Part shown: positions 1 to 64,000 of the stretch, one piece after another | Layout of the letters: the number at the start of each line of letters is the position of its first letter | How positions within the stretch are numbered: the first letter of the stretch is position 1 | Assembly: GCF_000737315.1 (NCBI RefSeq) | Contig: NZ_JMCB01000013.1 | Span: forward strand, 248,001-312,000 | Direction of reading: 5' to 3' | Source: Hyalangium minutum | GTDB lineage: Bacteria; Myxococcota; Myxococcia; Myxococcales; Myxococcaceae | Length of the DNA: 64,000 nt | The notes under the pieces: model-generated | Told to the model about the DNA's origin: nothing | Seen by the model: the letters and a program-made list of their open reading frames with translations, nothing else | Database searches by the model: none | Program-made: the position numbers and the translations under genes

Positions 1-166
1 GTCACCTTCACCTACCCGGACGAGCCCCGCGAGGGCTGACGCTTGGGTGCCTGCTGACGCGCGTCTGAGCTTCCCTGCCTGGTGTCCAGGCACTGGGGCG
101 CTGACGCCTGCAAGCCCCGGCGGGAATGCCAACCCTGGCAGGAGTCATCCGCCAGGGAGGCAGACC

Positions 167-703
167 GTGGACGTCAAGCTGCTGGGCATCTACCTGAACG
201 ATCATCTCGCCGGCTCGCACACGGGGCTCGAGCTCGCGCGCCGTGCGCACCGGGAGAACCGGGACAACGCAGTGGGGCGCTACCTCATCACGTTCATCAA
301 GGAGCTGGAGGATGAGCGCACGGTGCTGCAGCAGATCATGCGTGCGCTGGGCGTGACCCGGAACGAGTTCAAGCACCTCGCGGGGTGGGTCATGGAGAAG
401 GTGGCGCGGCTGAAGACCCACACCCATCTGGTGCACCGCACGCCCCTGACCCGGATGGTGGAGCTGGAGGCGCTGTCCATCGCGGTGATCGGCAAGCGCT
501 CCATGTGGACCCTGCTGCAGCGGCACGCGCGAGTCGAGCGGCGGCTGGCGGGCTTTGACTTCGAGACGCTCATCGCCCAGGCGGAGTCGCAGCACGTGTC
601 GCTGGACCGGCTGCGCCTGCAGGCCGCGGAGACAGCCTTCATGCAAGCGCCACTGCCCTCTGGCGTGGCCTCGCCCCTGGAGCACCCCGAACACGTGGGG
701 TGA
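167..703 (+). CDS. Hypothetical protein, probable ferritin-like four-helix bundle
   Basis: ORF 47..703; GTG at 167 follows GGGAGG. YLNDHLAGS...ELE...ELEAL pattern and an all-helical character. Confidence 0.7.
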   Translation: MDVKLLGIYLNDHLAGSHTGLELARRAHRENRDNAVGRYLITFIKELEDERTVLQQIMRALGVTRNEFKHLAGWVMEKVARLKTHTHLVHRTPLTRMVELEALSIAVIGKRSMWTLLQRHARVERRLAGFDFETLIAQAESQHVSLDRLRLQAAETAFMQAPLPSGVASPLEHPEHVG

Positions 704-847
704 AGCTGGCCCCGAGTCCACCCTGGATGTGGGCCTCCGGACAGGGGCAGGACAGGAGCGTGGAGTCCGCGACAGGCCTCCGGAATTTGCTTATCCGCCC
801 GGCGGAGAGCTTCTGTACGTGGGAGCCCATCCTTCCACGGGCGGTGT

Positions 848-1495
848 ATGGGGCTCTTTCCTCCAGGCACAGACGACGTGATCCGCGGGGTGCTCGGCCT
901 GATGGCGGGGCTTCCCGTGGTGGGCACCGTGGGGCTGATGCTCATGGCCCGGAGCCCCCTGGGCACCTCAGCCTTCGAGCCGGTGCAACAACCCGTGCAG
1001 TTCGACCACCGCCACCATGTCGGGGATGAGGGCATCGGCTGCCGCTACTGCCATGAGGGCGCCTGGGAGGGGCCCTTCGCGGGTGTTCCGCCCACCAGCC
1101 GGTGCATGGGCTGCCACGCGCAGATCTGGAACGAGAGCTCGCTGCTAGCACCCGTGCGCGAGAGCTACTTCCAGGACCGGCCCATTCCCTGGAACCGCGT
1201 CCACCGGCTGCCGCACTTCACGTTCTTCAACCACTCCATCCATGTCCATAAGGGCGTGGGGTGCGTGAGCTGCCACGGCCGCGTGGATCAGATGCCGCTC
1301 GTGCAGCAGGTGGTCCCTCTCACCATGGGCTGGTGCCTGGAGTGCCATCGCGATCCGGCGCCCCACCTGCGCCCACTGGAGCACATCGCCGACATGACAT
1401 GGCGGCCCGCGGGTGATGCCCGCGAGGTGGGCCGCCGGGTGATGCAAGCGCTGCAGGTCTCCCCTCGCACCGAGTGCACCACATGCCATCGCTGA
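848..1495 (+). CDS. actA: Alternative complex III pentaheme cytochrome c subunit ActA
   Basis: N-terminal TM helix; five CxxCH motifs (CRYCH, CMGCH, CVSCH, CLECH, CTTCH); FNHSIH motif; first gene of the act operon. Confidence 0.93.
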
Positions 1496-4440
1496 AGGAG
1501 CGCTACCCCCTGCCAGTGCTAGCCGAGGCGCCCGACGCGTGGCGCAGCCTCGAGGAGCGCCGTGCCACGCTGGCCGCGCCCGAGGGCGAGTTCCCCCTGG
1601 GAGCCTCCGAGCCGCCTCAGGGGATCTCCCGCCGGGCGGTGCTGGAGCTGGCCGCCTTCGGGGCCGCCGCGGCGGGGCTGTCCGGCTGTTTCCGGCAGCC
1701 TCCCGAGAAGGTGATGCCCTATTCGAAGCAGCCGCCCGAGGTGACGCCCGGAGTGCCGCTGCACTACGCCACGGGGCTCACGCTGGAGGGCTACGTGCGC
1801 GGCCTCGTGGTGCGCAGCCACGAGGGCCGGCCCACCAAGGTGGAGGGCAACCCTGAGCAACCCGAGAGCCTCGGTGCGGCGGGTGCGCATGAACAGGCAT
1901 CGTTGCTCGGGCTGTACGATCCACACCGCGCGCGCGTGGTGCGCCACCAGGGGGAGCCTGTCTCTCGCGCTGCGCTCTTCTCGTGGCTGATCGAGCGCGC
2001 CCAGCGGAACGACGGGGGCGCCGGACTTCGGCTGCTGGTAGAGCCCAGTGCCTCTCCGCTGTGGGCGGACACCTATGCGCGGCTGCTCGAGCGCTACCCT
2101 CGCGCGAAGGTGGTGCCCTTCAGCGGCATCGAGCCAGTGCAGGCGCGCGAGGGGGCCCGGCTCGCCTTCGGTCGGCCGCTCCAGGTGCTGCCTCGCTTCT
2201 CGGAGGCACGCACGGTGGTGTCGCTGGACGACGACTTCCTGTCCACGTTGCCAGGGAGCCCGCGCACAGCGCGTGAGTTCGTCTCCGCTCGCGCCCGGCC
2301 GGAGAGCAATCGGCTGTGGGTGGTGGAGAGCCACTTGAGCGTCACGGGCGCCTTCGCGGATCACCGGCTGAGAGCCCGGCCCTCCCGGCTGCCGCATTTG
2401 GCGCGCGCGCTGGCCGCCGAGGTGGGACGGGCGCTGGGGCACGCGGGGCTCGCGAGTCTCGCCGACGGCACCACGTCCCTGAGCGAGACGGAGCGGCGCT
2501 GGCTGACGGTGGCAGCCAAGGATCTCGTGGCGCAGCGAGGCGCGGCGCTGGTGGTGGCCGGAGCGCGGCAGCCCGCAGCGGTTCATGCGCTCGCACACTG
2601 GCTCAACGAGGCCCTCGGCCCGGGCGCGCTGGTGCGCTTCGTGGACGAGCTGCTCAGCCCTGTGCCAGACGCCTCGGCGCTGCCGGCCCTGGTGGAGGAG
2701 CTGCGCGCCGGGACCGTGGACACGCTGATCATCACCGCCTGGAACCCTGTCTACCGTGCGCCCGTGGATGTGCCTCTCGTCGAGGCGCTCGGGCGGGTGC
2801 CGTACACGGTGTACTGCGCGCTCGAGGAGGACGAGACGGCTGCGGCGTGTACTTGGTTCGTCCCCGCTACTCACCCTTATGAGACGTGGGGAGATGGGCG
2901 GGCTCCGGAGGGAACCGCGACGATCCTCCAGCCGCTCATCGCCCCGCTGCAGGAGGCCGCGGTGGCGCCGCTGGACCTGTTGGCGGCCTTCACCGGAACG
3001 CTGGAGATGCCGCCCTACGAGCGGCTTCGGACGTTGTGGCGGGAGCGGGCCGGGCGTCCAGTGAGGTTCCAGGAGGCATGGGAGGGCTGGCTGGCCACGG
3101 GGGTCGTGCCAGGCACCGAGCTGCCGGCGCTCCAGGCGCGGGTGGACGCGGAGGCGGTCCTCGCGGCAGCGCGGGCACTTCGTCCCGCAGGGGAGGGACT
3201 CGAGCTGCACTTCGTGCCGGATCTCAAGCTCTACGATGGGCGCTTCGGTGCCAACCCGTGGCTGCAGGAGCTGCCCGATCCCATGACCCAGCTCACGTGG
3301 GACAACGCCGCCCTGGTGAGCCCCGCGACGGCCGCCCGGCTGGGGCTGGAGAGGGGTTCTCGGGTTCGGTTGGAGCTCCGGGGCCGCGCGCTGGAGGTGG
3401 CGGTGTTGCCCGTGCCCGGTCAGGCCGATGACACGGTGACGCTCCCGCTCGGCTACGGGCGGACGCGGGGCAGCCCCGTGGCACAGGGCGTGGGCTTCAA
3501 CGCGTACACCCTGTGGCATCAGGACTCGCCGGGGTGGGCCACGGGAGCGCGGCTCTCCCTGCTGGAGGGCCACCACGCCTTCGCGCTGACGCAGGAGCAC
3601 TGGCGGATGGAGGAGCGGCCCCTGGCGCTCCAGACGACGCAGGCCCGGTTCAAGGCCCACACGGACATGCTGCAAGGGATGCAGGAGCCCACGGAGCACC
3701 TCTACCCGCCGCCGGGGCCTCCGGTCGAGCCGCCCCACCGCTGGGGGATGGCCATCGATCTGCACCGCTGCACCGGGTGCAGCGCGTGCGTGGTGGCCTG
3801 CCAGGCGGAGAACAACATCCCTGTGGTGGGCAAGCACGAGGTGCTGCGCGGCCGGGAGATGCACTGGCTGCGCATCGATCGCTACTTCCTGGGAGACGAG
3901 CACGAGCCGGGAGTCATCACCCAGCCGCTGATGTGCGTGCACTGCGAGTACGCCCCTTGCGAGTACGTGTGCCCCGTTAACGCCACCGTCCACTCGGACG
4001 AGGGCCTCAACCAGATGATCTACAACCGCTGCATCGGCACGCGGTACTGCTCGAACAACTGCCCGTACAAGGTCCGCCGCTTCAACTACCTGGACTATAC
4101 GGGCCACGACCCGCTGGCGCGGATGCACCGCAATCCCCAGGTGACGGTGCGCTCGCGCGGGGTGATGGAGAAGTGCACCTACTGCGTGCAGCGCATCGAG
4201 TCGGCGCGCATCACCGCGCGCGTGGAGCGCCGCACCATCCGTGAGGGCGAGGTCCGCACGGCCTGCCAGCAGGCGTGTCCCACGGAGGCCATCGTCTTCG
4301 GAGATCTCAACCGCCCGGAGTCCCGCGTCTCCCAGCTTCACGAGGATCCCCGCCACTACAAGCTGCTGCACGAGCTGGGGACCGCGCCGCGCACGGTCCA
4401 CCTGTTGCGGCTGAAGAACCCGCACGAGGAACTCGGATGA
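1483..4440 (+). CDS. actB: ACIII subunit ActB (Tat-exported molybdopterin-oxidoreductase-like domain + Fe-S domain)
   Basis: SRRAVLEL Tat motif followed by LSGC; EGRPTKVEGNP; Fe-S motifs CTGCSACVVAC, CVHCEYAPCEYVCP, CIGTRYCSNNCP, KCTYC. ATG at 1483 overlaps the end of actA. Confidence 0.93.
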   Translation: MPSLKERYPLPVLAEAPDAWRSLEERRATLAAPEGEFPLGASEPPQGISRRAVLELAAFGAAAAGLSGCFRQPPEKVMPYSKQPPEVTPGVPLHYATGLTLEGYVRGLVVRSHEGRPTKVEGNPEQPESLGAAGAHEQASLLGLYDPHRARVVRHQGEPVSRAALFSWLIERAQRNDGGAGLRLLVEPSASPLWADTYARLLERYPRAKVVPFSGIEPVQAREGARLAFGRPLQVLPRFSEARTVVSLDDDFLSTLPGSPRTAREFVSARARPESNRLWVVESHLSVTGAFADHRLRARPSRLPHLARALAAEVGRALGHAGLASLADGTTSLSETERRWLTVAAKDLVAQRGAALVVAGARQPAAVHALAHWLNEALGPGALVRFVDELLSPVPDASALPALVEELRAGTVDTLIITAWNPVYRAPVDVPLVEALGRVPYTVYCALEEDETAAACTWFVPATHPYETWGDGRAPEGTATILQPLIAPLQEAAVAPLDLLAAFTGTLEMPPYERLRTLWRERAGRPVRFQEAWEGWLATGVVPGTELPALQARVDAEAVLAAARALRPAGEGLELHFVPDLKLYDGRFGANPWLQELPDPMTQLTWDNAALVSPATAARLGLERGSRVRLELRGRALEVAVLPVPGQADDTVTLPLGYGRTRGSPVAQGVGFNAYTLWHQDSPGWATGARLSLLEGHHAFALTQEHWRMEERPLALQTTQARFKAHTDMLQGMQEPTEHLYPPPGPPVEPPHRWGMAIDLHRCTGCSACVVACQAENNIPVVGKHEVLRGREMHWLRIDRYFLGDEHEPGVITQPLMCVHCEYAPCEYVCPVNATVHSDEGLNQMIYNRCIGTRYCSNNCPYKVRRFNYLDYTGHDPLARMHRNPQVTVRSRGVMEKCTYCVQRIESARITARVERRTIREGEVRTACQQACPTEAIVFGDLNRPESRVSQLHEDPRHYKLLHELGTAPRTVHLLRLKNPHEELG

Positions 4441-5870
4441 GCGAGCCCGCGCCCAAGGCCCCTGTGATGGCCGATCCGCTGGTGGAGCACCCGCTCATCG
4501 AGGGGCGCTACTCGAACGCGGAGCTCAACGCATCGCTGATGCGGCCCGTGCTGGCCGGACCGGCGCGCTGGTGGTGGGTGCTGGTGGGGATCTGCTCCGC
4601 GCTCACCGTGCTGCTGATGGTGGGCATGGGAGTGACGTTCGCGAAGGGCGTGGGGACCTGGGGCAACAACATCCCGGTGGCCTGGGCTTTCGGCATCATC
4701 AACTTCGTCTGGTGGATCGGCATCGGCCACGCCGGCACGCTCATCTCCGCCATCCTGCTGCTGTTCGCCGAGAAGTGGCGCAGCTCCGTCAACCGCATGG
4801 CCGAGGCGATGACGCTGTTCGCCGTGGCGTGCGCGGGCCTCTTCCCGCTGCTGCACCTGGGGCGCCCGTGGAAGTTCTACTGGCTGGTGCCGTACCCAAG
4901 CGTGCTGCGCGCCTGGCCGCAGTTCCGCTCCCCGCTCACGTGGGACATCGTGGCGATCCTCACGTACCTCACGGTGTCGGTGCTCTTCTGGTACGTGGGC
5001 TTGCTGCCGGATCTGGCGTCCGCGCGGGATACCGCCCGGGAGACGTGGAAGCGCCGCGCCTGGGGAGTGCTGTCCATGGGATGGCGCGGCAGCGCCCGGC
5101 ACTGGCTCCAGTGGCGCGCCGCGTACGTGGTGCTCGCGGGAGTGGCCACGCCGCTCGTCGTGTCGGTGCACACCATCGTGTCCTTCGACTTCGCGGTGGC
5201 GCAACTGCCGGGCTGGCACACCACCGTTTTCCCTCCGTACTTCGTGGCGGGCGCCATCTTCTCCGGGCTCGCCATGGTGCTCACGCTGCTGTTGCCCGCG
5301 CGGCGGGCGCTGGGCCTGCACCACGTCATCACGAATGCGCACCTGGATGTGCTCTCGCGGCTGATGCTCGTGTCCGGGCTCTTCGTGGCCTACGGCTACG
5401 TGCAGGAGCATTTCTTCGGCTGGTACAGCGGCAACGAGTACGAGCAGCACGCGATGAACATCCTGCGCGTGGGCCCATACGCGCCGCTCTTCTGGACGGT
5501 CATCTTCTGCAACGTGGTGGTGCCACAGCTGTTCTGGATCGGGCGGCTGCGCATCCAGCCGGTGGTGCTCTGGGTGGCCGCGCTGCTGGTGAACGTGGGC
5601 ATGTGGCTGGAGCGCTTCCTGATCGTGGTGGCGCCTCTGAGCGAGGACTTCCTGCCGAGCAGCTGGAAGCACTACGCGCCTACCTGGGTGGACCTGAGCC
5701 TGCTGTCCGGGACGATGGGGCTGTTCGGCCTGGGCTTCCTGCTGTTCCTCAAGCTGGTGCCGCCGGTGCCGGCCAGCGAGGTGAAGCACCTGCAGCATGA
5801 GCTGGAGTCCTCCGAGGCCTTCGCGCGCGAGGCGGCGGCTCAGAGGCGGAGCGGGGGAGGGGCACCATGA
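4437..5870 (+). CDS. actC: ACIII subunit ActC (NrfD/polysulfide reductase-type quinol-binding membrane subunit)
   Basis: WWIGIGHAGTLISAIL, HLGRPW, SVHTIVSFDF, PPYFVAGAIFSG motifs; ATGA overlap with actB. Confidence 0.93.
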   Translation: MSEPAPKAPVMADPLVEHPLIEGRYSNAELNASLMRPVLAGPARWWWVLVGICSALTVLLMVGMGVTFAKGVGTWGNNIPVAWAFGIINFVWWIGIGHAGTLISAILLLFAEKWRSSVNRMAEAMTLFAVACAGLFPLLHLGRPWKFYWLVPYPSVLRAWPQFRSPLTWDIVAILTYLTVSVLFWYVGLLPDLASARDTARETWKRRAWGVLSMGWRGSARHWLQWRAAYVVLAGVATPLVVSVHTIVSFDFAVAQLPGWHTTVFPPYFVAGAIFSGLAMVLTLLLPARRALGLHHVITNAHLDVLSRLMLVSGLFVAYGYVQEHFFGWYSGNEYEQHAMNILRVGPYAPLFWTVIFCNVVVPQLFWIGRLRIQPVVLWVAALLVNVGMWLERFLIVVAPLSEDFLPSSWKHYAPTWVDLSLLSGTMGLFGLGFLLFLKLVPPVPASEVKHLQHELESSEAFAREAAAQRRSGGGAP

Positions 5871-6394
5871 AGCGCTGGGTGCTCGGAGAGTTCGGTTCGC
5901 CCGAGCGGTTGCTCGAGGTGGCCCGTGCGCTGCGGGAGCGCGGCTTCGTGCGGCTGGATGCGCACACTCCGTTCCCCGTGGAGGGGCTGGCCGAGGTGCT
6001 CGAGCTGAAGTCCTCGCGCCTGCCCGCGCTGGGGCTGCTGGCAGGGCTTGGCGGCGCGGCTGGGGCCTACCTGGTGCAGTGGTTCACACAGGCGGTGGAC
6101 TGGCCGCTGAACGTGGGCGGGAGACCGCTGCACAGCGCGCCCGCCTTCATTCCCATCACCTTCGAGACGGGGGTGCTGTCGGCTGCGGGTGCGGTCTTCT
6201 TGGGCTTGTTCGTGGTGTGCGGGCTGCCTCGGGTGACACACCCAGTCTTCGAGCTGGAGTCCTTCCGCAGCGCCAGCGTGGATGGCTTCTGGATCAGCGT
6301 CGCGGTGGAGGAGTCCACTCCGCCCGAGACGGTGGCCGAGGTGCTGCGCACCCTGGGCGCCTCGCAGGTGTCGCAGGTGGAGGGCGAAGAATGA
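5867..6394 (+). CDS. actD: ACIII subunit ActD (DUF3341)
   Basis: DAHTPFPVEGL, DWPLNVGGRP, FIPITFE motifs; ATGA overlap. Confidence 0.92.
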   Translation: MKRWVLGEFGSPERLLEVARALRERGFVRLDAHTPFPVEGLAEVLELKSSRLPALGLLAGLGGAAGAYLVQWFTQAVDWPLNVGGRPLHSAPAFIPITFETGVLSAAGAVFLGLFVVCGLPRVTHPVFELESFRSASVDGFWISVAVEESTPPETVAEVLRTLGASQVSQVEGEE

Positions 6395-7083
6395 GGGTCG
6401 CCAGGCATCTGCTCTGCGGGGGGGCGCTGGCCTTGTCCGCCTGTGAGGACCGGGATCCGATGCAGGTGCAGGAGCGCGATAACGCGTTCTCGGAGGATCC
6501 TCTCTTCGCGGACGAGCGGGCCATGCGCCCCACCGTGGCCGGCACGGTGCCCCAGGAGTGGTACCGGCAGCAGGCCCGGTTCATGGTCCACCAGAGCCTG
6601 GACGCGGGCTGGGTCGCGCGGCCACCTGTGCCGCTGACGCGCGAGCTGCTCCACGAGGGCCGCTCCCACTTCGAGACGTGGTGCGCGCCTTGCCACGGGC
6701 TGTTGGCGGATGGCCAGAGCGTGGTGGGCCAGAACATGCAACTGCGGCCCGCACCCGCGCTGTTCGGGCCTCTGCACGTGCCGCACCCGGCCCGAAGCGC
6801 CTCGCAGCTCGATGGAGGAGTGCCCGAGCCGGGCTCTCCGCATGCAGTGCCGGTATCCGCGGGCTGGGAGGCACTGCCGCACCCGGCCGGCTTCTATTAC
6901 GCGGTCATCACCGAGGGGTATGGGCTGATGCCGTCCTACGCGGAGGCGCTCAAGCCCTCCGAGCGGTGGGCCGTGGCGGCCTACCTGCGAGCACTCGCCT
7001 ACAGCCAACAAGCGCCCATGTCGGCCGCGCCTCCCGCGGTCCAGGCCACGCTCCAGCAGGAGCGTTCGGGAGGGGTTCCATGA
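6391..7083 (+). CDS. actE: ACIII monoheme cytochrome c lipoprotein ActE
   Basis: ATG at 6391 (ATGA overlap); lipobox LALSAC; CAPCH; GYGLMPSY; RWAVAAYLRAL. Confidence 0.9.
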   Translation: MRVARHLLCGGALALSACEDRDPMQVQERDNAFSEDPLFADERAMRPTVAGTVPQEWYRQQARFMVHQSLDAGWVARPPVPLTRELLHEGRSHFETWCAPCHGLLADGQSVVGQNMQLRPAPALFGPLHVPHPARSASQLDGGVPEPGSPHAVPVSAGWEALPHPAGFYYAVITEGYGLMPSYAEALKPSERWAVAAYLRALAYSQQAPMSAAPPAVQATLQQERSGGVP

Positions 7084-8285
7084 TCACCGTGCTACCGCGC
7101 TTCGAGGGCAACCGGAGGTTCCTGGGCGTGTCGCTCGCCGTAGGAGTCCTGGGGCTGGCGGCGACGCTGGCGGGCGGGTTCGCCGATGCCCGCGAGGCGA
7201 GCCATGGCTACCTGTTCGCCTTCGCCTTCTGGCTCTCCCTGTGCCTGGGCGCGCTGGTGATGCTGTCGTCCTTTCACGCGGCGCGGGCGCGCTGGCCCAC
7301 GGTGCTGCGGCGGCCTCTGGAGGTGATGGCGGCGTGCTGCCCGCTGTTCATCCTGCTCTTCCTCCCCGTGGTACTGAGCATGCGCCACCTGTTCCCCTGG
7401 GTGGAGCCATCGCCGGCGCTCGGCGAGCACGCGCTGCATTTGCTCGAGCACAAGCGCCCGTACCTGAACCTGACGGGGTTTCTCCTCCGGGCGGTGCTCT
7501 ACTTCGGGGTGTGGTGCGCGGTGGCGCTGCTGCTCTACCGCTGGTCCGTGCGCCAGGATGCCGAGCCCGAGAGCAACGAGAGGGTGGTGCGGCTCACCGC
7601 GTGGCAGAGGCGGCTGGCGGCGGGCTCGCTGCCGGTGGTGGTGCTGTGCGTGTCGTTCGCCTGCCTGGACTGGCTCATGTCCCTGGATCCGCTGTGGCAG
7701 TCCACCGTGTACGCGCTCTACGTGGGGTGCGGCGCAGTGGTAGCGGCCCTGTCGGTGGTGGGGCTGCTGGCGGCGCAGGGGCAGGGGGCGGGGCAGTTCG
7801 GCGCGCTGATGCGGCCGGTGCACTTCCGGTGGCTCGGCACGCTGCTGCTCAGCTTCGTGTGCCTGTGGGCCTACTGCGTCTTCTCGCAACTGTTGCTCAT
7901 GTGGATCGCCACGCTCCCCGAGGAGGTGACGTGGTACCAGGCCCGGCTCGACGGCGGCTGGCGGTGGCTGGCGGCATTGCTGGCCTTGGGCCACTTCGCG
8001 GTGCCCTTCCTGCTCCTGCTGCAGCGGAGCATCAAGGAGCAGCCCCGGCGACTGGCCGCCGTGTGCGCGTGGCTCCTGCTCATGCGCGCGGTGGATCTGT
8101 ATTGGCTGGTGCTGCCCGCGCTCCATCCGCGGGAGTGGTACCCGCACTGGACGAGCCTCACCGCGTGGGTGGGCGTGGGCGGGCTGTTCGTGGCGGCCTG
8201 CCTGTGGCTGCAGCGCGGCGGCTACACCGTGCCAGTGCGCGATCCATTCCTCCTCCACTCGCTGCGGGTGCCCAGCCATGAGTGA
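7080..8285 (+). CDS. actF: ACIII membrane subunit ActF
   Basis: About 10 TM helices; DWLMSLDPLWQST, LWAYCVFSQLLLMW, PEEVTWY motifs; ATGA overlap. Confidence 0.9.
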   Translation: MITVLPRFEGNRRFLGVSLAVGVLGLAATLAGGFADAREASHGYLFAFAFWLSLCLGALVMLSSFHAARARWPTVLRRPLEVMAACCPLFILLFLPVVLSMRHLFPWVEPSPALGEHALHLLEHKRPYLNLTGFLLRAVLYFGVWCAVALLLYRWSVRQDAEPESNERVVRLTAWQRRLAAGSLPVVVLCVSFACLDWLMSLDPLWQSTVYALYVGCGAVVAALSVVGLLAAQGQGAGQFGALMRPVHFRWLGTLLLSFVCLWAYCVFSQLLLMWIATLPEEVTWYQARLDGGWRWLAALLALGHFAVPFLLLLQRSIKEQPRRLAAVCAWLLLMRAVDLYWLVLPALHPREWYPHWTSLTAWVGVGGLFVAACLWLQRGGYTVPVRDPFLLHSLRVPSHE

Positions 8286-8637
8286 GGGCTTCACGCCACC
8301 CCCGCCGCAGCACGATCGGCTGCCGAGCCTCCGCATCCTCGCGGTGCTCGTCGGCTGGCTGGTGCTCACCTCCCTGTCGGTGCTGGGCATGCGGTGGTGG
8401 GAGGCGCGGAACCAGCCTGCCGTAGCAGCGGGAACTCCGGCGCAGTTCGGCGAGGCGGAGATCGCGAACGTCAACCAGCGACCCTTCGCACTGGAGAAGG
8501 AGGCACCTCGGCTGCGAGCCGCTCAGGACTCGCGGCTGGAGCGCTATGGCTGGGTGGATCGCGGCGCGGGCGTCATCCATGTGCCCATCGAGCAGGCCAT
8601 GGATCAGGTGCTGGCGCAGGAAGGGAGGGGGCCATGA
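8278..8637 (+). CDS. actG: ACIII small subunit ActG-like
   Basis: One TM helix; YGWVDRGAGVIHVPIEQAM motif; lies after actF. Confidence 0.75.
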   Translation: MSEGFTPPPPQHDRLPSLRILAVLVGWLVLTSLSVLGMRWWEARNQPAVAAGTPAQFGEAEIANVNQRPFALEKEAPRLRAAQDSRLERYGWVDRGAGVIHVPIEQAMDQVLAQEGRGP

Positions 8638-9663
8638 TGGAGTTCTTGCGGCACCTCCTGTTCCTTCCTCGGGGGGGCTCCACGCTGGCGGACCGCGTGG
8701 ATCGCATCCACTTCTTCATCATCATCGTCACCTTCATCGTGGCGGTGTGCATCGGGCTCACGGGGCTCGTGTTCCTGGTGCGCTTCCGGCGCCGGCACGC
8801 CCTCGCCCTCACCCCTCGGGTGCAGGCCCCCGCGTGGCTGGAAGCGATCTTCATCAGCGTGCCCCTCTCCTTCTTCCTGCTTTGGGGCGTGCTCGGCTTC
8901 CGCGACTTCGTGTGGGTGAAGAACCCGCCGGCGGGCGCGCTGGATGTGTACGTGACGGGCAAGCAGTGGATGTGGAAGTTCGCGCTGACGGACGGCGTGG
9001 GCAGCGTGGGAGTGCTGCACGTGCCCACGGGGCGCCCGGTGCGGTTGATGATCACCTCGCGGGATGTCGTTCACTCGTTCTACGTGCCCGAGTTCCGGCT
9101 GAAGCAGGACGCGCTGCCTGGGCGCTATACGGAGACGTGGTTCGAGGTGAAGCATCCGGGGCGCTATCAGGTGCTGTGCGCCGAGTACTGCGGGTTGGAT
9201 CACTCGCACATGCTCGGAGAGGTGGTGGCGCTGGAGCCGGGCGATTTCGAGGCGTGGCGGGCCTGGCAGAAGGCCTTGCCCACGGCCAGTCCGGGGGAGA
9301 TATCCGAGCAGGTCTCCGGCGCGGATGAGCGGGGGCCACTGGCCGAGCTCGGGCGCACCGTGGCCGCGCAGAAGGGCTGCTTCAAGTGCCACACGGTGGA
9401 CGGGACGCCGCACATTGGGCCTACGTGGCTGGGGTTGTACGAGCGCGAGGAGCCGCTGGCGTCGGGCGGACGCATCCGGGCGGACGTGGCCTACCTCACC
9501 GAGTCGATGATGGATCCCGCCGCCAAGGTGGTGGCGGGCTTCAACCCGGTGATGCCCACATTCCATGGGCAGCTAAGCCCGGGGGAAGTGGCCGCGCTGG
9601 TGGAGTTCATCAAGTCACTGCGACCCGAGCGCCCCGTGCCTCCGGCCGCGCAGGAGCCCACCT

Positions 9664-9683
<20 letters not shown>
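8634..9683 (+). CDS. coxB: Cytochrome c oxidase subunit II with C-terminal cytochrome c domain (caa3 type)
   Basis: GKQWMW, DVVHSF, CuA motif CAEYCGLDHSHM, heme motif CFKCH; ATGA overlap at 8634. Confidence 0.95.
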
Positions 9684-11290
<1,607 letters not shown>

Positions 11291-11301
<11 letters not shown>

Positions 11302-11941
11302 AGCGAGCGGGAGGCCAGTGGTTCCACACGCCGAGCACTTCGGCGATGAGGCGTCGCGTCAGGACGCGGCGCACATGGGCATGTGGATCTTCCTGGCGAC
11401 CGAGGTGCTGCTGTTCGCGGCCCTCTTCGCCGCCTATTCCCTGTACCGGCTGGCGTACCCGGAGGTCTTCTCTCAGGCGCGCGAGCACATGGATCTGGCG
11501 CTGGGGACGATCAACACCTACGTGCTGGTGAGCAGCAGCGTCCTCGTGGCGTTGGCGATCGCCTCCATCCGAAAGGGGAGGGATCTGGCGGCGGGGGTGC
11601 TGCTCGCGGGCGCGGTGCTGCTCGGCATCACCTTCCTCTGCATCAAGGGCATGGAGTACGCCCACCACGCGAAGGACAAAGCCCTGCCCGGCGCCCACTA
11701 CGCCTACGACAAGTTCGCCGTTCCCGGCGCGAGCCTCTACTTCACCCTCTACTGGATCATGACAGGCATCCACGCGGTGCACGTGACGGTGGGGATCGGG
11801 GTGCTCTCGGTGCTGTGCGGCCAGGCGCTGTCAGGGAAGTTCAGCGCGGCCTACCACACGCCAGTGGAGCTGGGCGGCATGTACTGGCACCTGGTGGACA
11901 TCGTCTGGTTGTTCCTCTGGCCGCTGCTCTACCTGGCGTGA
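11291..11941 (+). CDS. coxC: Cytochrome c oxidase subunit III
   Basis: GMWIFLATEVLLF, TGIHAVHV, YWHLVDIVW; GTG at 11291. Confidence 0.93.
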
Positions 11942-11971
11942 CGAGCGGCGGGTGTCGAGGAGGAGGCGCGC

Positions 11972-12382
11972 ATGGCGGAGACTCGAAGCAAGGAGCAGGG
12001 AGGGCGAGCCCACGGTGGTTATGGCAAGGCCCTGATCGTGGGCGTGGGGCTGCTGTCGCTCACCACGCTCTCGTTTGCGCTGTCGCGCCTGCACGTGGGA
12101 GCTTGGGGGCTCGTGGTGGCGGTGGCCATCGCGGTCATCAAGGTGACGCTGATAGCCTTCTTCTTCATGCACCTGTCGGAGCGAGCCGGAGGGCCCCGGC
12201 TGGTGTTCGCCACCGCGGTACTCTTCGTCATCATCCTTATCGGGCTGATCCTCGTGGAGGCCAGCGACCGGCCCCAGCCCGCGATGCCACCGGGGCCGTT
12301 CTCCGCCGAGCGGCTGCCGGGCCTGGATGAGCAGCCCCAGGCGGCTCCCACGCGCGAGCCCCCGAGCGAACAGACACCCTAG
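11972..12382 (+). CDS. coxD: Cytochrome c oxidase subunit IV
   Basis: Three TM helices; IAVIKVTLIAFFFMHL motif. Confidence 0.88.
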   Translation: MAETRSKEQGGRAHGGYGKALIVGVGLLSLTTLSFALSRLHVGAWGLVVAVAIAVIKVTLIAFFFMHLSERAGGPRLVFATAVLFVIILIGLILVEASDRPQPAMPPGPFSAERLPGLDEQPQAAPTREPPSEQTP

Positions 12383-12945
12383 GCGCGAACCGCCTCCACG
12401 AGCGCGCGAAGCTTTGGGCGCTTCAGGGCACGGTAGAGCGTGGCCGTCAGCCTGCGGGCTGGCACCACCGCGCCCAGTGAGGCGCCAAAGGCCATGTGCA
12501 CCAACAGGAAGGCTCCGTGCGGCGCCTCGCGATCCAGCGGTGGCGAGGCGAACGGCACGATCAACCCCGGCATGATCACCTGGAGCGCCAGTCCCATCAA
12601 CATGCCGAGCATCAGCGCCGCCGTGGCGGTGCCGCCGCGTGGCAGCACCAGCGCGAAGAGGGTGGCCAGCCCTCCCGCGGTGGCCACATGGACCGCCAGG
12701 CCCACAAGCACTGAGAGCGCGCCGGTGGGGGCTTCCCGGAAGAAGACACCCCCTACCAGCCGGGCCGCATACCAGAGGTCTCCGTGGGTGAGCGCGCCCA
12801 GCGGCAGCGCCAGCGCTGCCATGAAGACCGCGCCGAGCAGACCCACGAAAGCCCCCGGCATGAGGACATCCCGGAAGAGCTTCCAGTGCTCCGCCTCCTC
12901 TTGCGTGGCGGCGAGGACCTGCCGGACGTGCTCAATGCGTTCCAT
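12379..12945 (-). CDS. Hypothetical polytopic membrane protein
   Basis: ATG at 12945 after GGAG; 4-5 TM helices, with His in GLAVHV and LLVHMAFG. Confidence 0.7.
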   Translation of the reverse strand: MERIEHVRQVLAATQEEAEHWKLFRDVLMPGAFVGLLGAVFMAALALPLGALTHGDLWYAARLVGGVFFREAPTGALSVLVGLAVHVATAGGLATLFALVLPRGGTATAALMLGMLMGLALQVIMPGLIVPFASPPLDREAPHGAFLLVHMAFGASLGAVVPARRLTATLYRALKRPKLRALVEAVRA

Positions 12946-13008
12946 GCAACCCTCCACTCCTCTTTCGGAAAACGAGGAAAGTGACGGCGAAAGCCATGGG
13001 GATGTCAC

Positions 13009-13131
13009 GCTCGAGACGAGGGCCGAGCCAGCGCCGTCACCCAGCAGCGCGTAGTCGCCGATGGGCGGCTGAGGGCCTCGGGGAGAGCGTGGAGGCGCGT
13101 GAGGGCGGTGGCGATGGGAGGGCAGGTGCAT
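13009..13131 (-). pseudogene. N-terminal remnant of a glycoside hydrolase family 15 gene
   Basis: Encodes PPIGDYALLGDGAGSALVSS, resembling the GH15 N-terminal motif IxDYALIGDxxxAALVS; similarity stops abruptly. Confidence 0.6.
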
Positions 13132-13143
13132 TCCAGAGGCTCA

Positions 13144-13259
13144 TCACTCCACGGGCTCCCGATCCGCGAAGAAGAGGGTGAACTCCACGTGGGCATCCTG
13201 ATCAGAGGCGTTGAGCCCTCGGCAATGGCCCACTGCTTGCTCCCGATAACGGTTGGCAT
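13144..13259 (-). pseudogene. Sensory rhodopsin transducer (ASRT-family) remnant, internally deleted and frameshifted
   Basis: MPTVIGSKQWAIAEG, then in a shifted frame LNASDQDAHVEFTLFFADREPVE-stop. Both match separated segments of ASRT as I recall it (IGRTCWAIAEG; LNAGDEDAHVEITIYYSDKEPVG). Confidence 0.72.
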
Positions 13260-13277
13260 CTGTGTCCTCCAGCAGGG

Positions 13278-13703
13278 CTAGGTGAGCTGTTCTTGCACCA
13301 GGGCCAGATCCTCCTGGACTTGTCCCAAGGTCCGAGACATGGGCTGCTTGGGCAGGCTCCGCACTCCCTGGAGCGCCAGGGCCGCCGCGCCGCCCATCAT
13401 GCCGAGCCCCACCAGCAGCGTGAAGGAAGCGGGGCGTGTCCTCAGTGCCAAGGCGAGAGACACGGCGAGTGCGATGACTCCCCCCAGCCCCACGCCTGCG
13501 CTCGTGCCCAGCAGCGTCAAACTCTTGAGGGCCTGGCGAGCGTCCTCTCGCAGCTCCTGCCGGGCGGCCTCGAACTCCGCCTGCGCCAGCCGCTTGCCCT
13601 GGTCGATGGCCTGCCCCAGCAGCTCACGCGCCGACTCACCGGTCTCTCCCTGCGAACCCTTCATGTCCGTGGCTCCCGGCGCCTCTCGGTCCCTGGCGCT
13701 CAT
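13278..13703 (-). CDS. DUF1469 / phage-holin-family membrane protein
   Basis: Coiled segment RLAQAEFEAARQEL, two TM helices, C-terminal PxxTxxxVQED pattern. Confidence 0.75.
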   Translation of the reverse strand: MSARDREAPGATDMKGSQGETGESARELLGQAIDQGKRLAQAEFEAARQELREDARQALKSLTLLGTSAGVGLGGVIALAVSLALALRTRPASFTLLVGLGMMGGAAALALQGVRSLPKQPMSRTLGQVQEDLALVQEQLT

Positions 13704-13899
13704 GCTCTTGTCGCTTCGGCAAAGCTGAGCCTGATGCTCGTGGCGTGCAGTGCCAGCCGGTACACGGAGGGCGGGCCTCTGTCGGCATCCCAGCAGGGCG
13801 GCCGGGCGGCACAGCGCCTCACTTCATGACTTGGGCTCCCAAACTATTTTCCGTCTTGGAGAGACGTGTCTCCCTCCCAGGGTTCTCAGGGGGTCTTTC

Positions 13900-15027
13900 G
13901 TGGCGGCAGGGCACCCACGGGGCAGCGGGGCGGCACCCATCGAACGGGTGGAGGTATCCGCGTACCAAATCCCCACGGATGCCCCTGAGGCGGATGGCAC
14001 CTTCGCGTGGGACTCCACCACGCTGGTGGTCGTGGAGCTGACCGCCGGGGGCCAGCGGGGACTCGGCTACACGTATACGGACGCGGTGGCCGCGGCGCTG
14101 ATCTCCCGCGTCTTCGCCCAGGAACTGCGCTCTCAGGACGCCATGGACATTCCCGCGCGGATGACGGCGCTGCTGCGCCGGGTGCGCAACCTGGGGCGGC
14201 CGGGCCTGGTCTCCATGGCGCTGTCCGCTGTGGACGCCGCGCTCTGGGACGTGAAGGCCCGGCTGCTCGGCCTGCCTCTCGCACGGCTGCTCGGCGCCGT
14301 GAGGGAGCGGGTCCCCCTCTATGGAAGCGGAGGGTTCACCTCGTACTCCGTGGAGCGGCTCCAGCAGCAACTCGCGGGCTGGGCCGAGCAGGGCATCCCT
14401 CGCGTGAAGATGAAGGTGGGAAGCCACCCCGAGGAGGATCCCGCCCGCGTCCGTGCCGCCCGCACGGCCATTGGAGACCGCGTGGAGCTCTTCGTGGATG
14501 CCAATGGCGCGTACACCGTGGCGCAGACCCTGGCTCTCGCGGACCGCTTCGCCGAGTGCGGCGTCTCTTGGTTCGAGGAGCCCGTGTCCAGCGATGATCT
14601 CGAGGGGCTCCATCGCGTCCGCTCACGCGCCCCGGCCGGCATGGCGGTAGCAGCGGGGGAGTACGGGGATGGCGGCATCTACTTCCGCCGCATGCTGGCA
14701 GCGGGCGCGGTGGATGTGCTGCAGGCGGACGTCACACGGTGCCTGGGCATCACCGGCTTCCTCCAGGCGGACGCGCTGTGTGACGTCTACCAGGTGCCGC
14801 TCTCCGGGCACTGCGCCCCAGCGCTCCACGCCCATGTGGCATGCGCGGCCCGGCGGCTGGTGCACCTGGAGTACTTCCACGATCACGCCCGGCTGGAGCG
14901 GATGCTCTTCGAGGGCGTGCCCGAGGTGAGAGAGGGCGCGCTCGTGCCGGATCTCTCACGTCCGGGGCTGGGGCTGGAGCTGAAGCGGGCGGACGCCGCC
15001 CGCTACGCGATGGGGGACAACACATGA
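13900..15027 (+). CDS. Enolase-superfamily enzyme (mandelate racemase/MLE subgroup)
   Basis: KMKVG, VDANG, WFEEP, AGEYG, SGHCAP. Start uncertain (GTG at 13900). Confidence 0.88.
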   Translation: MAAGHPRGSGAAPIERVEVSAYQIPTDAPEADGTFAWDSTTLVVVELTAGGQRGLGYTYTDAVAAALISRVFAQELRSQDAMDIPARMTALLRRVRNLGRPGLVSMALSAVDAALWDVKARLLGLPLARLLGAVRERVPLYGSGGFTSYSVERLQQQLAGWAEQGIPRVKMKVGSHPEEDPARVRAARTAIGDRVELFVDANGAYTVAQTLALADRFAECGVSWFEEPVSSDDLEGLHRVRSRAPAGMAVAAGEYGDGGIYFRRMLAAGAVDVLQADVTRCLGITGFLQADALCDVYQVPLSGHCAPALHAHVACAARRLVHLEYFHDHARLERMLFEGVPEVREGALVPDLSRPGLGLELKRADAARYAMGDNT

Positions 15028-18000
15028 GGACTTTCGCGCTTCTCGAGACGTTGATCGATCAGCACCGGCTCAAGCGAGGCCGGAGGCCCGAGCAGGTCCC
15101 TGAGCGCCGCGAGCGGCAGGAGGTGGACGTCAAGGGGCTGGAGTTGGCCTTGCGCGAGCGGCTCGAAGGGGAGGTGGAGTTTGACGCTGGCAGCCGCGCC
15201 CTCTACGCGACGGATTCCTCGAACTACCGGCAGGTCCCGCTGGGCGTCGTGCGTCCCCGCTCCATCGAGGATGTGATGGAGATCGTCCGTGTCTGCCGCC
15301 GGTTCGGCGCGCCGCTGCTCAGCCGGGGAGGGGGCACGAGCCTGGCGGGCCAGTCGTGCAACGTGGCCGTGGTGATGGACTTCTCCCGGTACCTGAACCG
15401 CATCCTGCACGTGGATCCCGAGCGGAAGCGGGTTCGGGTGCAGCCCGGCGTGGTGCTGGACAACCTGCGCAAGTTCACCATCGACCGCTACCAGCTCACC
15501 TTCGGTCCAGATCCCTCCACGCACAACCGCTGCACTCTGGGAGGCATGATCGGCAACAACGCCTGCGGCACGCACGCGCAGCGGGCGGGGCGGATGGAGT
15601 ACAACGTGGAGGAGCTGGAGGTCCTCACGTACGACGGGCTCCGCCTGCGCGTGGGCCCCACTCCGGAGCCGGAGCTCGAGCGCATCATCCGAGACGGAGG
15701 CCGGCGCGGGCAGCTCTACGCGGGGCTCAAGGCGCTGAGGGACAAGTACGCCCCGCTCATCCGCGAGCGCTACCCGAAGATCCCCCGGCGCGTCTCCGGC
15801 TACAGCCTGGACGAGCTGCTCCCGGAGAAGGGCTTCAACCTGGCCCGGGCCCTGGTGGGCACCGAGGGCACGTGCGTCACCGTCCTGGAGGCCACGCTGC
15901 GGTTGATCCCCGAGCCTCGGGCCCGCTCGCTGGTGGTGCTGGGCTACCCGGATGTGTTCCAGGCCGCGGACCACCTCCCCGAGGTGCTCGAGTCCCAGCC
16001 CATTGCCCTGGAGGGCCTGGATGGGGTGCTCGTGAACGACATGCGCCGCAAGGGCATGCATCCGAAGGACGTCGCGCTGCTGCCCGAGGGCGACGGCTGG
16101 CTCGTCGTGGAGTTCGGAGGGGACTCGAAGGAGGACTCGGACGCGCAGGCCCAGAAGTTGATGTCACGCCTGAAGCGCCACGCCCACGCGCCCACCATGC
16201 GCCTCTATGACAAGCCCGACGTGGAGCACCTCATCTGGGAGGTGCGTGAGTCCGGGCTGGGTGCCACCGCCTTCATTCCGGGCGAGCCGGACGCGTGGGA
16301 GGGTTGGGAGGACTCAGCGGTGGCTCCGGACCAACTGGGAGCCTACCTGCGCGAGTTCAAGAAGCTCCTGGGGAGTTTCGGCTACAGGACGGCGCTCTAC
16401 GGCCACTTCGGCCAGGGCTGCTTGCACTGCCGCATCAACTTCGACTTCACCACGCGCGCGGGCATCCAGAAGTACCGCCGCTTCGTGGAGGAGGCGGCGG
16501 ATCTGGTGGTGAAGCACCACGGCTCGCTCTCGGGCGAGCACGGGGATGGACAGTCCCGCGCGGAGCTGCTGCCGAAGATGTTCGGCGAGGAGCTGGTGCG
16601 TGCCTTCGGCGAGTTCAAGGCGATCTGGGATCCGGCCAACAAGATGAACCCCCACAAGAAGGTGTCGCCCTACCGGGTGGACGAGAACCTGCGGCTGGGC
16701 ACCCAGTACGCGCCGCCCCCGCTGGACACCCACTTCCAGTATCCAGAGGATCGCGGCAGCTTCGCCCGGGCCACCCTGCGCTGCGTGGGCGTGGGCAAGT
16801 GCCGCCGCGAGCAGGGCGGCGTCATGTGCCCCAGCTACATGGTGACGCGCGAGGAGAAGCACTCCACACGTGGCCGGGCGCACCTGCTCTTCGAGATGAT
16901 GCAGGGCGAGCCCCTCAAGGGCGGCTGGCGCAGCGAGCACGTGAAGGACGCGCTGGACTTGTGCCTGTCGTGCAAGGGCTGCAAGTCCGACTGCCCGGTG
17001 AACGTGGACATGGCCACGTACAAGGCCGAGTTCCTCAGTCACTACTACTCGGGCAAGGTGCGGCCGAGGCACGCCTATGCGTTCGGGCTCATCATGTTCT
17101 GGTCGCGGCTCGCCTCGCTGGCGCCTCGGGTGGCCAACTTCTTCACGCAGACGCCGGGGCTCAGCCGCGTGGCGAAGTGGGCGGCAGGAGTGCACCCGGC
17201 GCGGAGCATCCCGCCCTTCGCCCCTCGCTCTTTCCAGAGCCGGGTGCGCGGCCGGAAACCTGCGCCCACCACGCGCGGGCCCGTGGTGCTGTTCCCGGAC
17301 ACCTTCAACAACTTCTTCCACCCGGACACGGCGGGCGCGGCCCTGGAGGTGCTGGAGGCCGCGGGCTTCGAGGTGCGCGTGCCCCAGGGCTTCGTGTGCT
17401 GCGGCCGCCCGCTCTACGACTACGGCATGCTGGACACGGCCAAGGCGTTGCTCCAGCACACCCTCGCTCGCTTCCGCGAGGAGATCCGCGCGGGGGTGCC
17501 CTTCGTCTTTCTGGAGCCGAGCTGCGCAGCTGTGTTCCGGGACGAGCTGGTCAACCTCTTCCCGCATGACGACGACGCGAAGCGCCTGAAGCAGCAGACG
17601 TTCGTGCTGAGCGAGTTGCTGGAGAAGAAGGCGTCGGACTTCCAGGTGCCCACGCTGCGAGGCCGGGCACTGGTGCAGGGCCACTGCCACCACCAGTCGG
17701 TGATGAAGTTCGAGCAAGAGAGCGAGGTGCTGAAGAAGATCGGATTGGACTGGGAGAAGCCAGACTCCGGCTGCTGCGGGATGGCGGGGGCGTTCGGGTA
17801 CGAGGAGTCCCACTACGAGACGAGCGTGGCGTGCGGAGAGCGCGTCATCCTGCCCAAGGTACGGGAGGCGCCGCGAGGCACGCTTGTCATCGCGGACGGG
17901 TTTAGCTGCCGGGAGCAGATCCGGCAGGGCTCGGGGAGGACACCGGTCCACCTGGCGCATGTGCTGTGGGCGGCGCTCCGGCGCAAGCAACACCTGTTGG

Positions 18001-18179
18001 ATCGGGATGAGCCTGAGAAGGCCCTGCTCGAAGAGGCCCAGGCGCTCCTCGTGAGTGGGACCGTCCCGAAGGCGCGGTGGGGCGCCCTGGCAGGCGCTGG
18101 GCTGCTCGCCGTGGGGGCTGCCGCGGGCATCTTCCTTGGTGTTTCCCAGGTGAACAGCTTGAGGAAGAGGCTCTCCTGA
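15024..18179 (+). CDS. FAD-binding and 4Fe-4S/CCG-domain oxidoreductase (GlcD/GlcF-like fusion)
   Basis: RGGGTSLAGQ, SLSGEHGDG, CVGVGKCR, CLSCKGCKSDCP, CCGRP, CCGMAG; hydrophobic C-terminal tail; ATGA overlap. Confidence 0.92.
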   Translation: MRTFALLETLIDQHRLKRGRRPEQVPERRERQEVDVKGLELALRERLEGEVEFDAGSRALYATDSSNYRQVPLGVVRPRSIEDVMEIVRVCRRFGAPLLSRGGGTSLAGQSCNVAVVMDFSRYLNRILHVDPERKRVRVQPGVVLDNLRKFTIDRYQLTFGPDPSTHNRCTLGGMIGNNACGTHAQRAGRMEYNVEELEVLTYDGLRLRVGPTPEPELERIIRDGGRRGQLYAGLKALRDKYAPLIRERYPKIPRRVSGYSLDELLPEKGFNLARALVGTEGTCVTVLEATLRLIPEPRARSLVVLGYPDVFQAADHLPEVLESQPIALEGLDGVLVNDMRRKGMHPKDVALLPEGDGWLVVEFGGDSKEDSDAQAQKLMSRLKRHAHAPTMRLYDKPDVEHLIWEVRESGLGATAFIPGEPDAWEGWEDSAVAPDQLGAYLREFKKLLGSFGYRTALYGHFGQGCLHCRINFDFTTRAGIQKYRRFVEEAADLVVKHHGSLSGEHGDGQSRAELLPKMFGEELVRAFGEFKAIWDPANKMNPHKKVSPYRVDENLRLGTQYAPPPLDTHFQYPEDRGSFARATLRCVGVGKCRREQGGVMCPSYMVTREEKHSTRGRAHLLFEMMQGEPLKGGWRSEHVKDALDLCLSCKGCKSDCPVNVDMATYKAEFLSHYYSGKVRPRHAYAFGLIMFWSRLASLAPRVANFFTQTPGLSRVAKWAAGVHPARSIPPFAPRSFQSRVRGRKPAPTTRGPVVLFPDTFNNFFHPDTAGAALEVLEAAGFEVRVPQGFVCCGRPLYDYGMLDTAKALLQHTLARFREEIRAGVPFVFLEPSCAAVFRDELVNLFPHDDDAKRLKQQTFVLSELLEKKASDFQVPTLRGRALVQGHCHHQSVMKFEQESEVLKKIGLDWEKPDSGCCGMAGAFGYEESHYETSVACGERVILPKVREAPRGTLVIADGFSCREQIRQGSGRTPVHLAHVLWAALRRKQHLLDRDEPEKALLEEAQALLVSGTVPKARWGALAGAGLLAVGAAAGIFLGVSQVNSLRKRLS

Positions 18180-18226
18180 CACGTTCTCCTTTCTCACCTC
18201 ACTCCTGACGCAGACCGAGGCACACG

Positions 18227-20011
18227 ATGAGCGCGACTGTTGGTGACTACTTGCTCTACCGCCTGAGCCAATGGGGGATCCGCCGCATCTACGGGTACCC
18301 GGGAGATGGCATCAACGGCATCATCGGTGCGCTGGGCCGCACCACGGAGTTCCAGTTCATCCAGGCACGCCATGAGGAGATGGCGGCCTTCATGGCGTGC
18401 GCCCACGCCAAGTTCACCGGAGAGGTGGGCGTGTGCCTGGCTACCTCGGGCCCCGGTGCCATCCACCTGCTCAACGGCCTGTATGACGCGAAGCTGGACC
18501 ACCAGCCCGTGGTGGCCATCGTGGGCCAGCAGGCGCGCGCGGCGCTGGGCGGCCACTACCAGCAGGAAGTGGATCTGGTGACGCTCTTCAAGGACGTGGC
18601 CAGTGAATACGTCACCATGGTGACGAAGTCCGCGGCGGTGCGCCACGCGGTGGATCGCGCGGTGCGCATCGCGCAGATCGAGCGCACGGTGACATGCGTC
18701 ATCGTCCCCAATGATCTCCAGGAGGAGACGTACGAGAAGCCCGCGCGGGCCCACGGCACCCTCCACTCCAGCGTCGCCTACAGCGTGCCGCGCGTCCTCC
18801 CGCAGGAGCAGGACCTTCGCCGCGCCGCGGATGTGCTCAACGCGGGCAAGAAGGTGGCCATGCTGGTGGGTGCGGGCGTGCTCAACGCCGCTGACGAGGT
18901 GATGCAGGTGGCCGAGGTACTGGGCGCCGGCGTGGCCAAGGCGCTGCTGGGCAAGGCGGTGCTGCCAGACGATCTGCCCTATGTGACGGGGGCCATCGGC
19001 CTGCTGGGCACCAAGCCTAGCTGGGATCTCATGATGGAGTGCGACACGCTGCTGATGGTGGGCACCAGCTTCCCGTACTCGGAGTTCCTCCCGAAGGAGG
19101 GACAGGCCCGCGGCGTCCAGATTGATCTCGACGGCCGGATGCTGGCCATCCGCTACCCCATGGAGGTGGCGCTGACAGGCGATAGCAAGGAGACGCTGCG
19201 CGCTTTGATTCCCATGCTTCAGCGCAAGCAGGACCGGAGCTGGCGCGAGCAGGTGGAGAAGGGCGTGCGCCAGTGGTGGAAGACGTCCGAGGCGCAGGCG
19301 ATGAACTCAGCCAACCCCATCAACCCGCAGCGGGTGTTCTGGGAGCTGTCGCCCAAGCTGCCAGACGGCGTCATCCTGACGGCGGACTCGGGCTCGGGGA
19401 CGAACTGGTTCGCGCGGGACATCAAGATTCGCAAGGGGATGATGGCCTCTCTGTCCGGCAACCTGGCCACCATGGGCTGCGGGGTGCCCTACGCCATTGG
19501 CGCGAAGTTCGCGTTCCCGCATCGGCCCGTGCTCGCCATGGTGGGGGACGGGGCCATGCAGATGAACGGCAACGGCGAGCTGGTCACCGTGGCCAAGTAC
19601 TGGAAGCAGTGGAAGGACCCGCGCTTCATCATCCTGGTGCTCAACAACCGCGACCTGAACCAGGTGACGTGGGAGCAGCGGGTCATGGCAGGGGATCCGA
19701 AGACGCCGGCGACGCAGGACCTCCCGGATTTCCCTTATGCGAAGTACGCGGAATCGCTGGGTCTCAAGGGCATCCGGGTGGACAGGCCTGAGCAGATCGC
19801 CCGGGCGTGGGACGAGGCGCTGAGCGCGGACCGGCCCGTGGTCTACGAGGCCTATGTGGACCCGGATGTGCCGCCGCTGCCGCCCCACATCACCTTCGAG
19901 CAGGCCACGAATTTCGCCAGGTCCTTGCTGGGCGGTGACGTGGACGCCGGTGGCGTCATGAAGCAGTCCATCAAGGGCATGGTGGACAAGCTGTTGCCGC
20001 ACAAGGACTGA
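18227..20011 (+). CDS. Thiamine-diphosphate-dependent enzyme (pyruvate oxidase/PoxB-like)
   Basis: YGYPGDGING, RHEE, TSGPGAIH, GDGAMQM...VLNN ThDP motif. Confidence 0.93.
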   Translation: MSATVGDYLLYRLSQWGIRRIYGYPGDGINGIIGALGRTTEFQFIQARHEEMAAFMACAHAKFTGEVGVCLATSGPGAIHLLNGLYDAKLDHQPVVAIVGQQARAALGGHYQQEVDLVTLFKDVASEYVTMVTKSAAVRHAVDRAVRIAQIERTVTCVIVPNDLQEETYEKPARAHGTLHSSVAYSVPRVLPQEQDLRRAADVLNAGKKVAMLVGAGVLNAADEVMQVAEVLGAGVAKALLGKAVLPDDLPYVTGAIGLLGTKPSWDLMMECDTLLMVGTSFPYSEFLPKEGQARGVQIDLDGRMLAIRYPMEVALTGDSKETLRALIPMLQRKQDRSWREQVEKGVRQWWKTSEAQAMNSANPINPQRVFWELSPKLPDGVILTADSGSGTNWFARDIKIRKGMMASLSGNLATMGCGVPYAIGAKFAFPHRPVLAMVGDGAMQMNGNGELVTVAKYWKQWKDPRFIILVLNNRDLNQVTWEQRVMAGDPKTPATQDLPDFPYAKYAESLGLKGIRVDRPEQIARAWDEALSADRPVVYEAYVDPDVPPLPPHITFEQATNFARSLLGGDVDAGGVMKQSIKGMVDKLLPHKD

Positions 20012-20050
20012 GCGTCAGGACACCACGGGCAGGGGGAAAACTGTGAGGTG

Positions 20051-20975
20051 TCAGTGGGTAGATGGTCTGGGGCTTCCCTCGGCGCTCCTGCGCGGCGCTC
20101 CCGCTGCAGGTCCCCGCACCCTGCCGAGCGTGTCCGGAGGCTGTTCCCCGCGGCGGATGGCTGACCTGGCCTCCAGCAGCGCGAGCTGCCGCTCCAACTC
20201 TTCCCGGCGGAAGGCGGGCGCCACCTGCAGCAGGTCTTCCAGCAGGGAGCGCAGGCGGCGGGTCACTTGGATGGAGCCCTCGCCGTACTGGCGCACCTCA
20301 TCCAGCGCCAGCCGCACATAGGAGTCCCAACTGGGGCGGGGGCAGATCATCCGCAGCGCGCCGGTCTCATCCCTGCGCGCGGGCGCGGGGAAGCGCTGGC
20401 GCACCATGCGCCGCAGCAAATCGTGTAACTGGTCGATGGCCTGGACGGCCGTGGTGGGATCGTTGATGCCAGGCGAGAGGGCACGCTCGGCGATGTCCAC
20501 GAGTTGGCGGAAGCCAAAGGCGGTGTCCTGGTGGATTGTTCGCTCTGGAGCGATCTGCAGCGCCTCCTGCAGGTGCTTCGCGTTGAGGCAAGCCCCGTCA
20601 CCCCAGACCTCGAAGAGGGGGCTTCCATGGGGGACGAAGTCTCCCATCATCGGCACCAGGGCGAGCGTGATGCGGGCCTCCTGGGCGCACGTCAGGAGCT
20701 GCTGCTCGTCCACGGCGACGAGCACCCCGGAGTTCCCGGCGGAGGGGATGACCAGGCTGGGGTGTCCCTGGGGCCTCTGCGTGTGAGCCTCCTCTGTGTC
20801 CTCGCCCAGGCCCTCTGGGTACATCTGCTCCAGCGAGGCGCGCGCCTCCTTACCGATGCGCGTGAGGATGACCACGGCCCGGATGGATTGGGCCACGTGG
20901 TGGATGTAGTAGATGAAGGCGGCCACGCTGAGCAGGGACATGACGACCGCGAGCCAGACGGACAGGCTAGGGGAG
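20051..20975 (-). pseudogene. 5'-truncated DUF2254 membrane protein gene
   Basis: PSLSVWLAVVMSLLSVAAFIYYIHH, RQLVDIAERALSPGINDPTTA. The N-terminal TM region is missing and similarity begins next to the AT-rich mscS promoter region. Confidence 0.7.
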
Positions 20976-21049
20976 GGGGCTGGACATGCGGTGGAAATAT
21001 ATATAGTGATTTGAGCTCAAACTAAATCCCTACGCTGGGACTCAAGAGC

Positions 21050-22312
21050 ATGCGCCGATCCATCCCGCTCCTATTGTGGCTGTTCTCCTTGCCAGCGCTG
21101 GCGCTCGATGAAGGGCTGGGAGCTCGTCTGGAGGGAGTGCTGCCGCCGTTCTTCTTCGCCAAGCCCTTCGGGGTGTTGGAGCTGTGGAAGTGGCTGGGGC
21201 TGGCGCTGATCGTGGGGGTGGGGGTCTTCGCCGGACGCTCTCTGGAGCGACTGGCGCTGCGCGTGGTCGGACGTGCGACGGCCCTGACGAGCTCGGGCTG
21301 GGACGATCAGCTCGTGGGAGCGGGCCGGGGCCCCTTGCGCCACCTGCTTTTCGTGCTGTGGGTCGTCGCGGGCGGACGGCTGTTGATGCTTCCTCCTCCC
21401 GCGCAGCACGTGGTGGATCTCGGGGCGCGCTCGGTGGTGATCGCGACCGTGGCATGGTTCCTGCTGCGCTTCGTGAGGCTGGCCGCGCGCTTCGTCGAGC
21501 AGAAGGTGGGCAACGAGGGGAGCAGCGCGGACGTGGGCCGGGCCCGGGGCCTGCGCACCCAGCTCTCGGTGCTGCGGCGCATCACGGAGGTGACGGTGGT
21601 GCTGGTGGCGGCTTCGCTGCTGCTGCTCCAGTTCGAGGCGGTGCGTCACGTGGGCGTGTCGCTGCTGGCGTCCGCGGGCCTGGCGGGTCTGGTCATCGGT
21701 CTGGCGGCGCAGAAGTCCATCTCCACGCTGCTGGCGGGCATCCAGTTGTCCATCACCCAGCCCGTGCGCATTGGAGACACCGTCATCGTGGAGAACGAGT
21801 GGGGGTGGATCGAGGAGATCACCCTCACCTATGTGGTGGTGAAGGTGTGGGACTTGCGTCGGCTCGTCGTGCCGATGACTCACTTCCTGGACAAGCCCTT
21901 TCAGAACTGGAGCAAGGTGTCGCCGGAGATCCTGGGCACCATCGAGGTGTACGCGGACTTCCAGACGGACGTGGTGGCGATGCGCGCCGAACTCCGGCGC
22001 ATCCTGGAGCAGGAGTCCGAGGGGCTGTGGGACGGCAAGGTCAATGGACTTCAGGTGACGGGCTGCACCGAACGAGCCGTGCTGATCAGGGCGCTGGTGA
22101 GCGCGGCGGATTCGGGCAAGGCGTGGGACTTGCGCTGCCTGGTGCGTGAGAAGCTCATCGGCTGGCTGCAGCGCCAGCCGCACGGGCTGCCACTGGTTCG
22201 CGCCGAGGCGAGCCACCAACTGACAGGAGAGCCCTCGTTGCTGCTCGGAGTGCCCGCGGTGGCGGGCGCACGGGCGGGTGGAAACGTGCTGGCCGTCCGG
22301 TCCAAGGAGTGA
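21050..22312 (+). CDS. mscS: Small-conductance mechanosensitive channel family protein
   Basis: SLLASAGLAGLVIGLAAQ, QPVRIGDTV, GWIEEITLTY, PFQNWS. Confidence 0.93.
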   Translation: MRRSIPLLLWLFSLPALALDEGLGARLEGVLPPFFFAKPFGVLELWKWLGLALIVGVGVFAGRSLERLALRVVGRATALTSSGWDDQLVGAGRGPLRHLLFVLWVVAGGRLLMLPPPAQHVVDLGARSVVIATVAWFLLRFVRLAARFVEQKVGNEGSSADVGRARGLRTQLSVLRRITEVTVVLVAASLLLLQFEAVRHVGVSLLASAGLAGLVIGLAAQKSISTLLAGIQLSITQPVRIGDTVIVENEWGWIEEITLTYVVVKVWDLRRLVVPMTHFLDKPFQNWSKVSPEILGTIEVYADFQTDVVAMRAELRRILEQESEGLWDGKVNGLQVTGCTERAVLIRALVSAADSGKAWDLRCLVREKLIGWLQRQPHGLPLVRAEASHQLTGEPSLLLGVPAVAGARAGGNVLAVRSKE

Positions 22313-22328
22313 GGCTCCTGGCTGCGGC

Positions 22329-22442
22329 TCACTGGGGGCGGCGGCCCACGCGGTTCTTGTCCCAGATGGCGTAGATGGAGTCGATGTGCGTCATCAGGAA
22401 GCGCTGGACTCGCTGAGGAAGAGCGGCGCCAGTCACGCCCAT
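22329..22442 (-). pseudogene. 37-codon chimeric remnant (start of one gene fused to the end of a DUF5985-like gene)
   Basis: MGVTGAALPQRVQRFLMTHIDSI|YAIWDKNRVGRRPQ-stop with coding-like GC3 bias; too short for the supplied ORF track. Confidence 0.5.
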
Positions 22443-22642
22443 CAGATGCGGTCAAATGATTTGAGCTGCAGCTAATGCTGGAGCGGTGTGTTCCACCAGC
22501 GGTACCGGGGCGCTCTGTGAGCATTCAGGCTGGCGGCCTGGAACTCGCTGTGCTGCCTGGGTGGCTGCCGCAACCTGCCGTCCGTACCTTTCTGGCGAGC
22601 CTTTCATCTGTTGAACGAGCGCCAGCAGGAAGGGGGAGCGCC

Positions 22643-23509
22643 ATGGGGAAGGAGCATCGCGCGGGTCCGGTCGAGGTGCTCCGCAACCTGGCCTTGTCGC
22701 TCGAGCGCATGGCGGCGCGCGAAGCGGCGAGCAGTGTGATGCGCGGCGCGGCCGAGGGGATACGCGAGGAACTGCCGGATGAGCTCGAGAGGCAACTGCA
22801 CGCGCTGCTCCAGGATGCGCTGACGGTCCTCGGGCGCATGGCACATGAGGCCGCCGAGCGGGAGCCCGTGGAGCCGGGGGCTACCGCGCACACCCTGGCG
22901 GCGGCGGCGATGCAAGGGGTGGTGGAGGTGCTGGAGCGGGAGTGGCAGGACGGTGGGATGCCCTTCCACGCTCTCGTCGAGCGCATCAATCGCCTCCTGG
23001 ACGAGATCACCTCCTTTGCCCGCAGCCGCACCGACGAGATTCGCACGCCCGGAGAGCGGGCCCAGGCCATGGCGGAGGGCATGGTGAGGGCGGCCGTGCG
23101 GGAGCTTCAGGAGTCCTTGCCAAGGCTCAAGTCGAAGCTCCGGGAGGACGGGGCGCTCCTGGGAAGCTTGTTCGAGCAGGCTGGCCGGGGACTGGCGAGG
23201 GGGCTGGCAGCGGGCCTTCGCGAGGAGCTCGCCTCGGGCAAGGCGGTGGGATCTTCCTTGGAGGAGCTCGCCGGGCGCTCCTCCGCCGCGGTGGTCCGGG
23301 GCGCGAGCGGAGCGCTGAAGGAGCAGGCGGGGCCGTGGCGGCAGGCCGTGGAGCGCGACGGGACGCTGCGGCGGGCGAGCCGGGAAGTCACGGCGGGGGT
23401 GCTGGAGGCCCTGGGAGCGAGGCTGCGGCGCCCGCTCCTCGCGCTCATGGGGGCAGGCGGCGCGCTCGTGGGGCTCAGCCTGTTCGCGGCCCGGTGGCGC
23501 CGCGCCTGA
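22643..23509 (+). CDS. Hypothetical helical protein with C-terminal membrane anchor
   Basis: ATG at 22643 after GGGGAG; Ala/Glu-rich; ends in a hydrophobic helix followed by RWRRA. Confidence 0.7.
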   Translation: MGKEHRAGPVEVLRNLALSLERMAAREAASSVMRGAAEGIREELPDELERQLHALLQDALTVLGRMAHEAAEREPVEPGATAHTLAAAAMQGVVEVLEREWQDGGMPFHALVERINRLLDEITSFARSRTDEIRTPGERAQAMAEGMVRAAVRELQESLPRLKSKLREDGALLGSLFEQAGRGLARGLAAGLREELASGKAVGSSLEELAGRSSAAVVRGASGALKEQAGPWRQAVERDGTLRRASREVTAGVLEALGARLRRPLLALMGAGGALVGLSLFAARWRRA

Positions 23510-23546
23510 GGCCGGGCCCGGAGTGTCCGAGCCCGGCGAGGCCGGA

Positions 23547-25568
23547 TCAGGTGCCCGTCGGCGGCGGCGTGATGCGGGGCGGGACCGACGTGTCGTGCGG
23601 GGCCACGAGGCGCAACTGGCCGTGGTTGGCGGAGGCGAACTTCGCGTCCACGTCCCGCTCCAGGTACGTGTAGCCGGACAGGCCTTCCTCGTACATCCGC
23701 AGCAGCGTGCGCGACTCGTCCAGGGAGATGCGGCCCTGGCGCAGCGCCACCTCGGTGAACTTGCGCAGCCGGGCGACGAGATCGTCCTTGTTGTAGCTCA
23801 CGTAGTGGAGCACCTCGTTGACGGTGTCTCCCTCCACCACGTGGTCGATCAGGTAGCCCCCGTTGGGCGCCAGCGACACCTGCACGGCGTGCGTGTCGCC
23901 GAACAGGTTGTGCAGGTCGCCGAGGATCTCCTGGTACGCGCCCACCAGGAAGATGCCCAGCAGGTAGTCGTCATCGTTGAGCGGGTGCAGCTCCAGCGAG
24001 TCCTTCACCTCGCGCTTGTCGATGAAGTGCTCGATCTTCCCGTCCGAGTCGCAGGTGATGTCCGCCAGCACCGCCTTGCGCGTGGGCTTCTCGTTCAGGC
24101 GGTGGATGGGCATCACGGGGAAGAGCTGGTCGATGGCCCACGAGTCCGGCAGCGACTGGAACACCGAGAAGTTGCAGAAGTAGGTGTCCGACAGCTGCTT
24201 CTCCAGGGACTCGAGCTCCTCGGGGATCTCGCCGGCCTCCCGGGCGATCCGCATGATCTTGTGGCAGATGGCCCAGTAGACGTTCTCGGCGGCCACGCGC
24301 TGCTCCAGCGACAGGTGGCCCAGGGAGAACAGGGTGAGGCTCTCCTCCTTGGAGTCTTGGGCATCGTGCCAGGACTCCAGCAGGTTCTTGTTCGTCACGT
24401 CCCGCAGCGTGCTCACCAGGTTGCGGACCACGGAGGGGGCCTTCTCGTCCACCTTGTCCGGGGCCATCGCCGGATCGAACTCGCTGGTGCCCAGCACGTC
24501 CATCACCAGGACCGCGTGGTGCGCCACCACGGCGCGGCCGGACTCGGACACGATGGTGGGGTGGGCCACACCGGCCCGGTCACACGCCTCCATGACGCCG
24601 AACACCACGTCGTTGGCGTACTCCTCGGTGGTGTAGTTCATGGACGAGGTGAAGTTCGTCTGCGAGCCGTCGTAGTCCACGCCGAGGCCGCCGCCCACGT
24701 CCAGGTACTGGAGCGGGGCACCCTGGCGGGCCACCTCCACGTAGAAGCAGCCCACCTCACGCAGCGCGTTCTTCACGTTGCGGATGTTGGAGATCTGGCT
24801 GCCCAGGTGGAAGTGCAGCAGCTCGAAGTGCTGCAACAGGCCTGTCTCGCGCATGAAGGCGATGGAGGCCATCAGCTCCGAGGAGGTGAGGCCGAACTTG
24901 GAGCGGTCACCGCCCGAGGCCTCCCACTTGCCCGCGCCGCGGGTGGACAGGCGCACGCGCACACCCAGCCGCGGGGCGATGCCCGTGCGGCGGGCCACCT
25001 CGGCGATCAGCGGCAGCTCGCTGGGCTTCTCCACCACGAGGATGACCTTGCGGCCCAGGCGGGAGAAGAACAGCGCCGTCTCCACGTACTCCTCGTCCTT
25101 GTAGCCGTTGCAGATGACGAGCGCGTCCTCGTTGTCCAGCAGGGCCATGACGGCGAGCAGCTCCGGCTTGCTGCCGGCCTCCAGGCCGTAGCCGTACTGC
25201 TTGCCCGTCTCGACGATGGTCTCCACCACGTAGCGGTGCTGGTTGACCTTGATGGGGTACACGCCCCGGTACTGGCCCTTGTAGTTCTGCTCGGTGATGG
25301 CCTTCTTGAAGGCCTCGTTGAGGTGCCGCACCCGGTGGCGCAGCACGTCGGTGAAGCGGATGAGCAGCGGCAGGCCAATGCCCCGGCGGCGCACCTCTTC
25401 CACCAGCTCCTTCAGGTCCATGCTGGCGGCCTGGGGACCGTCCGGATGGACGCAGACGTGGCCCTTGTCGTTGATGCCGAAGTACGGGTTACCCCAGTTG
25501 CGGATCCCGTAGGTCTCCAGGGCGTCGGCGAGCGTCCAGCGGTGTTGCGGGGGGGAGGTGATGGCCAT
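23547..25568 (-). CDS. speA: Biosynthetic arginine decarboxylase
   Basis: YPIKVNQ, LEAGSKPEL, HFHLGSQ, DVGGGLGVDYDG, CDSDG, HNLFG. Confidence 0.97.
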   Translation of the reverse strand: MAITSPPQHRWTLADALETYGIRNWGNPYFGINDKGHVCVHPDGPQAASMDLKELVEEVRRRGIGLPLLIRFTDVLRHRVRHLNEAFKKAITEQNYKGQYRGVYPIKVNQHRYVVETIVETGKQYGYGLEAGSKPELLAVMALLDNEDALVICNGYKDEEYVETALFFSRLGRKVILVVEKPSELPLIAEVARRTGIAPRLGVRVRLSTRGAGKWEASGGDRSKFGLTSSELMASIAFMRETGLLQHFELLHFHLGSQISNIRNVKNALREVGCFYVEVARQGAPLQYLDVGGGLGVDYDGSQTNFTSSMNYTTEEYANDVVFGVMEACDRAGVAHPTIVSESGRAVVAHHAVLVMDVLGTSEFDPAMAPDKVDEKAPSVVRNLVSTLRDVTNKNLLESWHDAQDSKEESLTLFSLGHLSLEQRVAAENVYWAICHKIMRIAREAGEIPEELESLEKQLSDTYFCNFSVFQSLPDSWAIDQLFPVMPIHRLNEKPTRKAVLADITCDSDGKIEHFIDKREVKDSLELHPLNDDDYLLGIFLVGAYQEILGDLHNLFGDTHAVQVSLAPNGGYLIDHVVEGDTVNEVLHYVSYNKDDLVARLRKFTEVALRQGRISLDESRTLLRMYEEGLSGYTYLERDVDAKFASANHGQLRLVAPHDTSVPPRITPPPTGT

Positions 25569-25795
25569 TGCGTCTCAGGGCCTCCGGGGCGAGGGGATGT
25601 GGCTGGAGTGCCAACAACCCATGGAACGCGCGCAACTATAGGGAAAGCGCCCCGGGTTCAATAGCCGACTGTCAGCCGGGCAGGCAGCCGAGCGGCGCCG
25701 CGGGGGAGGGGGAGCCCCGAGGTGGGCCTCCTCGCGTTTCATTCCTACCCTCCTGTTGAACGCTGGGAGGACGCGTGGACCGAAGGGGAGGGTAC

Positions 25796-26869
25796 ATGGA
25801 GTCGTCCGCACGCAGGGACGAGGGGCCGGTGCTGACGCCCCGGCAGATCTTCGAGCGGCTGGATCGCTACGTCATCGGGCAGGAGGAGGCCAAGCGGGTG
25901 GTGGCCATTGCTGCCCACAACCACCTCAAGCGCATTCAGGCCAAGCGCCAGCGCCGGGGGTCGCTGATCAAGAAGTCCAACATTCTGCTGATAGGGCCCA
26001 CGGGGAGCGGCAAGACGCACATCGCCCGGAACCTGGCGGAGATCCTGTCTGTCCCGTTCACCACGGTGGACGCCACCGAGTACACGGAAGCCGGGTACTA
26101 CGGGAAGGACGTGGAGGTGATGATCTCGGACCTCCTGTTCAAGGCGAACCACTCGGTGGAGGACACCCAGAGGGGGATCATCTTCATTGACGAGGTGGAC
26201 AAGATCGCCCGGCGCTCGCAGGGGGCTCGCAATGGGGCGGGCAGCCGGGACATCGGCGGCGAGGGCGTGCAGCAGGCGCTGCTGAAGCTCCTGGAGGGGC
26301 GCGAAGTTTTTGTGCCCATGAACGTCACGCAGGCGTGGAACAAGAGCGACTTCGTGCAGATCGACACGCGCGACATCCTCTTCATCTGCGCGGGGACGTT
26401 CTCGGACCTGCACGACTACGGGGAGAGCGCGGCGCGGCCGCTGGGGTTCGGGGCGGAGGAGCTGGCGCGGAAGGTGAAGAAGCGCATCAGCGTGAAGCAG
26501 CTGGTGGACTTCGGGATGCTGGCGGAGTTCCTGGGGCGCCTGCCGGTGACGGTGCAGCTGCAAGCGCTGGGGGAGGACGACTTGCTCCGGGTGCTGACGG
26601 AGCCGCCGGACTCGGTGCTGAAGGAGTTCCGCGAACTGCTGGCGTTCGACGAGATCGAGCTGGACTTCACGGAGCAGGCGCTGCGCGCGGTGGTGCGGTT
26701 CTCGGTGGAGAAGGGGCTGGGAGCCCGCGGCCTGCGCTCAATCTTGGAGTACGTGATGTCGGACGTGATGTTCGAGGCCCCCGAGTGCCGCCGCCGGCGG
26801 ATCACGGTGGACGCGGACTTCGTGGGCGCCCGGCTGGCTGGACTGGACGCGGCGCAGCTGAGCACCTGA
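25796..26869 (+). CDS. clpX: ClpX-like AAA+ unfoldase without the N-terminal zinc-binding domain
   Basis: GPTGSGKT, IIFIDEVDKI, GVQQALLK, LGFG, EFLGRLP, GARGLR; ATG at 25796 after GGAGG. Confidence 0.88.
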   Translation: MESSARRDEGPVLTPRQIFERLDRYVIGQEEAKRVVAIAAHNHLKRIQAKRQRRGSLIKKSNILLIGPTGSGKTHIARNLAEILSVPFTTVDATEYTEAGYYGKDVEVMISDLLFKANHSVEDTQRGIIFIDEVDKIARRSQGARNGAGSRDIGGEGVQQALLKLLEGREVFVPMNVTQAWNKSDFVQIDTRDILFICAGTFSDLHDYGESAARPLGFGAEELARKVKKRISVKQLVDFGMLAEFLGRLPVTVQLQALGEDDLLRVLTEPPDSVLKEFRELLAFDEIELDFTEQALRAVVRFSVEKGLGARGLRSILEYVMSDVMFEAPECRRRRITVDADFVGARLAGLDAAQLST

Positions 26870-26870
26870 T

Positions 26871-27470
26871 TCAGAAGACCACGCCGTCCAGCTTCTCCAG
26901 GACGGCGCGAATGGCTTCCGAGGTGGTCCCATGGCGCTTGGCGAGCGCCGGGGCCGAGAACGTCAATGCTCTGGTCGAAGGTGGGTCCTCGGCGCAGATC
27001 TCCATTGCACCTCGCCCGACATCGCCAGGCCATGGCAGGGCAGTCAGCTCACGGTGCCGCTGCTGGGGATCCAGAAGGGTGAAGCACGGCCAGGGAGGAA
27101 AACGGAGCCGACGGGCATCACAGCCGAGGAATCGAGTCTGATCGAGGTTGGCCTCAGTGAAGTCGCAGTCGTCAATGCTCCCTTGGCCCGGTGCGGACGG
27201 CCATTCACCGAAGTCATTTCCAGTGAAGCGGCCCTTGAACCGGCAGCCTGTCAGGACCACGGATTGCCAACGGAAATTCTTCAATTCCCGTTTGACCTCA
27301 ATGCTGCAGCCGATGAGCCGCGTTCGAGCAATGACGAGAGCGCGTGCAGGCACCCCAATGACCAGAGTGCAGTTCCGGAGGGTCAGATTGTGACCCAGAT
27401 AGAACACCTCCGTCGCACTCTCCAGGACGAGCCGCTCATTCGCGATTTCTTGGTCACGGAATTGGATCAT
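26871..27470 (-). CDS. Putative cognate immunity protein, beta-helix/pentapeptide-like
   Basis: Starts 27 bp after the toxin stop; no signal peptide; periodic LRNCTL / LTGCRF / IDDCDFTEANL segments; many A/T-ending codons. Confidence 0.68.
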   Translation of the reverse strand: MIQFRDQEIANERLVLESATEVFYLGHNLTLRNCTLVIGVPARALVIARTRLIGCSIEVKRELKNFRWQSVVLTGCRFKGRFTGNDFGEWPSAPGQGSIDDCDFTEANLDQTRFLGCDARRLRFPPWPCFTLLDPQQRHRELTALPWPGDVGRGAMEICAEDPPSTRALTFSAPALAKRHGTTSEAIRAVLEKLDGVVF

Positions 27471-27497
27471 GCTTCCTGATAGCCGGTTTTGGGAGGC

Positions 27498-28985
27498 TCA
27501 AAAGGTGATGAGCCGGAAGAACATCTCCGCCATTCTGCGTCCATGGAGAGCCATGTTTGAGTCTGTTCCTGCAAGGATCTCGTATCTGATTCCCGTCGCG
27601 GGGTTCACGGCATCCACGCCCGTGCGGCTCCACTGCAACTCGCTGAACTGATCTCTCAGTCTGTTTTCTACCCACTGTCCGCGGAACCGCAGTTCCATCA
27701 GGCGTGCTTTCAAGTAATGGCCTGCATCGCGCGCGTCCTTGATGGCTCTTTGTTGGGGTCGTGAGAGTTCAGCTGGGCTCCACTCATTCGCGATGCGCTT
27801 CGCCGCTGCCTGGAGTGAGTCACCGACTGGGTCCCTGGTAGGCACTTCCTTGAGCGACTGACCGGCGCGCAAGTGCCAGCGCTGTCCGTTGATGAAGACC
27901 TGCTGGTTGCCTCCTCGGTGGCGGATGAGGGTGACGGAGTGCGCTTCGGCTGCTTCTTCCGCCGATGCGGCCGCTCTGCCGCCGGGCCGTCGCACCATGA
28001 GGGTGAAGGTCTGCTCCTCGGCTGCGGCGGCCCATTCCACTTCGCCTGCAGCACTCAGGCGCATCCCTTGCGCCTCGGCCTGGGCCGCCGCCTTTGCAAA
28101 CCCCGGCAGCTTCGGCAGCTTCTGGACGAACTTCCCACCACCCCCCACGATGGCGGTGGTGATCAACATCACCAGCACCCGCGCGGTGTTTTCTCCCATG
28201 AGCTGACTGAAGCGCTCGCTGGCCTCTTCTATTTCCTCATAAGTGGTTGCCCGGTCCGCCTCGCGTACCAGCTGGGCCCACCCATCCATCAGAGTCCACA
28301 GCGTGTGCACCGGCAGCCACGCCAGCATTGCCAGGGTGAGACTGGCCGCCAGCAGCTTCGAGACAGGTTCCGGCAGCAGCCAGAGCGTCATGTAGACGAA
28401 GGCAGTGCACACCACCATGGCCACCACGGCCTGGGGAGTCACCATTCCCCGAAGCGCCGCCCCCGTCTCCCTCAGCACCCGTTTCAACGACAGCGCCAGC
28501 GCTAACGCACGCACGTCCTCCTTCGTCAGCGTGGGGCCGTCCGCGAGCAGACCCAGGCAGTCGCCCCCTCCGTACTGCTGCAGGCACATGTTCAGGTAGC
28601 GCCGCCGGTACTCGGCGGCCGTGCTTGCTTCCAGCGGGCTCTCCTCGTCCAGGGGCGTGAGCCGCACGACCTGGCCGCGCTCCATCTCCGCCAGCAAGGA
28701 GGCGTGCAGCCCACCCTGCATGAGCAGCCGTGCCTCCTCCATGGGCTGGGAGGAAGGAACCACCTCCGGGGCCAGCATCCTCAAGGCCCGCTGGAAGTCT
28801 GCCGAGGACAACTGGACGGACTCCTGCGAGCCGATGTCTGGGGCGAAGACGTGCAGCTCGTATCGCGCTGCCGCCGACCGCACCTCGTCCGGATCCGCGT
28901 CCTGGAGTGCGCGCATGGCTCGCGGTGTCCCTGTGCAAGCCGTCAGCCACACCAGAAACAGCGCTCCCACTTCTCGCCAGCTCAA
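27498..28985 (-). CDS. sitA5: SitA5-family lipoprotein polymorphic toxin with an uncharacterised C-terminal domain
   Basis: TTG start with RBS; lipobox LTAC; conserved N-terminal blocks DCLGLLADG, LPEPVSKLLAASLT, GWAQLVREAD, MGENTARVL; variable C-terminus; small gene immediately downstream. Confidence 0.75.
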   Translation of the reverse strand: MSWREVGALFLVWLTACTGTPRAMRALQDADPDEVRSAAARYELHVFAPDIGSQESVQLSSADFQRALRMLAPEVVPSSQPMEEARLLMQGGLHASLLAEMERGQVVRLTPLDEESPLEASTAAEYRRRYLNMCLQQYGGGDCLGLLADGPTLTKEDVRALALALSLKRVLRETGAALRGMVTPQAVVAMVVCTAFVYMTLWLLPEPVSKLLAASLTLAMLAWLPVHTLWTLMDGWAQLVREADRATTYEEIEEASERFSQLMGENTARVLVMLITTAIVGGGGKFVQKLPKLPGFAKAAAQAEAQGMRLSAAGEVEWAAAAEEQTFTLMVRRPGGRAAASAEEAAEAHSVTLIRHRGGNQQVFINGQRWHLRAGQSLKEVPTRDPVGDSLQAAAKRIANEWSPAELSRPQQRAIKDARDAGHYLKARLMELRFRGQWVENRLRDQFSELQWSRTGVDAVNPATGIRYEILAGTDSNMALHGRRMAEMFFRLITF

Positions 28986-29016
28986 GGGGTACCTCTCTCT
29001 GCGGAGGCGCGCAGTC

Positions 29017-29763
29017 TCAGCGGTCCGAGGCCTGGGCCGCTGCGCCCAGCCGTGCCGCGAACTCCGGATCCTGGATGAGCTGGAGGATCAGGTTGCTGCG
29101 CAGCAGCGCCTGCGTGTCGCCCTGCTCGAGCGCCCGGCGCAGCGAGTCTTCCTTCAGCGCCCGCTGGAAGCGGGGATCCTGCCGCAGCGCCTTGTAGGCC
29201 GGATCGTTCTGGAGCTTCCGCGCCCTCTCTGGATCCGTGCTCGCCTGCGCCACCCGGACGAAGTCCTTGATCGGCGCGAACTGCGTCATCTCGAAGAGGT
29301 TGTGACTCCGCACCAGGCCAAAGGCCTTCGAGTCCTTTGGCGAGATGCCCAGCTTCTTGCCCGCCACCACCACGTGCTGCTCCACGAACGTCAGAGCGCT
29401 CATCACCACGTAGCAGATGAGCGCCACCTTCGTCCCTCCCAGCACGAAGCCGATCATCCGGTCCGGACCGCGGTTGTTCGGATCCTTCCCCGCCATCAGC
29501 CGCTGCAGCAGCGCTACGAGTGCGTAGCGCACCGTGATCAGCACCACCACGAACACCAACACCGAGGCCACCAGCACCCCGGCCAGCTGTGAGTCCCCGA
29601 ACGAGCCCGCCAGCTTGGGGCCCAGCACCGGCCCCAGCCGCTTCGAGGCGAAGTAGGCGACGGCCATGCCCACCATCTGGGCGATCTGCTTCGCCGCCCC
29701 CGAGATGGCTCCGATCAGCGCGAAGAAGATGACCAGGCACAGGATCGTGACGTCGATGACCAC
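29017..29763 (-). CDS. cvpA: CvpA family membrane protein
   Basis: IDVTIL...GAISGAAKQI; DRMIGFVLGGTK; four TM helices. Confidence 0.85.
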   Translation of the reverse strand: MVIDVTILCLVIFFALIGAISGAAKQIAQMVGMAVAYFASKRLGPVLGPKLAGSFGDSQLAGVLVASVLVFVVVLITVRYALVALLQRLMAGKDPNNRGPDRMIGFVLGGTKVALICYVVMSALTFVEQHVVVAGKKLGISPKDSKAFGLVRSHNLFEMTQFAPIKDFVRVAQASTDPERARKLQNDPAYKALRQDPRFQRALKEDSLRRALEQGDTQALLRSNLILQLIQDPEFAARLGAAAQASDR

Positions 29764-29793
29764 CGTGGACCCCCTCCTACCATCTGCTGCGCC

Positions 29794-31662
29794 TTACTTG
29801 ATTTTGAACGCCTCGCCCTTGGACTTGGACTCGTCGTTCAGCTTCTTCTGCACCTCGGCGAGCTTCTCCTTATAGAGCGCGTTGGACGACTCGTAGGTGA
29901 CCGCCATCTTCAGGTTGCGCTCGGCGCTGGCCAGACGGCCCGCCTCCAGATCGTCGATGCCACGCTTGAAGAACTCTCGGCCCTTGGGGGTCGTGCCGAT
30001 CTGCTCGGCCTGCTCCTTCTTCGCCGCCGCCTTCGACTCGGCCTCGGAGGTCTCGGTGAAGCGCAGCTTCTGAGCCCGCTCCGGCCCCGTCACGTCCGCC
30101 ACGTACCTGCGGCGCTTCGTGTCGTCGCGCAGCACGTAGTAGGCCTCGGTGACGCGCTTGTAGAGCTCGTTCACCTGATCCTTCAGCTCCTTGTTCTCGA
30201 GCTGGTAGAAGCGATCCGGGTGGAAGGCGCGGCTCTCGCGGTAGAACGCCTTCTTGATGTCCGCCGGTGTGGCGTCCTTCGGGAGCTGCAGCACCTCGAA
30301 GTAGTCGCTCTGATCGAGTTGCGCGCAGCGGGCGGCGAGCTCGGCCATCTGTGCCTCATCGAGCGAGCCCTTGGCTGTAGCGGCCGGCGGCGGCGGCGGT
30401 GGCGTGGCGGGCGGCGGAGGAAGCCGGGCTGCGGCGGGTGCCACCGGCGGCACCACCGGCGCGATACCCGGAGCCACTGGGTCCCGGTCCGGAGGAGGAG
30501 GCGGCGGCGGCCGAGCCCCTACCGGAGGAACCACGGGCGCTACGCCCGGAACTGGACGTGCCGCAGCTGGCTGCACGGTGGGAATGCCCGAGCGCGACGG
30601 AGGCCGCTGTCCCGGGGCGGGAGGCGGCACCACAGCGGGCCGGGGGCCCGTCGCCGAGGTCGCCACCGCTGGCAGCGAGGTCGTGGGCTTCTCTCCCGGT
30701 CGGTAGGGAGGAGGCGTGGACACCGGAGGCGGAGGCGGAGTCTGGCCCACGGCGATCACCGGCGGAGGACGCGGCGCACCGGCCGCCGGAACAGGACGTC
30801 CCGCTGGAGGCTGTCCAGGAGCAGGTGGGCGCACTGGCGTGCCCTTGGGGGGCGTGCCCGCGGCTGCGGCAGGTGGAGGCGGAGGCACCGCGGAAGGCGG
30901 ACCGGGAGGAACGGGCGCCGGAGTCGTGTCGCTCCGAGTGACGGAGATCGGCACGATGCCCGGGAGGGTGGGCCGGTACGCGGGAGCCGCCGGGGAGTTT
31001 GGAGTCGGCTCTCTCAGCGAGACACCCGGGCCAGGCTGGGGCGTGACGGAGATAGGGGTGATGCCCTGAATCGTGGGGCGGTTGGCCACGGCGGGCGCAG
31101 GCCGAGGCGCCGCGACCCCTGGCGAGCCCGGTCGAGGCGCCGCCACTCCCGGCGAGCCCGGCACGGTGGGCGTCGTGACCGACGGGTACGCGTCATAAGG
31201 AAGCGGGGGCATGCCTGGAACCGTGGGCCGCTCCGAGGGCGGCACGGCCCCTTGCACGGTGGCGATGCCCGGAACCGTGGGGCGCTCGCCCACGGGAACC
31301 GGAGCGGGAGGAGGCCCTACCACGGGAACCGGTGTGGCGGGTGAGAGCAGGCGAGCCGGCATCTGCGGTGCAGCGGGGCGCGGCGCCGCAGTGGGAACCG
31401 GCGGAGTGCTCGGCACAGGCGGCGGGGGCGGAGTCCCCGGAGCCACGGGGCGCTGCGAAGCACCCACGGCGGGGATCGGCTGGGCGACGGGCACAGTGCT
31501 CGCGGGGCGCGGGGCACCCGGAGCGGCTCCTGGAGACGCCGCGCGAGGCGGGACACCCGGAGCAGTGGGAGCCCGGGGCGCACCTGGGGCCGCCGGGCGC
31601 GCGGGGGCGGGGCCGGGAGGGGGGCCGGGGGGCTTACCGCTGGGGTCGGGGGGCTGGGACAT
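29794..31662 (-). CDS. J-domain protein with a very long Pro-rich N-terminal region and a C-terminal TPR-like helix pair
   Basis: DYFEVLQL...IKKAFYRESRAFHPDRF...YYVLRDD; roughly 430-residue Pro/Ala-rich N-terminus. Confidence 0.88.
   Translation of the reverse strand: MSQPPDPSGKPPGPPPGPAPARPAAPGAPRAPTAPGVPPRAASPGAAPGAPRPASTVPVAQPIPAVGASQRPVAPGTPPPPPVPSTPPVPTAAPRPAAPQMPARLLSPATPVPVVGPPPAPVPVGERPTVPGIATVQGAVPPSERPTVPGMPPLPYDAYPSVTTPTVPGSPGVAAPRPGSPGVAAPRPAPAVANRPTIQGITPISVTPQPGPGVSLREPTPNSPAAPAYRPTLPGIVPISVTRSDTTPAPVPPGPPSAVPPPPPAAAAGTPPKGTPVRPPAPGQPPAGRPVPAAGAPRPPPVIAVGQTPPPPPVSTPPPYRPGEKPTTSLPAVATSATGPRPAVVPPPAPGQRPPSRSGIPTVQPAAARPVPGVAPVVPPVGARPPPPPPPDRDPVAPGIAPVVPPVAPAAARLPPPPATPPPPPPAATAKGSLDEAQMAELAARCAQLDQSDYFEVLQLPKDATPADIKKAFYRESRAFHPDRFYQLENKELKDQVNELYKRVTEAYYVLRDDTKRRRYVADVTGPERAQKLRFTETSEAESKAAAKKEQAEQIGTTPKGREFFKRGIDDLEAGRLASAERNLKMAVTYESSNALYKEKLAEVQKKLNDESKSKGEAFKIK
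31103..31161. repeat. Two-copy 30-bp coding tandem repeat (PGSPGVAAPR) in the J-protein
   Basis: cgaggcgccgc-ac-cc-ggcgagcccgg at 31103 and 31133. Confidence 0.8.
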
Positions 31663-31685
31663 CGTCAGAGCCTGTCAGAGGCCTC

Positions 31686-33287
31686 TCAGGCCACGGAGGG
31701 AAGGTCGGTGTTGTGGCCCGCGAGCTGGATCTGCCGCGTGGCCTCCATGGACCGCTGGATGTCGTCCTCGGACATGCCCGAGGACAGCGTCAGCGTGGTC
31801 GTCGTCTTCTGGCCGGTCTCCGTGTCACAGGCGGACACGTTCACCAGGCCGTTGGTGTCGATCTCGAACGTCACTTCGATCTTCACCTCGCCGCGGTAGC
31901 CGATGCGGAAGCCCGAGAACTCGAACTCGCCCAGCAGCTCGCACTCGTCGGCGCGGTTGGACTCGCCTTGGTACACGCGGATCTTCACCTTCTCCTGCCC
32001 GTCACGGCTGGTGGTGAAGGTCTTCGAGCGGTCGATCGGCACCGGCGTGTTCTTGTCGATGATCTTCTCGGTGTAGCCGCCCACGGTGCCAAGCCGCAAC
32101 GTCAGCGGCGTCACGTCCACCAGGAACGTCTCCGCCCCAGCGTCCAGCAGCGCGTGCGCCTGGAGGCATGCCCCCAGCGCCACCACCTGGTCCGGGTTGA
32201 TGCCCTCCATGGGCTCCCGCTGGAAGTAGTGCTTCACGGAGTTGCGGATGATGGGCAGGCGCGTGGGGCCGCCCACCAGAATCACCGCGTCGATGTCCGA
32301 GGCCGTCAGCCGGGCGCTCTGCAGCGCCTCGTCGCACACCTTGAAGGTGCGCTGCACCAGGTCCATCACCATGCGGTTGAACTGGTCCTGGGTGAGATGC
32401 TGCTTCAGGTTCAGCACCTTGCCGTTGGCGTCCTGGCAGATGCCCTCGCAGAGCACGTCCGCCACGCCGTACTGGCCCACGTCGATCTTCGCCTTCTCCG
32501 CCGCGTCCTTCAGCATCTGCAGGCAGTACTTGTTCTGCCGCAGATCCAGCCGCGTCTTGGCCAGGAAGTCCTCGGCCAGCCACGTCATGATGCGGTCGTC
32601 GAAGTCATCGCCGCCCAGGTACGTATCGCCCGCGGTGGAGAGCACCTCGAACACGTCCTTGCCGATCTCCAGGATGGACACGTCGAACGTACCGCCGCCC
32701 AGATCGTAGACCACCACGCGCTGGTTCACGTCCCGGCCGAAGCCGTAGGCGAGCGCCGCCGCGGTGGGCTCATTGAGGATGCGCAGCACCTCGAGCCCCG
32801 CCACGCGGCCCGCGTCCTTGGTGGCCTGGCGCTGGTTGTCGTTGAAGTAAGCCGGCACCGTGACGACGGCCTTGGTCACCTCGCGCCCCAGGTACGTCTC
32901 CGCGACGGCCTTCATCTCCTTGAGCACCAGCGCGGAGATCTCCGGCAGCGAGTACGTGCTGCCGCGCACCTCGATGCGCACCGAGTTGTGATCGCCCTCG
33001 ACGATGTTGTACGGCATCACCGCCTGGGCCTTCTTCACCTCGTCCGAGAAGAAGTAGCGGCCAATGAGCCGCTTGGCGGAGTACACCGTCGCCTCGGGCG
33101 CTTGGATGATGTTCTTCTTGGCCGCATTGCCCACCAGCACCGAGCCGTCTTCCAGGAACGAGACGCACGAGGCATGGCTGGTCTCGCCCCACTCATTGGG
33201 GATGACCCCCGGCTGTCCGTCCTGGACCACCGCCACGCACGAGTACGAGGTGCCCAGGTCGATGCCGATTGCAATCTCGTCCGACAT
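31686..33287 (-). CDS. dnaK: Hsp70/DnaK paralog lacking the C-terminal lid
   Basis: [43 protein letters not shown]; 533 aa, ending soon after the beta substrate-binding domain. Confidence 0.9.
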
Positions 33288-33406
33288 TCCGTCTCCGGTG
33301 AAGTTCTGCACGGGTACTTCGGGACTCTTGCAGTCCTTTAAAGCGCGGGGATGTTCGCACCTGGGTGCGGGCGTGTCAAACCTTCCGTCTCTCTAAATCC
33401 GAACCA

Positions 33407-33419
33407 TTTCAAGGGCTTA
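33407..33419. promoter_or_regulatory. Candidate IHF site in the dnaK/amidotransferase divergent intergenic region
   Basis: TTTCAAGGGCTTA against consensus WATCAANNNNTTR (one mismatch); TTGACA on the minus strand at 33379-33374. Confidence 0.45.
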
Positions 33420-33516
33420 GCGGGGGGAGAGGGGCCTGGGGAGCGTGGGTTGAGCGGGGGGGCTGGCGTCACTATTTAACTGCTGAGCCACACGCTTCAT
33501 CCGGAGGTTTTGTTCC

Positions 33517-34350
33517 ATGTCGGTCGTCCTGGCGGTGCTCTCCTCGGATCCCAACCTGCTGAAGTGCGAGCTGGCGCGGCTGGAGGGTCAGGTTCTCCTC
33601 CAGGCGGAGCCCCGGGCCAACGCCGTGGGTGTGGGAACGTACGCGGACGGTGAGGTGCTGTTGCGCCGGTTGTCGAGCGACGCGGGGCTGTCGGTGAGCT
33701 CGCTGGCTCCCCCGCACGAGTCGGCGGCGCTCGTGTTTCACGGGGGCAAGCTGCCGGTGGGACTGTCGCTCGAGGACAACACCCAGCCGTTCCGGTCCAG
33801 GGCGTGGCTGTTCGCCCACCAGGGCGCGCTGCAGGGCTTCGATTGGCTGAGGACTTCGCTGCTGGAGCCGCTGCCCGAGTTTCTCCAGTGGCAGGTGAAG
33901 GGCTCCACAGAGGGCGAGGTGGCGTTCGCGCACTTCCTCAAGCACCTGCGGGATCTGGGGCGCATGGAGGATCCGCGGCTGGAGGCGGAGGTGGCAGGCC
34001 ACTGGCTGAGGGAGACGGCGCGGGAACTGGAGCGTGCGGCGGCCCAGGGCGGGGCGGCGCGAACCTCCACGCTGAACTTCGTGGCCACCAATGGGCGGAT
34101 CCTCGTGGCGACGCGCTCGGGCGAGGCGCCTCTCTATTACACGCGGCTGGAGGGCACGGATCACTGCGAGGTGTGCGGCATCACCTCGACGACGCCGGAG
34201 ACACATCCCAAGGTGATCGCGCACCGGCGCCACCGGGCGGTGGTGGTGGCCAGCCATGTGAAGCGCACCCAGGGATGGGTGGAGCTGACTCAAGGCACGG
34301 TGCTGGCGGTAAGCGAAGATCTCCAGGTCCGCCACCTTCCCGCGATCTGA
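33517..34350 (+). CDS. Class II glutamine amidotransferase-like (YafJ/EgtC-like Ntn fold) protein
   Basis: NTQPFR..WLFAHQG, GSTEGEVAF, STLNFVATNG; residue 2 is Ser, not Cys. Confidence 0.82.
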   Translation: MSVVLAVLSSDPNLLKCELARLEGQVLLQAEPRANAVGVGTYADGEVLLRRLSSDAGLSVSSLAPPHESAALVFHGGKLPVGLSLEDNTQPFRSRAWLFAHQGALQGFDWLRTSLLEPLPEFLQWQVKGSTEGEVAFAHFLKHLRDLGRMEDPRLEAEVAGHWLRETARELERAAAQGGAARTSTLNFVATNGRILVATRSGEAPLYYTRLEGTDHCEVCGITSTTPETHPKVIAHRRHRAVVVASHVKRTQGWVELTQGTVLAVSEDLQVRHLPAI

Positions 34351-34382
34351 GCGGACGCCCTCCGGGGCCGCGGCGCGCGCAT

Positions 34383-36419
34383 TCAGGGGTGCTGCACGGG
34401 CTGGGGCCTGGCCAGGGGCTCGCTCACGGGGGGGAGGCACGCGGAGACGGTCCGCACCTCTTCCTTCAACGCCGCGATGAGGGCATCCAACTCTTGGTGG
34501 ATTGCGTGGACAGCGGCGTGGCTCCGATCCGGAGTCCACGTTCCGTTTGTCAGGAGAGAGCGGCCCTTCTGGAGCGCCGCCCACAGCGCGTGAGTCTGCA
34601 GCAACTCCAGCGTCATCTTCATCCGGTGGGCGTGGAACTCGAACGCCTCGGCGTCCCGCTCCTCCAGGGCTTGCTGGAAGTCGTGCTTGCACTGCTCGGT
34701 GTTGCCGAGGGCCAGGGTGCTGAGCTCCAACAGGCCCTGGGTGTCTCCCTCGGCCATGGCACGGAACTTCTCGAAGCTGAACCGCGGCGGGGGGAGGGCC
34801 TCGTCCACCGCGGCCGTGGGCGGCTCTCGCTTCTCTTCGGGAAGGGGCTTCGGGGAGGGCGGCGGCGCGGGCAGGGTGACGTACTGGGCGATCTTCGCGA
34901 AGAGCTCATCCGGCTTGAAGGGCTTGCCCACGTAGTCCGTGAAGCCGGCCAGATCCACGCGCTCCTCCAGGCCCGGCCGGGCCGAGGCCGTCAGCGCCAG
35001 GATGGGCAGCCGCCGGAAGCGCTCGTCCGGGAGGTTCCGCAGGGTATAGGTGGCCTCGTAGCCGGAGAGCACGGGCATCTGCAGGTCCATCAGCACCAGT
35101 TCATAGGTGCGCTGCTGGAGCTTCTCGAGGGCCTGATGCCCGTTCTCCACCACCTCGAAGTCGATGCCCCACTTGCGCAGGAACTGGGAGACGACGAAGA
35201 CGTTGACGGAGTTGTCCTCGGCCACCAGCACCCGGACGCCGCGGAGAATCTGCGAGTCCGAGAGGTACTCGGCGGGGCCGGTGGACTCCTCCTCGCCCTG
35301 GGCGCGCTTCAGGCGCAGGGGGAAGGAGAACGTGGTGCCTCGGCCCAGCTCGCTCTCCACCTTCATGGTGCTGCCGTACATCTCCAGCAGCTTCTGGCAG
35401 ATGGTGAGGCCCAGGCCCGTGCCGCCGTACTTCAGGTTGATGTCGTAGCTGGCCTGGGAGAACTCCTCGAAGACGTGCGCCAGGCGGTCCGGGGCAATGC
35501 CGATGCCCGTGTCGCTGACGTGGAAGTCCACGGAGATGGCCTCCGGGGTGGCCTCGCGCACCCGCGCCGCCAGCGTGACGGAGCCCTCCTCGGTGAACTT
35601 GATGGCATTGCCCAGCAGGTTGGTGAGGATCTGCCCCAGCTTGACGGGATCTCCCATCAACCAGGCGGGCACCTGCTCGTCAATCTCCACCCGCACGGCC
35701 AGGCCCTTCTCCTCGGCCTTCACGTTGAGCCCGTGGAAGATGCCGTAGATGAGCTGGCGGACGTTGAAGCGCTTCTCCTCCAGAGAGACCTTGCCCGCCT
35801 CGATCTTGCTGAAGTCCAGGATGTTGTTGAGCAGGTTGAGCAGGTTCTCGGACGAGGTCTGCAGGATCTGCAAGTACTTGTGCTGCTGCGATGAGAGCGC
35901 CGTCTGCCCCAGCAGGTTCGACAGCCCGATGATGGCGTTCATCGGGGTGCGGATCTCGTGGCTCATCATGGAGAGGAAGTCCGCCTTGGCCTTGGCGGCC
36001 TCCTCGGCCTTCTTTCGCGCCAGTACCAGCTCCCGCTCGTACGTCTTCCGGTCCGAGATGTTGAAGACGGTGGTGCGGTGCAGGAGCACCTTGCCGGCCT
36101 CGTCCTTCTTCTGGACCGTGTTGGCCAGCACCGGCAGCGGGCGTCCGCTCTTGCTCACCAGCTCGAAGTTGATCTCCTCGACGGCGCCCTGCATCTGCAA
36201 GAGGGGTGCGTAGTGCGTCTCGTGGAAGATCTTCGCCCCCACCGCCAGCAGATCCTGGAAGCGCTTACCACCCAGCAGCTCCTCGCGTGAGTAGCCCGTC
36301 CACTTCAGGAACGTCTGGTTGACCTTGACGATGGTTCCGTTCGGCAGTGTGGAGATGTAGCCACAGGGCGCGTGCTCATAGAGCTCCTCAGCGCTTTCTT
36401 CGAGGGCTTGGATTTCCAC
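34383..36419 (-). CDS. Hybrid histidine kinase PAS-HisKA-HATPase-REC-Hpt
   Basis: ELYEHAPCGY PAS; SHEIRTPMN; NAIKFT; DTGIG; GTGLGL; LMDLQMP; C-terminal HAHRMK. GTG at 36419; the longer ORF upstream is a shadow frame. Confidence 0.9.
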   Translation of the reverse strand: MEIQALEESAEELYEHAPCGYISTLPNGTIVKVNQTFLKWTGYSREELLGGKRFQDLLAVGAKIFHETHYAPLLQMQGAVEEINFELVSKSGRPLPVLANTVQKKDEAGKVLLHRTTVFNISDRKTYERELVLARKKAEEAAKAKADFLSMMSHEIRTPMNAIIGLSNLLGQTALSSQQHKYLQILQTSSENLLNLLNNILDFSKIEAGKVSLEEKRFNVRQLIYGIFHGLNVKAEEKGLAVRVEIDEQVPAWLMGDPVKLGQILTNLLGNAIKFTEEGSVTLAARVREATPEAISVDFHVSDTGIGIAPDRLAHVFEEFSQASYDINLKYGGTGLGLTICQKLLEMYGSTMKVESELGRGTTFSFPLRLKRAQGEEESTGPAEYLSDSQILRGVRVLVAEDNSVNVFVVSQFLRKWGIDFEVVENGHQALEKLQQRTYELVLMDLQMPVLSGYEATYTLRNLPDERFRRLPILALTASARPGLEERVDLAGFTDYVGKPFKPDELFAKIAQYVTLPAPPPSPKPLPEEKREPPTAAVDEALPPPRFSFEKFRAMAEGDTQGLLELSTLALGNTEQCKHDFQQALEERDAEAFEFHAHRMKMTLELLQTHALWAALQKGRSLLTNGTWTPDRSHAAVHAIHQELDALIAALKEEVRTVSACLPPVSEPLARPQPVQHP

Positions 36420-36510
36420 GGGAAGCTCGAATTGGGATGGTTTCGACCACAGTAGATCTTGAAAGCACAGCGGCAACGTGGACTCCGGTTCACTGTGGGG
36501 AAGGAAACGC

Positions 36511-39500
36511 TCACTCCGGAAGGCTGGCGCACAGCCGCATGCCCACGGTGAGGTCTCGGAAGGAGGCCTCCGGGGCCTCGCGGTTGGTGGCGCGGCAGGT
36601 GGCGGCGCTGAAGTAGTAGCTGCTCCCCCGTGCCACCGGCTGGCCAGGGTTGAGGACAGAGCCGGTCCACTCCCACACGTTGCCGGCCATGTCTTCGAGG
36701 CCAAAGGGACTGGCGGAGGCTGGGTGACTGCCCACTTCGTCTGGACCGAAGGAGAGCGGCTCCTTGCCGTAGGTTTGATCGAAGTTGGCCTCGTTGGGCA
36801 GCAGCCGGTCCCCATGGGGGTACTCCCGTCCGTCGGCACCGCGGGCGGCGCGCTCCCACTCCAGCTCCGTGCAGAGCCGTGCCCCGGGCACTCGGCCCGT
36901 GGAGGCCAGCCACGCCGCATAAGCCTGGGCGTCCCCGTAGCGGATCCCCACCACCGGCAGCCGCTCCCACTCCACCTCCGCGCGGACGGTGCGGCCCGGG
37001 TAGCGCAGGCGCTCGCCTTGGCGCGCTTCGAGTCGCTGGGTGGTGGGCTGCAGGGCGAGCACCCAGCGTCCACTCGCCTCGCGGCTCAGGGACAGTGAGC
37101 CATACAGGCCCGTGCTGCCCGCGCGGGGCAGGTGCTCCTCCTGGAGCTTCGGAGGCAGCGACTCCAGGAAGGCCAGGTACTCCGCCCACGTCACCTCGTA
37201 GCGGCCGATGAAGTAGCCCTTTGTCTCCACCGGGTGCTGAGGGGCGGCGTTGAAGAACTGACGGACGCTCTCGTCCGCCGTGCTCCCGAAGAGGAAGCGG
37301 CCGGGGGGCACGTAGACAAAGCCTGAGGGAGTGCGGGTGGGGGGAGGCTGCAGGTTCACTTGACGGTGTTCCCCGCGCCCCAGCATCACCGGCAAACGCA
37401 CCTCAGCCCCATCGGTCGGGTGCATCGTGAGCAGGTATGAGCCCGCGGACAGGCTCAGCGTCTCGTTCTCCGCGCCGTTCGGTACGTCCTCCAGTGCCAG
37501 GGAGCCCTCGTGCGAGGGAACATACCGCTGCACACGCAGGAGTGACTCTGGGGGCTTCGTCACCTGGAGCCGCGCCGGAGCTGTCCACCGTGCCCAGCGC
37601 TCCCCTTCCGTGTCTACCAACTGAAGCCGGCTGGCGAGCACATCGCGCAAGCTCTTCTGCCCCATCGCTTCCGCTCGCCCCGCGCGTGTCAGCAGGGCAT
37701 CCGACAGCAGCCCCCGTACCTCCGGGTGTCCGGGTGCCAGGGCCAGTGCGCGTTCGAGGGCCTCGCCCTGCTTGGCCTGGTGCAGGTCTGTCTCGGAGGC
37801 ATGCTGACGTGCCTCGGCCCACGCTGCCTCGGCTTCTGGCAGGCGGCCCGTGTCGAAGGCCTGGAAGGCTTCATTCGCGGCCCGTTCCTGCGCTTCCGCG
37901 GCATGGGTTGCCTTGGCCAGGTGCTCGCGTGCCACCGTCAGCTCGGCGGTCGCGGCCCGTTCGCGCTCCATCGCCCCGCGCAGTTGCACCAGACCCGCGG
38001 CGGCCAGCAGCGAGACGAGGAAGGCCGCTCCCACCGCTTGCCGCCGCCGCCGTCGCCGCCGCAGCTCCTGGCGCGACGCCTCCAAGAAGCGCCGCTCTCG
38101 CTCCGGCAGCTCCTCGGGCTCCAGCGCCTGGGCCTCCTGCAGCGCTCGCTCTCCCCACAGCACCTCGGCGGAGTTTGCGGTCCGCTCCCACTCGCGCGCG
38201 CCCGCCTCCAGCCTCAGCCGGACCTCGCGCGTCTCTCCCTCTTCCGCCAGCCAGCGCGCCAGGGTGGCCCACCCGTGCAGCAGCGCCTCGTGGGCCACCT
38301 CATAGGTGCTGCCCTCCGCGGCCTCGCGCGCCGTCACCAACCGGCCACGGACCAGCGCCTCCAGTGCGGCGCGGTAGCGCGTGTCATCTCCGCACAGCTC
38401 GTCGGCACTGCGCCGGGCGCGCGTTCCCTCGTTCGTCACCAGCCGCAGCAACAGGGAGCGGGCGGCGCGCTGCTGTTCGGCGGGCAGGGCCTCCACGACT
38501 CCGTCGGCATGCCGGGCCAGTGCGCCCGACACGCCTCCGAGCACCTCCAGCGCCGAGGCGGGGATGACCGCGTGCTCCCGGGAGCGGCCCTCCCAGAGCT
38601 GCGCCAGCGCGAACTGCAGCAGCGGCAGCCCACCGTGGGCCGACACGGTCGCGTCCACGAGGGTCTTCACCAGCGCCTCGGACTCGAAGCGGAAGCCCTT
38701 GACGCGGGCCGGTCCAATCACGGCCTCGCGGACCTCGGTGGGACCGAGCGGAGGCACCAGATGGATCGCTCTGCCCACCTGGGGTCCCAGCCCAGGCAGG
38801 CCCGCGAGGCGGGTGAGGAAGTCGCTGCGGGCCGTGGCCACCAGCCTGACCCCGGGCAGCCCCTGGGCCAGAGGTGCGAGGGCCTGGGCGAACGAGGACG
38901 CCTCCTCCGGCACGCTCAGCGTGACGAGCTCCTCCAGCTGATCCACGTAGAGCGCCAGGCCCGCAGCGCTGCCCAGCGCCCCGCGAATCCGACGGGCAAG
39001 CGCCTCGGGCTCCGCCACCCACTGGGCCACCAAGGTCTCGGCGGACTCGCCCCATCTGGGAGCCAGCACCCGCGCAAGAGCGCTGAGCGGCCGCCGTCCC
39101 GGCACCATCCGCCGCGTCTCCCACCGTCGCCCATCTCCCAGGGCTCCCTCGTCGATCGAGGGCAGTACCCCCGCCGCGCACAGCGAGGACTTGCCCACCC
39201 CCGAATCTCCGGTGAGCAGGACGAAGCCGTCGGAGCTCAGCCGCTCCAGCACCGTGCGCGCCTCCCGAGCGCGTCCGAAGAAGACGGAGCGGTGCTCGGC
39301 CTCGAAGGCGCTCAGGCCCCGGTAGGGGTTGCCCTCGGGAACGGGCAGACGCGCCTCGGCGGAGCCCACCTGCTCCAGCGCGTCCAGCAGCTCCTCGGCG
39401 GAGGCATAGCGCGAGAGCGGATCCCGCCGCAGGCAGCGCTCCACCACGGACGCCAGCGCCGCATCCAGGCCCGGCGCGGCCTCTCGCAGGGGCGGGGTCT

Positions 39501-40212
39501 CCTCGCGCTGCACCGTCTGAGGCAGGGCGGCGAAAGGCACATGCCGGAAGGGGGCTCGTCCGCAGCACAGCTCATACAGGACGGCTCCCAGCGAGTAGAT
39601 GTCCGCGCGGGCCGTGGACTCTTCAGTGCCCCAGGCCTCGGGGGCCATGTAATAGGGCGTTCCCACCGGAGAGAGGGGAATCGAGCCGTCAGAGTCGGGC
39701 GGCTTCAGTTGCAGCTCGGAGGCGGGGGCCAGGTGGTTCTCGAGCAGCTTGGCCAGGCCGAAGTCCAGCAGCTTCGCTTGCCCAGGCTCGGTGATGATGA
39801 TGTTGCCGGGCTTGAGGTCGCGGTGCAGCACGCCCCGGCGGTGAGCGGCGGCCAGGCCGCGTGCCAGGTCGCGTCCCACTTGCAGCGCCCGCTCCCAGGG
39901 CACGGGCTTCTTCACCCGATCCAGGCTGACGCCCGGGGTGTACTCGGTGACGAGGTAGGCGTAGCCCTCTACCTGCCCCACGCGGTAGAGGGTGACGACG
40001 TGAGGGTGCTGGACACGGGCGGCGGCACGCGCCTCGTTGAGGAAGCGGGCCAGCCCTGCCTGGTCCCCCGCAGGGAGGAACTTCACGGCGACCGCACGCT
40101 CGAGCAGCGTGTCGTGCGCCAGGAATACCTGCCCGGTGCTGCCACGGCCCAGGGGACGCACCAGCCGGTATTCGTCGAACCGCTCGGGCGGCTTCCAGGA
40201 GGAGGGAGTCAG
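36511..40212 (-). CDS. Ser/Thr kinase - STAND-type NTPase - formylglycine-generating-enzyme (FGE/SUMF1)-like domain protein
   Basis: HRDLKPGN, DFGLAK, GTPYYMAPE; GDSGVGKSSL..AG; one TM-like helix; PTxxEWERAARG-like (CTELEWERAARG), MAGNVWEW. Start uncertain (CTG at 40212 or TTG at 40287). Confidence 0.9.
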   Translation of the reverse strand: MTPSSWKPPERFDEYRLVRPLGRGSTGQVFLAHDTLLERAVAVKFLPAGDQAGLARFLNEARAAARVQHPHVVTLYRVGQVEGYAYLVTEYTPGVSLDRVKKPVPWERALQVGRDLARGLAAAHRRGVLHRDLKPGNIIITEPGQAKLLDFGLAKLLENHLAPASELQLKPPDSDGSIPLSPVGTPYYMAPEAWGTEESTARADIYSLGAVLYELCCGRAPFRHVPFAALPQTVQREETPPLREAAPGLDAALASVVERCLRRDPLSRYASAEELLDALEQVGSAEARLPVPEGNPYRGLSAFEAEHRSVFFGRAREARTVLERLSSDGFVLLTGDSGVGKSSLCAAGVLPSIDEGALGDGRRWETRRMVPGRRPLSALARVLAPRWGESAETLVAQWVAEPEALARRIRGALGSAAGLALYVDQLEELVTLSVPEEASSFAQALAPLAQGLPGVRLVATARSDFLTRLAGLPGLGPQVGRAIHLVPPLGPTEVREAVIGPARVKGFRFESEALVKTLVDATVSAHGGLPLLQFALAQLWEGRSREHAVIPASALEVLGGVSGALARHADGVVEALPAEQQRAARSLLLRLVTNEGTRARRSADELCGDDTRYRAALEALVRGRLVTAREAAEGSTYEVAHEALLHGWATLARWLAEEGETREVRLRLEAGAREWERTANSAEVLWGERALQEAQALEPEELPERERRFLEASRQELRRRRRRRQAVGAAFLVSLLAAAGLVQLRGAMERERAATAELTVAREHLAKATHAAEAQERAANEAFQAFDTGRLPEAEAAWAEARQHASETDLHQAKQGEALERALALAPGHPEVRGLLSDALLTRAGRAEAMGQKSLRDVLASRLQLVDTEGERWARWTAPARLQVTKPPESLLRVQRYVPSHEGSLALEDVPNGAENETLSLSAGSYLLTMHPTDGAEVRLPVMLGRGEHRQVNLQPPPTRTPSGFVYVPPGRFLFGSTADESVRQFFNAAPQHPVETKGYFIGRYEVTWAEYLAFLESLPPKLQEEHLPRAGSTGLYGSLSLSREASGRWVLALQPTTQRLEARQGERLRYPGRTVRAEVEWERLPVVGIRYGDAQAYAAWLASTGRVPGARLCTELEWERAARGADGREYPHGDRLLPNEANFDQTYGKEPLSFGPDEVGSHPASASPFGLEDMAGNVWEWTGSVLNPGQPVARGSSYYFSAATCRATNREAPEASFRDLTVGMRLCASLPE

Positions 40213-40670
40213 CCCACCTCTCCCAGTCGCGAAGAGGGGCCCTTGAGCAGATCGAGGATCCGCTGCTCCACATCCTGAAGCGGGCAAGGCTTGGCGGCGA
40301 AGTCATCCGCGCCGGCCTCTTGCGCCCGGGCCTTGTGGGTCGGCGTGGCGTGGCCCGTGAGGGCGAGGATGGGAATGCCGCGGGTGTGAGGATCCATCTT
40401 GAGCTCCCGGATGGCGTCCCAGCCGCTCAGGACGGGGAGCGACAGGTCCATCAGGATGACGTCCGGGGAGGACTCCCGTACGCACTCCAGGGCCTGGGCG
40501 CCGTTCTCGGCGGTCAGCACCTCGAACCCCTGCAGGGAGAGGTACGTCGCATACAGCTCGCGGTTGTCCTCATAGTCCTCGACGACGAGGATGCGCCGTG
40601 CGTGAGCTGCGCCCGTGGACGAGGTGCCAGCCAGCGGAGAAGAGGCGGGAGCGGAAGGGAGTTCAGCCAT
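40209..40670 (-). CDS. Single-domain response regulator (DivK/CheY-like)
   Basis: VVEDYEDN, ILMDLSLP, ALTG, AKP. Confidence 0.9.
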   Translation of the reverse strand: MAELPSAPASSPLAGTSSTGAAHARRILVVEDYEDNRELYATYLSLQGFEVLTAENGAQALECVRESSPDVILMDLSLPVLSGWDAIRELKMDPHTRGIPILALTGHATPTHKARAQEAGADDFAAKPCPLQDVEQRILDLLKGPSSRLGEVG

Positions 40671-40775
40671 GACGGAACGAGATTTTAGCCTCGGGGGCAG
40701 AGAAGAGAGTCCCTGGAGGGGTCTCCGGTTTGTGTCACAGCCAACACTTTGCCGGGCTCGCGCATGCCTGGCTGC

Positions 40776-41789
40776 CTACGGGGTGAGGCCTGCGGTCGGC
40801 GTCTCGTTGACGAGCCGGATGCCCAGGGTCTGTGAGGACAGGTTGGTGCCGCAGAAGAGCTCCACACGGGTGTCGTAGCAGGGGATGCCCGCGTGCGAGC
40901 GGTTCAGCGGGTAGAAGCACCGCGCGCCGTTCTCGTCCCAGGCCGCCTCGAAGATCCAGTTCTCGGTGTCCTGCTGAAGCCCCAGAGGATCATACAGGTT
41001 CACCCGGTTGCCGTTCTGCGTGTAGGTCGAGCCGTCGCCGCAGTAGTCCGCGCGGAGCAGCCGCGTGCACGCCTGGTGGTACGGGGCCAGCGACTCCCCG
41101 TTGTGCGTCACCCAGGGGCGGTAGCCCAAGTTGATGCACTTCACGATCGCGCCTCCGCCACACGCGAAGGTGAAGCGGGTGGGTTCGTCGAAGTGGGCGC
41201 CGCCCGTGGGCACACCGCTGCGGTAGTCGTAGACGCCCTTCACCGGGTACGCCCAGACTGCGGTGCCGGTGTAGTCGCGGCAGATGGGGTGCCAGTTCCC
41301 CCCATCATCCCGGTACTCGACCCAGTACTCGGTCAGGTCTTGGTTGGGCTCCGCGGCCTGCCGCATGGCAGCGATGCGCAGCGTCGCCCGGCGGCCGTCT
41401 CCCAGGTGCCCGAAGAACCGGGCCCCCCAGAAGTCGTAGCCCGAGTAGATGGCCGGGCCCCTCTTCGCCTTGAACTGAGTCCCCTCGATGCGCAGCCAAT
41501 CGAGGTCCGATCTCCCGTCCACGCTCGCGAAATCGTAGTCCACGTGGACCAGGAACCCGGAGAGATCATTCCCGTTGAGGCTGCCACCGTTGAGGCTGCC
41601 ACCGTTGAGGCTGCCGCCGTTGAGGCTGCCACCGTTGAGGCTGCCGCCGTTCTCGATGCGCATCGCGGCGCGCGCGGTCTGCAGGTCCACCGAGGAGGGG
41701 AGAAATCCGGCCTCCTCGGCATCGTCTTCGTTCACCGGTGAACACGCGCTGAGTGCAAGGCAGGCCAGCGTCGCGACAAGCCGATTCAT
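40776..41789 (-). CDS. ADYC-domain lipoprotein with NGGSL pentapeptide repeats
   Basis: ATG at 41789; lipobox LALSAC; CTRLLRADYCGDG; FEAAWDENGARC. Confidence 0.85.
   Translation of the reverse strand: MNRLVATLACLALSACSPVNEDDAEEAGFLPSSVDLQTARAAMRIENGGSLNGGSLNGGSLNGGSLNGGSLNGNDLSGFLVHVDYDFASVDGRSDLDWLRIEGTQFKAKRGPAIYSGYDFWGARFFGHLGDGRRATLRIAAMRQAAEPNQDLTEYWVEYRDDGGNWHPICRDYTGTAVWAYPVKGVYDYRSGVPTGGAHFDEPTRFTFACGGGAIVKCINLGYRPWVTHNGESLAPYHQACTRLLRADYCGDGSTYTQNGNRVNLYDPLGLQQDTENWIFEAAWDENGARCFYPLNRSHAGIPCYDTRVELFCGTNLSSQTLGIRLVNETPTAGLTP
41572..41651. repeat. 15-bp tandem repeat, five copies (encodes NGGSL x5)
   Basis: ccgttgaggctgcc[a/g] repeated five times with no spacers. Confidence 0.95.
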
Positions 41790-41859
41790 GGGGGTAGGGC
41801 TCCTGGGGAACATCTGAAATGGGGAGCCCAAACTGTTCACGAGCGAGCGTGCGCGCAAG

Positions 41860-41902
41860 CCCTGGGGTCCCGCCTCGTGTTCGCGGGCGGAAAGCTCCAG
41901 GG
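41860..41902 (-). terminator. Possible stem-loop downstream of mlpA
   Basis: CCCTGG..CCCGC-loop-GCGGG..CCAGGG nested inverted repeat; no clear U-tract. Confidence 0.3.
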
Positions 41903-41920
41903 CCTCGAGGCTGCGGCGAC

Positions 41921-42616
41921 CTACGGCTGGAGAATGAGCGACGGCGGATCACCCCTGAGCACACACAGGTTGGTGCTCTCGTCGCACGTGGTGGGGAAGG
42001 CCGGATCAATGGAGAGGCCCGCCCGGGGCTGCTGGCAGATGGCCGGGTCACGCTCGATCTGGCCGTTCACGGTGCGCTCGCACTTGAGCGCGGGGAACAT
42101 GCCCACCGCCACGTACTGGGCGGTGCAGTCGTTCTCCGTGTACGTCAGGTCGGCGATCCACTGCGTGCCGGGGATGGCGGCGGAGCCCTGCACGCGCACG
42201 TTGCTGAACTCGTAGCGGATGTCTGTCGTCGTCCCGTCCGTCTGCGGCACGCGCTGGCGGGCCTCGGACATGCTGGGCACCACGCAGAGCTCCTTCTCGC
42301 TCGGGTACTCGGTGGTGAAGTCTCCGGCCGCGTTGATGGGGTTGGCCGTGTCCTTGCCCTCGTTGGCAGCCAAGGGACCCGGCCGGAAGTCCAGCGTGGG
42401 AGGCAGGCCCGAGCCCGGCGTGCGGAAGATCTGCGCGCCGATCTTCTCGGCCCGCTTGGTGGCGCAGGCGCCGGTGCCCCGGACGAGCGTGTAGCGCACG
42501 GCGTGCTCGCCGCGTCCAATGGTGCACTGGGGCAGGGGCTGCTCGGCGTTGCAGGCGCCGAGCAGCGTCATGCACCCCAGGGAGAGGATCCAGCGGAAGG
42601 CGGATGAGTTCGTCAT
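41921..42616 (-). CDS. mlpA: MlpA-like lipoprotein
   Basis: Lipobox LLGAC; IRYEFSNVRV...PGTQW.ADLTYTENDCT resembles MlpA; directly downstream of the oar-like gene. Confidence 0.75.
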   Translation of the reverse strand: MTNSSAFRWILSLGCMTLLGACNAEQPLPQCTIGRGEHAVRYTLVRGTGACATKRAEKIGAQIFRTPGSGLPPTLDFRPGPLAANEGKDTANPINAAGDFTTEYPSEKELCVVPSMSEARQRVPQTDGTTTDIRYEFSNVRVQGSAAIPGTQWIADLTYTENDCTAQYVAVGMFPALKCERTVNGQIERDPAICQQPRAGLSIDPAFPTTCDESTNLCVLRGDPPSLILQP

Positions 42617-42634
42617 GGTGAGGAGAGCTCCGCT

Positions 42635-45600
42635 TTAGAAGGAGAGGCGCGCGCCGAAGCGGATGCTGCGGGGCGACTGGTAGGCGGTGGGCTTGCCGAA
42701 GTTGGGGTTGACGACGACAGTGCGATCGGTGCCGCGGGCCTTCAGGTTCGCCAGGTCCGTCGTGGTGCCGCCGATGATGGCGTCCACCGTCTCCGAGGTG
42801 TAGCGCTGGTCCACGGCGGTGGCGGCCTGGAAGTTGAACAGGTTGAAGACGTCCATGCTGACGCTGGCCACCATGTCCCCGCTCAGCCGGTAGTTGGCGG
42901 ACAGGCGCGTGTCGATGTTGTGCACGAAGGGCAGCCGGCCGCCCGAACCGCGCGGGAGGATGAAGGTGAACTCCGGGCCGTAGATGTAGTGAGCGCCGGT
43001 GACGTTGATGGGCGCGCCCGAGGTGCCCCGGTAGGACAGACCCAGGTTGAGGCCAATCTTCGCGGTGAGGGGGAACTCCTTGGCGCCGTAGAGCTTCACC
43101 GAGTGCGTGTGGTCCAAGAGCAGCAGGCCCATCTTGTTCTCCGTGAGGGAGATCAAGTCAAAGTCCGAGGTGACGTTGGGGGCCAGCTGGAGGTTCTCCG
43201 GGCGGAAGAGGCCGGAGTAGTTCCCGTAGAGGCGGGACCAGGTGTAGCTGGCCTGCACCAGCCACAGGTCCGAGAAGGCCTTGTTGAAGGCCAGCGTCAC
43301 CGCGTCGTAGTTGCGCACCGGCTTGGGGAACTCGGAGGCGATGCCTCGGCCCGGGTTTCCGATGAAGTAGTTGGTGGCCTCGTTGCGGGACATGTCTTCG
43401 ATGACGGCGTTCATGTCGCGGTGCGTGTAGGACAGGCCCACGGTGGCGCTCGGGAAGATCTCGTAGTCACCGCCCACCACCCACTCGTCCGAGGACTGCG
43501 GCTCCAGATCCGGATCCACCGGGCTGTTGATGGCGAAGGTCTGCGCGTACTTCTTGCTGAGGATCTCCGGGCTGCCCGAGGGGATGACGTTCTTGTCATC
43601 GCGGCACTCGGTGTAGGGCGCCGCCTGGGTGAGCGGATCGCACCCGGGCGCGTCACCCTGGGCCGCGCGGCGGCGGTTGGCCTGGATGCGGGTGATGTTG
43701 GAGAACTGCGAGTTCACCATGGCCAGCACCGCGTTCTGGTAGTAGCGCGCGAAGCTGGCGTACAGCTTGGAGCGGCCCTGCTGGGTGAAGTCGTAGATGA
43801 GGCCCACGCGCGGGGAGAGCTGGTTGGGCAGCTCGAAGGCCACGTCGCCGCCGGTCCCGTACACCGTCTGCGTGTCGTAGCGGACGCCCGCGTTGAGCGT
43901 CACCTTGTCCATCACGCTCCACGAGTCCTGCAGGAAGCCGCCGAGCGCCAGGGCGCGGGTGGCGGGGTTCACCGAGTCCTGGATCCTCACGTCGTCCGGG
44001 CCGACGAGGTAGCCGAACGCGCGGAAGTCCTGGAACGTCTGGCCGTTCACGTTCTCGCGGTAGAGGACCTGGCCCGAGTAGCCGCGCACGTCCTCGTTCG
44101 TCATGATCTCGCCGTCGAAGCCGGCCTTGACGACGTGGTGGCCGCCCGCGGTGAAGAGCAGGGTGCCCACGAGGTTGGCCTGGTACCGCTCCACGGTGCG
44201 GTCCTGGAGGAAGCCAGGGCCGCCGAACAGGTACGTGGTGACGGGGCAGCGCACGGCGTTGACGGTGCCCGCCGGGTCGCACACGGAGGGATCCGGCAGC
44301 TGCTCGAAGTCATTGATGGAGTAGAAGGCGGGCAGGCTGCGGCTCGGGTTGGCGGGATCCGGGCGGCTGGAGCGCTGCATCTCGAACTGGGGCAGGAGCG
44401 ACAGGCCCTGGCCGCTGCCAATGCCCGTGCCGTCCGAGGGCAGGACGGAGTCGAACTGGTGGTGCCAGCCCACGGTGGCGTCCAGGAGGATCTTCTTCTC
44501 CATGAAGGAGGAGGCCAGCTTCAGGGAGATGTCGCGCGAGTCCTGCTTGTAGCGGTGCGCGTACGCGGCGTAGTTGCCAGCGAGGTTTTCCACCTCCACG
44601 GCGTTGTCATCCACGCGGTAGCCGAAGCGGCCGTCGCCGCCAGAACTGCTGGGCGCGCCGTAGATGGACAGCGTGAGGGTGTGGTCCGCGGCGGCCTGCC
44701 ACGTGAGCTTGCCGATGTACTGCACGCTGCGCTGGTCGGCGAAGTAGTTCGTCGTGGTGCCGAGGATGGGCTCGGTGCGGGAGAAGCCGTTCTCGTCGCG
44801 GATGCGGTTGCCTTCCGCGTCGAGCACAAAGGTGTTCAGGTTGCGCTCCAGCTGGCGGCGGGTGAAGGAGGGCGCCACGCCCACGTAGAACCAGAGCTTG
44901 TCAGGGATGATGGGGCCGCCCAGGTCTCCGCCGAAGTCACCCAGGTTCCACAGCTTCTGTTTGGTGGTCACGACGTTGCCCTCGCGCAGCACGGGCTCGG
45001 GAGAGCCCTCGAAGGCGCCGGGGGTGAGGTTGCTGAAGAACGAGCCTTGGAACTTGTTGGAGCCGGACTTGGTGACGGCGGTGACGACGCCGCCGGTGGA
45101 GCGGCCGAACTCGGGCATGAAGCCACCGGTGATGACGTTCACCTCCTGGATGAACTCCACGGAGATGGGCGAGCCGAGCACGCCCGTGGCCGGGTTGCCG
45201 GTGGACAGGCCGTCCACGAGGAAGCCGTTCTCCGGCGACGTGGTGCCGTTGAGGGAGATGCCGTACGCATCCGAGTTGGCGCCCGGGGCCAGCTCAGCCA
45301 GGCTCTCGAAGGAGCGCGCCGCGCTGCCCTTGGTGCCGGGGCGCACCACGGCGATGTTGCGCACCAGGTCTGTGTCCACGCTGATGCCGGTGCGGGTGGA
45401 GCCCACGTCGATGGCGGGCGGGGTGCCAGAGATCTCCAGGGTGGTCTCGAACTCATCCGGCAGGAGCTGGGCGTTGAGGCGGATGGTGCGGTTGAGACGC
45501 AGGGTGATCTCGGGGCGCTTGTAAGGCTGGAAGCCCGTCTTGTCGAAGTACAGCGTGTAGACGCCGGGGGGCAGCTGCGGCAGGCGGTAATTACCGGTGG

Positions 45601-45805
45601 CGTCGGTGACGGTGACCTCTTCGCCCTGGAGGACGTCGGACTTGGCGGTGACGGTCACGTCGGCGAGAGGCTGCTGGTTGCTGGCATCCGCCACGGTGCC
45701 GGTGATCACCGACGAGTTCTGCTGGGCGAGGACGGAAGGTGCCGCTAACGCCGTGCATAGCGCTACGGCCAGTCCGAGCGCCTGACTTCTCTGAAGACGG
45801 TTCAC
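42635..45805 (-). CDS. oar: Oar-like TonB-dependent outer-membrane receptor
   Basis: Signal peptide; N-terminal carboxypeptidase-regulatory-like domain; TGGFMPEFGRSTGG plug; C-terminal RFGARLSF. GTG at 45805. Confidence 0.88.
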   Translation of the reverse strand: MNRLQRSQALGLAVALCTALAAPSVLAQQNSSVITGTVADASNQQPLADVTVTAKSDVLQGEEVTVTDATGNYRLPQLPPGVYTLYFDKTGFQPYKRPEITLRLNRTIRLNAQLLPDEFETTLEISGTPPAIDVGSTRTGISVDTDLVRNIAVVRPGTKGSAARSFESLAELAPGANSDAYGISLNGTTSPENGFLVDGLSTGNPATGVLGSPISVEFIQEVNVITGGFMPEFGRSTGGVVTAVTKSGSNKFQGSFFSNLTPGAFEGSPEPVLREGNVVTTKQKLWNLGDFGGDLGGPIIPDKLWFYVGVAPSFTRRQLERNLNTFVLDAEGNRIRDENGFSRTEPILGTTTNYFADQRSVQYIGKLTWQAAADHTLTLSIYGAPSSSGGDGRFGYRVDDNAVEVENLAGNYAAYAHRYKQDSRDISLKLASSFMEKKILLDATVGWHHQFDSVLPSDGTGIGSGQGLSLLPQFEMQRSSRPDPANPSRSLPAFYSINDFEQLPDPSVCDPAGTVNAVRCPVTTYLFGGPGFLQDRTVERYQANLVGTLLFTAGGHHVVKAGFDGEIMTNEDVRGYSGQVLYRENVNGQTFQDFRAFGYLVGPDDVRIQDSVNPATRALALGGFLQDSWSVMDKVTLNAGVRYDTQTVYGTGGDVAFELPNQLSPRVGLIYDFTQQGRSKLYASFARYYQNAVLAMVNSQFSNITRIQANRRRAAQGDAPGCDPLTQAAPYTECRDDKNVIPSGSPEILSKKYAQTFAINSPVDPDLEPQSSDEWVVGGDYEIFPSATVGLSYTHRDMNAVIEDMSRNEATNYFIGNPGRGIASEFPKPVRNYDAVTLAFNKAFSDLWLVQASYTWSRLYGNYSGLFRPENLQLAPNVTSDFDLISLTENKMGLLLLDHTHSVKLYGAKEFPLTAKIGLNLGLSYRGTSGAPINVTGAHYIYGPEFTFILPRGSGGRLPFVHNIDTRLSANYRLSGDMVASVSMDVFNLFNFQAATAVDQRYTSETVDAIIGGTTTDLANLKARGTDRTVVVNPNFGKPTAYQSPRSIRFGARLSF

Positions 45806-45961
45806 TGGGTGTGCCCCCTCGAAGCGGTGCCCAGCTACGGGGAGCGCGGGCACCAGGGTGGCGCAGCTATACCCTATTTCTCTGAATACTTGTGAGCAGT
45901 TGAATAAATGGGCGCTGGACGAGAGGGGGTCAGCCTTGCCCCATCCACTCCATTCACAGCT

Positions 45962-46687
45962 CTAAGGACCGCCGAAGAAGGAGACCTCGAGGAAATGGAC
46001 GAAGAGGTTGCAGGCGGCGTGGAAGAGGGCGGCGCCGACGATGGTGCCGGTGCGCTCGCGCATCCAGCCGAAGAGCAGGGCGGGGAAGAAGACGGAGAGG
46101 CGCCAGGCCTGGAAGATGGCGAGATGGCCCAGGGCGAAGAGGACGGGGGTGATCCAGAAGGCGGGCCCCAGCCGGACGCCGAGCACCTTGCGGCCCTGCG
46201 GCCAGGCGTCGCGCAGGCGGGTCTGCATGTATCCCCGGTAGAAGAACTCCTCGGGGAGCGCGACGACGAAGAGCTGATCGATGACCCACTCGCCGAAGCG
46301 CGGGGGCAGCCGAGGGGAGAAGTGGCCGGGGCCGTTGTGGGGCGTGAGGAACCGTGCCAGCTCGGGAGGCAGTTGAGGCACGAGCTCCACCCAGAAATAG
46401 AAGGCGCCGAAGAAGAGCGGCCCGACGATGAGGCTCAGGAGGAGGAAGAGCTTGAGGTCCTGTCGCCAGGCGCGGAGCGAGAGGCCATAGTCGGCGAAGT
46501 CTTCGTCCCGCCACCGCATGGGGATGAGGGGCAGGTAGAGGAAGCCCACGGTGGCCACGAGCTTGGGGATGCTGGTGCCGCCGAAGAGCAGGAACGAGAC
46601 GATGATGCCGAAGAAGCCGATGGCCCAGAGGATCACCACCTCCTGCACGGCTGCGGGGCGCCAGGGCTGAGCGGTGGAGGTGCTCAT
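45962..46687 (-). CDS. mrtX: Myxosortase-type CPBP intramembrane glutamic protease (MXAN_2755-like)
   Basis: PEEFFYRG, FALGH, HAACN motifs; ATGA-coupled to a trypsin-like gene, as I recall for MXAN_2755/2756. Confidence 0.78.
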   Translation of the reverse strand: MSTSTAQPWRPAAVQEVVILWAIGFFGIIVSFLLFGGTSIPKLVATVGFLYLPLIPMRWRDEDFADYGLSLRAWRQDLKLFLLLSLIVGPLFFGAFYFWVELVPQLPPELARFLTPHNGPGHFSPRLPPRFGEWVIDQLFVVALPEEFFYRGYMQTRLRDAWPQGRKVLGVRLGPAFWITPVLFALGHLAIFQAWRLSVFFPALLFGWMRERTGTIVGAALFHAACNLFVHFLEVSFFGGP

Positions 46688-47286
46688 GGGGTTCCCGCCG
46701 AAGCGGAGGCGAGCTGGAGCTTCACGGCGGACAGGGGCAAGGCGCGGCACCCGCCGGTGCGGCGCTGGACGACGACGGCGACGAGCCGGCCCTGGGTATC
46801 GAAGAGCGGAGTGCCTGGGGCGAAGGGGATGCCCACGTCCACGAAAGGCTCCTGCTTTGAGCGCTGAGCCACGGCGGTGAAGGGCTGAGAGGGGGCCTTC
46901 TTGCCCTTGCCGCGGATGACGCCGATGAGCCACTGGCCTTCGAGACCGTCGGCACTGACCTTCACGGGCACGGAGGGGTAGGTGCCGCTGGGGGCGGCAA
47001 CGACGGCGACCTTGAGGGCCGCGTTGGCGAGCACCACCGAGGCGGCGAGCCGCTGGCCCGCGAACTCCACCTCGGTGGACTCCAGGCTCACGTGGTCGAC
47101 GGCGGTGAGCACCTGCCCCTCGCTGCCGACGAAGACGCCGGGGCCGGCCTTGCGAGAAGCGAGGACGCGCACGACCGAGCGCTCATGCAGCTCAACCGCC
47201 TTCTGCAGGTCCGCGCGCGTGGGGCGCTCGGCGGCAGCAGTAGCGGGAGGGAGGACAAGGAAGAGGAAGAGAAGGAGGCGAACCAT
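46684..47286 (-). CDS. Trypsin-like (MXAN_2756-family) protein, probably catalytically inactive
   Basis: Signal peptide; SVVRV..GPGVFVG..GQVLT..H; PGTPLFD.QGRLVAV replaces the GxSGGP nucleophile motif. Confidence 0.75.
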   Translation of the reverse strand: MVRLLLFLFLVLPPATAAAERPTRADLQKAVELHERSVVRVLASRKAGPGVFVGSEGQVLTAVDHVSLESTEVEFAGQRLAASVVLANAALKVAVVAAPSGTYPSVPVKVSADGLEGQWLIGVIRGKGKKAPSQPFTAVAQRSKQEPFVDVGIPFAPGTPLFDTQGRLVAVVVQRRTGGCRALPLSAVKLQLASASAGTP

Positions 47287-47395
47287 CACGACGGCAGAGA
47301 GGCTAGCACCGCTCCAGGGAGTGTGCGGCTCTTTGGACGCCCGAGAGCGCATGTTACGCTGGATGGGCCAAGCAGGCCCTGCCGGTTGAGGCACC

Positions 47396-47971
47396 ATGCG
47401 TCCTTGTCTCCATCGCGTCAGGCGCGTGACTCAGGCTGTGTGGAGCCTTGCCCTAGGACTGGCGGTGCTTCTCGGGAGCGCTTGCGCTGCTCCACGGAAA
47501 GACACACCCAACGCGGCAATAGGCCGTGTCCGCCTGGAGTTTCAAGAAGTGCATTACGACGGGGAGAAGCTGTCTGGGCGTCTCCTGATCGGTGTCGAGG
47601 AAGGCCAGCTGCGGTTGAACAGGCAGCTCATTCCAGACCTCCAAGTCGAAGTGAGAGCACCTGTAGATTGCCAGAGTGGATTGCCGGTTCGCTTTATGAC
47701 TTGGGATGGATTCTCCGCACACCGAAAAGAGGATCTCCTGATCCTTGAGCAGGGTTATTGGTTCGGCAAAGAGGTTGATTTTTCGTTGTTCGATGAGCAT
47801 TTGACTGGCCCCGGGCCAGAATGCCTCAAGGCAGAAGTCTGGCTTTTCTCATTCGACGGGGTTGTTGCCGCGCGTCAGGAGATCCGTGCAGAGAAGAACT
47901 CGCGGCAGCCCATGGACGCAGGTGTGCCCGATGAGTTTCCTGACGCTGGCACAAAAGTCGTGGGCTTTTAG
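47396..47971 (+). CDS. Hypothetical lipoprotein
   Basis: Lipobox-like LLGSAC; many A/T-ending codons; stop overlaps the polX stop. Confidence 0.65.
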   Translation: MRPCLHRVRRVTQAVWSLALGLAVLLGSACAAPRKDTPNAAIGRVRLEFQEVHYDGEKLSGRLLIGVEEGQLRLNRQLIPDLQVEVRAPVDCQSGLPVRFMTWDGFSAHRKEDLLILEQGYWFGKEVDFSLFDEHLTGPGPECLKAEVWLFSFDGVVAARQEIRAEKNSRQPMDAGVPDEFPDAGTKVVGF

Positions 47972-49716
47972 CGCGCCCGCTGGGCCTTGAGGGCGCGGAT
48001 GAACTGGTCCGCGGGCTGCGTGTTCAGGACATCGCCCTTGCGCGCCCAGCCCTTGCGTGCCGTGGCCACCGCGAAGATGAGGTGGGGCAGGTCCTCGATC
48101 TTGTGCGCATCGGCGCTCACCACGAGCTTCACCCCTCGCTGGACGGCCATGCGGACGTGCTCGGCCTTCAGGTCCAATCGCGCGGGTTTACCGTTCACCT
48201 CCATCACCACGCCGCGCTCAGCGGCCCGGTCCAGCACCGCCTCCATGCGCAGCGGGTAGGGATCACGCTCGTGGATGAGGCGCCCCGTGGGGTGTCCGAT
48301 GATGTTCAGGCACGGGTTGTCCATCGCGTTGAGCAGCCGCTGCGTCATCTGCTCTTCGTTCAAACTGTGCCGCACGTGGATGGAGCCAATCACCACCTCG
48401 AGCTGCTCCAGCACACTGTCGCGGTAGTCGAGCGCCCCCGTCTCCAGGATGTCCACCTCGATGCCCTTGAGCAGCCGGAAGCCCGGGACGGCTTCGTTCA
48501 CCCGGTCGATCTCCTCCCACTGGCGCTTGAGATCGTCCTCTTTGAGCCCACCCGCGTAGATGGCCGCCTGGCTGTGCTCGGTGACCGTGAGGTACTGGAG
48601 CCCCAGCGCCTTCGCGGCTCGCGCCATCTGCTCCAGCGAGTGCTTCCCGTCCGACCAGGTGCTGTGCGAGTGCACCGCCCCTCGCACGTCCTCCAGCTCG
48701 ATGAGGTCCTCGGGCAGCTTCCCCGCCAGCGCGGCCTCGATCTCGCCCGTGTCCTCGCGCAGCTCGGGCGGGACGTACTGCATCCCCAGCAGCTTGTAGA
48801 TGTCCGCCTCGTCCCGGATGGGCACCTTGGTGCCGTCGGAGCGGTGCACGCCCCACTCGGAGATCTTGAACCCCTGGTCCTGGCCGATCCCTCGCAGGCG
48901 CACGTGGTGGGCCTTGGAGCCCGTGAAGTGGTGCAGCGCCGTAGCGAAATCCTCGTCCGGTAGCACTCGCAGGTCTACCTGGAGGTCCCCCTCCACCATG
49001 CGCACGGAGCACTTGCTCTCGCCCTTGCCAATCAGCACGGCCACCCCGGGCGCGTTGGCCAGGGCCTCGAGCGCCGGGCTCGCCTCCGGGGCGGAGGCCA
49101 GCAGGTCCACGTCTCCCACCGTCTCGGCACGGCGCCGCACGCTGCCGGCCGGGCTGACGCGCACCACCCCAGGCACGGCCTTGAGCCGCTCCAGCAGCCC
49201 CTCCACTGTGGGGAGTACGTCTCCCAGCAGCTTGCGCTTGCCCTGGGCGCGCTGGTGCAGGGCGATGCCCTCCAGGATCTTCGCCTCGCTCTTGGCTCCG
49301 AACCCCTTGATCCCCCGGACGCGGCCGTCGCGGCAGGCCTGCTCCAGCTCGGCCACGGAGCCCACGCCCAGCTCTTTCCAGAGGGCCATGGCCTTCTTGG
49401 GGCCCATGTCCGGCAGCTGGAGGATTTCGAGCAGCCCCGAGGGGAAGGCGGCCTTGAGCTCCTCGTGGAAGCCGAGCTTGCCCGTGGTCACCAGCTCGCT
49501 GATCTTCTCGGCGAGCCCCTGGCCGATCCCTGGCAGCTCTTGCAGGCGGCCTTCCCGTACCAGGGCGCCCAGGTCCTGGGTCAGCCCGAGCAGGCGGTCG
49601 GCGGCGGTGTCATAGGCCCGTACCTTGAAGGCGTTCTCGCCCTTGAGCTGGAGCAAGAGGGAGATCTCCCGGAGGACCTTGGCGACGGCGTTCTTGTCGA
49701 GCGGGGACGGGTTCAC
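47968..49716 (-). CDS. polX: DNA polymerase X with PHP 3'-5' exonuclease domain
   Basis: ENAFKVRAY, GSVRRRAETVGDVDLL, HFTGSKAH, HSHSTWSDG, SADAH; GTG at 49716. Confidence 0.95.
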   Translation of the reverse strand: MNPSPLDKNAVAKVLREISLLLQLKGENAFKVRAYDTAADRLLGLTQDLGALVREGRLQELPGIGQGLAEKISELVTTGKLGFHEELKAAFPSGLLEILQLPDMGPKKAMALWKELGVGSVAELEQACRDGRVRGIKGFGAKSEAKILEGIALHQRAQGKRKLLGDVLPTVEGLLERLKAVPGVVRVSPAGSVRRRAETVGDVDLLASAPEASPALEALANAPGVAVLIGKGESKCSVRMVEGDLQVDLRVLPDEDFATALHHFTGSKAHHVRLRGIGQDQGFKISEWGVHRSDGTKVPIRDEADIYKLLGMQYVPPELREDTGEIEAALAGKLPEDLIELEDVRGAVHSHSTWSDGKHSLEQMARAAKALGLQYLTVTEHSQAAIYAGGLKEDDLKRQWEEIDRVNEAVPGFRLLKGIEVDILETGALDYRDSVLEQLEVVIGSIHVRHSLNEEQMTQRLLNAMDNPCLNIIGHPTGRLIHERDPYPLRMEAVLDRAAERGVVMEVNGKPARLDLKAEHVRMAVQRGVKLVVSADAHKIEDLPHLIFAVATARKGWARKGDVLNTQPADQFIRALKAQRAR

Positions 49717-49846
49717 GTGATTGAACTTAATCCGGGTGAAGCGAGCGCGCAGGCGTGCGTGGATGAGGCTCGCGGAGGCAGGCGGGCCAGGGTAGAAGGG
49801 CGCTCGCTGGGGGGCAACCTGTCGTTTTAGAGGAAGACTCAGGCCG

Positions 49847-50161
49847 ATGAAGATCAAGCTCGGACCGGCGGACTTCGCCGAGAAGGAGATGCGGGGCTAC
49901 GAGGTAGGCAACCGCAACGTGTGCATCGCCAAGATCAATGGGCGCTACAAGGGGCTCGATGACTGGTGCAACCACGCGGGGTGCTTGCTGTCGGGCGGAC
50001 GCATCGAGGACAACCTGGTCATTTGTCCCTGTCACGAGGTCGGCTTCGACCTGGACTCCGGGAAGAACGAGACCTCTCCGGGCATCGCCGACGACCAGAC
50101 GGTGGTGAAGGTGGATGTGGAGAACGGGCAGATCGTCATCGAAGACCCCACGGGGAAGTAA
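49847..50161 (+). CDS. Rieske [2Fe-2S] ferredoxin
   Basis: CNHAG ... CPCH motifs. Confidence 0.92.
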   Translation: MKIKLGPADFAEKEMRGYEVGNRNVCIAKINGRYKGLDDWCNHAGCLLSGGRIEDNLVICPCHEVGFDLDSGKNETSPGIADDQTVVKVDVENGQIVIEDPTGK

Positions 50162-50187
50162 CCGGCAGCGCAGCCGCGAGGACCGCC

Positions 50188-50814
50188 ATGGCACACGAGG
50201 GACACGACCACGACGATGATCATGGCCACGGTCATGATCACGGGCACGAGCACGAGCACCACAAGCACCACCATCACCCCCCGCACCGAGGGCATGACCA
50301 CCATGGCCACTCGCACGCGGAGCAGGAGCACAAGGCACACGCGCCCGCGCACGTGAGCGTGTTCGTGGTGACGTGCTCGGACAGCCGCGACGAGGCGCGA
50401 GACGAGAGCGGACGCGCGCTGCAGAGCGGGCTGGAGGCCGCAGGCCACACACTGAGCGGCTACAAGGTGGTGAAGGACGACCCCGAGGCCATCCGGGCCG
50501 TGCTGGCCGAGGCTTCGGCGGCTGGCGCACGGGCCGTGCTGTTCAACGGCGGCACGGGGATTGGCCGGCGGGACTCGACGGTCGAGACGCTCCGAGGGCT
50601 GTTCGAGAAGGAGCTGCCTGGGTTCGGAGAGATCTTCCGGATGCTCTCCTTCGAGGAGATCGGCAGCGCGGCGATGATGTCGCGGGCCACGGCGGGGACG
50701 TACAAGGGGATGATCCTGTTCGCCATGCCGGGCTCGCCGCAGGCGGTGAAGCTGGCGCTGGAGGCGCTGATTCTCCCGGAGCTGGGACACGCGGTGCGCG
50801 AGCTGACGCGCTGA
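50188..50814 (+). CDS. moaB: MoaB/MogA molybdenum cofactor biosynthesis protein with His-rich N-terminus
   Basis: TCSDSR, GGTGIGRRDST, PGFGEIFR, PGSPQAV; ATG at 50188. Confidence 0.9.
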   Translation: MAHEGHDHDDDHGHGHDHGHEHEHHKHHHHPPHRGHDHHGHSHAEQEHKAHAPAHVSVFVVTCSDSRDEARDESGRALQSGLEAAGHTLSGYKVVKDDPEAIRAVLAEASAAGARAVLFNGGTGIGRRDSTVETLRGLFEKELPGFGEIFRMLSFEEIGSAAMMSRATAGTYKGMILFAMPGSPQAVKLALEALILPELGHAVRELTR

Positions 50815-50827
50815 GCTCCGGTCCCGC

Positions 50828-51128
50828 TCAGGCGCCGCCTTCGGGCTTGAAATCTCCGGGCACGGGACGGTCCTCGATGCCCAGGTGGCCCTCCAGCGCG
50901 CGTTCGAGGAAGAGCACTTCTTGAGCGCTGAGTCCGGCTCCCACGAGGTGCTCCGTGCCGCCATGGGGCCGCTGCACCCGCAGCTCATACGTGTAGGTGA
51001 CCGCGTTCTTGCGCGAGCCCTTCGTTGAGACCCGTGCGGGGCGAGGCCTCGATGCGCGTCCGGTTGAAGACCAAGAGCAGGATGGGGTAGCCGAAGAGGA
51101 TCGAGAAGAAGATGGCAACGTGCCAGGC
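50828..51128 (-). pseudogene. Frameshifted, internally deleted remnant of a membrane-protein gene
   Basis: Frame A: WHVAIFFSILFGYPILLLVFNRTRIEAS. Frame B: RKNAVTYTYELRV...VLFLERALEGHLGIEDRPVPG-stop. The switch is near 51030-51045; no convincing start. Confidence 0.5.
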
Positions 51129-51223
51129 ATCGGAGGCCTTCGCGCAGCGCTGCGCGGCAGACCGTGCAATGGGTATACATGGACGCGAAGATACCCTGCG
51201 AAGCAGGGCTGGGAGGTCGGTGA

Positions 51224-52156
51224 GTGAGCAGGCGTTCAAGTCAGACAGGGCTCTCAGGGAAGGCGGCCGAGCGCCTGCGCCCGCTCCTGGAGTCCTTCCT
51301 GGCGTCGACGGATGCCCGCTCGCGCATCGCGTTCGATCCCGTGGAGTTCCCGCACCGGTACTCGGACCCTCGGGACATCGAGACGAGCGCGCTCCTGGCC
51401 GCGGCGCTTGCATATGGCCGGGCGGACCTGTTCCGGCCCAAGGTCGACGGGTTGCTGCGGCGGATGGGCTCCTCTCCGGCGGCCTTCCTCCGTGAGCTGG
51501 ATGTAGCGGGAGCGCGCGAGCTGCTGAGCGGGTTCGTCTACCGCTTCAATGTCGGCACGGATGTGGCGGTGTTGCTGCTCGGGATGGGCAAGGCCCTGCG
51601 AGAGCACGGAAGCCTGGAGGCGCTCTTCGTCCGAGGTTGGGAGGCCCACGGTTCGATCCACGGCGCCCTCAGTGACTTCACTGCAGCACTGAGAGACGTC
51701 CCGATGGCGGAGCTGCGGCGGGCATTGGGGAAGGAGCGGGGGCTGCACCACCTGTTGCCCTCACCGCTCGGAGCGGGCGCGGCCAAGCGGCTCAACCTGT
51801 ACCTGCGGTGGATGGTGCGAGGGCCGGACGCCGTGGACTTCGGCATCTGGAAACGGGTGCCGGCCTCGGCGTTGGTCATCCCGCTGGACACGCACATCGG
51901 CCGCATCTCCCAGCACCTGGGGCTGACACGGCGCAAGGACCTGAGCTGGAGGACGGCGGAGGAGGTGACGGCCTCGCTGCGGCGGCTGGATGAGGCGGAT
52001 CCGGTCCGCTACGACTTCGCGCTGTGCCACTACGGCATGAGCGGGGTGTGCCCGGCGAAGCCCGTGGCGGAGAACTGCGTGAAGTGCCAGCTGTTGCCCT
52101 CGTGCGCCGTGGGCCCTCGCATCACGCGAGCCCGAGCTTCTTCATCCGGTCCTTGA
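51224..52156 (+). CDS. TIGR02757/DUF2400 family protein
   Basis: DPVEFPHRY, KRLNLYLRWMVR, IPLDTHI, DPVRYDFAL. Confidence 0.9.
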   Translation: MSRRSSQTGLSGKAAERLRPLLESFLASTDARSRIAFDPVEFPHRYSDPRDIETSALLAAALAYGRADLFRPKVDGLLRRMGSSPAAFLRELDVAGARELLSGFVYRFNVGTDVAVLLLGMGKALREHGSLEALFVRGWEAHGSIHGALSDFTAALRDVPMAELRRALGKERGLHHLLPSPLGAGAAKRLNLYLRWMVRGPDAVDFGIWKRVPASALVIPLDTHIGRISQHLGLTRRKDLSWRTAEEVTASLRRLDEADPVRYDFALCHYGMSGVCPAKPVAENCVKCQLLPSCAVGPRITRARASSSGP

Positions 52157-53717
52157 GCGTATTCAGAGCGATTCCCAGCTCCTGCGCGGCCTTTGTCTTG
52201 TTGCCCTGGTGCTTGTCCAGCGCGGCCCGGAGCTCCTCTTCCGTCAGGTCGCTCGGCCGCTTGCGCACGGCTGGCACGGACTGTGTGAGCGGGACTGCCG
52301 GCTTCGGCGGAGCCACGGACGGCGCCGCCACATGTGAGCCGAACCCGATCATCCGCTGTGACAGGTACGCCTTCACCGCCTCCAACGTGATCATCATCCG
52401 TGCGGAGCCCATGCCATCGATGGCTCGCGCCGCCACCTCTCGCGCCACCACGGCCTTCACGGTGGCCTCCAGCTCGCGGATCTGCCCGGGCCAGTCCACC
52501 TGCTGCAGGTAGGCGATCGCGTCGCTGGTGAACTCAGCGTCGTACTGCTGCTCCGTCTTCAGCCGGTGGAGGAAGTTCGCCACGAGGTTCGGGATGTCTT
52601 CCCGCCGCTCCTCCAGCGCCGGCAGCACGATCACATCCCCGGTGGCCAATCGCTGGGCCAGATCCGGCCGCAGTCCCGTCTGCTGCAGCGGCGTCTTCGA
52701 GGCTGAGATGAGCCGGAAGCGCGGCGGGGGCTCCCTCGAGTCCGGAGCCGCCCCCAGTGGCGCGAAGCTGCCCGTTCCCTCCAGGACGTCGATCAGGAAG
52801 TCCTGCGCCGCGGGCGGCAGGAACTCCACCTCGTCCAGGAACAGCGTGCCCCCATTGGCCACGTAGAACTTGCCCACTCGCGCGAATGCCGCCCCCGTGA
52901 AGGCCCCCTTCACGTGCCCGAGCAGCTCGCTGTGCAGCATCACCGCGTCCTGTGGCAGCCGGCCGCAGTTCAGGTTCACGAAGTTCCCATCCAGCCGGCT
53001 CCGGCTGTGGATCTCCCGCGCGATGAACGTCTTCCCCGTGCCCGACTTGCCCAGGATGAACACCGGCAGCTGGTGGCGCGCGCAGATGTGGATGGAGCGC
53101 TCCAGCGCCGCTGCCGCCTTCGAGCCCTCGTGTTGGGGCCTCGGCCCCGCCACGGGTCCCTCGGGCACCTCGGCCAGCAGGGTGATGCGGCTGCGCCCGT
53201 TGCCCAGCAGGATGACGTTGCCCGCCTCCAGCACCCAGTCCTGCGAGGCGCTCATCACCTGGAAGTACTCGCGCTCGTCGCCCTGGAATGGGAACTCCGC
53301 CTCGCCCAGGAAGCTCTGGTTGCGCGAGTTCAGATCCCGGTACACCCAGCGGTGATCCTCGCGGAACGCCAGGCGCCCGTGCTGGCGCGACACCGCGTCA
53401 TGCGCAAACACCACCGTGGACTCCGGCGCCCGCCCGAACACGTACGAGCGATCCGGGTACAGCGGGACGATCAGATCCGCCACACCCTCGCGCTGGACGC
53501 GCAGCGCCTTGGGCTCGCGGTAGGGGCGCTCGGGTGGTGGGGGCGAGGGCTCTCGCAGGACCCGCTCCCGCCGCGTGATCTGGCTCAGAACCGGTACATC
53601 GGTCCCCACCGGGAGTGGAATCAGAGAGGTTCGGTCCATCGAGGGGCCCGACGCGCCCTCATCTCCGGGGGCCTGTCCCTCGGTCTGCTGCGCCTTCGGT
53701 TCGTCGCCGCTCGTCAT
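52122..53717 (-). CDS. FHA-domain sigma54 enhancer-binding protein (FHA-AAA+-Fis HTH)
   Basis: FGR...VSRQH...DLNSRN FHA; GKSGTGKT; GAFTGA; LFLDEV; WPGQIREL; GNKTKAAQELGI. Confidence 0.92.
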   Translation of the reverse strand: MTSGDEPKAQQTEGQAPGDEGASGPSMDRTSLIPLPVGTDVPVLSQITRRERVLREPSPPPPERPYREPKALRVQREGVADLIVPLYPDRSYVFGRAPESTVVFAHDAVSRQHGRLAFREDHRWVYRDLNSRNQSFLGEAEFPFQGDEREYFQVMSASQDWVLEAGNVILLGNGRSRITLLAEVPEGPVAGPRPQHEGSKAAAALERSIHICARHQLPVFILGKSGTGKTFIAREIHSRSRLDGNFVNLNCGRLPQDAVMLHSELLGHVKGAFTGAAFARVGKFYVANGGTLFLDEVEFLPPAAQDFLIDVLEGTGSFAPLGAAPDSREPPPRFRLISASKTPLQQTGLRPDLAQRLATGDVIVLPALEERREDIPNLVANFLHRLKTEQQYDAEFTSDAIAYLQQVDWPGQIRELEATVKAVVAREVAARAIDGMGSARMMITLEAVKAYLSQRMIGFGSHVAAPSVAPPKPAVPLTQSVPAVRKRPSDLTEEELRAALDKHQGNKTKAAQELGIALNTLKDRMKKLGLA

Positions 53718-53729
53718 GGGCCCTCGTGG

Positions 53730-53790
53730 CTGACGGTGCCTGTCAGCTCTGATGTCAATTCTGACAGTTCATCCGCGTGGCTGCCTGTCA
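53730..53790. promoter_or_regulatory. Candidate upstream activator sequences (TGACA/TGTCA repeats)
   Basis: CTGAC-N7-GTCAG (53730-53746), TGTCA-N4-TGACA (53753-53766), and TGCCTGTCA direct repeat at 53737 and 53782. Confidence 0.55.
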
Positions 53791-53808
53791 TTCCGTGAGG
53801 AGACATTC

Positions 53809-53821
53809 CAAGTGCTTGAAA
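53809..53821. promoter_or_regulatory. Candidate IHF site
   Basis: Reverse complement TTTCAAGCACTTG against WATCAANNNNTTR (one mismatch). Confidence 0.55.
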
Positions 53822-53850
53822 ATACGAGACTCTAGCGCAGGCGCGGAGGT

Positions 53851-53866
53851 CGGCATGCCTCCTGCT
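53851..53866 (+). promoter_or_regulatory. Sigma54 -24/-12 promoter
   Basis: CGGCATGCCTCCTGCT: GG(53852-53853)-N10-GC(53864-53865), close to TGGCACGNNNNTTGCW. Confidence 0.7.
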
Positions 53867-53885
53867 TTGGTGGGCGGTGGGGGAT

Positions 53886-54575
53886 ATGTCCCGCCTGTTC
53901 CCCCAGGCGGGAGAGCTTGGAGCCAACGTGTTCACCATCGCTGTGGTCTCGAGTGAGTCGGGAATCAAGTTGCAGGAGACGCTGGCGGAGCGGGAGATCT
54001 TCGTCGGCCGGTCGAAGAAGTCCCACCTGGTGCTCCGGGACGACACGGTGTCGGGCATCCACTGCCGATTGGTCGCCATCGAGGGCGGGGCCATCGTCAT
54101 CGATGAGGGCTCGACCAACGGAACGTTGCTCAACGGCGAGCTCGTGGTCCGGCCCACCCTCATCGACGTGAACGACGAGCTGAGCGTCGGCCCGTACCTG
54201 CTGCGGGTGCAGTCGCTGGTGGGGAGCTCGAACGCGCCGCTCTCTCCTCGGCGCAGCGCCCGGTCGCGGCGCCTGGATCCGCCCGTGCCCGCCGAGGCCC
54301 TCCCGAGCGCCGAGCGCCCCGTCACCCAGGAGAAGCCCACGGACCTCCAACTCACCCAGGCCCAGGTGTTCTGGAGGATCCTCGGCTTCCAGCAGCCCGC
54401 CACCCTGGAGCAGGCCGGGGCCGCCTACGAGGCCCTGACCCGGGATCTCCAGCCGGACGCTGCGTCCGAGATCAACCCGCAGCTGCGCGCCCTGGCCGAG
54501 CAGCGGCTGCGGGAGCTCGACTTCGCCTGGGAGTACATCCAGCGGCTGTCCCGCCGGTCCCGGGACGCCGCCTGA
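53886..54575 (+). CDS. FHA-domain protein with C-terminal degenerate J-like domain
   Basis: VGRS...VSGIHC...DEGSTNGT FHA; C-terminal ILG...AYEALTRDLQPD...ELDFAWEYI. Confidence 0.82.
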   Translation: MSRLFPQAGELGANVFTIAVVSSESGIKLQETLAEREIFVGRSKKSHLVLRDDTVSGIHCRLVAIEGGAIVIDEGSTNGTLLNGELVVRPTLIDVNDELSVGPYLLRVQSLVGSSNAPLSPRRSARSRRLDPPVPAEALPSAERPVTQEKPTDLQLTQAQVFWRILGFQQPATLEQAGAAYEALTRDLQPDAASEINPQLRALAEQRLRELDFAWEYIQRLSRRSRDAA

Positions 54576-54588
54576 GCGGCCCACTCCT

Positions 54589-55383
54589 TTAGAGGATGGC
54601 CTTCACGATGCCGCCTTCCACCCGGAGGGAGGCACCGTTGGTGGCGGAGGCCTTCTCGCTGGAGACGTAGACGATCATGTTTGCCACTTCCTCCGTGGTG
54701 GCGAACCGCTTGATGATCGAGGTCGGCCGGGCGTTGACGAAGAAGTCGCGCTCGGCCGTCTTTGCGTCGACGCCCTGGGACTTGCCCAGGTCCGCCACGA
54801 ACTGCGACACGCCCTCGGACATCGTCGGCCCCGGGAGCACCGAGTTCACCGTGACGCCCGTGCCCGTCGTCAGCTCCGCGAGCCCTCGGGCCACCGCCAC
54901 CTGAGCCGTCTTCGTCATCCCGTAGTGGATCATCTCCGAGGGAATCTGTACCCCGGACTCGCTCGACACGAAGATGATGCGCCCCCAGTTCTTCGCCTTC
55001 ATCTTCGGAAAATAGAAGCGGCTCAGGCGCACGCCGCTCATCACGTTGACCTCGAAGAAGCGCAGCCAGTCCTCGTCGGGGATCTTCTCGAAGTCCTTGG
55101 GCTCGAAGATGCCCACGTTGTTCACCAGCACGTCCACCTCGGGGAAGGCCTTCGTCACGGCCTCGGCCCCCTGTGCCGACGCGAAGTCCGCCACTACCAC
55201 CGATATCTTGGCGTTCGGCACCTCCTTGAGGATCTGCTCCCTTGCCTGCTGCACCCGCTTCTCGGTGCGGCCGTTTACGATGACGTGCGCTCCCTCGCGC
55301 GCCAGCCCGATAGCCGATGCCAGGCCGATTCCCGCCGTGGAACCCGTAACCAATGCCGTCTTTCCTGCCAAACCTAGATCCAT
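54589..55383 (-). CDS. SDR family oxidoreductase
   Basis: TGSTAGIG, VNNVG, YGMTK; ATG at 55383. Confidence 0.93.
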   Translation of the reverse strand: MDLGLAGKTALVTGSTAGIGLASAIGLAREGAHVIVNGRTEKRVQQAREQILKEVPNAKISVVVADFASAQGAEAVTKAFPEVDVLVNNVGIFEPKDFEKIPDEDWLRFFEVNVMSGVRLSRFYFPKMKAKNWGRIIFVSSESGVQIPSEMIHYGMTKTAQVAVARGLAELTTGTGVTVNSVLPGPTMSEGVSQFVADLGKSQGVDAKTAERDFFVNARPTSIIKRFATTEEVANMIVYVSSEKASATNGASLRVEGGIVKAIL

Positions 55384-55485
55384 GTCCCTTCCTCCTCGGG
55401 GCACAGGGATGCTCGAGGCTCCCGTGGGTTTCGCTGCATGGAGATGAGAGCATCCCGTCCGGGCCCCGGTTATGGTGAAGGCCAC

Positions 55486-55896
55486 ATGGATGACAAGCTG
55501 AAGGAGCGCCTGAGCCATTTCGGTCAGGGTGGATATGACCGGTCGTTGACAGGGATGGAGCTGCTCGAGGTGAGCGGGGGCAAGGCCCGGGTGCGGCTGC
55601 CCGTGGGCGAGGCCGTGCAGAACGCCAACGGAATGTTGCACGGCGGCGCGGTGGCCACGCTGGTGGACGTGGTGGGCACGCTGGCCATCATGAGCGCGGA
55701 CCGCGACGGCCGGCCCGGCGTCTCCACGGATCTCAATGTGTCCTGGTTCTCTCCCGCGCCTGGCGACTCCACCGTGCTGGTGGAGGCCACCGTCCTCAAG
55801 TCCGGCCGCACCCTGGCCTTCGTCCAAGTGGACCTGCGCCGCGAGAACGATGGGGCGCTCGTGGCCCAGGGCCGGATGACCAAGTTCCTGGGCTGA
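55486..55896 (+). CDS. PaaI-family hotdog thioesterase
   Basis: QNANGMLHGGAVATLVD, STDLNVSW. Confidence 0.9.
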   Translation: MDDKLKERLSHFGQGGYDRSLTGMELLEVSGGKARVRLPVGEAVQNANGMLHGGAVATLVDVVGTLAIMSADRDGRPGVSTDLNVSWFSPAPGDSTVLVEATVLKSGRTLAFVQVDLRRENDGALVAQGRMTKFLG

Positions 55897-55908
55897 GCAG
55901 GAGGCGCC

Positions 55909-57111
55909 ATGTCGGTGATGATGATCAGCCGGCTCCTGATCCTCGCGCTGCTGAACCTGATCGGCTACGCCGTGGTGAAGCGGCTGTGGCCCGCCTTCTC
56001 CCGGGGCTGGCGTGCGTGGACCTATGCTGGCTTGGTGGCGCTGTCGTTCCTGGCCTGGGGGCTGCCCCTCGTGCTGGGGCTGGGGCTCCGGGGGCAGATC
56101 CCCGTCATTGGGGTGCCGCTCAAGCTCTTCTCCACGATGTGGATGGTCGCCGTCCTGATCGTCGTGCTGTTCGGCACGCCCTTCGTGCTGGTGCGGTGGT
56201 GGAAGCTGCGCCGCGCCACGGCCTCGGCGGCAGGCCCGGTGGCCGGAGGGGTGGACCTGGAGCGCCGCGGCGTGCTGATGAACATGGGGCGTGCCGTCCC
56301 CGTCGTCGCCGTGGGCACGAGCTCCGCAGGGGTGGTTCTGGGCAGCTCGGGCTTCGTTGTTCGCAAGCTGGAGGTGCGGCTCAAGGACTTACCCGACGCG
56401 CTCGATGGATTCCGGATTGGCCAGATCACCGACATTCACGTGGGGCCGTTCATCACCACGCAGGACCTCCGGGCCGCTGTGGAGGCGATGAACGCCGCGG
56501 AAGTCCACCTGCAGGTGATGACGGGCGATCTGATCGATGACGTCGAGCAGGTCGACGGCACGATGGAGGCGCTCGCGGCCTGCAAGGCTCCGCACGGGAT
56601 GCTGGCCATTCTCGGCAACCACGAATACTGGCGGGGCGTGGAGCCCATCCTGGAGGGGTACGAGTCCCTCGCGAAGCGTGCGCCGGTCCGCCTGCTGGTG
56701 GATGAGTCCCATGTCATCGAGCACGGCGGCGAACGCCTGCGTGTGGTGGGCGTGGACTACCCCATGGCCCGGCGCAACCCATTTCTCCGGGCGGAGCAGA
56801 TGCGCAGCTCGGCGGAAAAGGCGTTCGGGGGGACCTCTCCGGGGGAGGTGGTGCTGTGCCTGACCCACCATCCTTCGTTCTTCCCCTTGGCCGCCGAGCG
56901 CGGAGCCCACCTCACGCTCGCGGGCCACACGCACGGCGGCCAGGTCGCCTTCTTCGGCTTCCCGCTGTTCTGGTTCGTCTTCGACTACATGCTCGGCCGC
57001 TACAAGCTGAAGGACCGGCACCTCTATGTGTCGGGCGGCACGGGGCACTGGCTCCCGTTCCGGATCGGCATTCCTCCCGAGGTGTCGATCCTCACGCTCC
57101 GGAAGGCGTAG
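55909..57111 (+). CDS. Membrane-anchored metallophosphoesterase (YkuE/YaeI-like)
   Basis: DIHVG, GDLID, GNHEY, HHP, GHTHGGQ; three N-terminal TM helices. Confidence 0.92.
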   Translation: MSVMMISRLLILALLNLIGYAVVKRLWPAFSRGWRAWTYAGLVALSFLAWGLPLVLGLGLRGQIPVIGVPLKLFSTMWMVAVLIVVLFGTPFVLVRWWKLRRATASAAGPVAGGVDLERRGVLMNMGRAVPVVAVGTSSAGVVLGSSGFVVRKLEVRLKDLPDALDGFRIGQITDIHVGPFITTQDLRAAVEAMNAAEVHLQVMTGDLIDDVEQVDGTMEALAACKAPHGMLAILGNHEYWRGVEPILEGYESLAKRAPVRLLVDESHVIEHGGERLRVVGVDYPMARRNPFLRAEQMRSSAEKAFGGTSPGEVVLCLTHHPSFFPLAAERGAHLTLAGHTHGGQVAFFGFPLFWFVFDYMLGRYKLKDRHLYVSGGTGHWLPFRIGIPPEVSILTLRKA

Positions 57112-57129
57112 GGCGTTAGCTCAGGGGCC

Positions 57130-58617
57130 ATGCCAGAGTCCTGGTACGACGCGGTGGTGGTGGGCGCGGGCTTCGGAGGGCTGGCCACGGCACTCGAGCT
57201 GGCGCAGCGCGGCGCCCGGGTGGCGCTGTGCGAGGCCCTCAACTATCCCGGCGGTTGTGCCAGCACCTTCCGGCGGGATGGCTACGCCTTCGAGGCGGGC
57301 GCCACCCTGTGCTCCGGGCTCGCCGAGGAGCAGCTCTTCGGTCAGTGGGTGCGGAGGCACGGGCTGGACGTGACGGTGGACTGGATCGATCCGCTCGTGG
57401 AGCTGCGCACGCCTTCGCTGCGCCTGAGTGTCTACCGGGATCGCGAGCGCTTCCTGGAGCAGCTCTGCCGCCTGCCCGGTGCTCCGGTCCAAAGCGTGCG
57501 CCGCTTCTTCGCGCTCCAGCGCCAGGTCGCCGACGCGCTGTGGACGCTCTTCGATGATCCGGCGCTGTTGCCGCCGTTGGATGCGCGGGCCCTGCTGCGG
57601 CATGCCGCCCGCGTGCCTCGGTATGTGCCCTTGCTGCGCTGGGTGGGCCGCCCGCTGGGCGCCGTGCTGGAGCGCTTGGGGCTCCTGAACTTCACGCCCC
57701 TGCGGACGTACCTCGACGGGCTGTGCCAGATCACCATCCAGTGCAGCGCCGCCGAGGCCGAGACGCCCTTCGCCCTGGCCGCCATGGACTACTACTGGCG
57801 CGGGACGGGCCACGTGCGCGGAGGCATTGGCCGGCTGGCCGAGGCGCTCGTGCAGGCCATCACCCGCTGTGGCGGCGAGGTGCTTCTCGCCAACCGCGTG
57901 AAGGCCCTGGCGCCCGAGGCGGGAGGCTGGCGGGTCGAGACACGCCGGGGCGTGCTGCGCGCCCGCAGCGTGGCAGCCAATGTGCTGCCTCGGGGGATGC
58001 TGCGCCTGCTGGGCCAGGCGCCTGAGCAGCTCCCTCGGCTGGCGGAGCTGGCCGGGCGCGTGGAGGAGGGGTGGGGCGCGGCCATGCTGTACCGCGTGGC
58101 TCAAGCGCCTGAAGGTGTGCTCGCCAAGGCCTGCCACCTGGAGCTCGTCCAGGACGAGACCGCTCCGCTCGTGGAGGGCAACCACCTCTTCGTCTCTATC
58201 AGCGGTGAAGCGGACACGGGCCGCGCGCCCCCGAGCCAGCGCACGCTCACCATCTCCACCCATGTGCCCCTGCGCCGGCTGGCCTCACAGTCCAGCGAAG
58301 AGCAGGCCCTCTACGTCTCCCGCATCCAGGAGCGGATGCGCGAGGGCCTGGTGCGCCTCGCGCCCGAGTGGTCGCAGGACGTGCGGCACGAGCTGACGGC
58401 CTCGCCTCGCACCTTCGAGCGCTTCACCCGGCGCGAGGCGGGCGCTGTGGGCGGTGTGCCTCGCCGGGCCGGCTTCCACCATTACCGCGAGCTGGGCCCT
58501 CGGCCGGTGAGGCCGGGACTCTGGCTCGTGGGCGACTCTGTCTTCCCCGGGCAGAGCACCCTGGCCGCCGCGCTCGGGGGCGTCCGCTCCGCCGCGCAGA
58601 TCGCCGCCCGCCGCTGA
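57130..58617 (+). CDS. Phytoene desaturase/CrtD/CrtH-like FAD oxidoreductase
   Basis: VVGAGFGGL, GGCASTF.R.GY.FEAGAT, VGDSVFPGQS. Confidence 0.85.
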   Translation: MPESWYDAVVVGAGFGGLATALELAQRGARVALCEALNYPGGCASTFRRDGYAFEAGATLCSGLAEEQLFGQWVRRHGLDVTVDWIDPLVELRTPSLRLSVYRDRERFLEQLCRLPGAPVQSVRRFFALQRQVADALWTLFDDPALLPPLDARALLRHAARVPRYVPLLRWVGRPLGAVLERLGLLNFTPLRTYLDGLCQITIQCSAAEAETPFALAAMDYYWRGTGHVRGGIGRLAEALVQAITRCGGEVLLANRVKALAPEAGGWRVETRRGVLRARSVAANVLPRGMLRLLGQAPEQLPRLAELAGRVEEGWGAAMLYRVAQAPEGVLAKACHLELVQDETAPLVEGNHLFVSISGEADTGRAPPSQRTLTISTHVPLRRLASQSSEEQALYVSRIQERMREGLVRLAPEWSQDVRHELTASPRTFERFTRREAGAVGGVPRRAGFHHYRELGPRPVRPGLWLVGDSVFPGQSTLAAALGGVRSAAQIAARR

Positions 58618-58755
58618 CTACCGGCCGCCGTGGGAATAGCGAGCAAAGCGGGGAATTCTATCTGTCTGGGGTGTTTATTCGGGCGGTAAAAGACGCAGTG
58701 ACTCTGTTAGAAGGCCCTCTGGAAAAGAGGCGCTCCGTTGGGGGAGGAGACACGT

Positions 58756-59547
58756 ATGGCGAAGGCGAAGGGAACGGTCCTCGTCACCGGGGCCAATCGA
58801 GGCATCGGGTTCGAGGTCTGCCGACAGCTGGGTCGCGAGGGGGTGAGGGTGCTGTTGACGGCGAGGGACCCGGCCTCCGGTGAAGAGGCCACGGCCCGCC
58901 TGCGCGCCGAGGGGCTCGAGGTGCTCTTCGAGCGGCTCGATGTGGCCTCGCAGGAGAGCATCGACGCACTGGGCGCACGGCTCGCGGGCCGGGAGCAGCG
59001 GCTCGCGGCGCTGATCAACAACGCCGCCATCACCATGGATGGCTTCGACGAGAACGTGGCCGAGAAGACCACTGCGGTGAACTTCTTCGGGGCCTGGAAC
59101 GTGACGGACCGGCTGCTGCCGCTGCTCGAGGGGCACGGCCGGCTGGTGATGGTGTCGAGCAGCGTGGGCGAGCTGGGCACCCTGGCTCCGGAGATCCGCC
59201 GCCGGTTCGATCCACCGCCCTCCAAGGAGGCTCTGGCCTCGCTGGTGCGCGAGTTCATCGCGGACGTGCGGAGCGGGCACTACGCGCGCAAGGGCTGGCC
59301 GCGCTCGGCGTACCGGGTGTCCAAGGCCGCGCTCAACGCGCTGACACGGCGGCTGGCCTCGGAGCTGACGCCGCGGGGGTTGCTCGTGAATGCGGTGTGT
59401 CCCGGCTGGGTGCGCACGCGCATGGGCGGCTCCAGCGCTCCACGCAGCCTGGAGCAGGGCGCCGACACCATCGCCTGGGCTGCGATGCTGCCTCCAGACG
59501 GTCCCTCGGGCGGGTTCTTTCGGGACCGCAAGCCCATCGACTGGTAG
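58756..59547 (+). CDS. SDR oxidoreductase (carbonyl-reductase-like)
   Basis: TGANRGIG, INNAA, YRVSK, CPGWVRTRMGG. Confidence 0.93.
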   Translation: MAKAKGTVLVTGANRGIGFEVCRQLGREGVRVLLTARDPASGEEATARLRAEGLEVLFERLDVASQESIDALGARLAGREQRLAALINNAAITMDGFDENVAEKTTAVNFFGAWNVTDRLLPLLEGHGRLVMVSSSVGELGTLAPEIRRRFDPPPSKEALASLVREFIADVRSGHYARKGWPRSAYRVSKAALNALTRRLASELTPRGLLVNAVCPGWVRTRMGGSSAPRSLEQGADTIAWAAMLPPDGPSGGFFRDRKPIDW

Positions 59548-59564
59548 CGAGAGAGAGCAGGGAA

Positions 59565-59975
59565 CTACAGCAGCGCCGAGGGCAGGCCGGCCTCGCGCTC
59601 GAGCAGCTCGGCGGCGCGCGAATCTCTCGGCACCCCGAAGCGCTGCCGGGAGCACATCAGCAACTGGCCCGAGTACACACAGTCGGCCAGCCCCGCCGCG
59701 CTCTGGCCGTGCAGCACGAGCAGGCTGGCCCGCTCGTCCACCAGCCGGGCGAGGATGCGCGCCTGCTCCGGCGAGGCGAAGAGGCTGACGACTGACTTCG
59801 CATCGAAGCGCGTCAGCGTGTCGAACTCCATGCCGAGCGTGGAGATGCAGGCCTCGCGGATGGACTGGAGGCCCGTCTCCAGCGAGGCGCTCTCCCGCGC
59901 CCGGGTGAAGGCCGAGGTGAAGCGGCCGAGCTCCCGGACGGCATACAGCGCAAAGGCATGGCGGAGGTGAGGCAT
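59565..59975 (-). CDS. Hypothetical helical protein
   Basis: Coding-like codon bias; follows the amidase gene on the same strand; start uncertain. Confidence 0.6.
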   Translation of the reverse strand: MPHLRHAFALYAVRELGRFTSAFTRARESASLETGLQSIREACISTLGMEFDTLTRFDAKSVVSLFASPEQARILARLVDERASLLVLHGQSAAGLADCVYSGQLLMCSRQRFGVPRDSRAAELLEREAGLPSALL

Positions 59976-60023
59976 GTGGAAATCAAACCTCCGCCGCGCC
60001 CCAAAATCATCCACCGCGAGCGA

Positions 60024-60857
60024 TCAGGAGATGCCCTTGCGCAGCCGCTCCCAGTCGAAGTTGGCGGACGGATCGCTCTTGCGGCCCTTGGGCACTGCCA
60101 CGTCCTTGTGGCCGACGATGTTGCCCATCGGCACGTTGTACTGCTGCTTCAGGTAGCCGGTGAGCTGGGTGAGCGACTTCATCTGTGCCTCGGTGTAGGG
60201 CGTCTTGCCGCCGCCGTCATTGACGATCTCGATGCCGATGGAGCGGCCGTTCACGTCAGTGGGCACGCCGTGCAGCTCGCCCTTGCCCGCGTGCCAGGCG
60301 CGCTTCTGGTCGTTCACCAACTGATAGATCTTGCCGTCGCGGTCCACCATGTAATGGGCGGAGACCTCGGCCTTGGGGTCGCGCATGTGGGCCAGGTCCG
60401 CCGCGCCGTTGTTGGAGGCGGTGTGGTGCAGGACGATCGTGTCGATGTCCGCGCCCTTGCGATCATCGAAGTTGGGTGACGGCGAGTTGACGACGGGGGG
60501 CTTCTGGAACACGCCCGGCTTTGTCTCGGGCTTGGTGGGAGCAGTCGGCCCGCTCAGCTTGGCCAGATCCTTCTTCAGTGCGGCCTGGGTCAGGTCCCCG
60601 TAGAAGCCGGTGGACGGCAGCTTGTGGTCCGCCTGGTACTTCTTGAGTGCTGCCTCCGTCTTGGGCCCGAAGGTGCCCGCGCCCGCGCCCACCTGCGCCG
60701 CCGTCATGTACTTCAGCGCCACCAGCGCGTCCTGAAGCTGCTTCACCTTGGGGCCCGTGTCTCCTTCCTTCAGGCCCGCAGGCGGAGCGGTGAGCGCGGT
60801 GCTGGCAGCGGCGGGAGCACGGGTGGCCGTGGCGGTGGTGCGGTTGATCGTCGTCAT
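60024..60857 (-). CDS. N-acetylmuramoyl-L-alanine amidase (AmpD/Amidase_2) with N-terminal peptidoglycan-binding domain
   Basis: VKQLQDAL...FGPKTEAALKKYQ; VLHHTA, SAHY, AWHAG, SIGIE, GHKDV...KSDP. Confidence 0.93.
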   Translation of the reverse strand: MTTINRTTATATRAPAAASTALTAPPAGLKEGDTGPKVKQLQDALVALKYMTAAQVGAGAGTFGPKTEAALKKYQADHKLPSTGFYGDLTQAALKKDLAKLSGPTAPTKPETKPGVFQKPPVVNSPSPNFDDRKGADIDTIVLHHTASNNGAADLAHMRDPKAEVSAHYMVDRDGKIYQLVNDQKRAWHAGKGELHGVPTDVNGRSIGIEIVNDGGGKTPYTEAQMKSLTQLTGYLKQQYNVPMGNIVGHKDVAVPKGRKSDPSANFDWERLRKGIS

Positions 60858-61009
60858 GGGAGCGTTTCCAGGCAGCGAGGTTGCCGGCTTCTATTCACGG
60901 CGGATTATTACAGGCGGACAGCTCCTGGTAAACAAGGAATCCAGAAGAGTCTTCCAGTATTCCCATTTTCGCCTAAATTGCGCGTCTCTCTTTTTCCGGA
61001 GGTCTCTGC

Positions 61010-61381
61010 ATGCGTCTGTTGGCTCTCGTGGGACTTGTGGGGCTGTTGAGCGGCTGTGGCGTGGGAGTGGAGGAGGAGGCCGCCGCGCCGGCTTCCGAGC
61101 GGACCGAGATGGGCCCGCCGGAGTCGTGGTGCCGCAGCTACACCTCGGCCCAGTACTGCCCGAAGTACATCTGTTACTGGACCGGCACCGCCTGCACGCT
61201 GCCTCCCGCGTCCGTGTCCGGGACTCCTGAGGAGACGACCCAGATGGGCCCGCCGGAGTCGTGGTGCCGCAGCTACACCACGCAGCGGTACTGCCCCTCC
61301 GTGTGCGCCTGGTACAGCTATCCCGCGCCCGGGTACTGCGGCCTGAAGGCCTCGTCGCTGACGGGCGAGCAGCAGCAGTAA
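61010..61381 (+). CDS. Small lipoprotein with two Cys-rich repeats
   Basis: Lipobox LLSGC; GGAGG RBS; two MGPPESWCRSYT-x4-CP-x2/3-C-x-W...C modules. Confidence 0.8.
   Translation: MRLLALVGLVGLLSGCGVGVEEEAAAPASERTEMGPPESWCRSYTSAQYCPKYICYWTGTACTLPPASVSGTPEETTQMGPPESWCRSYTTQRYCPSVCAWYSYPAPGYCGLKASSLTGEQQQ
61107..61279. repeat. 38-bp perfect direct repeat, 135 bp apart (coding duplication)
   Basis: agatgggcccgccggagtcgtggtgccgcagctacacc at 61107-61144 and 61242-61279. Confidence 0.95.
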
Positions 61382-61457
61382 GTCCTCGGGTTCACCGCGC
61401 AGTGAGCACCGCGTCCGCTCCGGCTTGGCTGGAGCGGACGTTTGCTTTTGGGGGCTC

Positions 61458-61486
61458 TTGCCAGCGCGACTCGGCGCGGTTAACCA
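61458..61486 (+). promoter_or_regulatory. Candidate sigma70-type promoter
   Basis: TTGCCA-17 bp-TAACCA; predicted +1 falls on the A of ATG at 61493. The -10 match is imperfect. Confidence 0.5.
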
Positions 61487-61492
61487 TGAGGC

Positions 61493-61570
61493 ATGCGTCT
61501 CGTGGTGTGTGCTCGTCGATTTAGCCGCCCCCCGGCCCCGTTTGGGCGTCGGGAGGCCGTGCTGCCGTAG
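61493..61570 (+). CDS. Putative leaderless leader peptide MRLVVCARRFSRPPAPFGRREAVLP
   Basis: ATG at 61493, TAG at 61568-61570; its last codons overlap one arm of the leader switch helix. Confidence 0.55.
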   Translation: MRLVVCARRFSRPPAPFGRREAVLP

Positions 61571-61678
61571 CGCGCACTCCTCTCGGTAGCGGATCGCCTC
61601 GCTGGCGTGATGCTCGCCCGGACTCGCTGGGGGGGCATTCGAGCTCTTGTCCGTTCCGCTCCCATTCCTGCCGAGAGG
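61524..61678 (+). promoter_or_regulatory. Structured 5' leader with alternative anti-SD/SD pairing (translational attenuator candidate)
   Basis: GCTGCCG(61561-67):CGGTAGC(61584-90) competes with CCTCTCGGTAG(61579-89):CTGCCGAGAGG(61668-78), which covers the RBS; additional hairpins present. Confidence 0.65.
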
Positions 61679-61684
61679 TTTCCC

Positions 61685-62833
61685 ATGTCCGTTGCCATTC
61701 TGAGCGCCGAGGAAGTCCGGCGCGCGCTGTCCGTCCGCGATCTCACCAACCCTGCTGCTGGCCCCCACGCGATGCAGCGCCTCATCGAGGGCGCGCTCGA
61801 GGCCCTGCGCCTCGCCTGGGGCTGCGAAGTTCGTGTCCACCGCCAGAGCCCCATCGTCTCCATCGTCAGCAACTACGATCACCTGCACTACCCACCCGAT
61901 GGCGCCGCGCGGGATGCCCGCTACACGCGCTACGTCTGCGACACCGCGCTGCTGCGCACACAGACCTCGGCGATGATTCCTGGGCTGCTGCGGCGGCTGG
62001 CCGAGGCTCCTCCCGAGGACGTGCTGCTGGCCTGTCCCGGGCTCGTGTACCGGCGTGACTGCATCGACCGGCTCCACACCGGCGAGCCGCACCAGATGGA
62101 TCTGTGGCGCGTCCGCCGAGGCGCCACACTGGGAACTGCGGAGCTTCGCGAGATGATCGAGATCGTGGTCCGCGCCTTGTTGCCGGGACGGGAGCTGCGC
62201 GTAGCGCCAGCGCGGCACCCGTACACGACCGATGGCCTGCAGATCGATGTCCGCGACGGCGCGCAGTGGGTGGAGATCGGCGAGTGCGGTCTGGCACTGC
62301 CCGCGCTGCTGGAGGAGAGCGGACTGGAGCCTGGGCGCACCACGGGCCTCGCGATGGGGATCGGGCTCGATCGCATCCTGATGCTGCGAAAGGGGCTGGA
62401 TGACATCCGCCTGTTGCGCTCGGCGGATCCGCGGATCGCGTCGCAGTTACTCGATCTGGAGCCATACGTCCCCGTGTCCTCGATGCCCGCGGTGCGGCGT
62501 GACTTGTCGCTGGCGCTCGCCGAGGAGGACACGCCCGAGGAACTGGGCGACGCGGTCCGGGCGGCGCTCGGAGACAGGGCGGAGTTGGTGGAGAGCGTGG
62601 AGGTGCTCTCGGAGACGCCGTACCGGGCGCTGCCTCCGGCGGCGGTGGCGCGGATGGGCATCGCGCCTGGACAGAAGAACGTGCTGCTCCGCGTGGTGCT
62701 GCGCGCGTTGGATCGCACGTTGACCCACGAGGAATGCAACGCACTGCGGGATGCCATCTACGCGGCGCTGCATCGGGGCTCCGCGTGGGAGTGGGCGGCG
62801 CGGCCTGTTGAGCGCCCCATACGCTCGCCCTGA
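61685..62833 (+). CDS. PheS-related class II ligase with C-terminal FDX-ACB domain (recalled as the 'SrmL mystery ligase' family)
   Basis: LLRTQTSA, motif 2 PGLVYRRDCIDRLH..PHQMD, motif 3 AMGIGLDRILM...DDIRLL; FDX-ACB RRDLSL...DRTLTHEE; ATG at 61685 after GAGAGG. Confidence 0.85.
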   Translation: MSVAILSAEEVRRALSVRDLTNPAAGPHAMQRLIEGALEALRLAWGCEVRVHRQSPIVSIVSNYDHLHYPPDGAARDARYTRYVCDTALLRTQTSAMIPGLLRRLAEAPPEDVLLACPGLVYRRDCIDRLHTGEPHQMDLWRVRRGATLGTAELREMIEIVVRALLPGRELRVAPARHPYTTDGLQIDVRDGAQWVEIGECGLALPALLEESGLEPGRTTGLAMGIGLDRILMLRKGLDDIRLLRSADPRIASQLLDLEPYVPVSSMPAVRRDLSLALAEEDTPEELGDAVRAALGDRAELVESVEVLSETPYRALPPAAVARMGIAPGQKNVLLRVVLRALDRTLTHEECNALRDAIYAALHRGSAWEWAARPVERPIRSP

Positions 62834-62905
62834 GCAAGGCTGGAAAATAACGTCCCTGTGGCAAGTCGTACCCCGTCGCTGCGGGCGGGGTACGATGGGA
62901 ACGCC

Positions 62906-63559
62906 ATGCTCTTCCGAGACAAAACGCCCCCATCGCGTTCGGAGATCATCGCCGAGGCGGATCGCGCGCGCTCCAAAGGCCGGCTGAAGAAGGCCATCAC
63001 CGGGTACCGCAAGGCGCTGGAGCTGGAGCCCAAGGATCCGGTGGTGCTCGGGAAGCTGGCGCCGTTGCTGGCGAGGACGAAGGAGCATGAGGCCTCGCTG
63101 CAGAGCTTCCGGGCAGCGGCGCAGGGGCATTTGGATAAGGGCTTCGCGGACAAGGCGCTGGCCGTCTACGCGCAGGCCGCGGAGGAGTTCCCGCACCAGT
63201 TGAACCTCTGGCAGCAGATGGCGCAGTTGAACATGTCGAAGGGACACCGGGCCGAGGCGGTGAAGACGCTGCTGCGGGGCCGGCTCCACTTCCGCCGCAA
63301 GACCGAGCGCCGGGGCGCCATCACCCTGCTGCAGGAGGTGCTGGCGCTCGAGCCGACGCTGTTCGAGGTGAAGCTGGATCTGGGGCTGCAGCTCGCCCGC
63401 GAGAAGCACGTGGCCGAGGCGATGACCTTGCTCAACCCGATGGTGCTGGACGCCAAGACGCGCCCTCAGTTGCGCCGGCTGCGGTGGACGCTGGCACTTG
63501 CGTCTCCGAGCGTCGCGGCGTGGGGTCGCTGGGTGCGCGCCGTGGTGCTGGGCCGCTGA
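62906..63559 (+). CDS. Tetratricopeptide repeat protein
   Basis: KAITGYRKALELEPKD and further TPR-like helix pairs; ATG at 62906. Confidence 0.82.
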   Translation: MLFRDKTPPSRSEIIAEADRARSKGRLKKAITGYRKALELEPKDPVVLGKLAPLLARTKEHEASLQSFRAAAQGHLDKGFADKALAVYAQAAEEFPHQLNLWQQMAQLNMSKGHRAEAVKTLLRGRLHFRRKTERRGAITLLQEVLALEPTLFEVKLDLGLQLAREKHVAEAMTLLNPMVLDAKTRPQLRRLRWTLALASPSVAAWGRWVRAVVLGR

Positions 63560-63589
63560 GGGCGTCAGGACTTCACGGCGGAGGCTGCG

Positions 63590-64000
63590 TTACTTCGCGG
63601 GGGTGGGCAGGCCCAGCACGTACGTCACGGCGGGCTTGCCCGGCTTCTGTGCCTGGCCCACCTCCCAGGTGTAGCTCTCGCGCGGGAGGCTGTCCGTCAG
63701 CTTCCGCAGCTCGTCGGGGCTGTGCGCCCGCAGCGCCGACACGAGTCCGTCCCAGAAGATGACCAGGGGGAACAGCGGCACCCCGTACGTGAGCAGCAGC
63801 CGGGGCAGGGTGAGCGGCCGGATCGTCGGCGTGAAGAGCAGCACGAGCAGCGGGATGAAGAGGGCCGCGATCACCCCCTTCGGAGAGCGCTCGACGACCT
63901 CGAATGCTCCAATCGGGACACCCCTCGCTTGGGCATCCGCCAGCACCGCGCGCGCCGCCTCGGGCTTGAAGTGGTGCAGGGCGTTGAACAGGGTTCGCAT
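63590..64000 (-). CDS. C-terminal part of a probable class I SAM-dependent methyltransferase-like protein (runs off the window)
   Basis: RTLFNALHHF.PE.A..VL.DA...IGAFE, WDGLVSALRAH; 5' end lies outside the window. Confidence 0.7.
   Translation of the reverse strand: MRTLFNALHHFKPEAARAVLADAQARGVPIGAFEVVERSPKGVIAALFIPLLVLLFTPTIRPLTLPRLLLTYGVPLFPLVIFWDGLVSALRAHSPDELRKLTDSLPRESYTWEVGQAQKPGKPAVTYVLGLPTPAK

Follow-up and report, generated by a model that had tools for sequence, protein, structure and literature searches.

We propose, with moderate confidence, that a short open reading frame (uORF) upstream of srmL in a 64,000-nucleotide stretch of Hyalangium minutum DNA (the window) encodes the leader peptide of a ribosome-mediated attenuator. 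The gene under its control, srmL, encodes a monomeric, mitochondrial-type, Phe-free paralog of PheRS. At the level of sequence, we found a conserved ORF with a conserved Phe codon, RNA complementarities that co-vary, intrinsic terminators in relatives, and an enzyme lacking Phe. The initial annotation had grouped the uORF, an RNA switch, and the ligase as one undescribed system, and our analysis upheld that grouping. It had also left the signal as an amino acid, an antibiotic, or EF-P. This list can be narrowed to Phe-tRNA(Phe) as the likely signal, because one Phe codon is universal in the leaders and SrmL is Phe free.

srmL (61685..62833, + strand) encodes a PheS-related ligase of 382 amino acids with tRNA-synt_2d and FDX-ACB domains (Pfam). 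SrmL matched NCBIfam NF051887, "PheS-related mystery ligase SrmL," at 520.7 bits (cutoff, 300) over model positions 1-349/349. As in human mitochondrial PheRS (FARS2, PDB 3CMQ) and bacterial PheS, a PheS-type class II core and a C-terminal FDX-ACB domain are present in one chain, and the motif 2 and motif 3 arginines are kept. SrmL differs from these enzymes in falling under the equivalog cutoffs (114.8 versus 258 for TIGR00469 and 114.1 versus 237 for TIGR00468), in its pocket, where FPF and GFAFG are replaced by HPY and GLAMG, and in having lost every Phe. Altogether, the replaced PheS residues are FPFT to HPYT, GFAFG to GLAMG, HTS to QTS, and QxE to QxD. A literature search found no paper with "SrmL" or "mystery ligase," and a search for work on Phe-free PheRS or on mitochondrial-like PheRS paralogs in bacteria returned nothing relevant.

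We found zero Phe in the 382 residues of the window SrmL (P = 7e-7 at the window background of 3.6% Phe). The same was true at 56 of 59 genomic loci and in 112 of 120 database homologs. The genes neighboring srmL had normal Phe content, even in low-GC genomes. Because srmL is monocistronic, the unit's single conserved Phe codon is the one in the leader. Since SrmL itself is Phe free, that codon would be the sensor of a unit built for expression without Phe-tRNA; an enzyme without Phe codons can be synthesized precisely in the absence of Phe-tRNA(Phe). We infer that SrmL is most likely an emergency or auxiliary enzyme that charges tRNA-Phe. The change of the Phe pocket from FPF to HPY means that Phe as its substrate is not assured. 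No tRNA gene that could be a dedicated substrate lay within about 3 kb of srmL at the 59 loci. Two Pseudomonas homologs (L056 and L058; 37 to 38% identity) lack the leader and contain 1 to 3 Phe residues, and we treated them as a different subfamily.

The uORF (61493..61570, + strand) was confirmed in the window sequence as 25 codons with an ATG start and a TAG stop, and its product is MRLVVCARRFSRPPAPFGRREAVLP. It reads ATG CGT CTC GTG GTG TGT GCT CGT CGA TTT AGC CGC CCC CCG GCC and continues CCG TTT GGG CGT CGG GAG GCC GTG CTG CCG TAG. An ORF of this length is uninformative alone, being trivial in 70% GC DNA; its conservation is not. The candidate sensor is the codon pair CGA TTT (Arg9-Phe10; 61517..61522, + strand), which is CGA TTT in nearly all lineages. 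The initial annotation had pointed out that both Phe codons are TTT in a region that mostly uses TTC and that the uORF carries CGT and CGA Arg codons. TTT and CGA are rare in the 22 likely genes of the window, where TTT accounts for 4.7% of Phe codons and CGA for 5.0% of Arg codons. Two other features drawn from the peptide did not hold up across lineages. The second Phe (61541) is lineage specific, being Thr in Archangium and Ser in L019. The RPP/PP motif is not kept outside Myxococcota and Longimicrobium, and the single conserved Pro codon, CCC, belongs to an RNA pairing arm.

Conservation of the leader is broad. We found a short in-frame ORF upstream of srmL at about 55 of the 62 loci examined, so that the check for homologous uORFs suggested earlier came out positive across phyla. 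Among these loci are members of Myxococcota, Gemmatimonadota, and Actinomycetota, as well as low-GC MAGs and two plasmids, and at least 4 phyla have kept the leader element. All 26 aligned myxobacterial leaders share the ATG and maintain its reading frame. The ATG nearest upstream of the conserved Phe codon is in the same frame as that codon in 16 of 17 lineages (chance, 35/3^17 = 3e-7, calculated by hand and assuming independent lineages). The conserved core comprises CGA-TTT (Arg-Phe) and, 6 nt downstream, a C-run. Written as CGATTY-N5-CCCC, it matched once in the 64-kb window, where 0.05 matches were expected, and once, on the same strand, upstream of srmL at 52 of 62 loci, with only 2 matches elsewhere in about 0.4 Mb. 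The exceptions to CGA TTT retain Phe: the codon is TTC in L049, L052, and L054, and AGA, CAG, or CGC precedes it.

The peptides vary in length from 15 to 30 amino acids, and R-F-x-x-P is all that they share across phyla. Examples are MRLVVCARRFSRPP... in Myxococcota, MRITAANSRRFTRPP... in Longimicrobium, MTRRFSHPRP... in Lentzea, and MKTQMIYYSLRFICPL... in an alphaproteobacterial MAG. The plasmid copies of srmL also carry R-F-x-x-P uORFs. Each leader has one conserved Phe codon, and tandem regulatory codons are absent. A scan of three leader peptides against NCBIfam (E<=10) returned no family. Taken together, these data support the uORF as a real and conserved regulatory ORF that is probably translated.

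The initial annotation had placed a promoter-like site, TTGCCA-17-TAACCA, directly before the uORF and had predicted a leaderless start. We located the -35-like hexamer TTGCCA at 61458..61463 and the -10-like hexamer TAACCA at 61481..61486 (both + strand), separated by a 17-nt spacer; the latter ends 6 nt before the uORF ATG. Within the 26 aligned myxobacterial leaders, TTG(C) of the -35 is conserved in all 26 and GTTA of the -10 is conserved, and sequence further upstream is unalignable. A consensus promoter scanner did not call the site, because the -10 lacks the final T. At least 12 lineages have a -10-like box whose end lies 5 to 8 nt upstream of the uORF start, and L042 has the consensus arrangement TTGACT-16-TATAAT-7-ATG. 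The uORF in the window has no Shine-Dalgarno (SD) sequence, and the leaders of Longimicrobium and L041 appear leadered. The conserved boxes and their similar geometry elsewhere suggest that the mRNA probably starts at or beside the uORF AUG in the window, that is, that the uORF is leaderless.

The leader contains several segments with alternative partners. Region 1, the C-run GCCGCCCCCCGGCCCC (61524..61539, + strand), begins 1 to 6 nt after the Phe codon and lies within the footprint of a ribosome paused at TTT. Region 2 (61544..61556, + strand) lies inside the uORF and consists of GGGCG (61544-48) and an SD-like decoy, GGGAGG (61551-56). Regions 3 and 4 form the local hairpin GATGCTC-G-CCCGG/CTGGG-G-GGGCATT (61609..61639, + strand), which contains CGCCC (61615-19) and the G-run CTGGGGGGGC (61627-36, + strand). 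Every lineage shows complementarity between the C-run and the downstream G-run. A lineage's own pair of segments folds at a mean of -25.1 kcal/mol versus -21.0 kcal/mol for permuted pairs (p<5e-5, permutation), and RNAalifold pairs the C-run with the G-run, with one GC-to-AU compensation. GGGCG pairs with CGCCC; as GGGNG:CNCCC, this helix is 98.5% paired with two compensatory pairs (24 cells). GGGAGG pairs with CCTCTC (61579-84) of the anti-SD, and this helix is 92.9% paired.

The anti-SD, CCTCTCGG (61579..61586, + strand), is located 8 nt beyond the uORF stop. Its partner is the srmL Shine-Dalgarno sequence, CCGAGAGG (61671..61678, + strand), in which GAGAG is invariant, together with the CCATGTC start context, in 26 leaders. 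That an anti-SD just after the uORF sequesters this SD had been proposed at the outset, and the comparison bears it out: the two are complementary in 20 of 20 representative leaders of differing sequence (p<5e-5, cross-lineage permutation). A covariation test of the anti-SD:SD pair within the myxobacterial alignment was negative, because the Myxococcaceae and Archangium registers differ. We also confirmed that the final uORF codons overlap a GCTGCCG arm (61561..61567, + strand), which can form 7 bp with CGGTAGC (61584-90) in the window. The switch helix that the initial annotation had built on this arm fared less well: outside the Hyalangium group only its outer 4 bp are conserved, with no compensation and 73.8% pairing, and it folds 2 to 3 kcal/mol worse than the alternative decoy pairing. 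The GGGCG:CGCCC and GGGAGG:CCTCTC helices are the better supported ones. A small hairpin, CGCC-loop-GGCG (61595..61607, + strand), is present in every predicted fold and is invariant in the alignment. By eye, the local 1:2 hairpin is strong in Myxococcaceae, but most Archangium leaders have only a weak one. CGAUUU could pair with GGAUCG (61591-96) in the window, and we rejected this pairing on its loss in Myxococcus (by eye).

Several relatives add a putative transcriptional form of the leader. In Longimicrobium and in L036, L041, L042, L044, L059, and L060, the homologous G-run leads into a U-tract, and the two make up an intrinsic terminator; for Longimicrobium, a terminator tool called it between the uORF and srmL in L029. 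In the window, the G-run is followed by CATTCGAG with no U-tract, and no terminator was called between the uORF and srmL. Any transcriptional component would therefore be absent here.

According to our model, the slow codon pair CGA-UUU would be the sensing element, with a putative role for CGA. A ribosome awaiting Phe-tRNA(Phe) at UUU (61520-22) would cover the C-run and free region 2 in the 3' part of the uORF. CGCCC (61615-19) and the anti-SD (61579-84) would then become the partners of region 2, leaving the srmL SD (61671-78) open and srmL on; in relatives with a U-tract, the terminator arm would be sequestered too. With no stalled ribosome, because the uORF is untranslated or has been read to its stop, the C-run would take region 2 or the G-run, the local hairpin 61609-39 would form, and the anti-SD would pair with the SD and turn srmL off. 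Depletion of charged tRNA-Phe would thus switch SrmL on. Published modeling counts against this model on one point: a single regulatory codon gives hyperbolic, not hypersensitive, control (PMC1183508).

We folded leaders with and without a masking ribosome. In transcripts truncated before the G-run, region 1 paired with region 2 and left region 3 free when no ribosome was present, and region 2 paired with region 3 when a ribosome occupied the Phe codon. The change from 1:2 to 2:3 was seen in 7 lineages (L029, L036, L041, L044, L059, L006, and L047). Forced-pair energies for the window leader gave the OFF fold an advantage of 11.5 kcal/mol over the ON fold without a ribosome and of only about 3 to 4 kcal/mol with a ribosome at the Phe codon. 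Equilibrium folding of the full-length window leader kept the anti-SD paired with the SD in all three ribosome states, and the ON fold was never the minimum free energy (MFE) structure. The attenuation model therefore needs kinetic (cotranscriptional) trapping. In ribosome-masked equilibrium MFE folds of Longimicrobium, the SD helix was not flipped, as in the window; in Lentzea, the SD was open with a ribosome at the stop and not with one at Phe. Since these folds are unflipped in two cases and opposite in the third, they are unusable for polarity, and we used the truncated folds and forced-pair energies instead.

The Lentzea result is what the reverse polarity would predict. There, full translation of the uORF would open the anti-SD, which lies 3 to 15 nt downstream, and the freed C-run would capture the G-run, turning srmL on; a stall at CGA-UUU or a lack of translation would close the SD, and SrmL would be made only when Phe-tRNA is plentiful. 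In the Lentzea masked fold, the SD opens only with the ribosome at the stop, and the C-run:G-run helix forms there. In most lineages, a ribosome terminating on the uORF would cover the anti-SD or come close to it, and the conserved nested stem (C-run:G-run, GGGNG:CNCCC, and decoy:anti-SD) leaves the SD unpaired. However, the truncated-transcript folds favor the classical order, and the reverse polarity gives no reason for a 340- to 390-amino-acid enzyme to be kept Phe free in several phyla. Moreover, where a U-tract follows the G-run, the C-run:G-run helix is the terminator stem, so a free C-run means OFF. This is clearest in L042, in which the uORF C-run is the sole partner of the G-run and U-tract, and a ribosome on the C-run must therefore give read-through. 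We consider the reverse polarity unlikely. We favor the polarity of the initial annotation, in which a stalled ribosome would mean ON and one that reaches the stop OFF, with a lack of translation likewise OFF, as inferred from the truncated folds, the terminators in relatives, and the Phe-free enzyme.

Stalling could in principle depend on the nascent chain rather than on the Phe-tRNA supply. The uORF would then encode an arrest peptide (R-F-x-x-P, RPP) responding to an antibiotic, a small molecule, or EF-P, as in the ermC and cat leaders, TnaC, or RAPP. R, F, and P are at fixed spacing across phyla, PP is present in Myxococcota and Longimicrobium, and srmL copies on actinobacterial plasmids adjoin cmx, erm(X), and tet genes. 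Yet Phe is codon 4 or 5 in Lentzea (MTRF or MTRRF), and a chain of 3 to 4 amino acids is too short for tunnel sensing. Nothing N-terminal of R-F is conserved; the Pro codon, which forms part of the RNA pairing arm, is CCC throughout, and the next residue can be P, R, G, L, S, or W. The plasmid neighborhoods are generic mobile or resistance islands, and the Phe-free enzyme is left unexplained. We regard an arrest peptide as quite improbable.

We find it very unlikely that the leader acts independently of translation, with the ORF incidental, as a riboswitch, as a leader that binds tRNA-Phe, or as an autoregulatory operator for SrmL like that of E. coli thrS. Such an element would account for the nucleotide-level invariance, wobble positions included, of CGTCGATTTAGC(C/A)GCCCCCCG and GGGAGGCCGTG, and for the extensive conserved secondary structure, and SrmL has an anticodon-binding domain. 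The in-frame start codon is nevertheless conserved in 16 of 17 lineages, the promoter boxes are positioned so that the AUG is the 5' end, and the changes seen in the core (TTT/TTC and CGA/AGA) preserve Phe and the preceding Arg. Indels between relatives are in multiples of 3, as in the 3-nt difference between MTRRF and MTRF in Lentzea. An Rfam scan of 60800-62000 on both strands (E<=10) gave no match to a T-box, a Phe leader, or a riboswitch. We dropped a T-box-like GGTGGAACGCC in Myxococcus leaders, as it is not conserved in the window and has no Rfam support. Within the attenuator model, the invariance of CGATTTAGC at the nucleotide level could reflect an RNA contact rather than decoding speed. 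It is barely credible that the peptide, instead of being a regulator, serves the ligase as substrate or partner (RiPP-like or in peptide aminoacylation), and we rejected this idea on conservation grounds: a short ORF does always adjoin a ligase of unknown function, but only R-F and a Pro dictated by RNA pairing are conserved over a length of 15 to 30 amino acids, the ORF overlaps the RNA switch elements, and monocistronic srmL has no other conserved maturation or export genes nearby.

The proposed attenuator resembles known systems in part. E. coli pheST (leader peptide PheM) and pheA (PheL) are classical cases of ribosome-mediated transcription attenuation that sense Phe-tRNA(Phe). Shared with them are a short leader ORF with Phe codons before a Phe-related gene (the PheRS genes themselves for pheST), mutually exclusive RNA helices (1:2, 2:3, and 3:4) in which the stalled ribosome would cover region 1, an intrinsic terminator ahead of the structural gene in relatives of the srmL locus, and the proposed logic of stall equals read-through. 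The C-run:G-run complementarity comes on top of this set of helices. Known Phe attenuators have 5 to 7 Phe codons, whereas the srmL leader has one conserved Phe codon after a conserved rare CGA. It also differs in that its output in the window is SD sequestration with no U-tract, its leader ORF is probably leaderless, the element occurs in at least 4 phyla and is unmatched by Rfam leader families, and the product is a Phe-free monomeric paralog and not the housekeeping PheST. In the translational attenuation of ermC and cat, stalling is drug and peptide dependent. The srmL leader resembles those systems in that a complementary segment further upstream sequesters the SD of the gene under control (CCTCTCGG:CCGAGAGG here), and in the proposal that stalling within a short leader ORF changes the pairing of the leader so that the SD is exposed. 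The srmL leader differs in conserving a codon pair, and the composition of the enzyme points to tRNA charging as the signal.

A further parallel is Streptomyces coelicolor trpRS1, which Vecchione and Sello reportedly described in J Bacteriol in 2010 as an indolmycin-resistant auxiliary TrpRS induced via a Trp-codon leader attenuator. Both are second, non-housekeeping aminoacyl-tRNA synthetase genes induced, as we propose for srmL, by depletion of the cognate charged tRNA through a leader peptide, and they differ in amino acid and enzyme class. To our knowledge, no composition free of the cognate amino acid has been reported for trpRS1. A 2022 review of aminoacyl-tRNA synthetase duplications (PMC9437257) lists TrpRS1 as an indolmycin-resistant duplicate, and the term "PheRS" is absent from it.

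The Phe-free enzyme and the constant Phe-codon leader together suggest a testable function, in which the cell would make SrmL once charging of tRNA-Phe fails. Control through a slow codon pair would make this system a compact case of single-codon attenuation, in which the leader element has been retained while the output shifted between transcription termination and SD sequestration. The uORF-srmL module is also mobile on plasmids. Should SrmL prove to be an inhibitor-insensitive PheRS, it would bear on PheRS as an antibiotic target. As a long shot, the remodeled pocket might load tRNA-Phe with an amino acid other than Phe (e.g., Tyr or a near-cognate), letting ribosomes read Phe codons; in a milder version of this idea, SrmL, which occurs on plasmids, would be a mobile determinant of resistance to natural PheRS inhibitors or Phe analogues in soil. 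Loading of a non-Phe amino acid would amount to regulated, reversible recoding of Phe codons under starvation or attack on PheRS, with Phe-free SrmL unaffected by the shortage and by its own activity alike, and would bear on regulated mistranslation.

The srmL leader in the window occupies the intergenic region 61450-61684, between the strong intrinsic terminator of an upstream lipoprotein-like gene (stem 61411-61441 plus a T-run) and the start of the 382-codon srmL gene at 61685. We found the uORF exactly as the initial annotation had claimed, from 61493 to 61570 (+), encoding MRLVVCARRFSRPPAPFGRREAVLP, with a promoter-like site upstream: a -35-like TTGCCA (61458-63, +), a 17-nt spacer, and a -10-like TAACCA (61481-86, +) 6 nt before the uORF. 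This site was not called by the consensus scanner because the final T is missing from its -10. The anti-SD CCTCTCGG (61579-86, +) and the srmL SD CCGAGAGG (61671-78, +) are perfect 8-bp complements. As also annotated initially, both Phe codons of the uORF are TTT; one Arg codon is CGA. Across 22 probable genes in the window, TTT makes up 4.7% of Phe codons and CGA 5.0% of Arg codons.

The lipoprotein-like ORF (61010-61381, +) has a signal peptide plus Cys and an internal Cys-rich repeat present twice (MGPPESWCRSYT..YCP), matches no Pfam or NCBIfam model, and is followed by the very strong terminator. Also flanking srmL are an Amidase_2/PG_binding_1 cell-wall amidase gene (60024-60857, -) and a TPR-repeat protein gene (62906-63559, +). 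Because no same-strand partner gene is conserved beside srmL among the surveyed loci, a functional link to these two genes is unlikely, and srmL appears to be monocistronic. The mechanical srmL ORF is 408 aa long, beginning at GTG 61607, and database entries include some such long forms (407 aa; a single Phe, at position 18). The invariance of the SD and of ATG 61685 indicates that the long form reflects a wrongly called start that overlaps the leader structure.

SrmL, encoded at 61685-62833 (+), joins a class II core of the PheS type to a C-terminal FDX-ACB anticodon-binding domain. It scored 520.7 bits against NCBIfam NF051887, "PheS-related mystery ligase SrmL" (cutoff, 300), and far under the equivalog cutoffs of canonical PheS and mitochondrial PheRS. 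The codon-usage check showed that srmL lacks Phe codons in each of 20 representative loci. We scanned one genome per species and obtained 59 loci, in Myxococcota, Longimicrobium (Gemmatimonadota), Lentzea, Nocardia and further Actinomycetota, an alphaproteobacterial MAG, low-GC MAGs, and Pseudomonas. SrmL had no Phe in 56 of them; the exceptions were one Longimicrobium copy with one Phe and two distant Pseudomonas homologs with one and three. Phe was likewise absent from 112 of 120 database homologs, and the remaining eight had one each. Four of these (P0071, P0086, P0095, and P0111) are longer forms with the sole Phe at position 18 or 23, probably within a wrongly annotated N-terminal extension; the other four have it at position 2, 316, 359, or 384. 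Phe accounts for 0.02% of residues in the family. Since it accounts for 3.6% in the window's other genes, the probability of no Phe in 382 residues is 7e-7. Genes neighboring srmL have normal Phe contents, 39-50% GC genomes included. Where PheS has Phe, SrmL has His, Tyr, Leu, or Met (FPFT to HPYT and GFAFG to GLAMG), and it retains the arginines of motifs 2 and 3 and the specificity Ala and Thr. Because srmL is monocistronic and Phe-free, the leader holds the single conserved Phe codon of the transcription unit.

In 26 aligned myxobacterial leaders, the uORF ATG is invariant and the frame is open throughout. The blocks CGTCGATTTAGC(C/A)GCCCCCCG and GGGAGGCCGTG are invariant in nucleotide sequence, as are TTG in the -35 and GTTA in the -10, and the sequence 5' of the -35 cannot be aligned. 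Loci outside Myxococcota have the same arrangement with very different peptides: MRITAANSRRFTRPPTLSGAWEVCARG in Longimicrobium, MTRRFSHPRPAAVARA or MTRFSHPRPAAVARA in Lentzea, MITMHLTAKRFSNPGLLPSGVPVMS, MKTQMIYYSLRFICPLCLV, and MIHRILYLSGARFTNPLSQLAFRGHSATS at loci L041, L042, and L035, and peptides beginning MGRSTRDARRFSRPRP and MIDSVSITRTQRFGRPGWW at L043 and L045. The Kofleriaceae peptide is MRASRRFTGPRIQLGSGAAD. Only R-F-x-x-P is common to all. In 16 of 17 lineages, the closest upstream ATG shares the reading frame of the Phe codon (chance by hand calculation, with lineages taken as independent, 35/3^17 = 3e-7). Core variants are TTC for TTT in three Lentzea species and AGA for CGA in L059, and MTRRF and MTRF uORFs differ by one whole codon. 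These three observations argue for selection on a translated frame, beyond that on RNA alone. CGATTY-N5-CCCC occurs once, upstream of and on the same strand as srmL, in 52 of 62 loci, with only two matches elsewhere in ~0.4 Mb; the 64-kb window has one, against 0.05 expected. The CGA is kept even in low-GC L035, L041, and L042.

Some loci depart from this pattern. The distant SrmL-like proteins of the Pseudomonas loci L056 and L058 (37-38% identity; Phe counts, 3 and 1) have AT-rich upstream regions without an R-F leader and are possibly a separate subfamily under different control. The Longimicrobium locus L033, whose SrmL has a single Phe, has a different uORF 3' end (..GVGTVRARL before the stop) and may be an example of relaxed constraint.

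The predicted leaderless start of the window uORF is well supported by comparison. In at least 12 lineages, the -10 box of the best promoter-like match ends 5-8 nt ahead of the uORF start. No SD precedes the uORF. The L042 match, TTGACT-16-TATAAT-7-ATG, matches 11 of 12 consensus positions and was called by the tool; others are TTGAGC-17-TATCCT-7 (L025/L026), CTGACA-18-TAACCT-6/7 (Lentzea), and the -10 boxes TACCCT-7 (L043) and TAGAAT-7 (Glutamicibacter plasmid copy). Longimicrobium (TATATT ~31 nt upstream) and L041 are apparently leadered.

Three leader pairings are found repeatedly, in all lineages. First, a C-run starting 1-6 nt 3' of the Phe codon shows complementarity to a G-run farther downstream, and their flanks co-change between lineages: CCGG/CCGG in Myxococcaceae, CCGAGCCCC/GGGGUUCGG in Archangium, CGACC/GGUCG in Lentzea and Longimicrobium, UUGA/UCAA in L035, CUGCC/GGCAG in L038/L046, and GGAU/AUCC in L059/L040. 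Own pairs averaged -25.1 kcal/mol, versus -21.0 (SD, 0.74) for permuted pairs (p<5e-5). Second, an anti-SD that in most leaders begins 3-15 nt past the uORF stop pairs with the srmL SD, again with varying sequences (CCUCUCGG/CCGAGAGG, GUUCUCUCCGG/CCGGAGAGAAC, CUUCCCGU/ACGGGAAA, and CGCCUCGCAG/CUGCGAGGCA; own pairs, -20.9, versus permuted, -17.7; p<5e-5). Third, RNAalifold and pair counting support a nested stem within Myxococcota, of which C-run:G-run is one layer. In another, the uORF GGGNG pairs with CNCCC (98.5% paired, with two compensatory pairs, 24 cells), and in a further one GGGAGG, an SD-like decoy in the uORF, pairs with the anti-SD (92.9%). The whole stem is 92.7% paired, versus 51-71% with partner columns slid. 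In addition, uORF codons 2-3 (UCUCG, 61498-61502) pair with CGAGA of the SD (61673-61677) in forced folds, and in the Archangium MFE fold the counterpart, UUCUC, is paired with GAGAG; this may be a second, 5'-proximal anti-SD that complicates the ON state.

The output differs between lineages. The Longimicrobium G-run closes a tool-called terminator with the sequence GCCCCCCGGATGCGGTCCGGGGGGC and then TTTTT, and a U-tract also lies 3' of the G-run in L036, L041, L042, L044, L059, and the Azotobacter plasmid copy. L042 has no local 5' arm, and the uORF C-run is the only G-run partner ahead of its U-tract. The window leader has no U-tract after the G-run, so its output is SD sequestration.

Because SrmL is kept Phe-free, the enzyme must be made when Phe-tRNA(Phe) is unavailable, and the likely polarity is therefore ON when a ribosome waits at UUU. 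The arrangement of the leader elements matches the classical four-region scheme. A paused ribosome with its P site on CGA (CGA TTT, 61517-61522) would cover the C-run (region 1, 61524-61539); the freed G-rich region 2 (61544-61556) would pair with region 3, CNCCC plus the anti-SD, leaving the G-run and the SD unpaired. Transcripts that stop immediately 5' of the G-run adopt the 1:2 fold, leaving region 3 free, in the absence of a ribosome and the 2:3 fold with one at the Phe codon, a switch that holds in L029, L036, L041, L044, L059, L006, and L047. For the window leader, OFF is better than ON by 11.5 kcal/mol without a ribosome (-93.4 versus -81.9) and by ~3-4 kcal/mol with one at the Phe codon (-72/-73 versus -69.1). 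The ON fold is never the equilibrium minimum and thus needs cotranscriptional trapping. Our confidence in the polarity is moderate because ribosome-masked MFE folds of full-length leaders did not flip the switch and Lentzea favored the opposite polarity.

A:I decoding is inefficient in E. coli. For this reason, and because a yeast preprint describes inhibitory codon pairs containing CGA (bioRxiv 10.1101/755652), we interpret the conserved CGA as a slow, inosine-read codon that, in the P site, would lengthen the wait at the wobble-read UUU. Modeling indicates that a single regulatory codon gives hyperbolic, not hypersensitive, control (PMC1183508). Such control would suit an emergency response and counts against a finely tuned attenuator.

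The general logic initially annotated, that ribosome stalling on the uORF induces the ligase, survives, with the signal narrowed to Phe. Its proposed helix, 61561-67:61584-90, has 7 bp in the window, and other genera keep only the outer 4 bp, with no compensatory changes; forcing it costs 2-3 kcal/mol more than decoy pairing. At the position of the second TTT (61541), relatives encode Phe, Ser, or Thr, and the PP motif is not general. The single conserved Pro codon is always CCC and lies within the pairing arm.

Streptomyces coelicolor trpRS1, which is auxiliary and indolmycin resistant, is controlled by a leader peptide. The srmL leader resembles this system functionally, and its proposed mechanism is that of the pheST (pheM), pheA (pheL), and trp attenuators. 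It differs in having one sensing codon inside a conserved slow pair, in being probably leaderless, in its additional region 1:region 4 complementarity, in having an output that varies by phylum (a terminator or SD sequestration), and in governing an enzyme from which the presumed cognate amino acid has been removed. It matched no Rfam family. Literature searches found no paper using the terms "SrmL" or "mystery ligase," and "PheRS" has zero occurrences in a review of aaRS duplications; the function suggested here appears to be unpublished in the searchable literature.

The leader and srmL are complete on two plasmids: Azotobacter chroococcum NZ_CP066311.1 (L060, 4830-6101), between IS630, IS3, and HNH genes, and Glutamicibacter nicotianae pGnB68 (L061, 4840-6101), adjoining the chloramphenicol efflux gene cmx. 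On Corynebacterium diphtheriae plasmid OV884290.1, erm(X) and tet(65) flank an srmL 3' fragment (L062, about 5001-5642). These plasmid-borne copies show horizontal movement, which does not demonstrate a protective or resistance role for SrmL but is compatible with one.

Follow-up and report, generated by a model that had tools for sequence, protein, structure and literature searches.

The gene srmL of Hyalangium minutum is preceded by an RNA leader that is probably a ribosome-mediated attenuator, in which translation of a short leader peptide would induce the gene when Phe-tRNAPhe is scarce. The leader lies in a window of 64,000 nucleotides (contig NZ_JMCB01000013.1, positions 248,001 to 312,000), and all positions below count from the first nucleotide of that window. 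An earlier note on this DNA, made from the sequence alone, had described a two-state RNA element that hides or exposes the ribosome-binding site (RBS) of the gene. It had missed the upstream open reading frame (uORF), the promoter and the unusual composition of the regulated protein. The features of the region are collected in Table 1.

To trace relatives of the locus, we scanned genomes and metagenomes. The genome scan gave 59 loci, which came from Myxococcota, Longimicrobium (Gemmatimonadota), Lentzea and other Actinomycetota, an alphaproteobacterial MAG and Pseudomonas, and the metagenome scan, which included soil metagenomes, gave 80 further loci out of at least 458 confirmed matches. The uORF was tallied in 136 loci with a relaxed search, resulting in 121 unique uORFs. 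Covariation was tested in a set of 50 leaders that are less than 70% identical, and fold A (see below) was aligned for 25 myxobacterial leaders. Phe residues were counted in 134 loci and also in the 120 closest database homologues, and background codon and Phe usage was taken from likely genes of the srmL-bearing DNA.

Table 1. Positions of the srmL gene, its putative promoter and the elements of its leader in the window
Feature	Position	Strand	Remarks
Intrinsic-terminator-like hairpin, TTGCTTTT	61411-61441	+	14-pair stem, 10 GC pairs, T tail
Putative sigma-70-type promoter	61458-61486	+	-35 TTGCCA (61458-61463), -10 TAACCA (61481-61486)
Leader peptide uORF, 25 codons, MRLVVCARRFSRPPAPFGRREAVLP	61493-61570	+	Stop TAG at 61568-61570; probably leaderless
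Sensor dicodon CGA-TTT (Arg-Phe)	61517-61522	+	Phe invariant; rarest synonymous codons
Region 1, C-run (Pro codons CCC CCG)	61528-61535	+	5' arm of P1; also of the 1:2 hairpin (61524-61557)
Region 2a, TTTGGGCG	61541-61548	+	5' arm of P2
Region 2b, CGGGAGG, SD mimic within the uORF	61550-61556	+	Can pair with anti-SD CCTCTCG
Anti-SD arm, CCTCTCGGTAG	61579-61589	+	MFE fold, covariation
Hairpin P3	61588-61614	+	In Myxococcota and Longimicrobium; absent from short leaders, e.g., Lentzea
Region 3, CGCCCGGA	61615-61622	+	3' arm of P2; alternatively 5' arm of the 3:4 hairpin
Region 4, G-run	61629-61635	+	3' arm of P1; alternatively 3' arm of 3:4
SD arm, CTGCCGAGAGG	61668-61678	+	Holds SD GAGAGG (61673-61678)
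srmL, PheS-related 'mystery ligase', 382 aa, 0 Phe	61685-62833	+	NF051887 match

The transcription unit and its leader-peptide uORF

The terminator-like hairpin at 61411-61441 marks the end of the preceding gene and the limit of the srmL unit. Downstream of it, the two hexamers of the putative promoter are separated by a spacer of 17 nt, and relatives show the same geometry; a strict consensus promoter scan found no promoter. The A of the uORF ATG lies 7 nt past the -10 hexamer TAACCA in the window, and across lineages TANNNT hexamers mostly end 6-7 nt 5' of the uORF start codon. As no Shine-Dalgarno (SD) sequence was found upstream of the uORF and a -10-like hexamer lies 6-7 nt ahead of its start codon, the uORF is probably leaderless, with transcription starting at or adjoining the ATG at 61493. 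This predicted start is upstream of 61590.

The genes that neighbour srmL differ between loci, and the neighbourhoods provide no clue to its function. In addition, a search with ARAGORN detected neither a tRNA nor a tRNA-like gene in the window and 60 loci. With such variable neighbours and no tRNA gene nearby, srmL looks like a stand-alone unit. A tblastn search detected no second PheS-like gene in the window. We also considered a dedicated RNA substrate encoded beside srmL, which is unsupported as the ARAGORN predictions for the window and the 60 loci contained no tRNA-like genes.

All leaders share the motif CGATTTA..CCCCC, which lies inside a small ORF. This uORF was detected in 129 of the 136 loci, counting one spurious match (Pseudomonas locus L058). 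Of the seven loci without a match, six have under 200 nt of sequence upstream and the seventh is a Pseudomonas locus (L056). Where 200 nt or more were available upstream, 128 of 130 loci carried the uORF, and both exceptions were Pseudomonas-type. The start, frame and stop of the uORF are conserved across loci, and in 102 of 118 leaders an ATG occurs in frame no more than 42 nt ahead of the Phe codon, compared with 8 and 12 leaders when the other two frames are counted. The leader thus has a predicted short ORF with a cognate codon, as seen in ribosome-mediated attenuation. The 121 unique peptides are 14-33 aa long and their sole invariant residues are F-x-x-P. A scan of six leader peptides against NCBIfam identified no family.

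The codons of the sensor are strongly biased. For the invariant Phe, 116 of the 121 unique uORFs use TTT and the other five use TTC, and no uORF has another residue at this position. TTT thus makes up 96% of sensor Phe codons versus 7.0% of Phe codons in the background. CGA directly precedes the Phe codon in 98 of 121 uORFs, Arg being otherwise encoded by CGC or AGA, and CGA accounts for 96% of sensor Arg codons versus 5.4% of background Arg codons. At the peptide level, position -1 relative to Phe is R in 102 of 121 uORFs, with L, Q, S, I, V, F and C also tolerated, position -2 is R in 76 of 121, and positions +1 and +2 vary freely. The other conserved positions of the peptide match helix arms described below: the Pro at +3 is the CCC of the C-run, the Gly at +8 is GGG, and a conserved Arg-Glu corresponds to the GGGAGG segment. 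The near-invariance of CGA and of the A that follows UUU means that Phe sensing alone is no sufficient explanation of the motif.

These constraints could in principle act on the peptide instead of on its decoding. An R-F-x-x-P peptide might stall the ribosome that makes it, perhaps in response to an antibiotic or other small molecule that occupies the exit tunnel, and thereby cause a similar RNA rearrangement, as in TnaC, SpeFL, the Erm leaders and the RAPP-type arrest peptides. F and P are invariant at a fixed spacing, basic residues are favoured before F, and Pro is kept with a CCT or CCG codon in two leaders where the C-run is interrupted (L103 and L088). Moreover, one sensing codon is unusual for starvation sensing; classical attenuators have runs of regulatory codons, and the single codon here counts against an attenuator. 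We nevertheless consider nascent-peptide arrest unlikely. Any CCN codon encodes Pro, so that the constraint of helix P1 on the RNA is inseparable from a constraint on the peptide, and the tolerance at position -1 and the freedom at +1 and +2 also count against it. An extreme preference for the rare CGA and TTT codons is expected of a sensor of decoding rate rather than of a peptide motif, and the Phe-free product of the downstream gene fits the sensing of Phe-tRNA.

SrmL, a PheRS-like protein that avoids Phe

The protein encoded by srmL matched NF051887 (the SrmL family of NCBIfam) with 520.7 bits versus a cutoff of 300, along profile positions 1-349 of 349. Its score against TIGR00468 was 114 bits versus a cutoff of 237, far below the level of a PheS equivalog. 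Pfam identified tRNA-synt_2d (PF01409, 2.9e-34) and an FDX-ACB anticodon-binding domain, and the motif 2 and motif 3 arginines of the class II core align with those of PheS. The AlphaFold2 model, for which database homologues were used, has a pLDDT of 84.9, and its best full-length Foldseek matches were structures of the human mitochondrial monomeric PheRS (5MGV, 3TUP and 3CMQ; E ~1e-22). Like SrmL, this human enzyme combines a class II core with an FDX-ACB domain. The two proteins differ in that they share only ~23% identity, that SrmL has HPY for FPF and D for the E of QxE, and that SrmL is Phe-free.

Compared with PheS, four elements of the pocket are changed (FPF to HPY, GFAFGMG to GLAMGIG, QxE to QxD, and the H of HTS to Q), and SrmL thus lacks residues of the Phe-binding pocket of a functional PheRS. 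Judged from the sequence, these changes may reflect the avoidance of Phe, or they may mean that SrmL has a different substrate and does not activate Phe.

The avoidance of Phe extends to the whole protein and the whole family. SrmL contains no Phe in 119 of 134 loci, one Phe in 14 and two in one, and 112 of the 120 closest database homologues also contain none. Overall, Phe makes up 0.03% of residues in the family, whereas the likely genes on this DNA have 3.47%, a frequency at which ~13 Phe would be expected per SrmL protein. The Pseudomonas-type homologues, at 37% identity, contain 1-3 Phe and are not preceded by the uORF. Literature searches on SrmL, Phe-free synthetases and paralogues that resemble PheS gave no paper on srmL. 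A PheRS-like enzyme purged of Phe, behind a sensor that is invariant for Phe only, fits induction upon shortage of Phe-tRNAPhe. As its mRNA lacks Phe codons, SrmL can be made during a Phe-tRNAPhe emergency. We propose that SrmL is likely an auxiliary monomeric PheRS that would restore or bypass the charging of tRNAPhe.

Covarying and mutually exclusive folds of the leader

In the earlier note, an 11-bp helix between CCTCTCGGTAG and CTGCCGAGAGG had been read from the sequence as hiding the RBS of srmL. Its coordinates and pairs are as described there: the two arms form 11 contiguous pairs, one of them G-U, and the SD GAGAGG, 7 nt 5' of the ATG at 61685, is buried in this helix. The helix is present in the minimum free energy (MFE) fold of 61490-61700 (-102 kcal/mol, z = -3.2), and none of 200 shuffled sequences folded as stably (the GC content of the window is 68%). 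Covariation, which had been proposed as a check of this helix, bears it out. Among the 50 divergent leaders, cognate anti-SD and SD arms scored 19.4 and non-cognate arms 15.6 (permutation p <= 5e-5). SD-sequestering helices of 5-15 bp were found in 50 of 50 representative leaders, with covarying examples such as CTCTCCGG:CCGGAGAG, TTCCCGT:ACGGGAA and GCCTCGCAG:CTGCGAGGC. The anti-SD/SD helix is thus conserved and covarying across ~50 divergent lineages.

The competing partner that had been proposed for this helix is a different matter. CTGCCG does occur twice, at 61562 and 61668, and GCTGCCG (61561-61567) can pair with CGGTAGC (61584-61590), but this pairing is not conserved: the closest relative (L001) lacks an intact version of it, and the scores are 11.1 versus 10.7 (p = 0.12). 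The GC-rich hairpin at 61524-61557 was found as claimed. Two further hairpins are also seen, at about 61590-61615 and 61610-61640, but the TCGCT loops that they were said to share are not conserved: the P3 loop of relatives reads TCGTT, ACCTC, GTCA or TCTC. The idea of a leader that hides or exposes the RBS therefore stands, with a covarying hiding helix, but its competing partner was misassigned because the conserved alternative is a nested domain that pairs the coding sequence of the uORF with downstream segments.

This nested domain, fold A, consists of helix P1 (61528-61533 with 61630-61635) and helix P2 (61541-61548 with 61615-61622), with hairpin P3 between the arms. RNAalifold predicted it unaided from the 25 myxobacterial leaders. 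In that alignment, 95.8% of the cells pair, and changes on both sides of a pair occurred in 34 cells versus 11.1 in shuffles (0 of 500 shuffles reached this number), with slid controls at most 0.095. Compensatory changes in P2 include GGGCG:CGCCC, GGGTG:CACCC, GGGAG:CTCCC and CCAGGTG:CACCTGG, and its central pair has C-G, U-A and A-U variants, at which even the closest relative differs from the window. These 25 sequences alone were used to build a covariance model, which matched each locus once, in every case immediately upstream of srmL, and matched the window only at 61514-61640. For 72 matches of this model, in an alignment fitted to the model itself, double changes were present in 20 of 22 pairs and the covariation score was 0.242 versus 0.082 in shuffles (0/500), with slid controls at most 0.045.

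Support across lineages is not equal for all helices of fold A. For P1, the mean energy in the 50 leaders was -30.4 kcal/mol for cognate arms versus -23.0 kcal/mol for non-cognate arms (p <= 5e-5). For the pairing of region 2b with the anti-SD, it was weak (14.5 versus 13.4, p = 0.003), and this helix occurs in the MFE fold of two relatives (L005 and L015). P1 (1:4) has no role in the classical attenuator model and, in long leaders, might arise as a by-product when 1:2, 2:3 and 3:4 pair. As region 3 is absent from Lentzea, P1 cannot be such a by-product there.

Fold B consists of the local 1:2 hairpin (61524-61557), the 3:4 hairpin and the anti-SD:SD helix. Folds A and B exclude each other, since P1 and P2 are built from uORF codons and draw on segments 3 and 4, which the 3:4 hairpin also needs. 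A T-rich U-tract follows the 3:4 G-run hairpin in 11 of 50 lineages (~22%), where it makes an intrinsic terminator; the window has no U-tract after region 4. The output elements known from attenuation are thus found in the SD-sequestering helix and, for these 11 of 50 lineages, in the terminator-like U-tract. When fold B was taken from the MFE fold of the window, the 25 myxobacterial sequences gave no covariation signal for it, as its pairs (1:2 and 3:4) are mostly invariant among them.

A conserved and covarying structure with two exclusive folds would also be found in a metabolite riboswitch, or in a leader that binds a tRNA or a protein and in which uORF translation has no role. Such a leader might sense tRNAPhe in a T-box-like manner via a UUU-A specifier, and UUU plus a purine does resemble a T-box specifier; or SrmL, which has the anticodon-binding-type FDX-ACB domain, might bind its own leader as ThrRS does. 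We regard this group of explanations as having very little chance of being right. The earlier note had recognised no known riboswitch class. A permissive Rfam scan of 60800-62200 gave nothing relevant: there was no Rfam 15 match at E <= 10, the T-box and Phe_leader models included. In addition, the conserved unpaired bases (CGAUUUA) are in-frame codons of the uORF, where synonymous changes preserve Phe and Arg, and the leader has no further conserved unpaired core from which a pocket might be built. Leaders are between 108 and 275 nt long, with the helices alone retained. A ligand-binding riboswitch is thus very unlikely, and the ribosome is the probable effector.

In models at equilibrium, fold B of the window has -93.4 kcal/mol versus -81.9 kcal/mol for fold A (a gap of ~11), and under a stalled ribosome it still has -73.0 versus -64.0 kcal/mol (a gap of ~9). 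As fold B wins at equilibrium, any ON state must be kinetic. Likewise, when full-length leaders were modelled at equilibrium with ribosome masks, the SD was mostly paired in every state. When the nascent transcript was modelled, the pairing of the anti-SD with the uORF was 0.34 in free RNA, 0.45 under a Phe stall and 0.27 once the ribosome was at the stop codon. The difference between the Phe stall and the stop (p = 8e-4) agrees modestly with the switch. The corresponding values for the window were 0.06, 0.37 and 0.01. Equilibrium modelling of the terminator-bearing leaders revealed no consistent polarity among lineages, and in one of them (L073) masking a ribosome at Phe resulted in 100% terminator. 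The nascent-transcript values are suggestive of control via the SD, and the near absence of Phe from SrmL, an independent argument, likewise fits a polarity in which Phe shortage would turn srmL on.

The polarity could also be reversed, with fold A as the ON state that mRNA adopts by default when it is free of ribosomes or its uORF is fully translated. A ribosome stalled over region 1 would then prevent P1 and turn srmL off at low Phe-tRNAPhe, by way of the terminator or the anti-SD:SD helix. P1 needs a ribosome-free region 1 and covaries strongly, and it beats the terminator at equilibrium in several terminator-bearing leaders; the result for L073 also fits this polarity. Fold A is also the MFE fold of the free RNA in L005 and L015. 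We find this reversal rather improbable, since turning off a Phe-free enzyme exactly when Phe-tRNA is missing makes little sense, and since the known leaders of aminoacyl-tRNA synthetases (aaRSs), such as those of pheST, the T-box genes and trpRS1, induce their genes upon shortage. Moreover, P2 and the 2b:anti-SD helix are possible under a Phe stall, and the modelling of nascent transcripts favours capture of the anti-SD.

The proposed mechanism and its relation to known systems

In the attenuation mechanism that we favour, a 70S ribosome would translate the leaderless 25-codon uORF from the 5' end of the transcript. If Phe-tRNAPhe is scarce, this ribosome would pause with the rare UUU in its A site and the rare CGA in its P site. 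It would then cover the C-run of region 1, which starts 8 nt past the first U of UUU, and on geometric grounds it would also block further initiation at the 5' end. Region 2, freed in this way, would pair with region 3 and the anti-SD while the SD is still to be transcribed, and srmL would be translated. The resulting ON state would be fold A, in which 2a:3, 2b:anti-SD and 1:4 are paired, the SD is free and no terminator forms. If Phe-tRNAPhe is plentiful, the ribosome would reach the stop codon, 1:2 would reform behind it, and 3:4 and anti-SD:SD would form. This OFF state would be fold B (1:2, 3:4 and anti-SD:SD), whose 3:4 hairpin would act as a terminator in some lineages, not in the window.

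A wider proposal, which we put forward tentatively as it may well turn out otherwise, is that SrmL is a Phe-free 'bootstrap' PheRS. This monomeric enzyme of the mitochondrial type would be kept silent in soil bacteria behind a single-codon sensor of Phe-tRNAPhe, could still be made when Phe-tRNAPhe is lacking, and would restart the charging of tRNAPhe. Its leader would represent an as yet undescribed class of attenuators in multiple phyla, with one slow codon pair (CGA-UUU) at its centre. Such an enzyme might be needed if, for instance, a competitor's inhibitor poisons the canonical PheRS or Phe runs out. If true, this would show an escape from the circular need for an amino acid to build the enzyme that supplies it, and if SrmL is a PheRS that is insensitive to inhibitors, it would bear on natural resistance to compounds that target PheRS. 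Our results also propose a testable function for a widespread family (at least 458 metagenome matches) that is labelled "mystery ligase" by NCBI. The attenuator itself is absent from Rfam and NCBIfam and is conserved from Actinomycetota to Myxococcota.

The attenuators of E. coli pheST (pheM) and pheA (pheL) likewise have a short leader ORF with the cognate codon and four segments, overlapped by this ORF, that pair as 1:2, 2:3 and 3:4. The pheST/pheM system also shares a target of the PheRS family with the srmL leader, in which a terminator is found in some lineages only. Unlike pheM and pheL, the srmL leader has one invariant Phe codon instead of a run, a uORF that is probably leaderless, sequestration of the SD rather than termination as the main output in the window, and an extra 1:4 helix. 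It also has no match to the Phe_leader model of Rfam and occurs in several phyla outside the Gammaproteobacteria.

As for auxiliary synthetases, Vecchione and Sello reportedly found that Streptomyces trpRS1, an auxiliary TrpRS resistant to indolmycin, is induced by ribosome-mediated attenuation. Like srmL, trpRS1 is an extra aaRS copy that is switched on via a leader peptide as the charged cognate tRNA falls, although the amino acid and the family are different. To our knowledge, no removal of the cognate residue from the trpRS1 enzyme has been described. A 2022 review of duplicated aaRSs lists trpRS1 and does not mention PheRS (PMC9437257). Cognate bias is known from biosynthetic enzymes, which are depleted in the amino acid that they produce (Fasani and Savageau, PMC4209129). 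In SrmL, this avoidance is near complete (0.03% versus 3.5%), concerns an aaRS-like protein and is tied to a sensor codon for the same residue.

The mycobacterial leaderless poly-Cys sORFs provide a further parallel, as ribosomes stalled on them block a structure that sequesters the RBS (Canestrari et al., doi 10.1101/834739). Like these sORFs, the srmL uORF is probably a leaderless first cistron, and it would likewise act on the RBS of the next gene in response to amino-acid supply. The poly-Cys system uses consecutive Cys codons and controls genes of Cys metabolism, whereas the srmL leader has a single CGA-UUU pair, an aaRS paralogue as its target and a covarying nested fold. The leaderless poly-Cys sORFs are the closest experimentally shown analogue of the srmL leader, and pheST/pheM and trpRS1 are the closest in target. 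What is new in the srmL leader is the single invariant codon in a rare context, the probably leaderless layout, the conservation in multiple phyla, the 1:4 clamp and the Phe-free product.

Output of the leader

After the G-run hairpin (the 3:4 hairpin of the srmL leader), a U-tract is found in about one fifth of lineages (L028-L033, L036/37, L041, L042, L044, L059, L073, L078, L083 and L095). As only some lineages carry this U-tract, the output seems to differ within one leader family, with transcription termination in some lineages and SD sequestration only, by the anti-SD:SD helix, in others, the window among the latter. In the L005 leader (Myxococcus/Pyxidicoccus group), codons 2-7 at the 5' end of the uORF, the conserved leader peptide frame, are complementary to the SD region (CCTCGTGGTGAGCG and CGCTCCACCGAGAGG, respectively). 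Judged by this complementarity, the 5' part of the uORF could be a candidate second anti-SD, which would also be masked by a translating ribosome.

The Phe codon and alternative frames

Across all leaders, A is conserved on either side of the UUU Phe codon of the uORF (83% at -1 and 80% at +3), independently of the amino acid encoded by the next codon. No helix and no Phe-sensing argument accounts for these conserved flanks. A second, 12-codon ORF, whose TAG stop lies within CGATTTAG, is probably fortuitous, because it is shared by only a few close relatives. In another leader (L043:2811-2870, GATTTTCGCGCCCCC), two overlapping small ORFs are both open, and each frame contains F-x-x-P (RFSRP and DFRAP).

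Small ORFs and flanking genes of srmL in the window
Feature	Window position	Strand	Remark
Amidase_2 + PG_binding_1 cell-wall amidase	60024-60857	-	flanking gene of srmL
Small ORF, 123 aa	61010-61381	+	lipoprotein-like N-terminus
Second ATG + 12-codon ORF	61486-61524	+	7 nt upstream of uORF ATG, out of frame
TPR-repeat protein	62858-63559	+	flanking gene of srmL

Neighbouring genes and Phe content of SrmL

Phe occurs at a normal level in the two flanking genes, neither of which is a conserved neighbour of srmL in other genomes. The 123-aa ORF encodes two tandem Cys-rich repeats (MGPPESWCRSYT..YCP...C.W) and has no Pfam or NCBIfam match. Two Pseudomonas loci (L056:476-1618 and L058:3001-4128) represent a distant SrmL subfamily with 37% identity; no F-x-x-P uORF was found upstream of them, and their proteins are still low in Phe (3 and 1, respectively). 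SrmL proteins contain essentially zero phenylalanine: Phe is absent from 119 of the 134 orthologues, while neighbouring genes have 3.5% Phe (all srmL loci, window 61685-62833 included). The positions occupied by Phe in PheS are H, Y, L or M in SrmL.

Follow-up and report, generated by a model that had tools for sequence, protein, structure and literature searches.

SrmL of Hyalangium minutum, a probable stand-alone PheRS-type ligase, and its predicted leader ORF with a single regulatory Phe codon

In bacteria, PheRS is taken to be an obligate (alpha-beta)2 enzyme and the monomeric form to be a mitochondrial speciality, and a bacterial gene that encodes a single-chain relative raises the question of what this enzyme charges and when it is made. 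Such a gene lies near the 3' end of the window analyzed here, a 64-kb stretch (64,000 nucleotides) of the Hyalangium minutum contig NZ_JMCB01000013.1, as an ORF on the + strand with its ATG at 61685 and its stop codon at 62831-62833. An earlier note made from the sequence alone had read the product as a monomeric PheS-like ligase that probably does not use Phe, and the ORF and the motifs that it quoted (motif 2, GIGLDR, HPY, GECG, and AMG) are present in the sequence (Table 1).

Table 1. Features of the srmL locus; positions are those of the window, and residues are those of the SrmL protein
Feature	Positions	Strand	Details
Terminator-like hairpin and T-tract	61411-61441	+	Ends the upstream gene at 61010-61381
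Putative promoter	61458-61485	+	-35 TTGCCA 61458-61463, 16-nt spacer, -10 TTAACC 61480-61485
Leader ORF, MRLVVCARRFSRPPAPFGRREAVLP*	61493-61570	+	25 codons and UAG; frame-specific start and stop
Rare-codon run CGU-CGA-UUU (Arg-Arg-Phe)	61514-61522	+	Phe codon 61520-61522 invariant
seg1, C-rich strand GCCGCCCCCCGGCCCC	61524-61539	+	In the leader ORF, begins 2 nt past UUU
seg2, G-rich strand GGGCGUCGGGAGGCC	61544-61558	+	Local hairpin with seg1
Anti-SD UCCUCUCGG	61578-61586	+	Begins 10 nt past the leader stop codon
seg3/seg4, CCCGG..CUGGGGGGGC	61617-61636	+	seg4 G-run 61627-61636, complementary to seg1
srmL Shine-Dalgarno (SD) CCGAGAGG	61671-61678	+	Conserved across loci
srmL CDS	61685-62833	+	382 aa, NF051887 member
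Class II PheS-type catalytic core	61841-62446	+	Residues 53-254
Motif 2		+	Residues 119-141; VYRRDCIDRLHTGEPHQMD at residues 121-139
H178-P-Y180-T181	62216-62227	+	HPY, residues 178-180
E200-C-G202	62282-62290	+	Within GECG, residues 199-202
Motif 3		+	Residues 221-230; GIGLDR at residues 225-230
AMG		+	Residues 223-225; AFG-equivalent position
FDX-ACB (B8-like) domain	62477-62773	+	Residues 265-363
Family-specific insertion in FDX-ACB	62621-62671	+	Residues 313-329; extra 13 aa

By its profile score, the protein is a member of the NCBIfam family NF051887, "PheS-related mystery ligase SrmL," with 520.7 bits against a cutoff of 300 and a match from residue 17 to residue 365 that spans profile positions 1 to 349 of 349, which verifies the family name that the earlier note had given with reserve. 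The name is also carried by homologues from Hyalangium, Archangium, Pyxidicoccus, Corallococcus, and Myxococcus. The function of the family has been left open by the NCBI curators, a point that we count against reading SrmL as a PheRS, and our literature search found no paper on SrmL or on a bacterial monomeric PheRS paralogue. The start codon is backed by the conserved SD 7 to 14 nt 5' of the ATG and by agreeing N-termini at 79 loci, and both favor this ATG over a longer start at GTG 61607, which is unsupported. The family signature D19-L20, W141, H178, Y180, and E200, invariant or nearly so in 34 to 50 diverse members, is present in the Hyalangium protein together with the PheS-type core (Pfam tRNA-synt_2d at residues 53 to 254, 2.9e-34) and the FDX-ACB domain (residues 265 to 363, 1.5e-08). 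The predicted structure (pLDDT 90.5) matches the closed form of human mitochondrial PheRS, 3CMQ, with TM values of 0.76/0.72 (Foldseek), and the single-chain, mitochondrial-type layout proposed earlier thus stands: a catalytic core and a B8/FDX-ACB domain, with the beta subunit and the editing domain absent. No informative additional domain is fused to the longer family members. The comparison with PheRS profiles and structures that the earlier note had suggested gave this fold match together with scores below both cutoffs, namely 114.1 bits for TIGR00468 (bacterial PheRS alpha; cutoff 237.45) and 114.8 bits for TIGR00469 (PheRS-M; cutoff 258.35). SrmL also lacks the FPF loop (HPY at 178 to 180) and the adjacent pheT expected of a bacterial PheRS alpha subunit. 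SrmL is thus a PheRS-type class II ligase that stands alone and is probably monomeric, and by sequence its core is nearer to bacterial PheS-alpha, and its C-terminal domain nearer to the B8 domain of bacterial PheT, than to mitochondrial PheRS.

Mapping of SrmL residues onto Mtb and Tt PheRS by alignment, with PMC12447630 and PMC3275996 as guides, indicates that the full set of residues for binding ATP and the alpha-amino and carboxylate groups is intact. The alpha-amino and ATP contacts S95, Q137, D139, R123, and R230 are retained, and T181 and A223 form the back wall of the pocket as in PheRS. Across the family there is little or no variation at E197, at the Arg residues of motifs 2 and 3, or at the alpha-amino binders, and catalytic and pocket residues are conserved in members as distant as 31% identity. 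The replacements of FPF, LGCG, and AFG pointed out in the earlier note are real and family-wide: the ring-stacking Phe pair of PheRS has become His178 and Tyr180, and one Gly has become Glu200, with conservation in diverse members of 36/42, 41/42, and 38/42, respectively. Three near-invariant residues of this kind could be a sign of a new specificity. However, E200 takes the place of Mtb alpha-Gly282, adjoining the alpha-amino binders, and may offset the E-to-D change at position 139 instead of reading a side chain. It does not follow from these replacements that the substrate is probably not Phe, since the eukaryotic cytosolic PheRS, with Asn and Tyr at the two FPF Phe positions, still recognizes Phe (PMC3275996, PMC12447630). 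That part of the earlier reading is further weakened by the preserved back wall and contacts and by the leader described below, in which Phe is the only invariant residue.

The anticodon-type domain had been called intact, which holds for its fold; the G34-reading residues are, from the alignment, not conserved. Human mitochondrial PheRS reads G34 via Asp364, Phe366, Ser375, and Arg414, and its D364G variant has no activity (PMC7540514). In a sequence alignment rather than a superposition, the G34 readers (human D364/F366, Tt D729/Y731, and Mtb F780) fall on SrmL E306 and L308, and the two family columns are variable (E/K/Q/S and L/I/V/K), an aromatic residue never being seen. The 13-aa insertion is conserved in the family and lies beside the G34-reading site, with a conserved R323-L-G325 inside it and Q330-K-N332 directly after it. 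The loss of the Asp and the aromatic residue, with this insertion alongside, supports the view that SrmL is not a plain PheRS and speaks in part for the earlier reading.

A census run with a narrower alignment of the family placed SrmL in at least 576 species genomes out of the 185,579 species representatives scanned, or about 0.3%; the carriers belong to six or more phyla, and many are soil or sediment taxa. Identity between phyla is 55 to 69%. A comparison of 81 loci (ORFs with a GC3 filter, BLAST clusters), which come from six or more phyla, showed no neighboring gene that is conserved across clades; the biggest cluster of genes other than srmL is found in 15 of the 81 loci and is not adjacent to srmL. 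The analogy with EpmA drawn in the earlier note finds no support in these loci, which share no conserved partner gene. In the window, a TPR gene begins 24 nt 3' of srmL, an arrangement common only to the two closest relatives. As the earlier note had stated for this locus, pheT is not adjacent: neither the 64-kb window nor any of 80 related loci with 10-kb flanks contains pheT or a canonical pheS, and there are no tRNA genes in the window and none adjacent to srmL in 44 loci. The pheST genes are, to our knowledge, universal in bacteria, and together with the patchy distribution of srmL this suggests that SrmL is an auxiliary second copy.

The first indication of function from context comes from the region 5' of srmL. 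The hairpin and T-tract listed in Table 1 end the upstream gene, an indication that the srmL leader begins its own transcript. The promoter at 61458-61485 is putative, being read from sequence and from its conservation across loci, where a TAnnnT box lies 6 to 8 nt 5' of the leader start codon; a consensus sigma-70 scan of the window did not call it. From its position, transcription would start with the A of the leader ATG or beside it, and the mRNA would therefore be leaderless. The predicted leader ORF, which precedes srmL in all lineages examined and is 24 to 33 codons long across srmL loci, is the kind of short upstream translated ORF that is found in attenuators. An in-frame ATG or GTG lies 5 to 13 codons 5' of the Phe codon in 74/76 loci, compared with 4/76 and 17/76 in the other frames, and the stop codon follows 16 to 18 codons past Phe (interquartile range, 76 loci; 10 to 38 codons overall). 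Phe is the sole invariant amino acid, encoded by UUU in 73/76 loci and by UUC in 3/76, and there is one regulatory Phe codon and not a run. The preceding codon is an Arg codon in most loci (CGA, CGC, or CGG), CGA and CGU are found in the leaders of 63/76 and 40/76 loci, respectively, and a Pro codon (CCC) stands at +3 from Phe in 73/76, while conservation does not extend to the C-terminal half of the peptide. In neighboring genes, 3.8 to 6.7% of Phe codons are UUU, and about 7% of Arg codons are CGA. In 1.39 Mb, with both strands included, the leader motif was found a single time at each locus and nowhere but 5' of srmL, and we found no paper on this element. Rfam covariance models gave no relevant match in 60800-63700 at E≤1, neither a T-box nor another riboswitch, and we rejected a riboswitch or small RNA and preferred a translated leader, given that the start and stop codons are specific to one frame and that the Arg codons vary synonymously. 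Sensing of EF-P or polyproline by the leader was also rejected, many leaders being without PP.

The leader RNA is predicted to form mutually exclusive pairings that act on a terminator or on the SD, as in attenuators. Bulges in the 5' hairpin put its 3' arm out of register in a MAFFT alignment, so that RNAalifold gave no structure there, and partner permutation on duplex energies was used in its place. In these tests, seg1 pairs with seg2 (z=-9.1) or with seg4 (z=-11.2) and the anti-SD pairs with the srmL SD (z=-10.3), with 0/20000 permutations as low as observed for each of the three. In a separate permutation run the segments had been picked on their own partners, and of that run only the 2:3, 2:5, and control rows are unbiased. 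Complementarity in the leader pairings is lineage-specific, and the anti-SD:SD pairing shows compensating changes of this kind. A decoy pairing of seg2 with the anti-SD was unsupported (z=-1.8). The hairpin equivalent to seg3/seg4 is followed by a U-tract and is terminator-like in Gemmatimonadota and in loci L074, L080, and L071; U-tract terminators are found in about 10 loci. In constrained minimum-free-energy (MFE) folding of terminator-type leaders, a ribosome placed at UUU left the terminator standing in 8/8, and one placed at the leader stop codon gave seg1:seg4 in 5/8, which favors the polarity opposite to the classical one. However, MFE folding also mispredicts the Escherichia coli trp attenuator, where the terminator is more stable than the antiterminator, and we lean, by a narrow preference, towards the classical polarity in which a stall at UUU turns srmL on.

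The explanation that we find best, held tentatively and with a little less than even confidence, is that SrmL is an auxiliary, editing-free PheRS-type enzyme that is gated by the decoding of a Phe codon. The enzyme would activate an aromatic amino acid of the size of Phe, most likely Phe itself, as the aminoacyl-adenylate and would then move it onto tRNAPhe. In silico, its synthesis is gated by the leaderless leader ORF, in which the rare CGA-UUU pair stands directly 5' of seg1; seg1 would pair with the local seg2 or the distal seg4, the anti-SD just past the leader stop codon would pair with the srmL SD, and seg4 would be part of an intrinsic terminator in some phyla. The progress of the ribosome through the single Phe codon would pick the fold, and expression would therefore follow the availability of Phe-tRNAPhe. 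With classical polarity, a ribosome stalled at UUU would mask seg1 and srmL would be on when Phe-tRNAPhe is scarce, as during Phe starvation or PheRS inhibition, a control akin to that of the attenuation-controlled auxiliary TrpRS of Streptomyces coelicolor. Besides the folding result and the near-invariant pocket replacements, it counts against this explanation that the leader contains one Phe codon, unlike multi-codon attenuators, and that the columns at the aligned G34-reader positions are variable and nonaromatic.

It is possible, though we would not bet on it, that SrmL instead activates another amino acid, for example His or a Phe analogue that is hydroxylated or heteroaromatic, or that it uses an acceptor other than tRNAPhe, which could be another RNA, a protein, or a small molecule recognized via the remodeled FDX-ACB domain and its insertion. 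The change of F, F, and G to near-invariant H178, Y180, and E200 would fit this, as would the loss of the canonical G34 readers beside a conserved R323-L-G...Q330-K-N332 region and scores far under both PheS equivalog cutoffs; if read-through of the Phe codon turns the switch on, a nonessential Phe-consuming activity would fit as well. On the other hand, SrmL has the pocket back wall of a PheRS and its contacts to ATP and the alpha-amino group, Asn/Tyr at both positions is still Phe-specific in eukaryotes (PMC3275996), neither a partner or tRNA gene nor a domain fusion hints at another acceptor, and Phe is the only invariant leader residue. We likewise regard as conceivable but doubtful that SrmL is a new aaRS-like, editing-free enzyme that transfers an aromatic amino acid to an acceptor other than tRNAPhe, chosen by its remodeled anticodon-type domain, and is licensed by an undescribed cross-phylum leaderless leader that reads Phe-tRNAPhe at one rare CGA-UUU pair.

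Two further explanations concern the leader and the catalytic status of the protein. The leader could be an arrest peptide of the TnaC/SpeFL type, either intrinsic or ligand-sensing, and not a Phe-tRNA sensor, with the conserved R-R-F-x-x-P acting within the ribosomal exit tunnel; any metabolite could then serve as the signal, and the leader would therefore say little about the substrate of the enzyme. Conservation at the peptide level points in this direction, with the Arg before Phe encoded by CGU, CGC, CGG, and AGA, Phe by UUU and UUC, and Pro at +3, as do the single Phe codon and the fairly fixed distance of 16 to 18 codons from Phe to the stop codon. We nevertheless consider an arrest peptide unlikely: the distance to the stop codon ranges overall from 10 to 38 codons, the C-terminal half is unconserved, the Pro codons overlap the C-run required for RNA pairing, and the strong bias to the rare CGA and UUU fits selection on decoding speed or nucleotides and not on the peptide. 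Least probable, and in our view improbable altogether, is a noncatalytic paralogue that binds Phe, ATP, or RNA without turnover as a regulator or sensor, similar to HisZ, the noncatalytic partner of HisG. Aminoacylation has been lost in several aaRS paralogues, and the altered contacts of the anticodon domain would agree with such a role, but a loss of catalysis would not be expected to leave E197, the Arg residues of motifs 2 and 3, and the alpha-amino binders invariant or nearly so, and no gene for a partner enzyme is linked.

These results describe a monomer-type PheRS relative of bacteria whose pocket is conserved but altered and whose anticodon domain appears rewired, and the Phe-codon leader, the first contextual clue for the family, ties the gene to Phe-tRNAPhe homeostasis. 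SrmL might be a backup PheRS for Phe starvation, an inhibitor-resistant PheRS, or an enzyme of a Phe-dependent side reaction. An inhibitor-insensitive PheRS would be relevant to PheRS-targeted antibacterials, and an enzyme that charges something else would represent a new aaRS-derived activity. For genetic work, the start codon of the leader, its UUU codon, and seg1 offer simple handles.

Among known enzymes, mitochondrial PheRS (PheRS-M, FARS2) resembles SrmL in being a single chain with a PheS-type module, a B8/FDX-ACB domain, and no editing domain. The two share only 22 to 24% identity, however, and SrmL differs by HPY in place of FPF, Glu200 in place of Gly, the lack of conservation of D364/F366, and the extra 13 aa. 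Bacterial PheS shares with SrmL motifs 2 and 3, S95, Q137, R123, R230, T181, and A223, at about 30% identity in the core, while SrmL is without the N-terminal coiled-coil arm, the FPF loop, and a nearby pheT and has a fused B8-like domain. EpmA/PoxA, the LysRS paralogue that modifies EF-P, is likewise a class II aaRS paralogue with a nonhousekeeping role, but EpmA has no anticodon-binding domain and its gene is linked to efp and epmB, whereas an RNA-binding-type domain is retained in SrmL, whose gene has no conserved neighbor. On the side of regulation, the auxiliary TrpRS of S. coelicolor is encoded by trpRS1 and controlled by attenuation, according to the citation of Vecchione and Sello (2010) in PMC4787780 (ref 57), and mycobacterial poly-Cys sORFs act as leaderless Cys attenuators (bioRxiv 10.1101/834739). 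Like these systems and the trp and phe leaders, srmL has a short leader ORF in which the codon or codons for one amino acid directly precede a strand with alternative partners, and, as predicted here, control by a terminator and/or SD sequestration; it shares the leaderless start with the mycobacterial attenuators. Classical attenuators carry a run of cognate codons, in contrast to the single Phe codon in a rare CGU-CGA-UUU context in srmL, and where the textbook attenuator pairs 2:3, the best-supported alternative in srmL is that of seg1 with the distal G-run (1:4).

The PheRS-like ligase SrmL is, in our tentative view, an auxiliary, editing-free enzyme of the PheRS type whose expression is gated by the decoding of a single Phe codon. 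The + strand ORF ending at 62833 has two candidate starts, and ATG 61685 is the true one: a Shine-Dalgarno (SD) sequence lies just before it, and both the N-terminus and the SD context recur in related loci. The 382-residue product contains every motif quoted in the earlier note (VYRRDCIDRLHTGEPHQMD, GIGLDR, HPY, GECG and AMG), and the family name given there was verified by an end-to-end match to NCBIfam NF051887, "PheS-related mystery ligase SrmL" (520.7 bits against a cutoff of 300). The product scored only 114 bits with either equivalog model, that of bacterial PheS (cutoff, 237) or that of mitochondrial PheRS (cutoff, 258). SrmL is a member of a catalogued, functionally uncharacterised family, and no paper on it was found in the literature. 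Its nearest homologues are from Hyalangium (90-95% identity), and the window, with a GC content of ~68%, belongs to a myxobacterium of this group. An AlphaFold2 model built from a 50-sequence alignment was confident (pLDDT 90.5, pTM 0.85), and over its full length it best matched the closed form of human mitochondrial PheRS (3cmq, TM 0.76/0.72), whereas bacterial PheS chains matched in the core only. With the two Pfam domains, this bears out the earlier description of a class II core fused to an FDX-ACB domain.

When species-representative genomes were scanned with peptide patterns specific to SrmL, at least 576 of 185,579 were found to carry srmL, mostly Myxococcota, with further hosts among Gemmatimonadota, Actinomycetota (including Streptomyces and Planobispora), Planctomycetota, Steroidobacter-type Gammaproteobacteria and Obscuribacteraceae; one Micavibrio member came from a separate protein search. 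Identity between phyla is 55-69%. Across 81 loci, srmL is mostly solitary after a gap of 200-1000 nt and has no conserved neighbouring gene family. We found no tRNA gene near it (in the window and at adjacent positions in 44 loci), no canonical pheS or pheT (window and 80 related loci), no relevant Rfam element (60800-63700) and no informative domain fusion in the family. The downstream TPR-repeat gene may be co-transcribed with srmL; this adjacency occurs only in the window and two fetched loci, L002 and L004, and is therefore not a family feature.

Features of the srmL region (window coordinates unless stated otherwise)
Feature	Position	Strand	Remarks
Four same-strand genes	55438-59547	+	hotdog thioesterase, membrane metallophosphoesterase (LpxG/YaeI-like), CrtD-like FAD desaturase, SDR; possibly a small cluster for lipid or carotenoid modification
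149-aa ORF	59565-60014	-	after the AmpD-like gene; no family match
AmpD-like N-acetylmuramoyl-L-alanine amidase	60024-60857	-	N-terminal peptidoglycan-binding domain
Predicted lipoprotein, 123 aa	61010-61381	+	signal LLSGCG; Cys-rich repeat MGPPESWCRSYT..YCP, two copies; no Pfam or NCBIfam match; among fetched loci, common only to the closest Hyalangium locus, L002
Leader ORF	61493-61570	+	encodes MRLVVCARRFSRPPAPFGRREAVLP, then stop
Conserved string GUCGAUUUA	61514-61524		within the leader ORF
srmL Shine-Dalgarno CCGAGAGG	7-14 nt before ATG 61685	+	context repeated in 79 related loci
srmL	61685-62833	+	382 aa
PheS-type class II core	SrmL residues 53-254		Pfam
FDX-ACB domain	SrmL residues 265-363		Pfam
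TPR-repeat protein	62858-63559	+	begins 24 nt past the srmL stop
Two adjacent leader 5' model matches	L059 1110-1220		Anaeromyxobacter sp. PSR-1, upstream of srmL

We aligned E. coli PheS with 42 diverse full-length members, the most distant at 31% identity, and mapped SrmL residues onto Mtb and T. thermophilus PheRS (PMC12447630, PMC3275996). The Arg residues of motif 2 (R123) and motif 3 (R230) and E197 are kept, as are the alpha-amino/carboxylate binders S95, Q137 and D139 (the last a Glu in PheRS) and T181 and A223, which form the back wall of the Phe pocket. In contrast, H178, Y180 and E200 replace F255, F257 and G282 of Mtb PheRS, and W141 replaces L212 of E. coli PheS; all four are near-invariant across the family and are therefore selected and not a sign of decay. 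Mtb alpha-Gly282, whose position E200 occupies, contacts ligands beside Gln215 (PMC12447630), and the carboxylate holding the alpha-ammonium group may be repositioned by E200 in combination with the shorter side chain (Glu to Asp) at 139. The main rival to an auxiliary PheRS-type enzyme, and one we consider only a little less likely, is that SrmL has a new specificity or a new acceptor; from this pocket the earlier note had concluded that the substrate is probably not Phe. That does not follow, since eukaryotic cytosolic PheRS, with Asn410 and Tyr412 at both Phe positions, still recognises Phe via an aromatic triad (PMC3275996, PMC12447630); by analogy, the replacements are compatible with Phe as substrate. 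A divergent subclade (representative proteins P0213, P0214 and P0267; 32-38% identity) has (L/C)YYI for HPYT and GGG/SGG for ECG and may differ in specificity from the main family.

The anticodon-binding domain had also been described as intact, which is right for the fold, with its structural RD(L/I)S motif, but not for the residues that read G34. Known PheRS enzymes use D364/F366 (human), D729/Y731 (Tt) and F780 (Mtb) for this purpose (PMC7540514, PMC12447630), and D364G inactivates the human enzyme (PMC7540514). In a sequence-only alignment these residues fall on E306 and L308, where the family has E/K/Q/S and L/I/V/K, and the canonical residues are not kept. An insertion of ~13 residues beside the G34 site (313-329, modelled as a short helix) contains R323-L-G325, with Q330-K-N332 just after it, and several conserved Arg lie on the sheet. 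With the fold kept, the G34 readers lost and the insertion and Arg residues present, the domain probably still binds nucleic acid, though not through the canonical G34 contacts.

Alignment of upstream regions revealed a conserved element before srmL in all phyla sampled. A sequence-only search model of its 5' 60 nt matched upstream of srmL on the correct strand in 73 of 81 sources, once per locus except in L059, where the double match may mean that the hairpin region of the leader was duplicated in tandem; other matches in 1.39 Mb had E>0.1 only, in agreement with a regex check. The element is best interpreted as a translated leader and not a riboswitch, given its leaderless start context, frame-specific start and stop, peptide consensus and selection at the amino acid and codon levels. 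A TAnnnT box 6-8 nt before the leader ATG or GTG implies a leaderless mRNA. A start codon 5-13 codons before Phe without an intervening stop is present in the Phe frame in 74 of 76 loci, against 4 and 17 of 76 in the other two frames, and the first in-frame stop follows 16-18 codons after Phe (IQR). The peptides have 24-33 aa and the consensus M-x(6-10)-R-R-F-x-x-P, in which Phe is the sole invariant residue (UUU in 73 loci, UUC in 3). The preceding residue is mostly Arg (CGA in 63 loci, otherwise CGC or CGG), and the position two before Phe is Arg through CGU, CGC or AGA; such synonymous codons indicate selection at the amino acid level. UUU and CGA are strongly preferred despite making up only 4-7% of Phe/Arg codons in neighbouring genes, which argues for selection at the codon or nucleotide-sequence level. 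RNase E-type cleavage prefers RN|WUU. The string GUCGAUUUA, conserved at the nucleotide level in ~70% GC genomes beyond the peptide requirement, also fits this preference and may serve in addition as a site for cleavage or protein binding.

Two nucleotides past UUU begins a C-rich strand, seg1, with alternative partners in the G-rich seg2 inside the leader ORF and a distal G-run, seg4; an anti-SD strand, a median of 13 nt past the leader stop, is predicted to pair with the srmL SD. Compensating changes were seen in seg1/seg4 (CCCCUUGA/UCAAGGGG in locus L035, CCCCGUGCCC/GGGCACGGGG in L029 and CCCCCUGCUCG/CGAGCAGGGGG in L073) and in anti-SD/SD (UCCUCUCGG/CCGAGAGG in the window, ACGUUCUCUCUG/CUGGAGAGAACG in L036 and UUUCCUCCGG/CCGGAGGAA in L033). 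When partners were permuted 20000 times among 60 non-redundant loci, the windows being fixed, own-partner duplexes were far stabler than swapped ones for 1:2 (z=-9.1), 1:4 (z=-11.2) and anti-SD:SD (z=-10.3), and not stabler for 2:anti-SD, seg2 versus the middle region or the controls. A U-tract follows the hairpin whose 3' arm is seg4 in Gemmatimonadota, L071, L074 and L080, so that seg4 there belongs to a predicted intrinsic terminator. We found neither an Rfam match nor a paper for the leader ORF and its RNA switch; they are apparently undescribed and give experiments their most direct access to the SrmL family.

The codon pair is so positioned that a ribosome awaiting Phe-tRNAPhe at UUU would cover the C-run of seg1, the hallmark of classical attenuators, and srmL would thereby be tied to Phe-tRNAPhe supply. 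Under the classical polarity, srmL is on when the ribosome stalls at UUU, for which there are precedents including S. coelicolor trpRS1 (Vecchione & Sello 2010, ref 57 of PMC4787780) and leaderless attenuators for Cys (bioRxiv 10.1101/834739). This polarity is also favoured by the fixed UUU-to-seg1 spacing and by terminator-type leaders, which have seg4 abutting the U-tract, such that termination would be preventable only via freed seg2 sequestering seg3; 2:3 complementarity reaches z=-4.6 in narrow windows. The opposite polarity, on at read-through, is favoured by the strongest pairing signal, 1:4, which requires seg1 to be free of the ribosome, by the downstream position of the local partner of seg4 in most leaders (39 versus 9) and by the anti-SD abutting the terminating ribosome. 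Constrained MFE folds also point this way, as a ribosome at UUU leaves the terminator in 8 of 8 terminator-type leaders and one at the leader stop gives 1:4 in 5 of 8. However, MFE disregards kinetics, and the E. coli trp terminator is itself stabler than its antiterminator; we therefore lean, only slightly, to the classical polarity.
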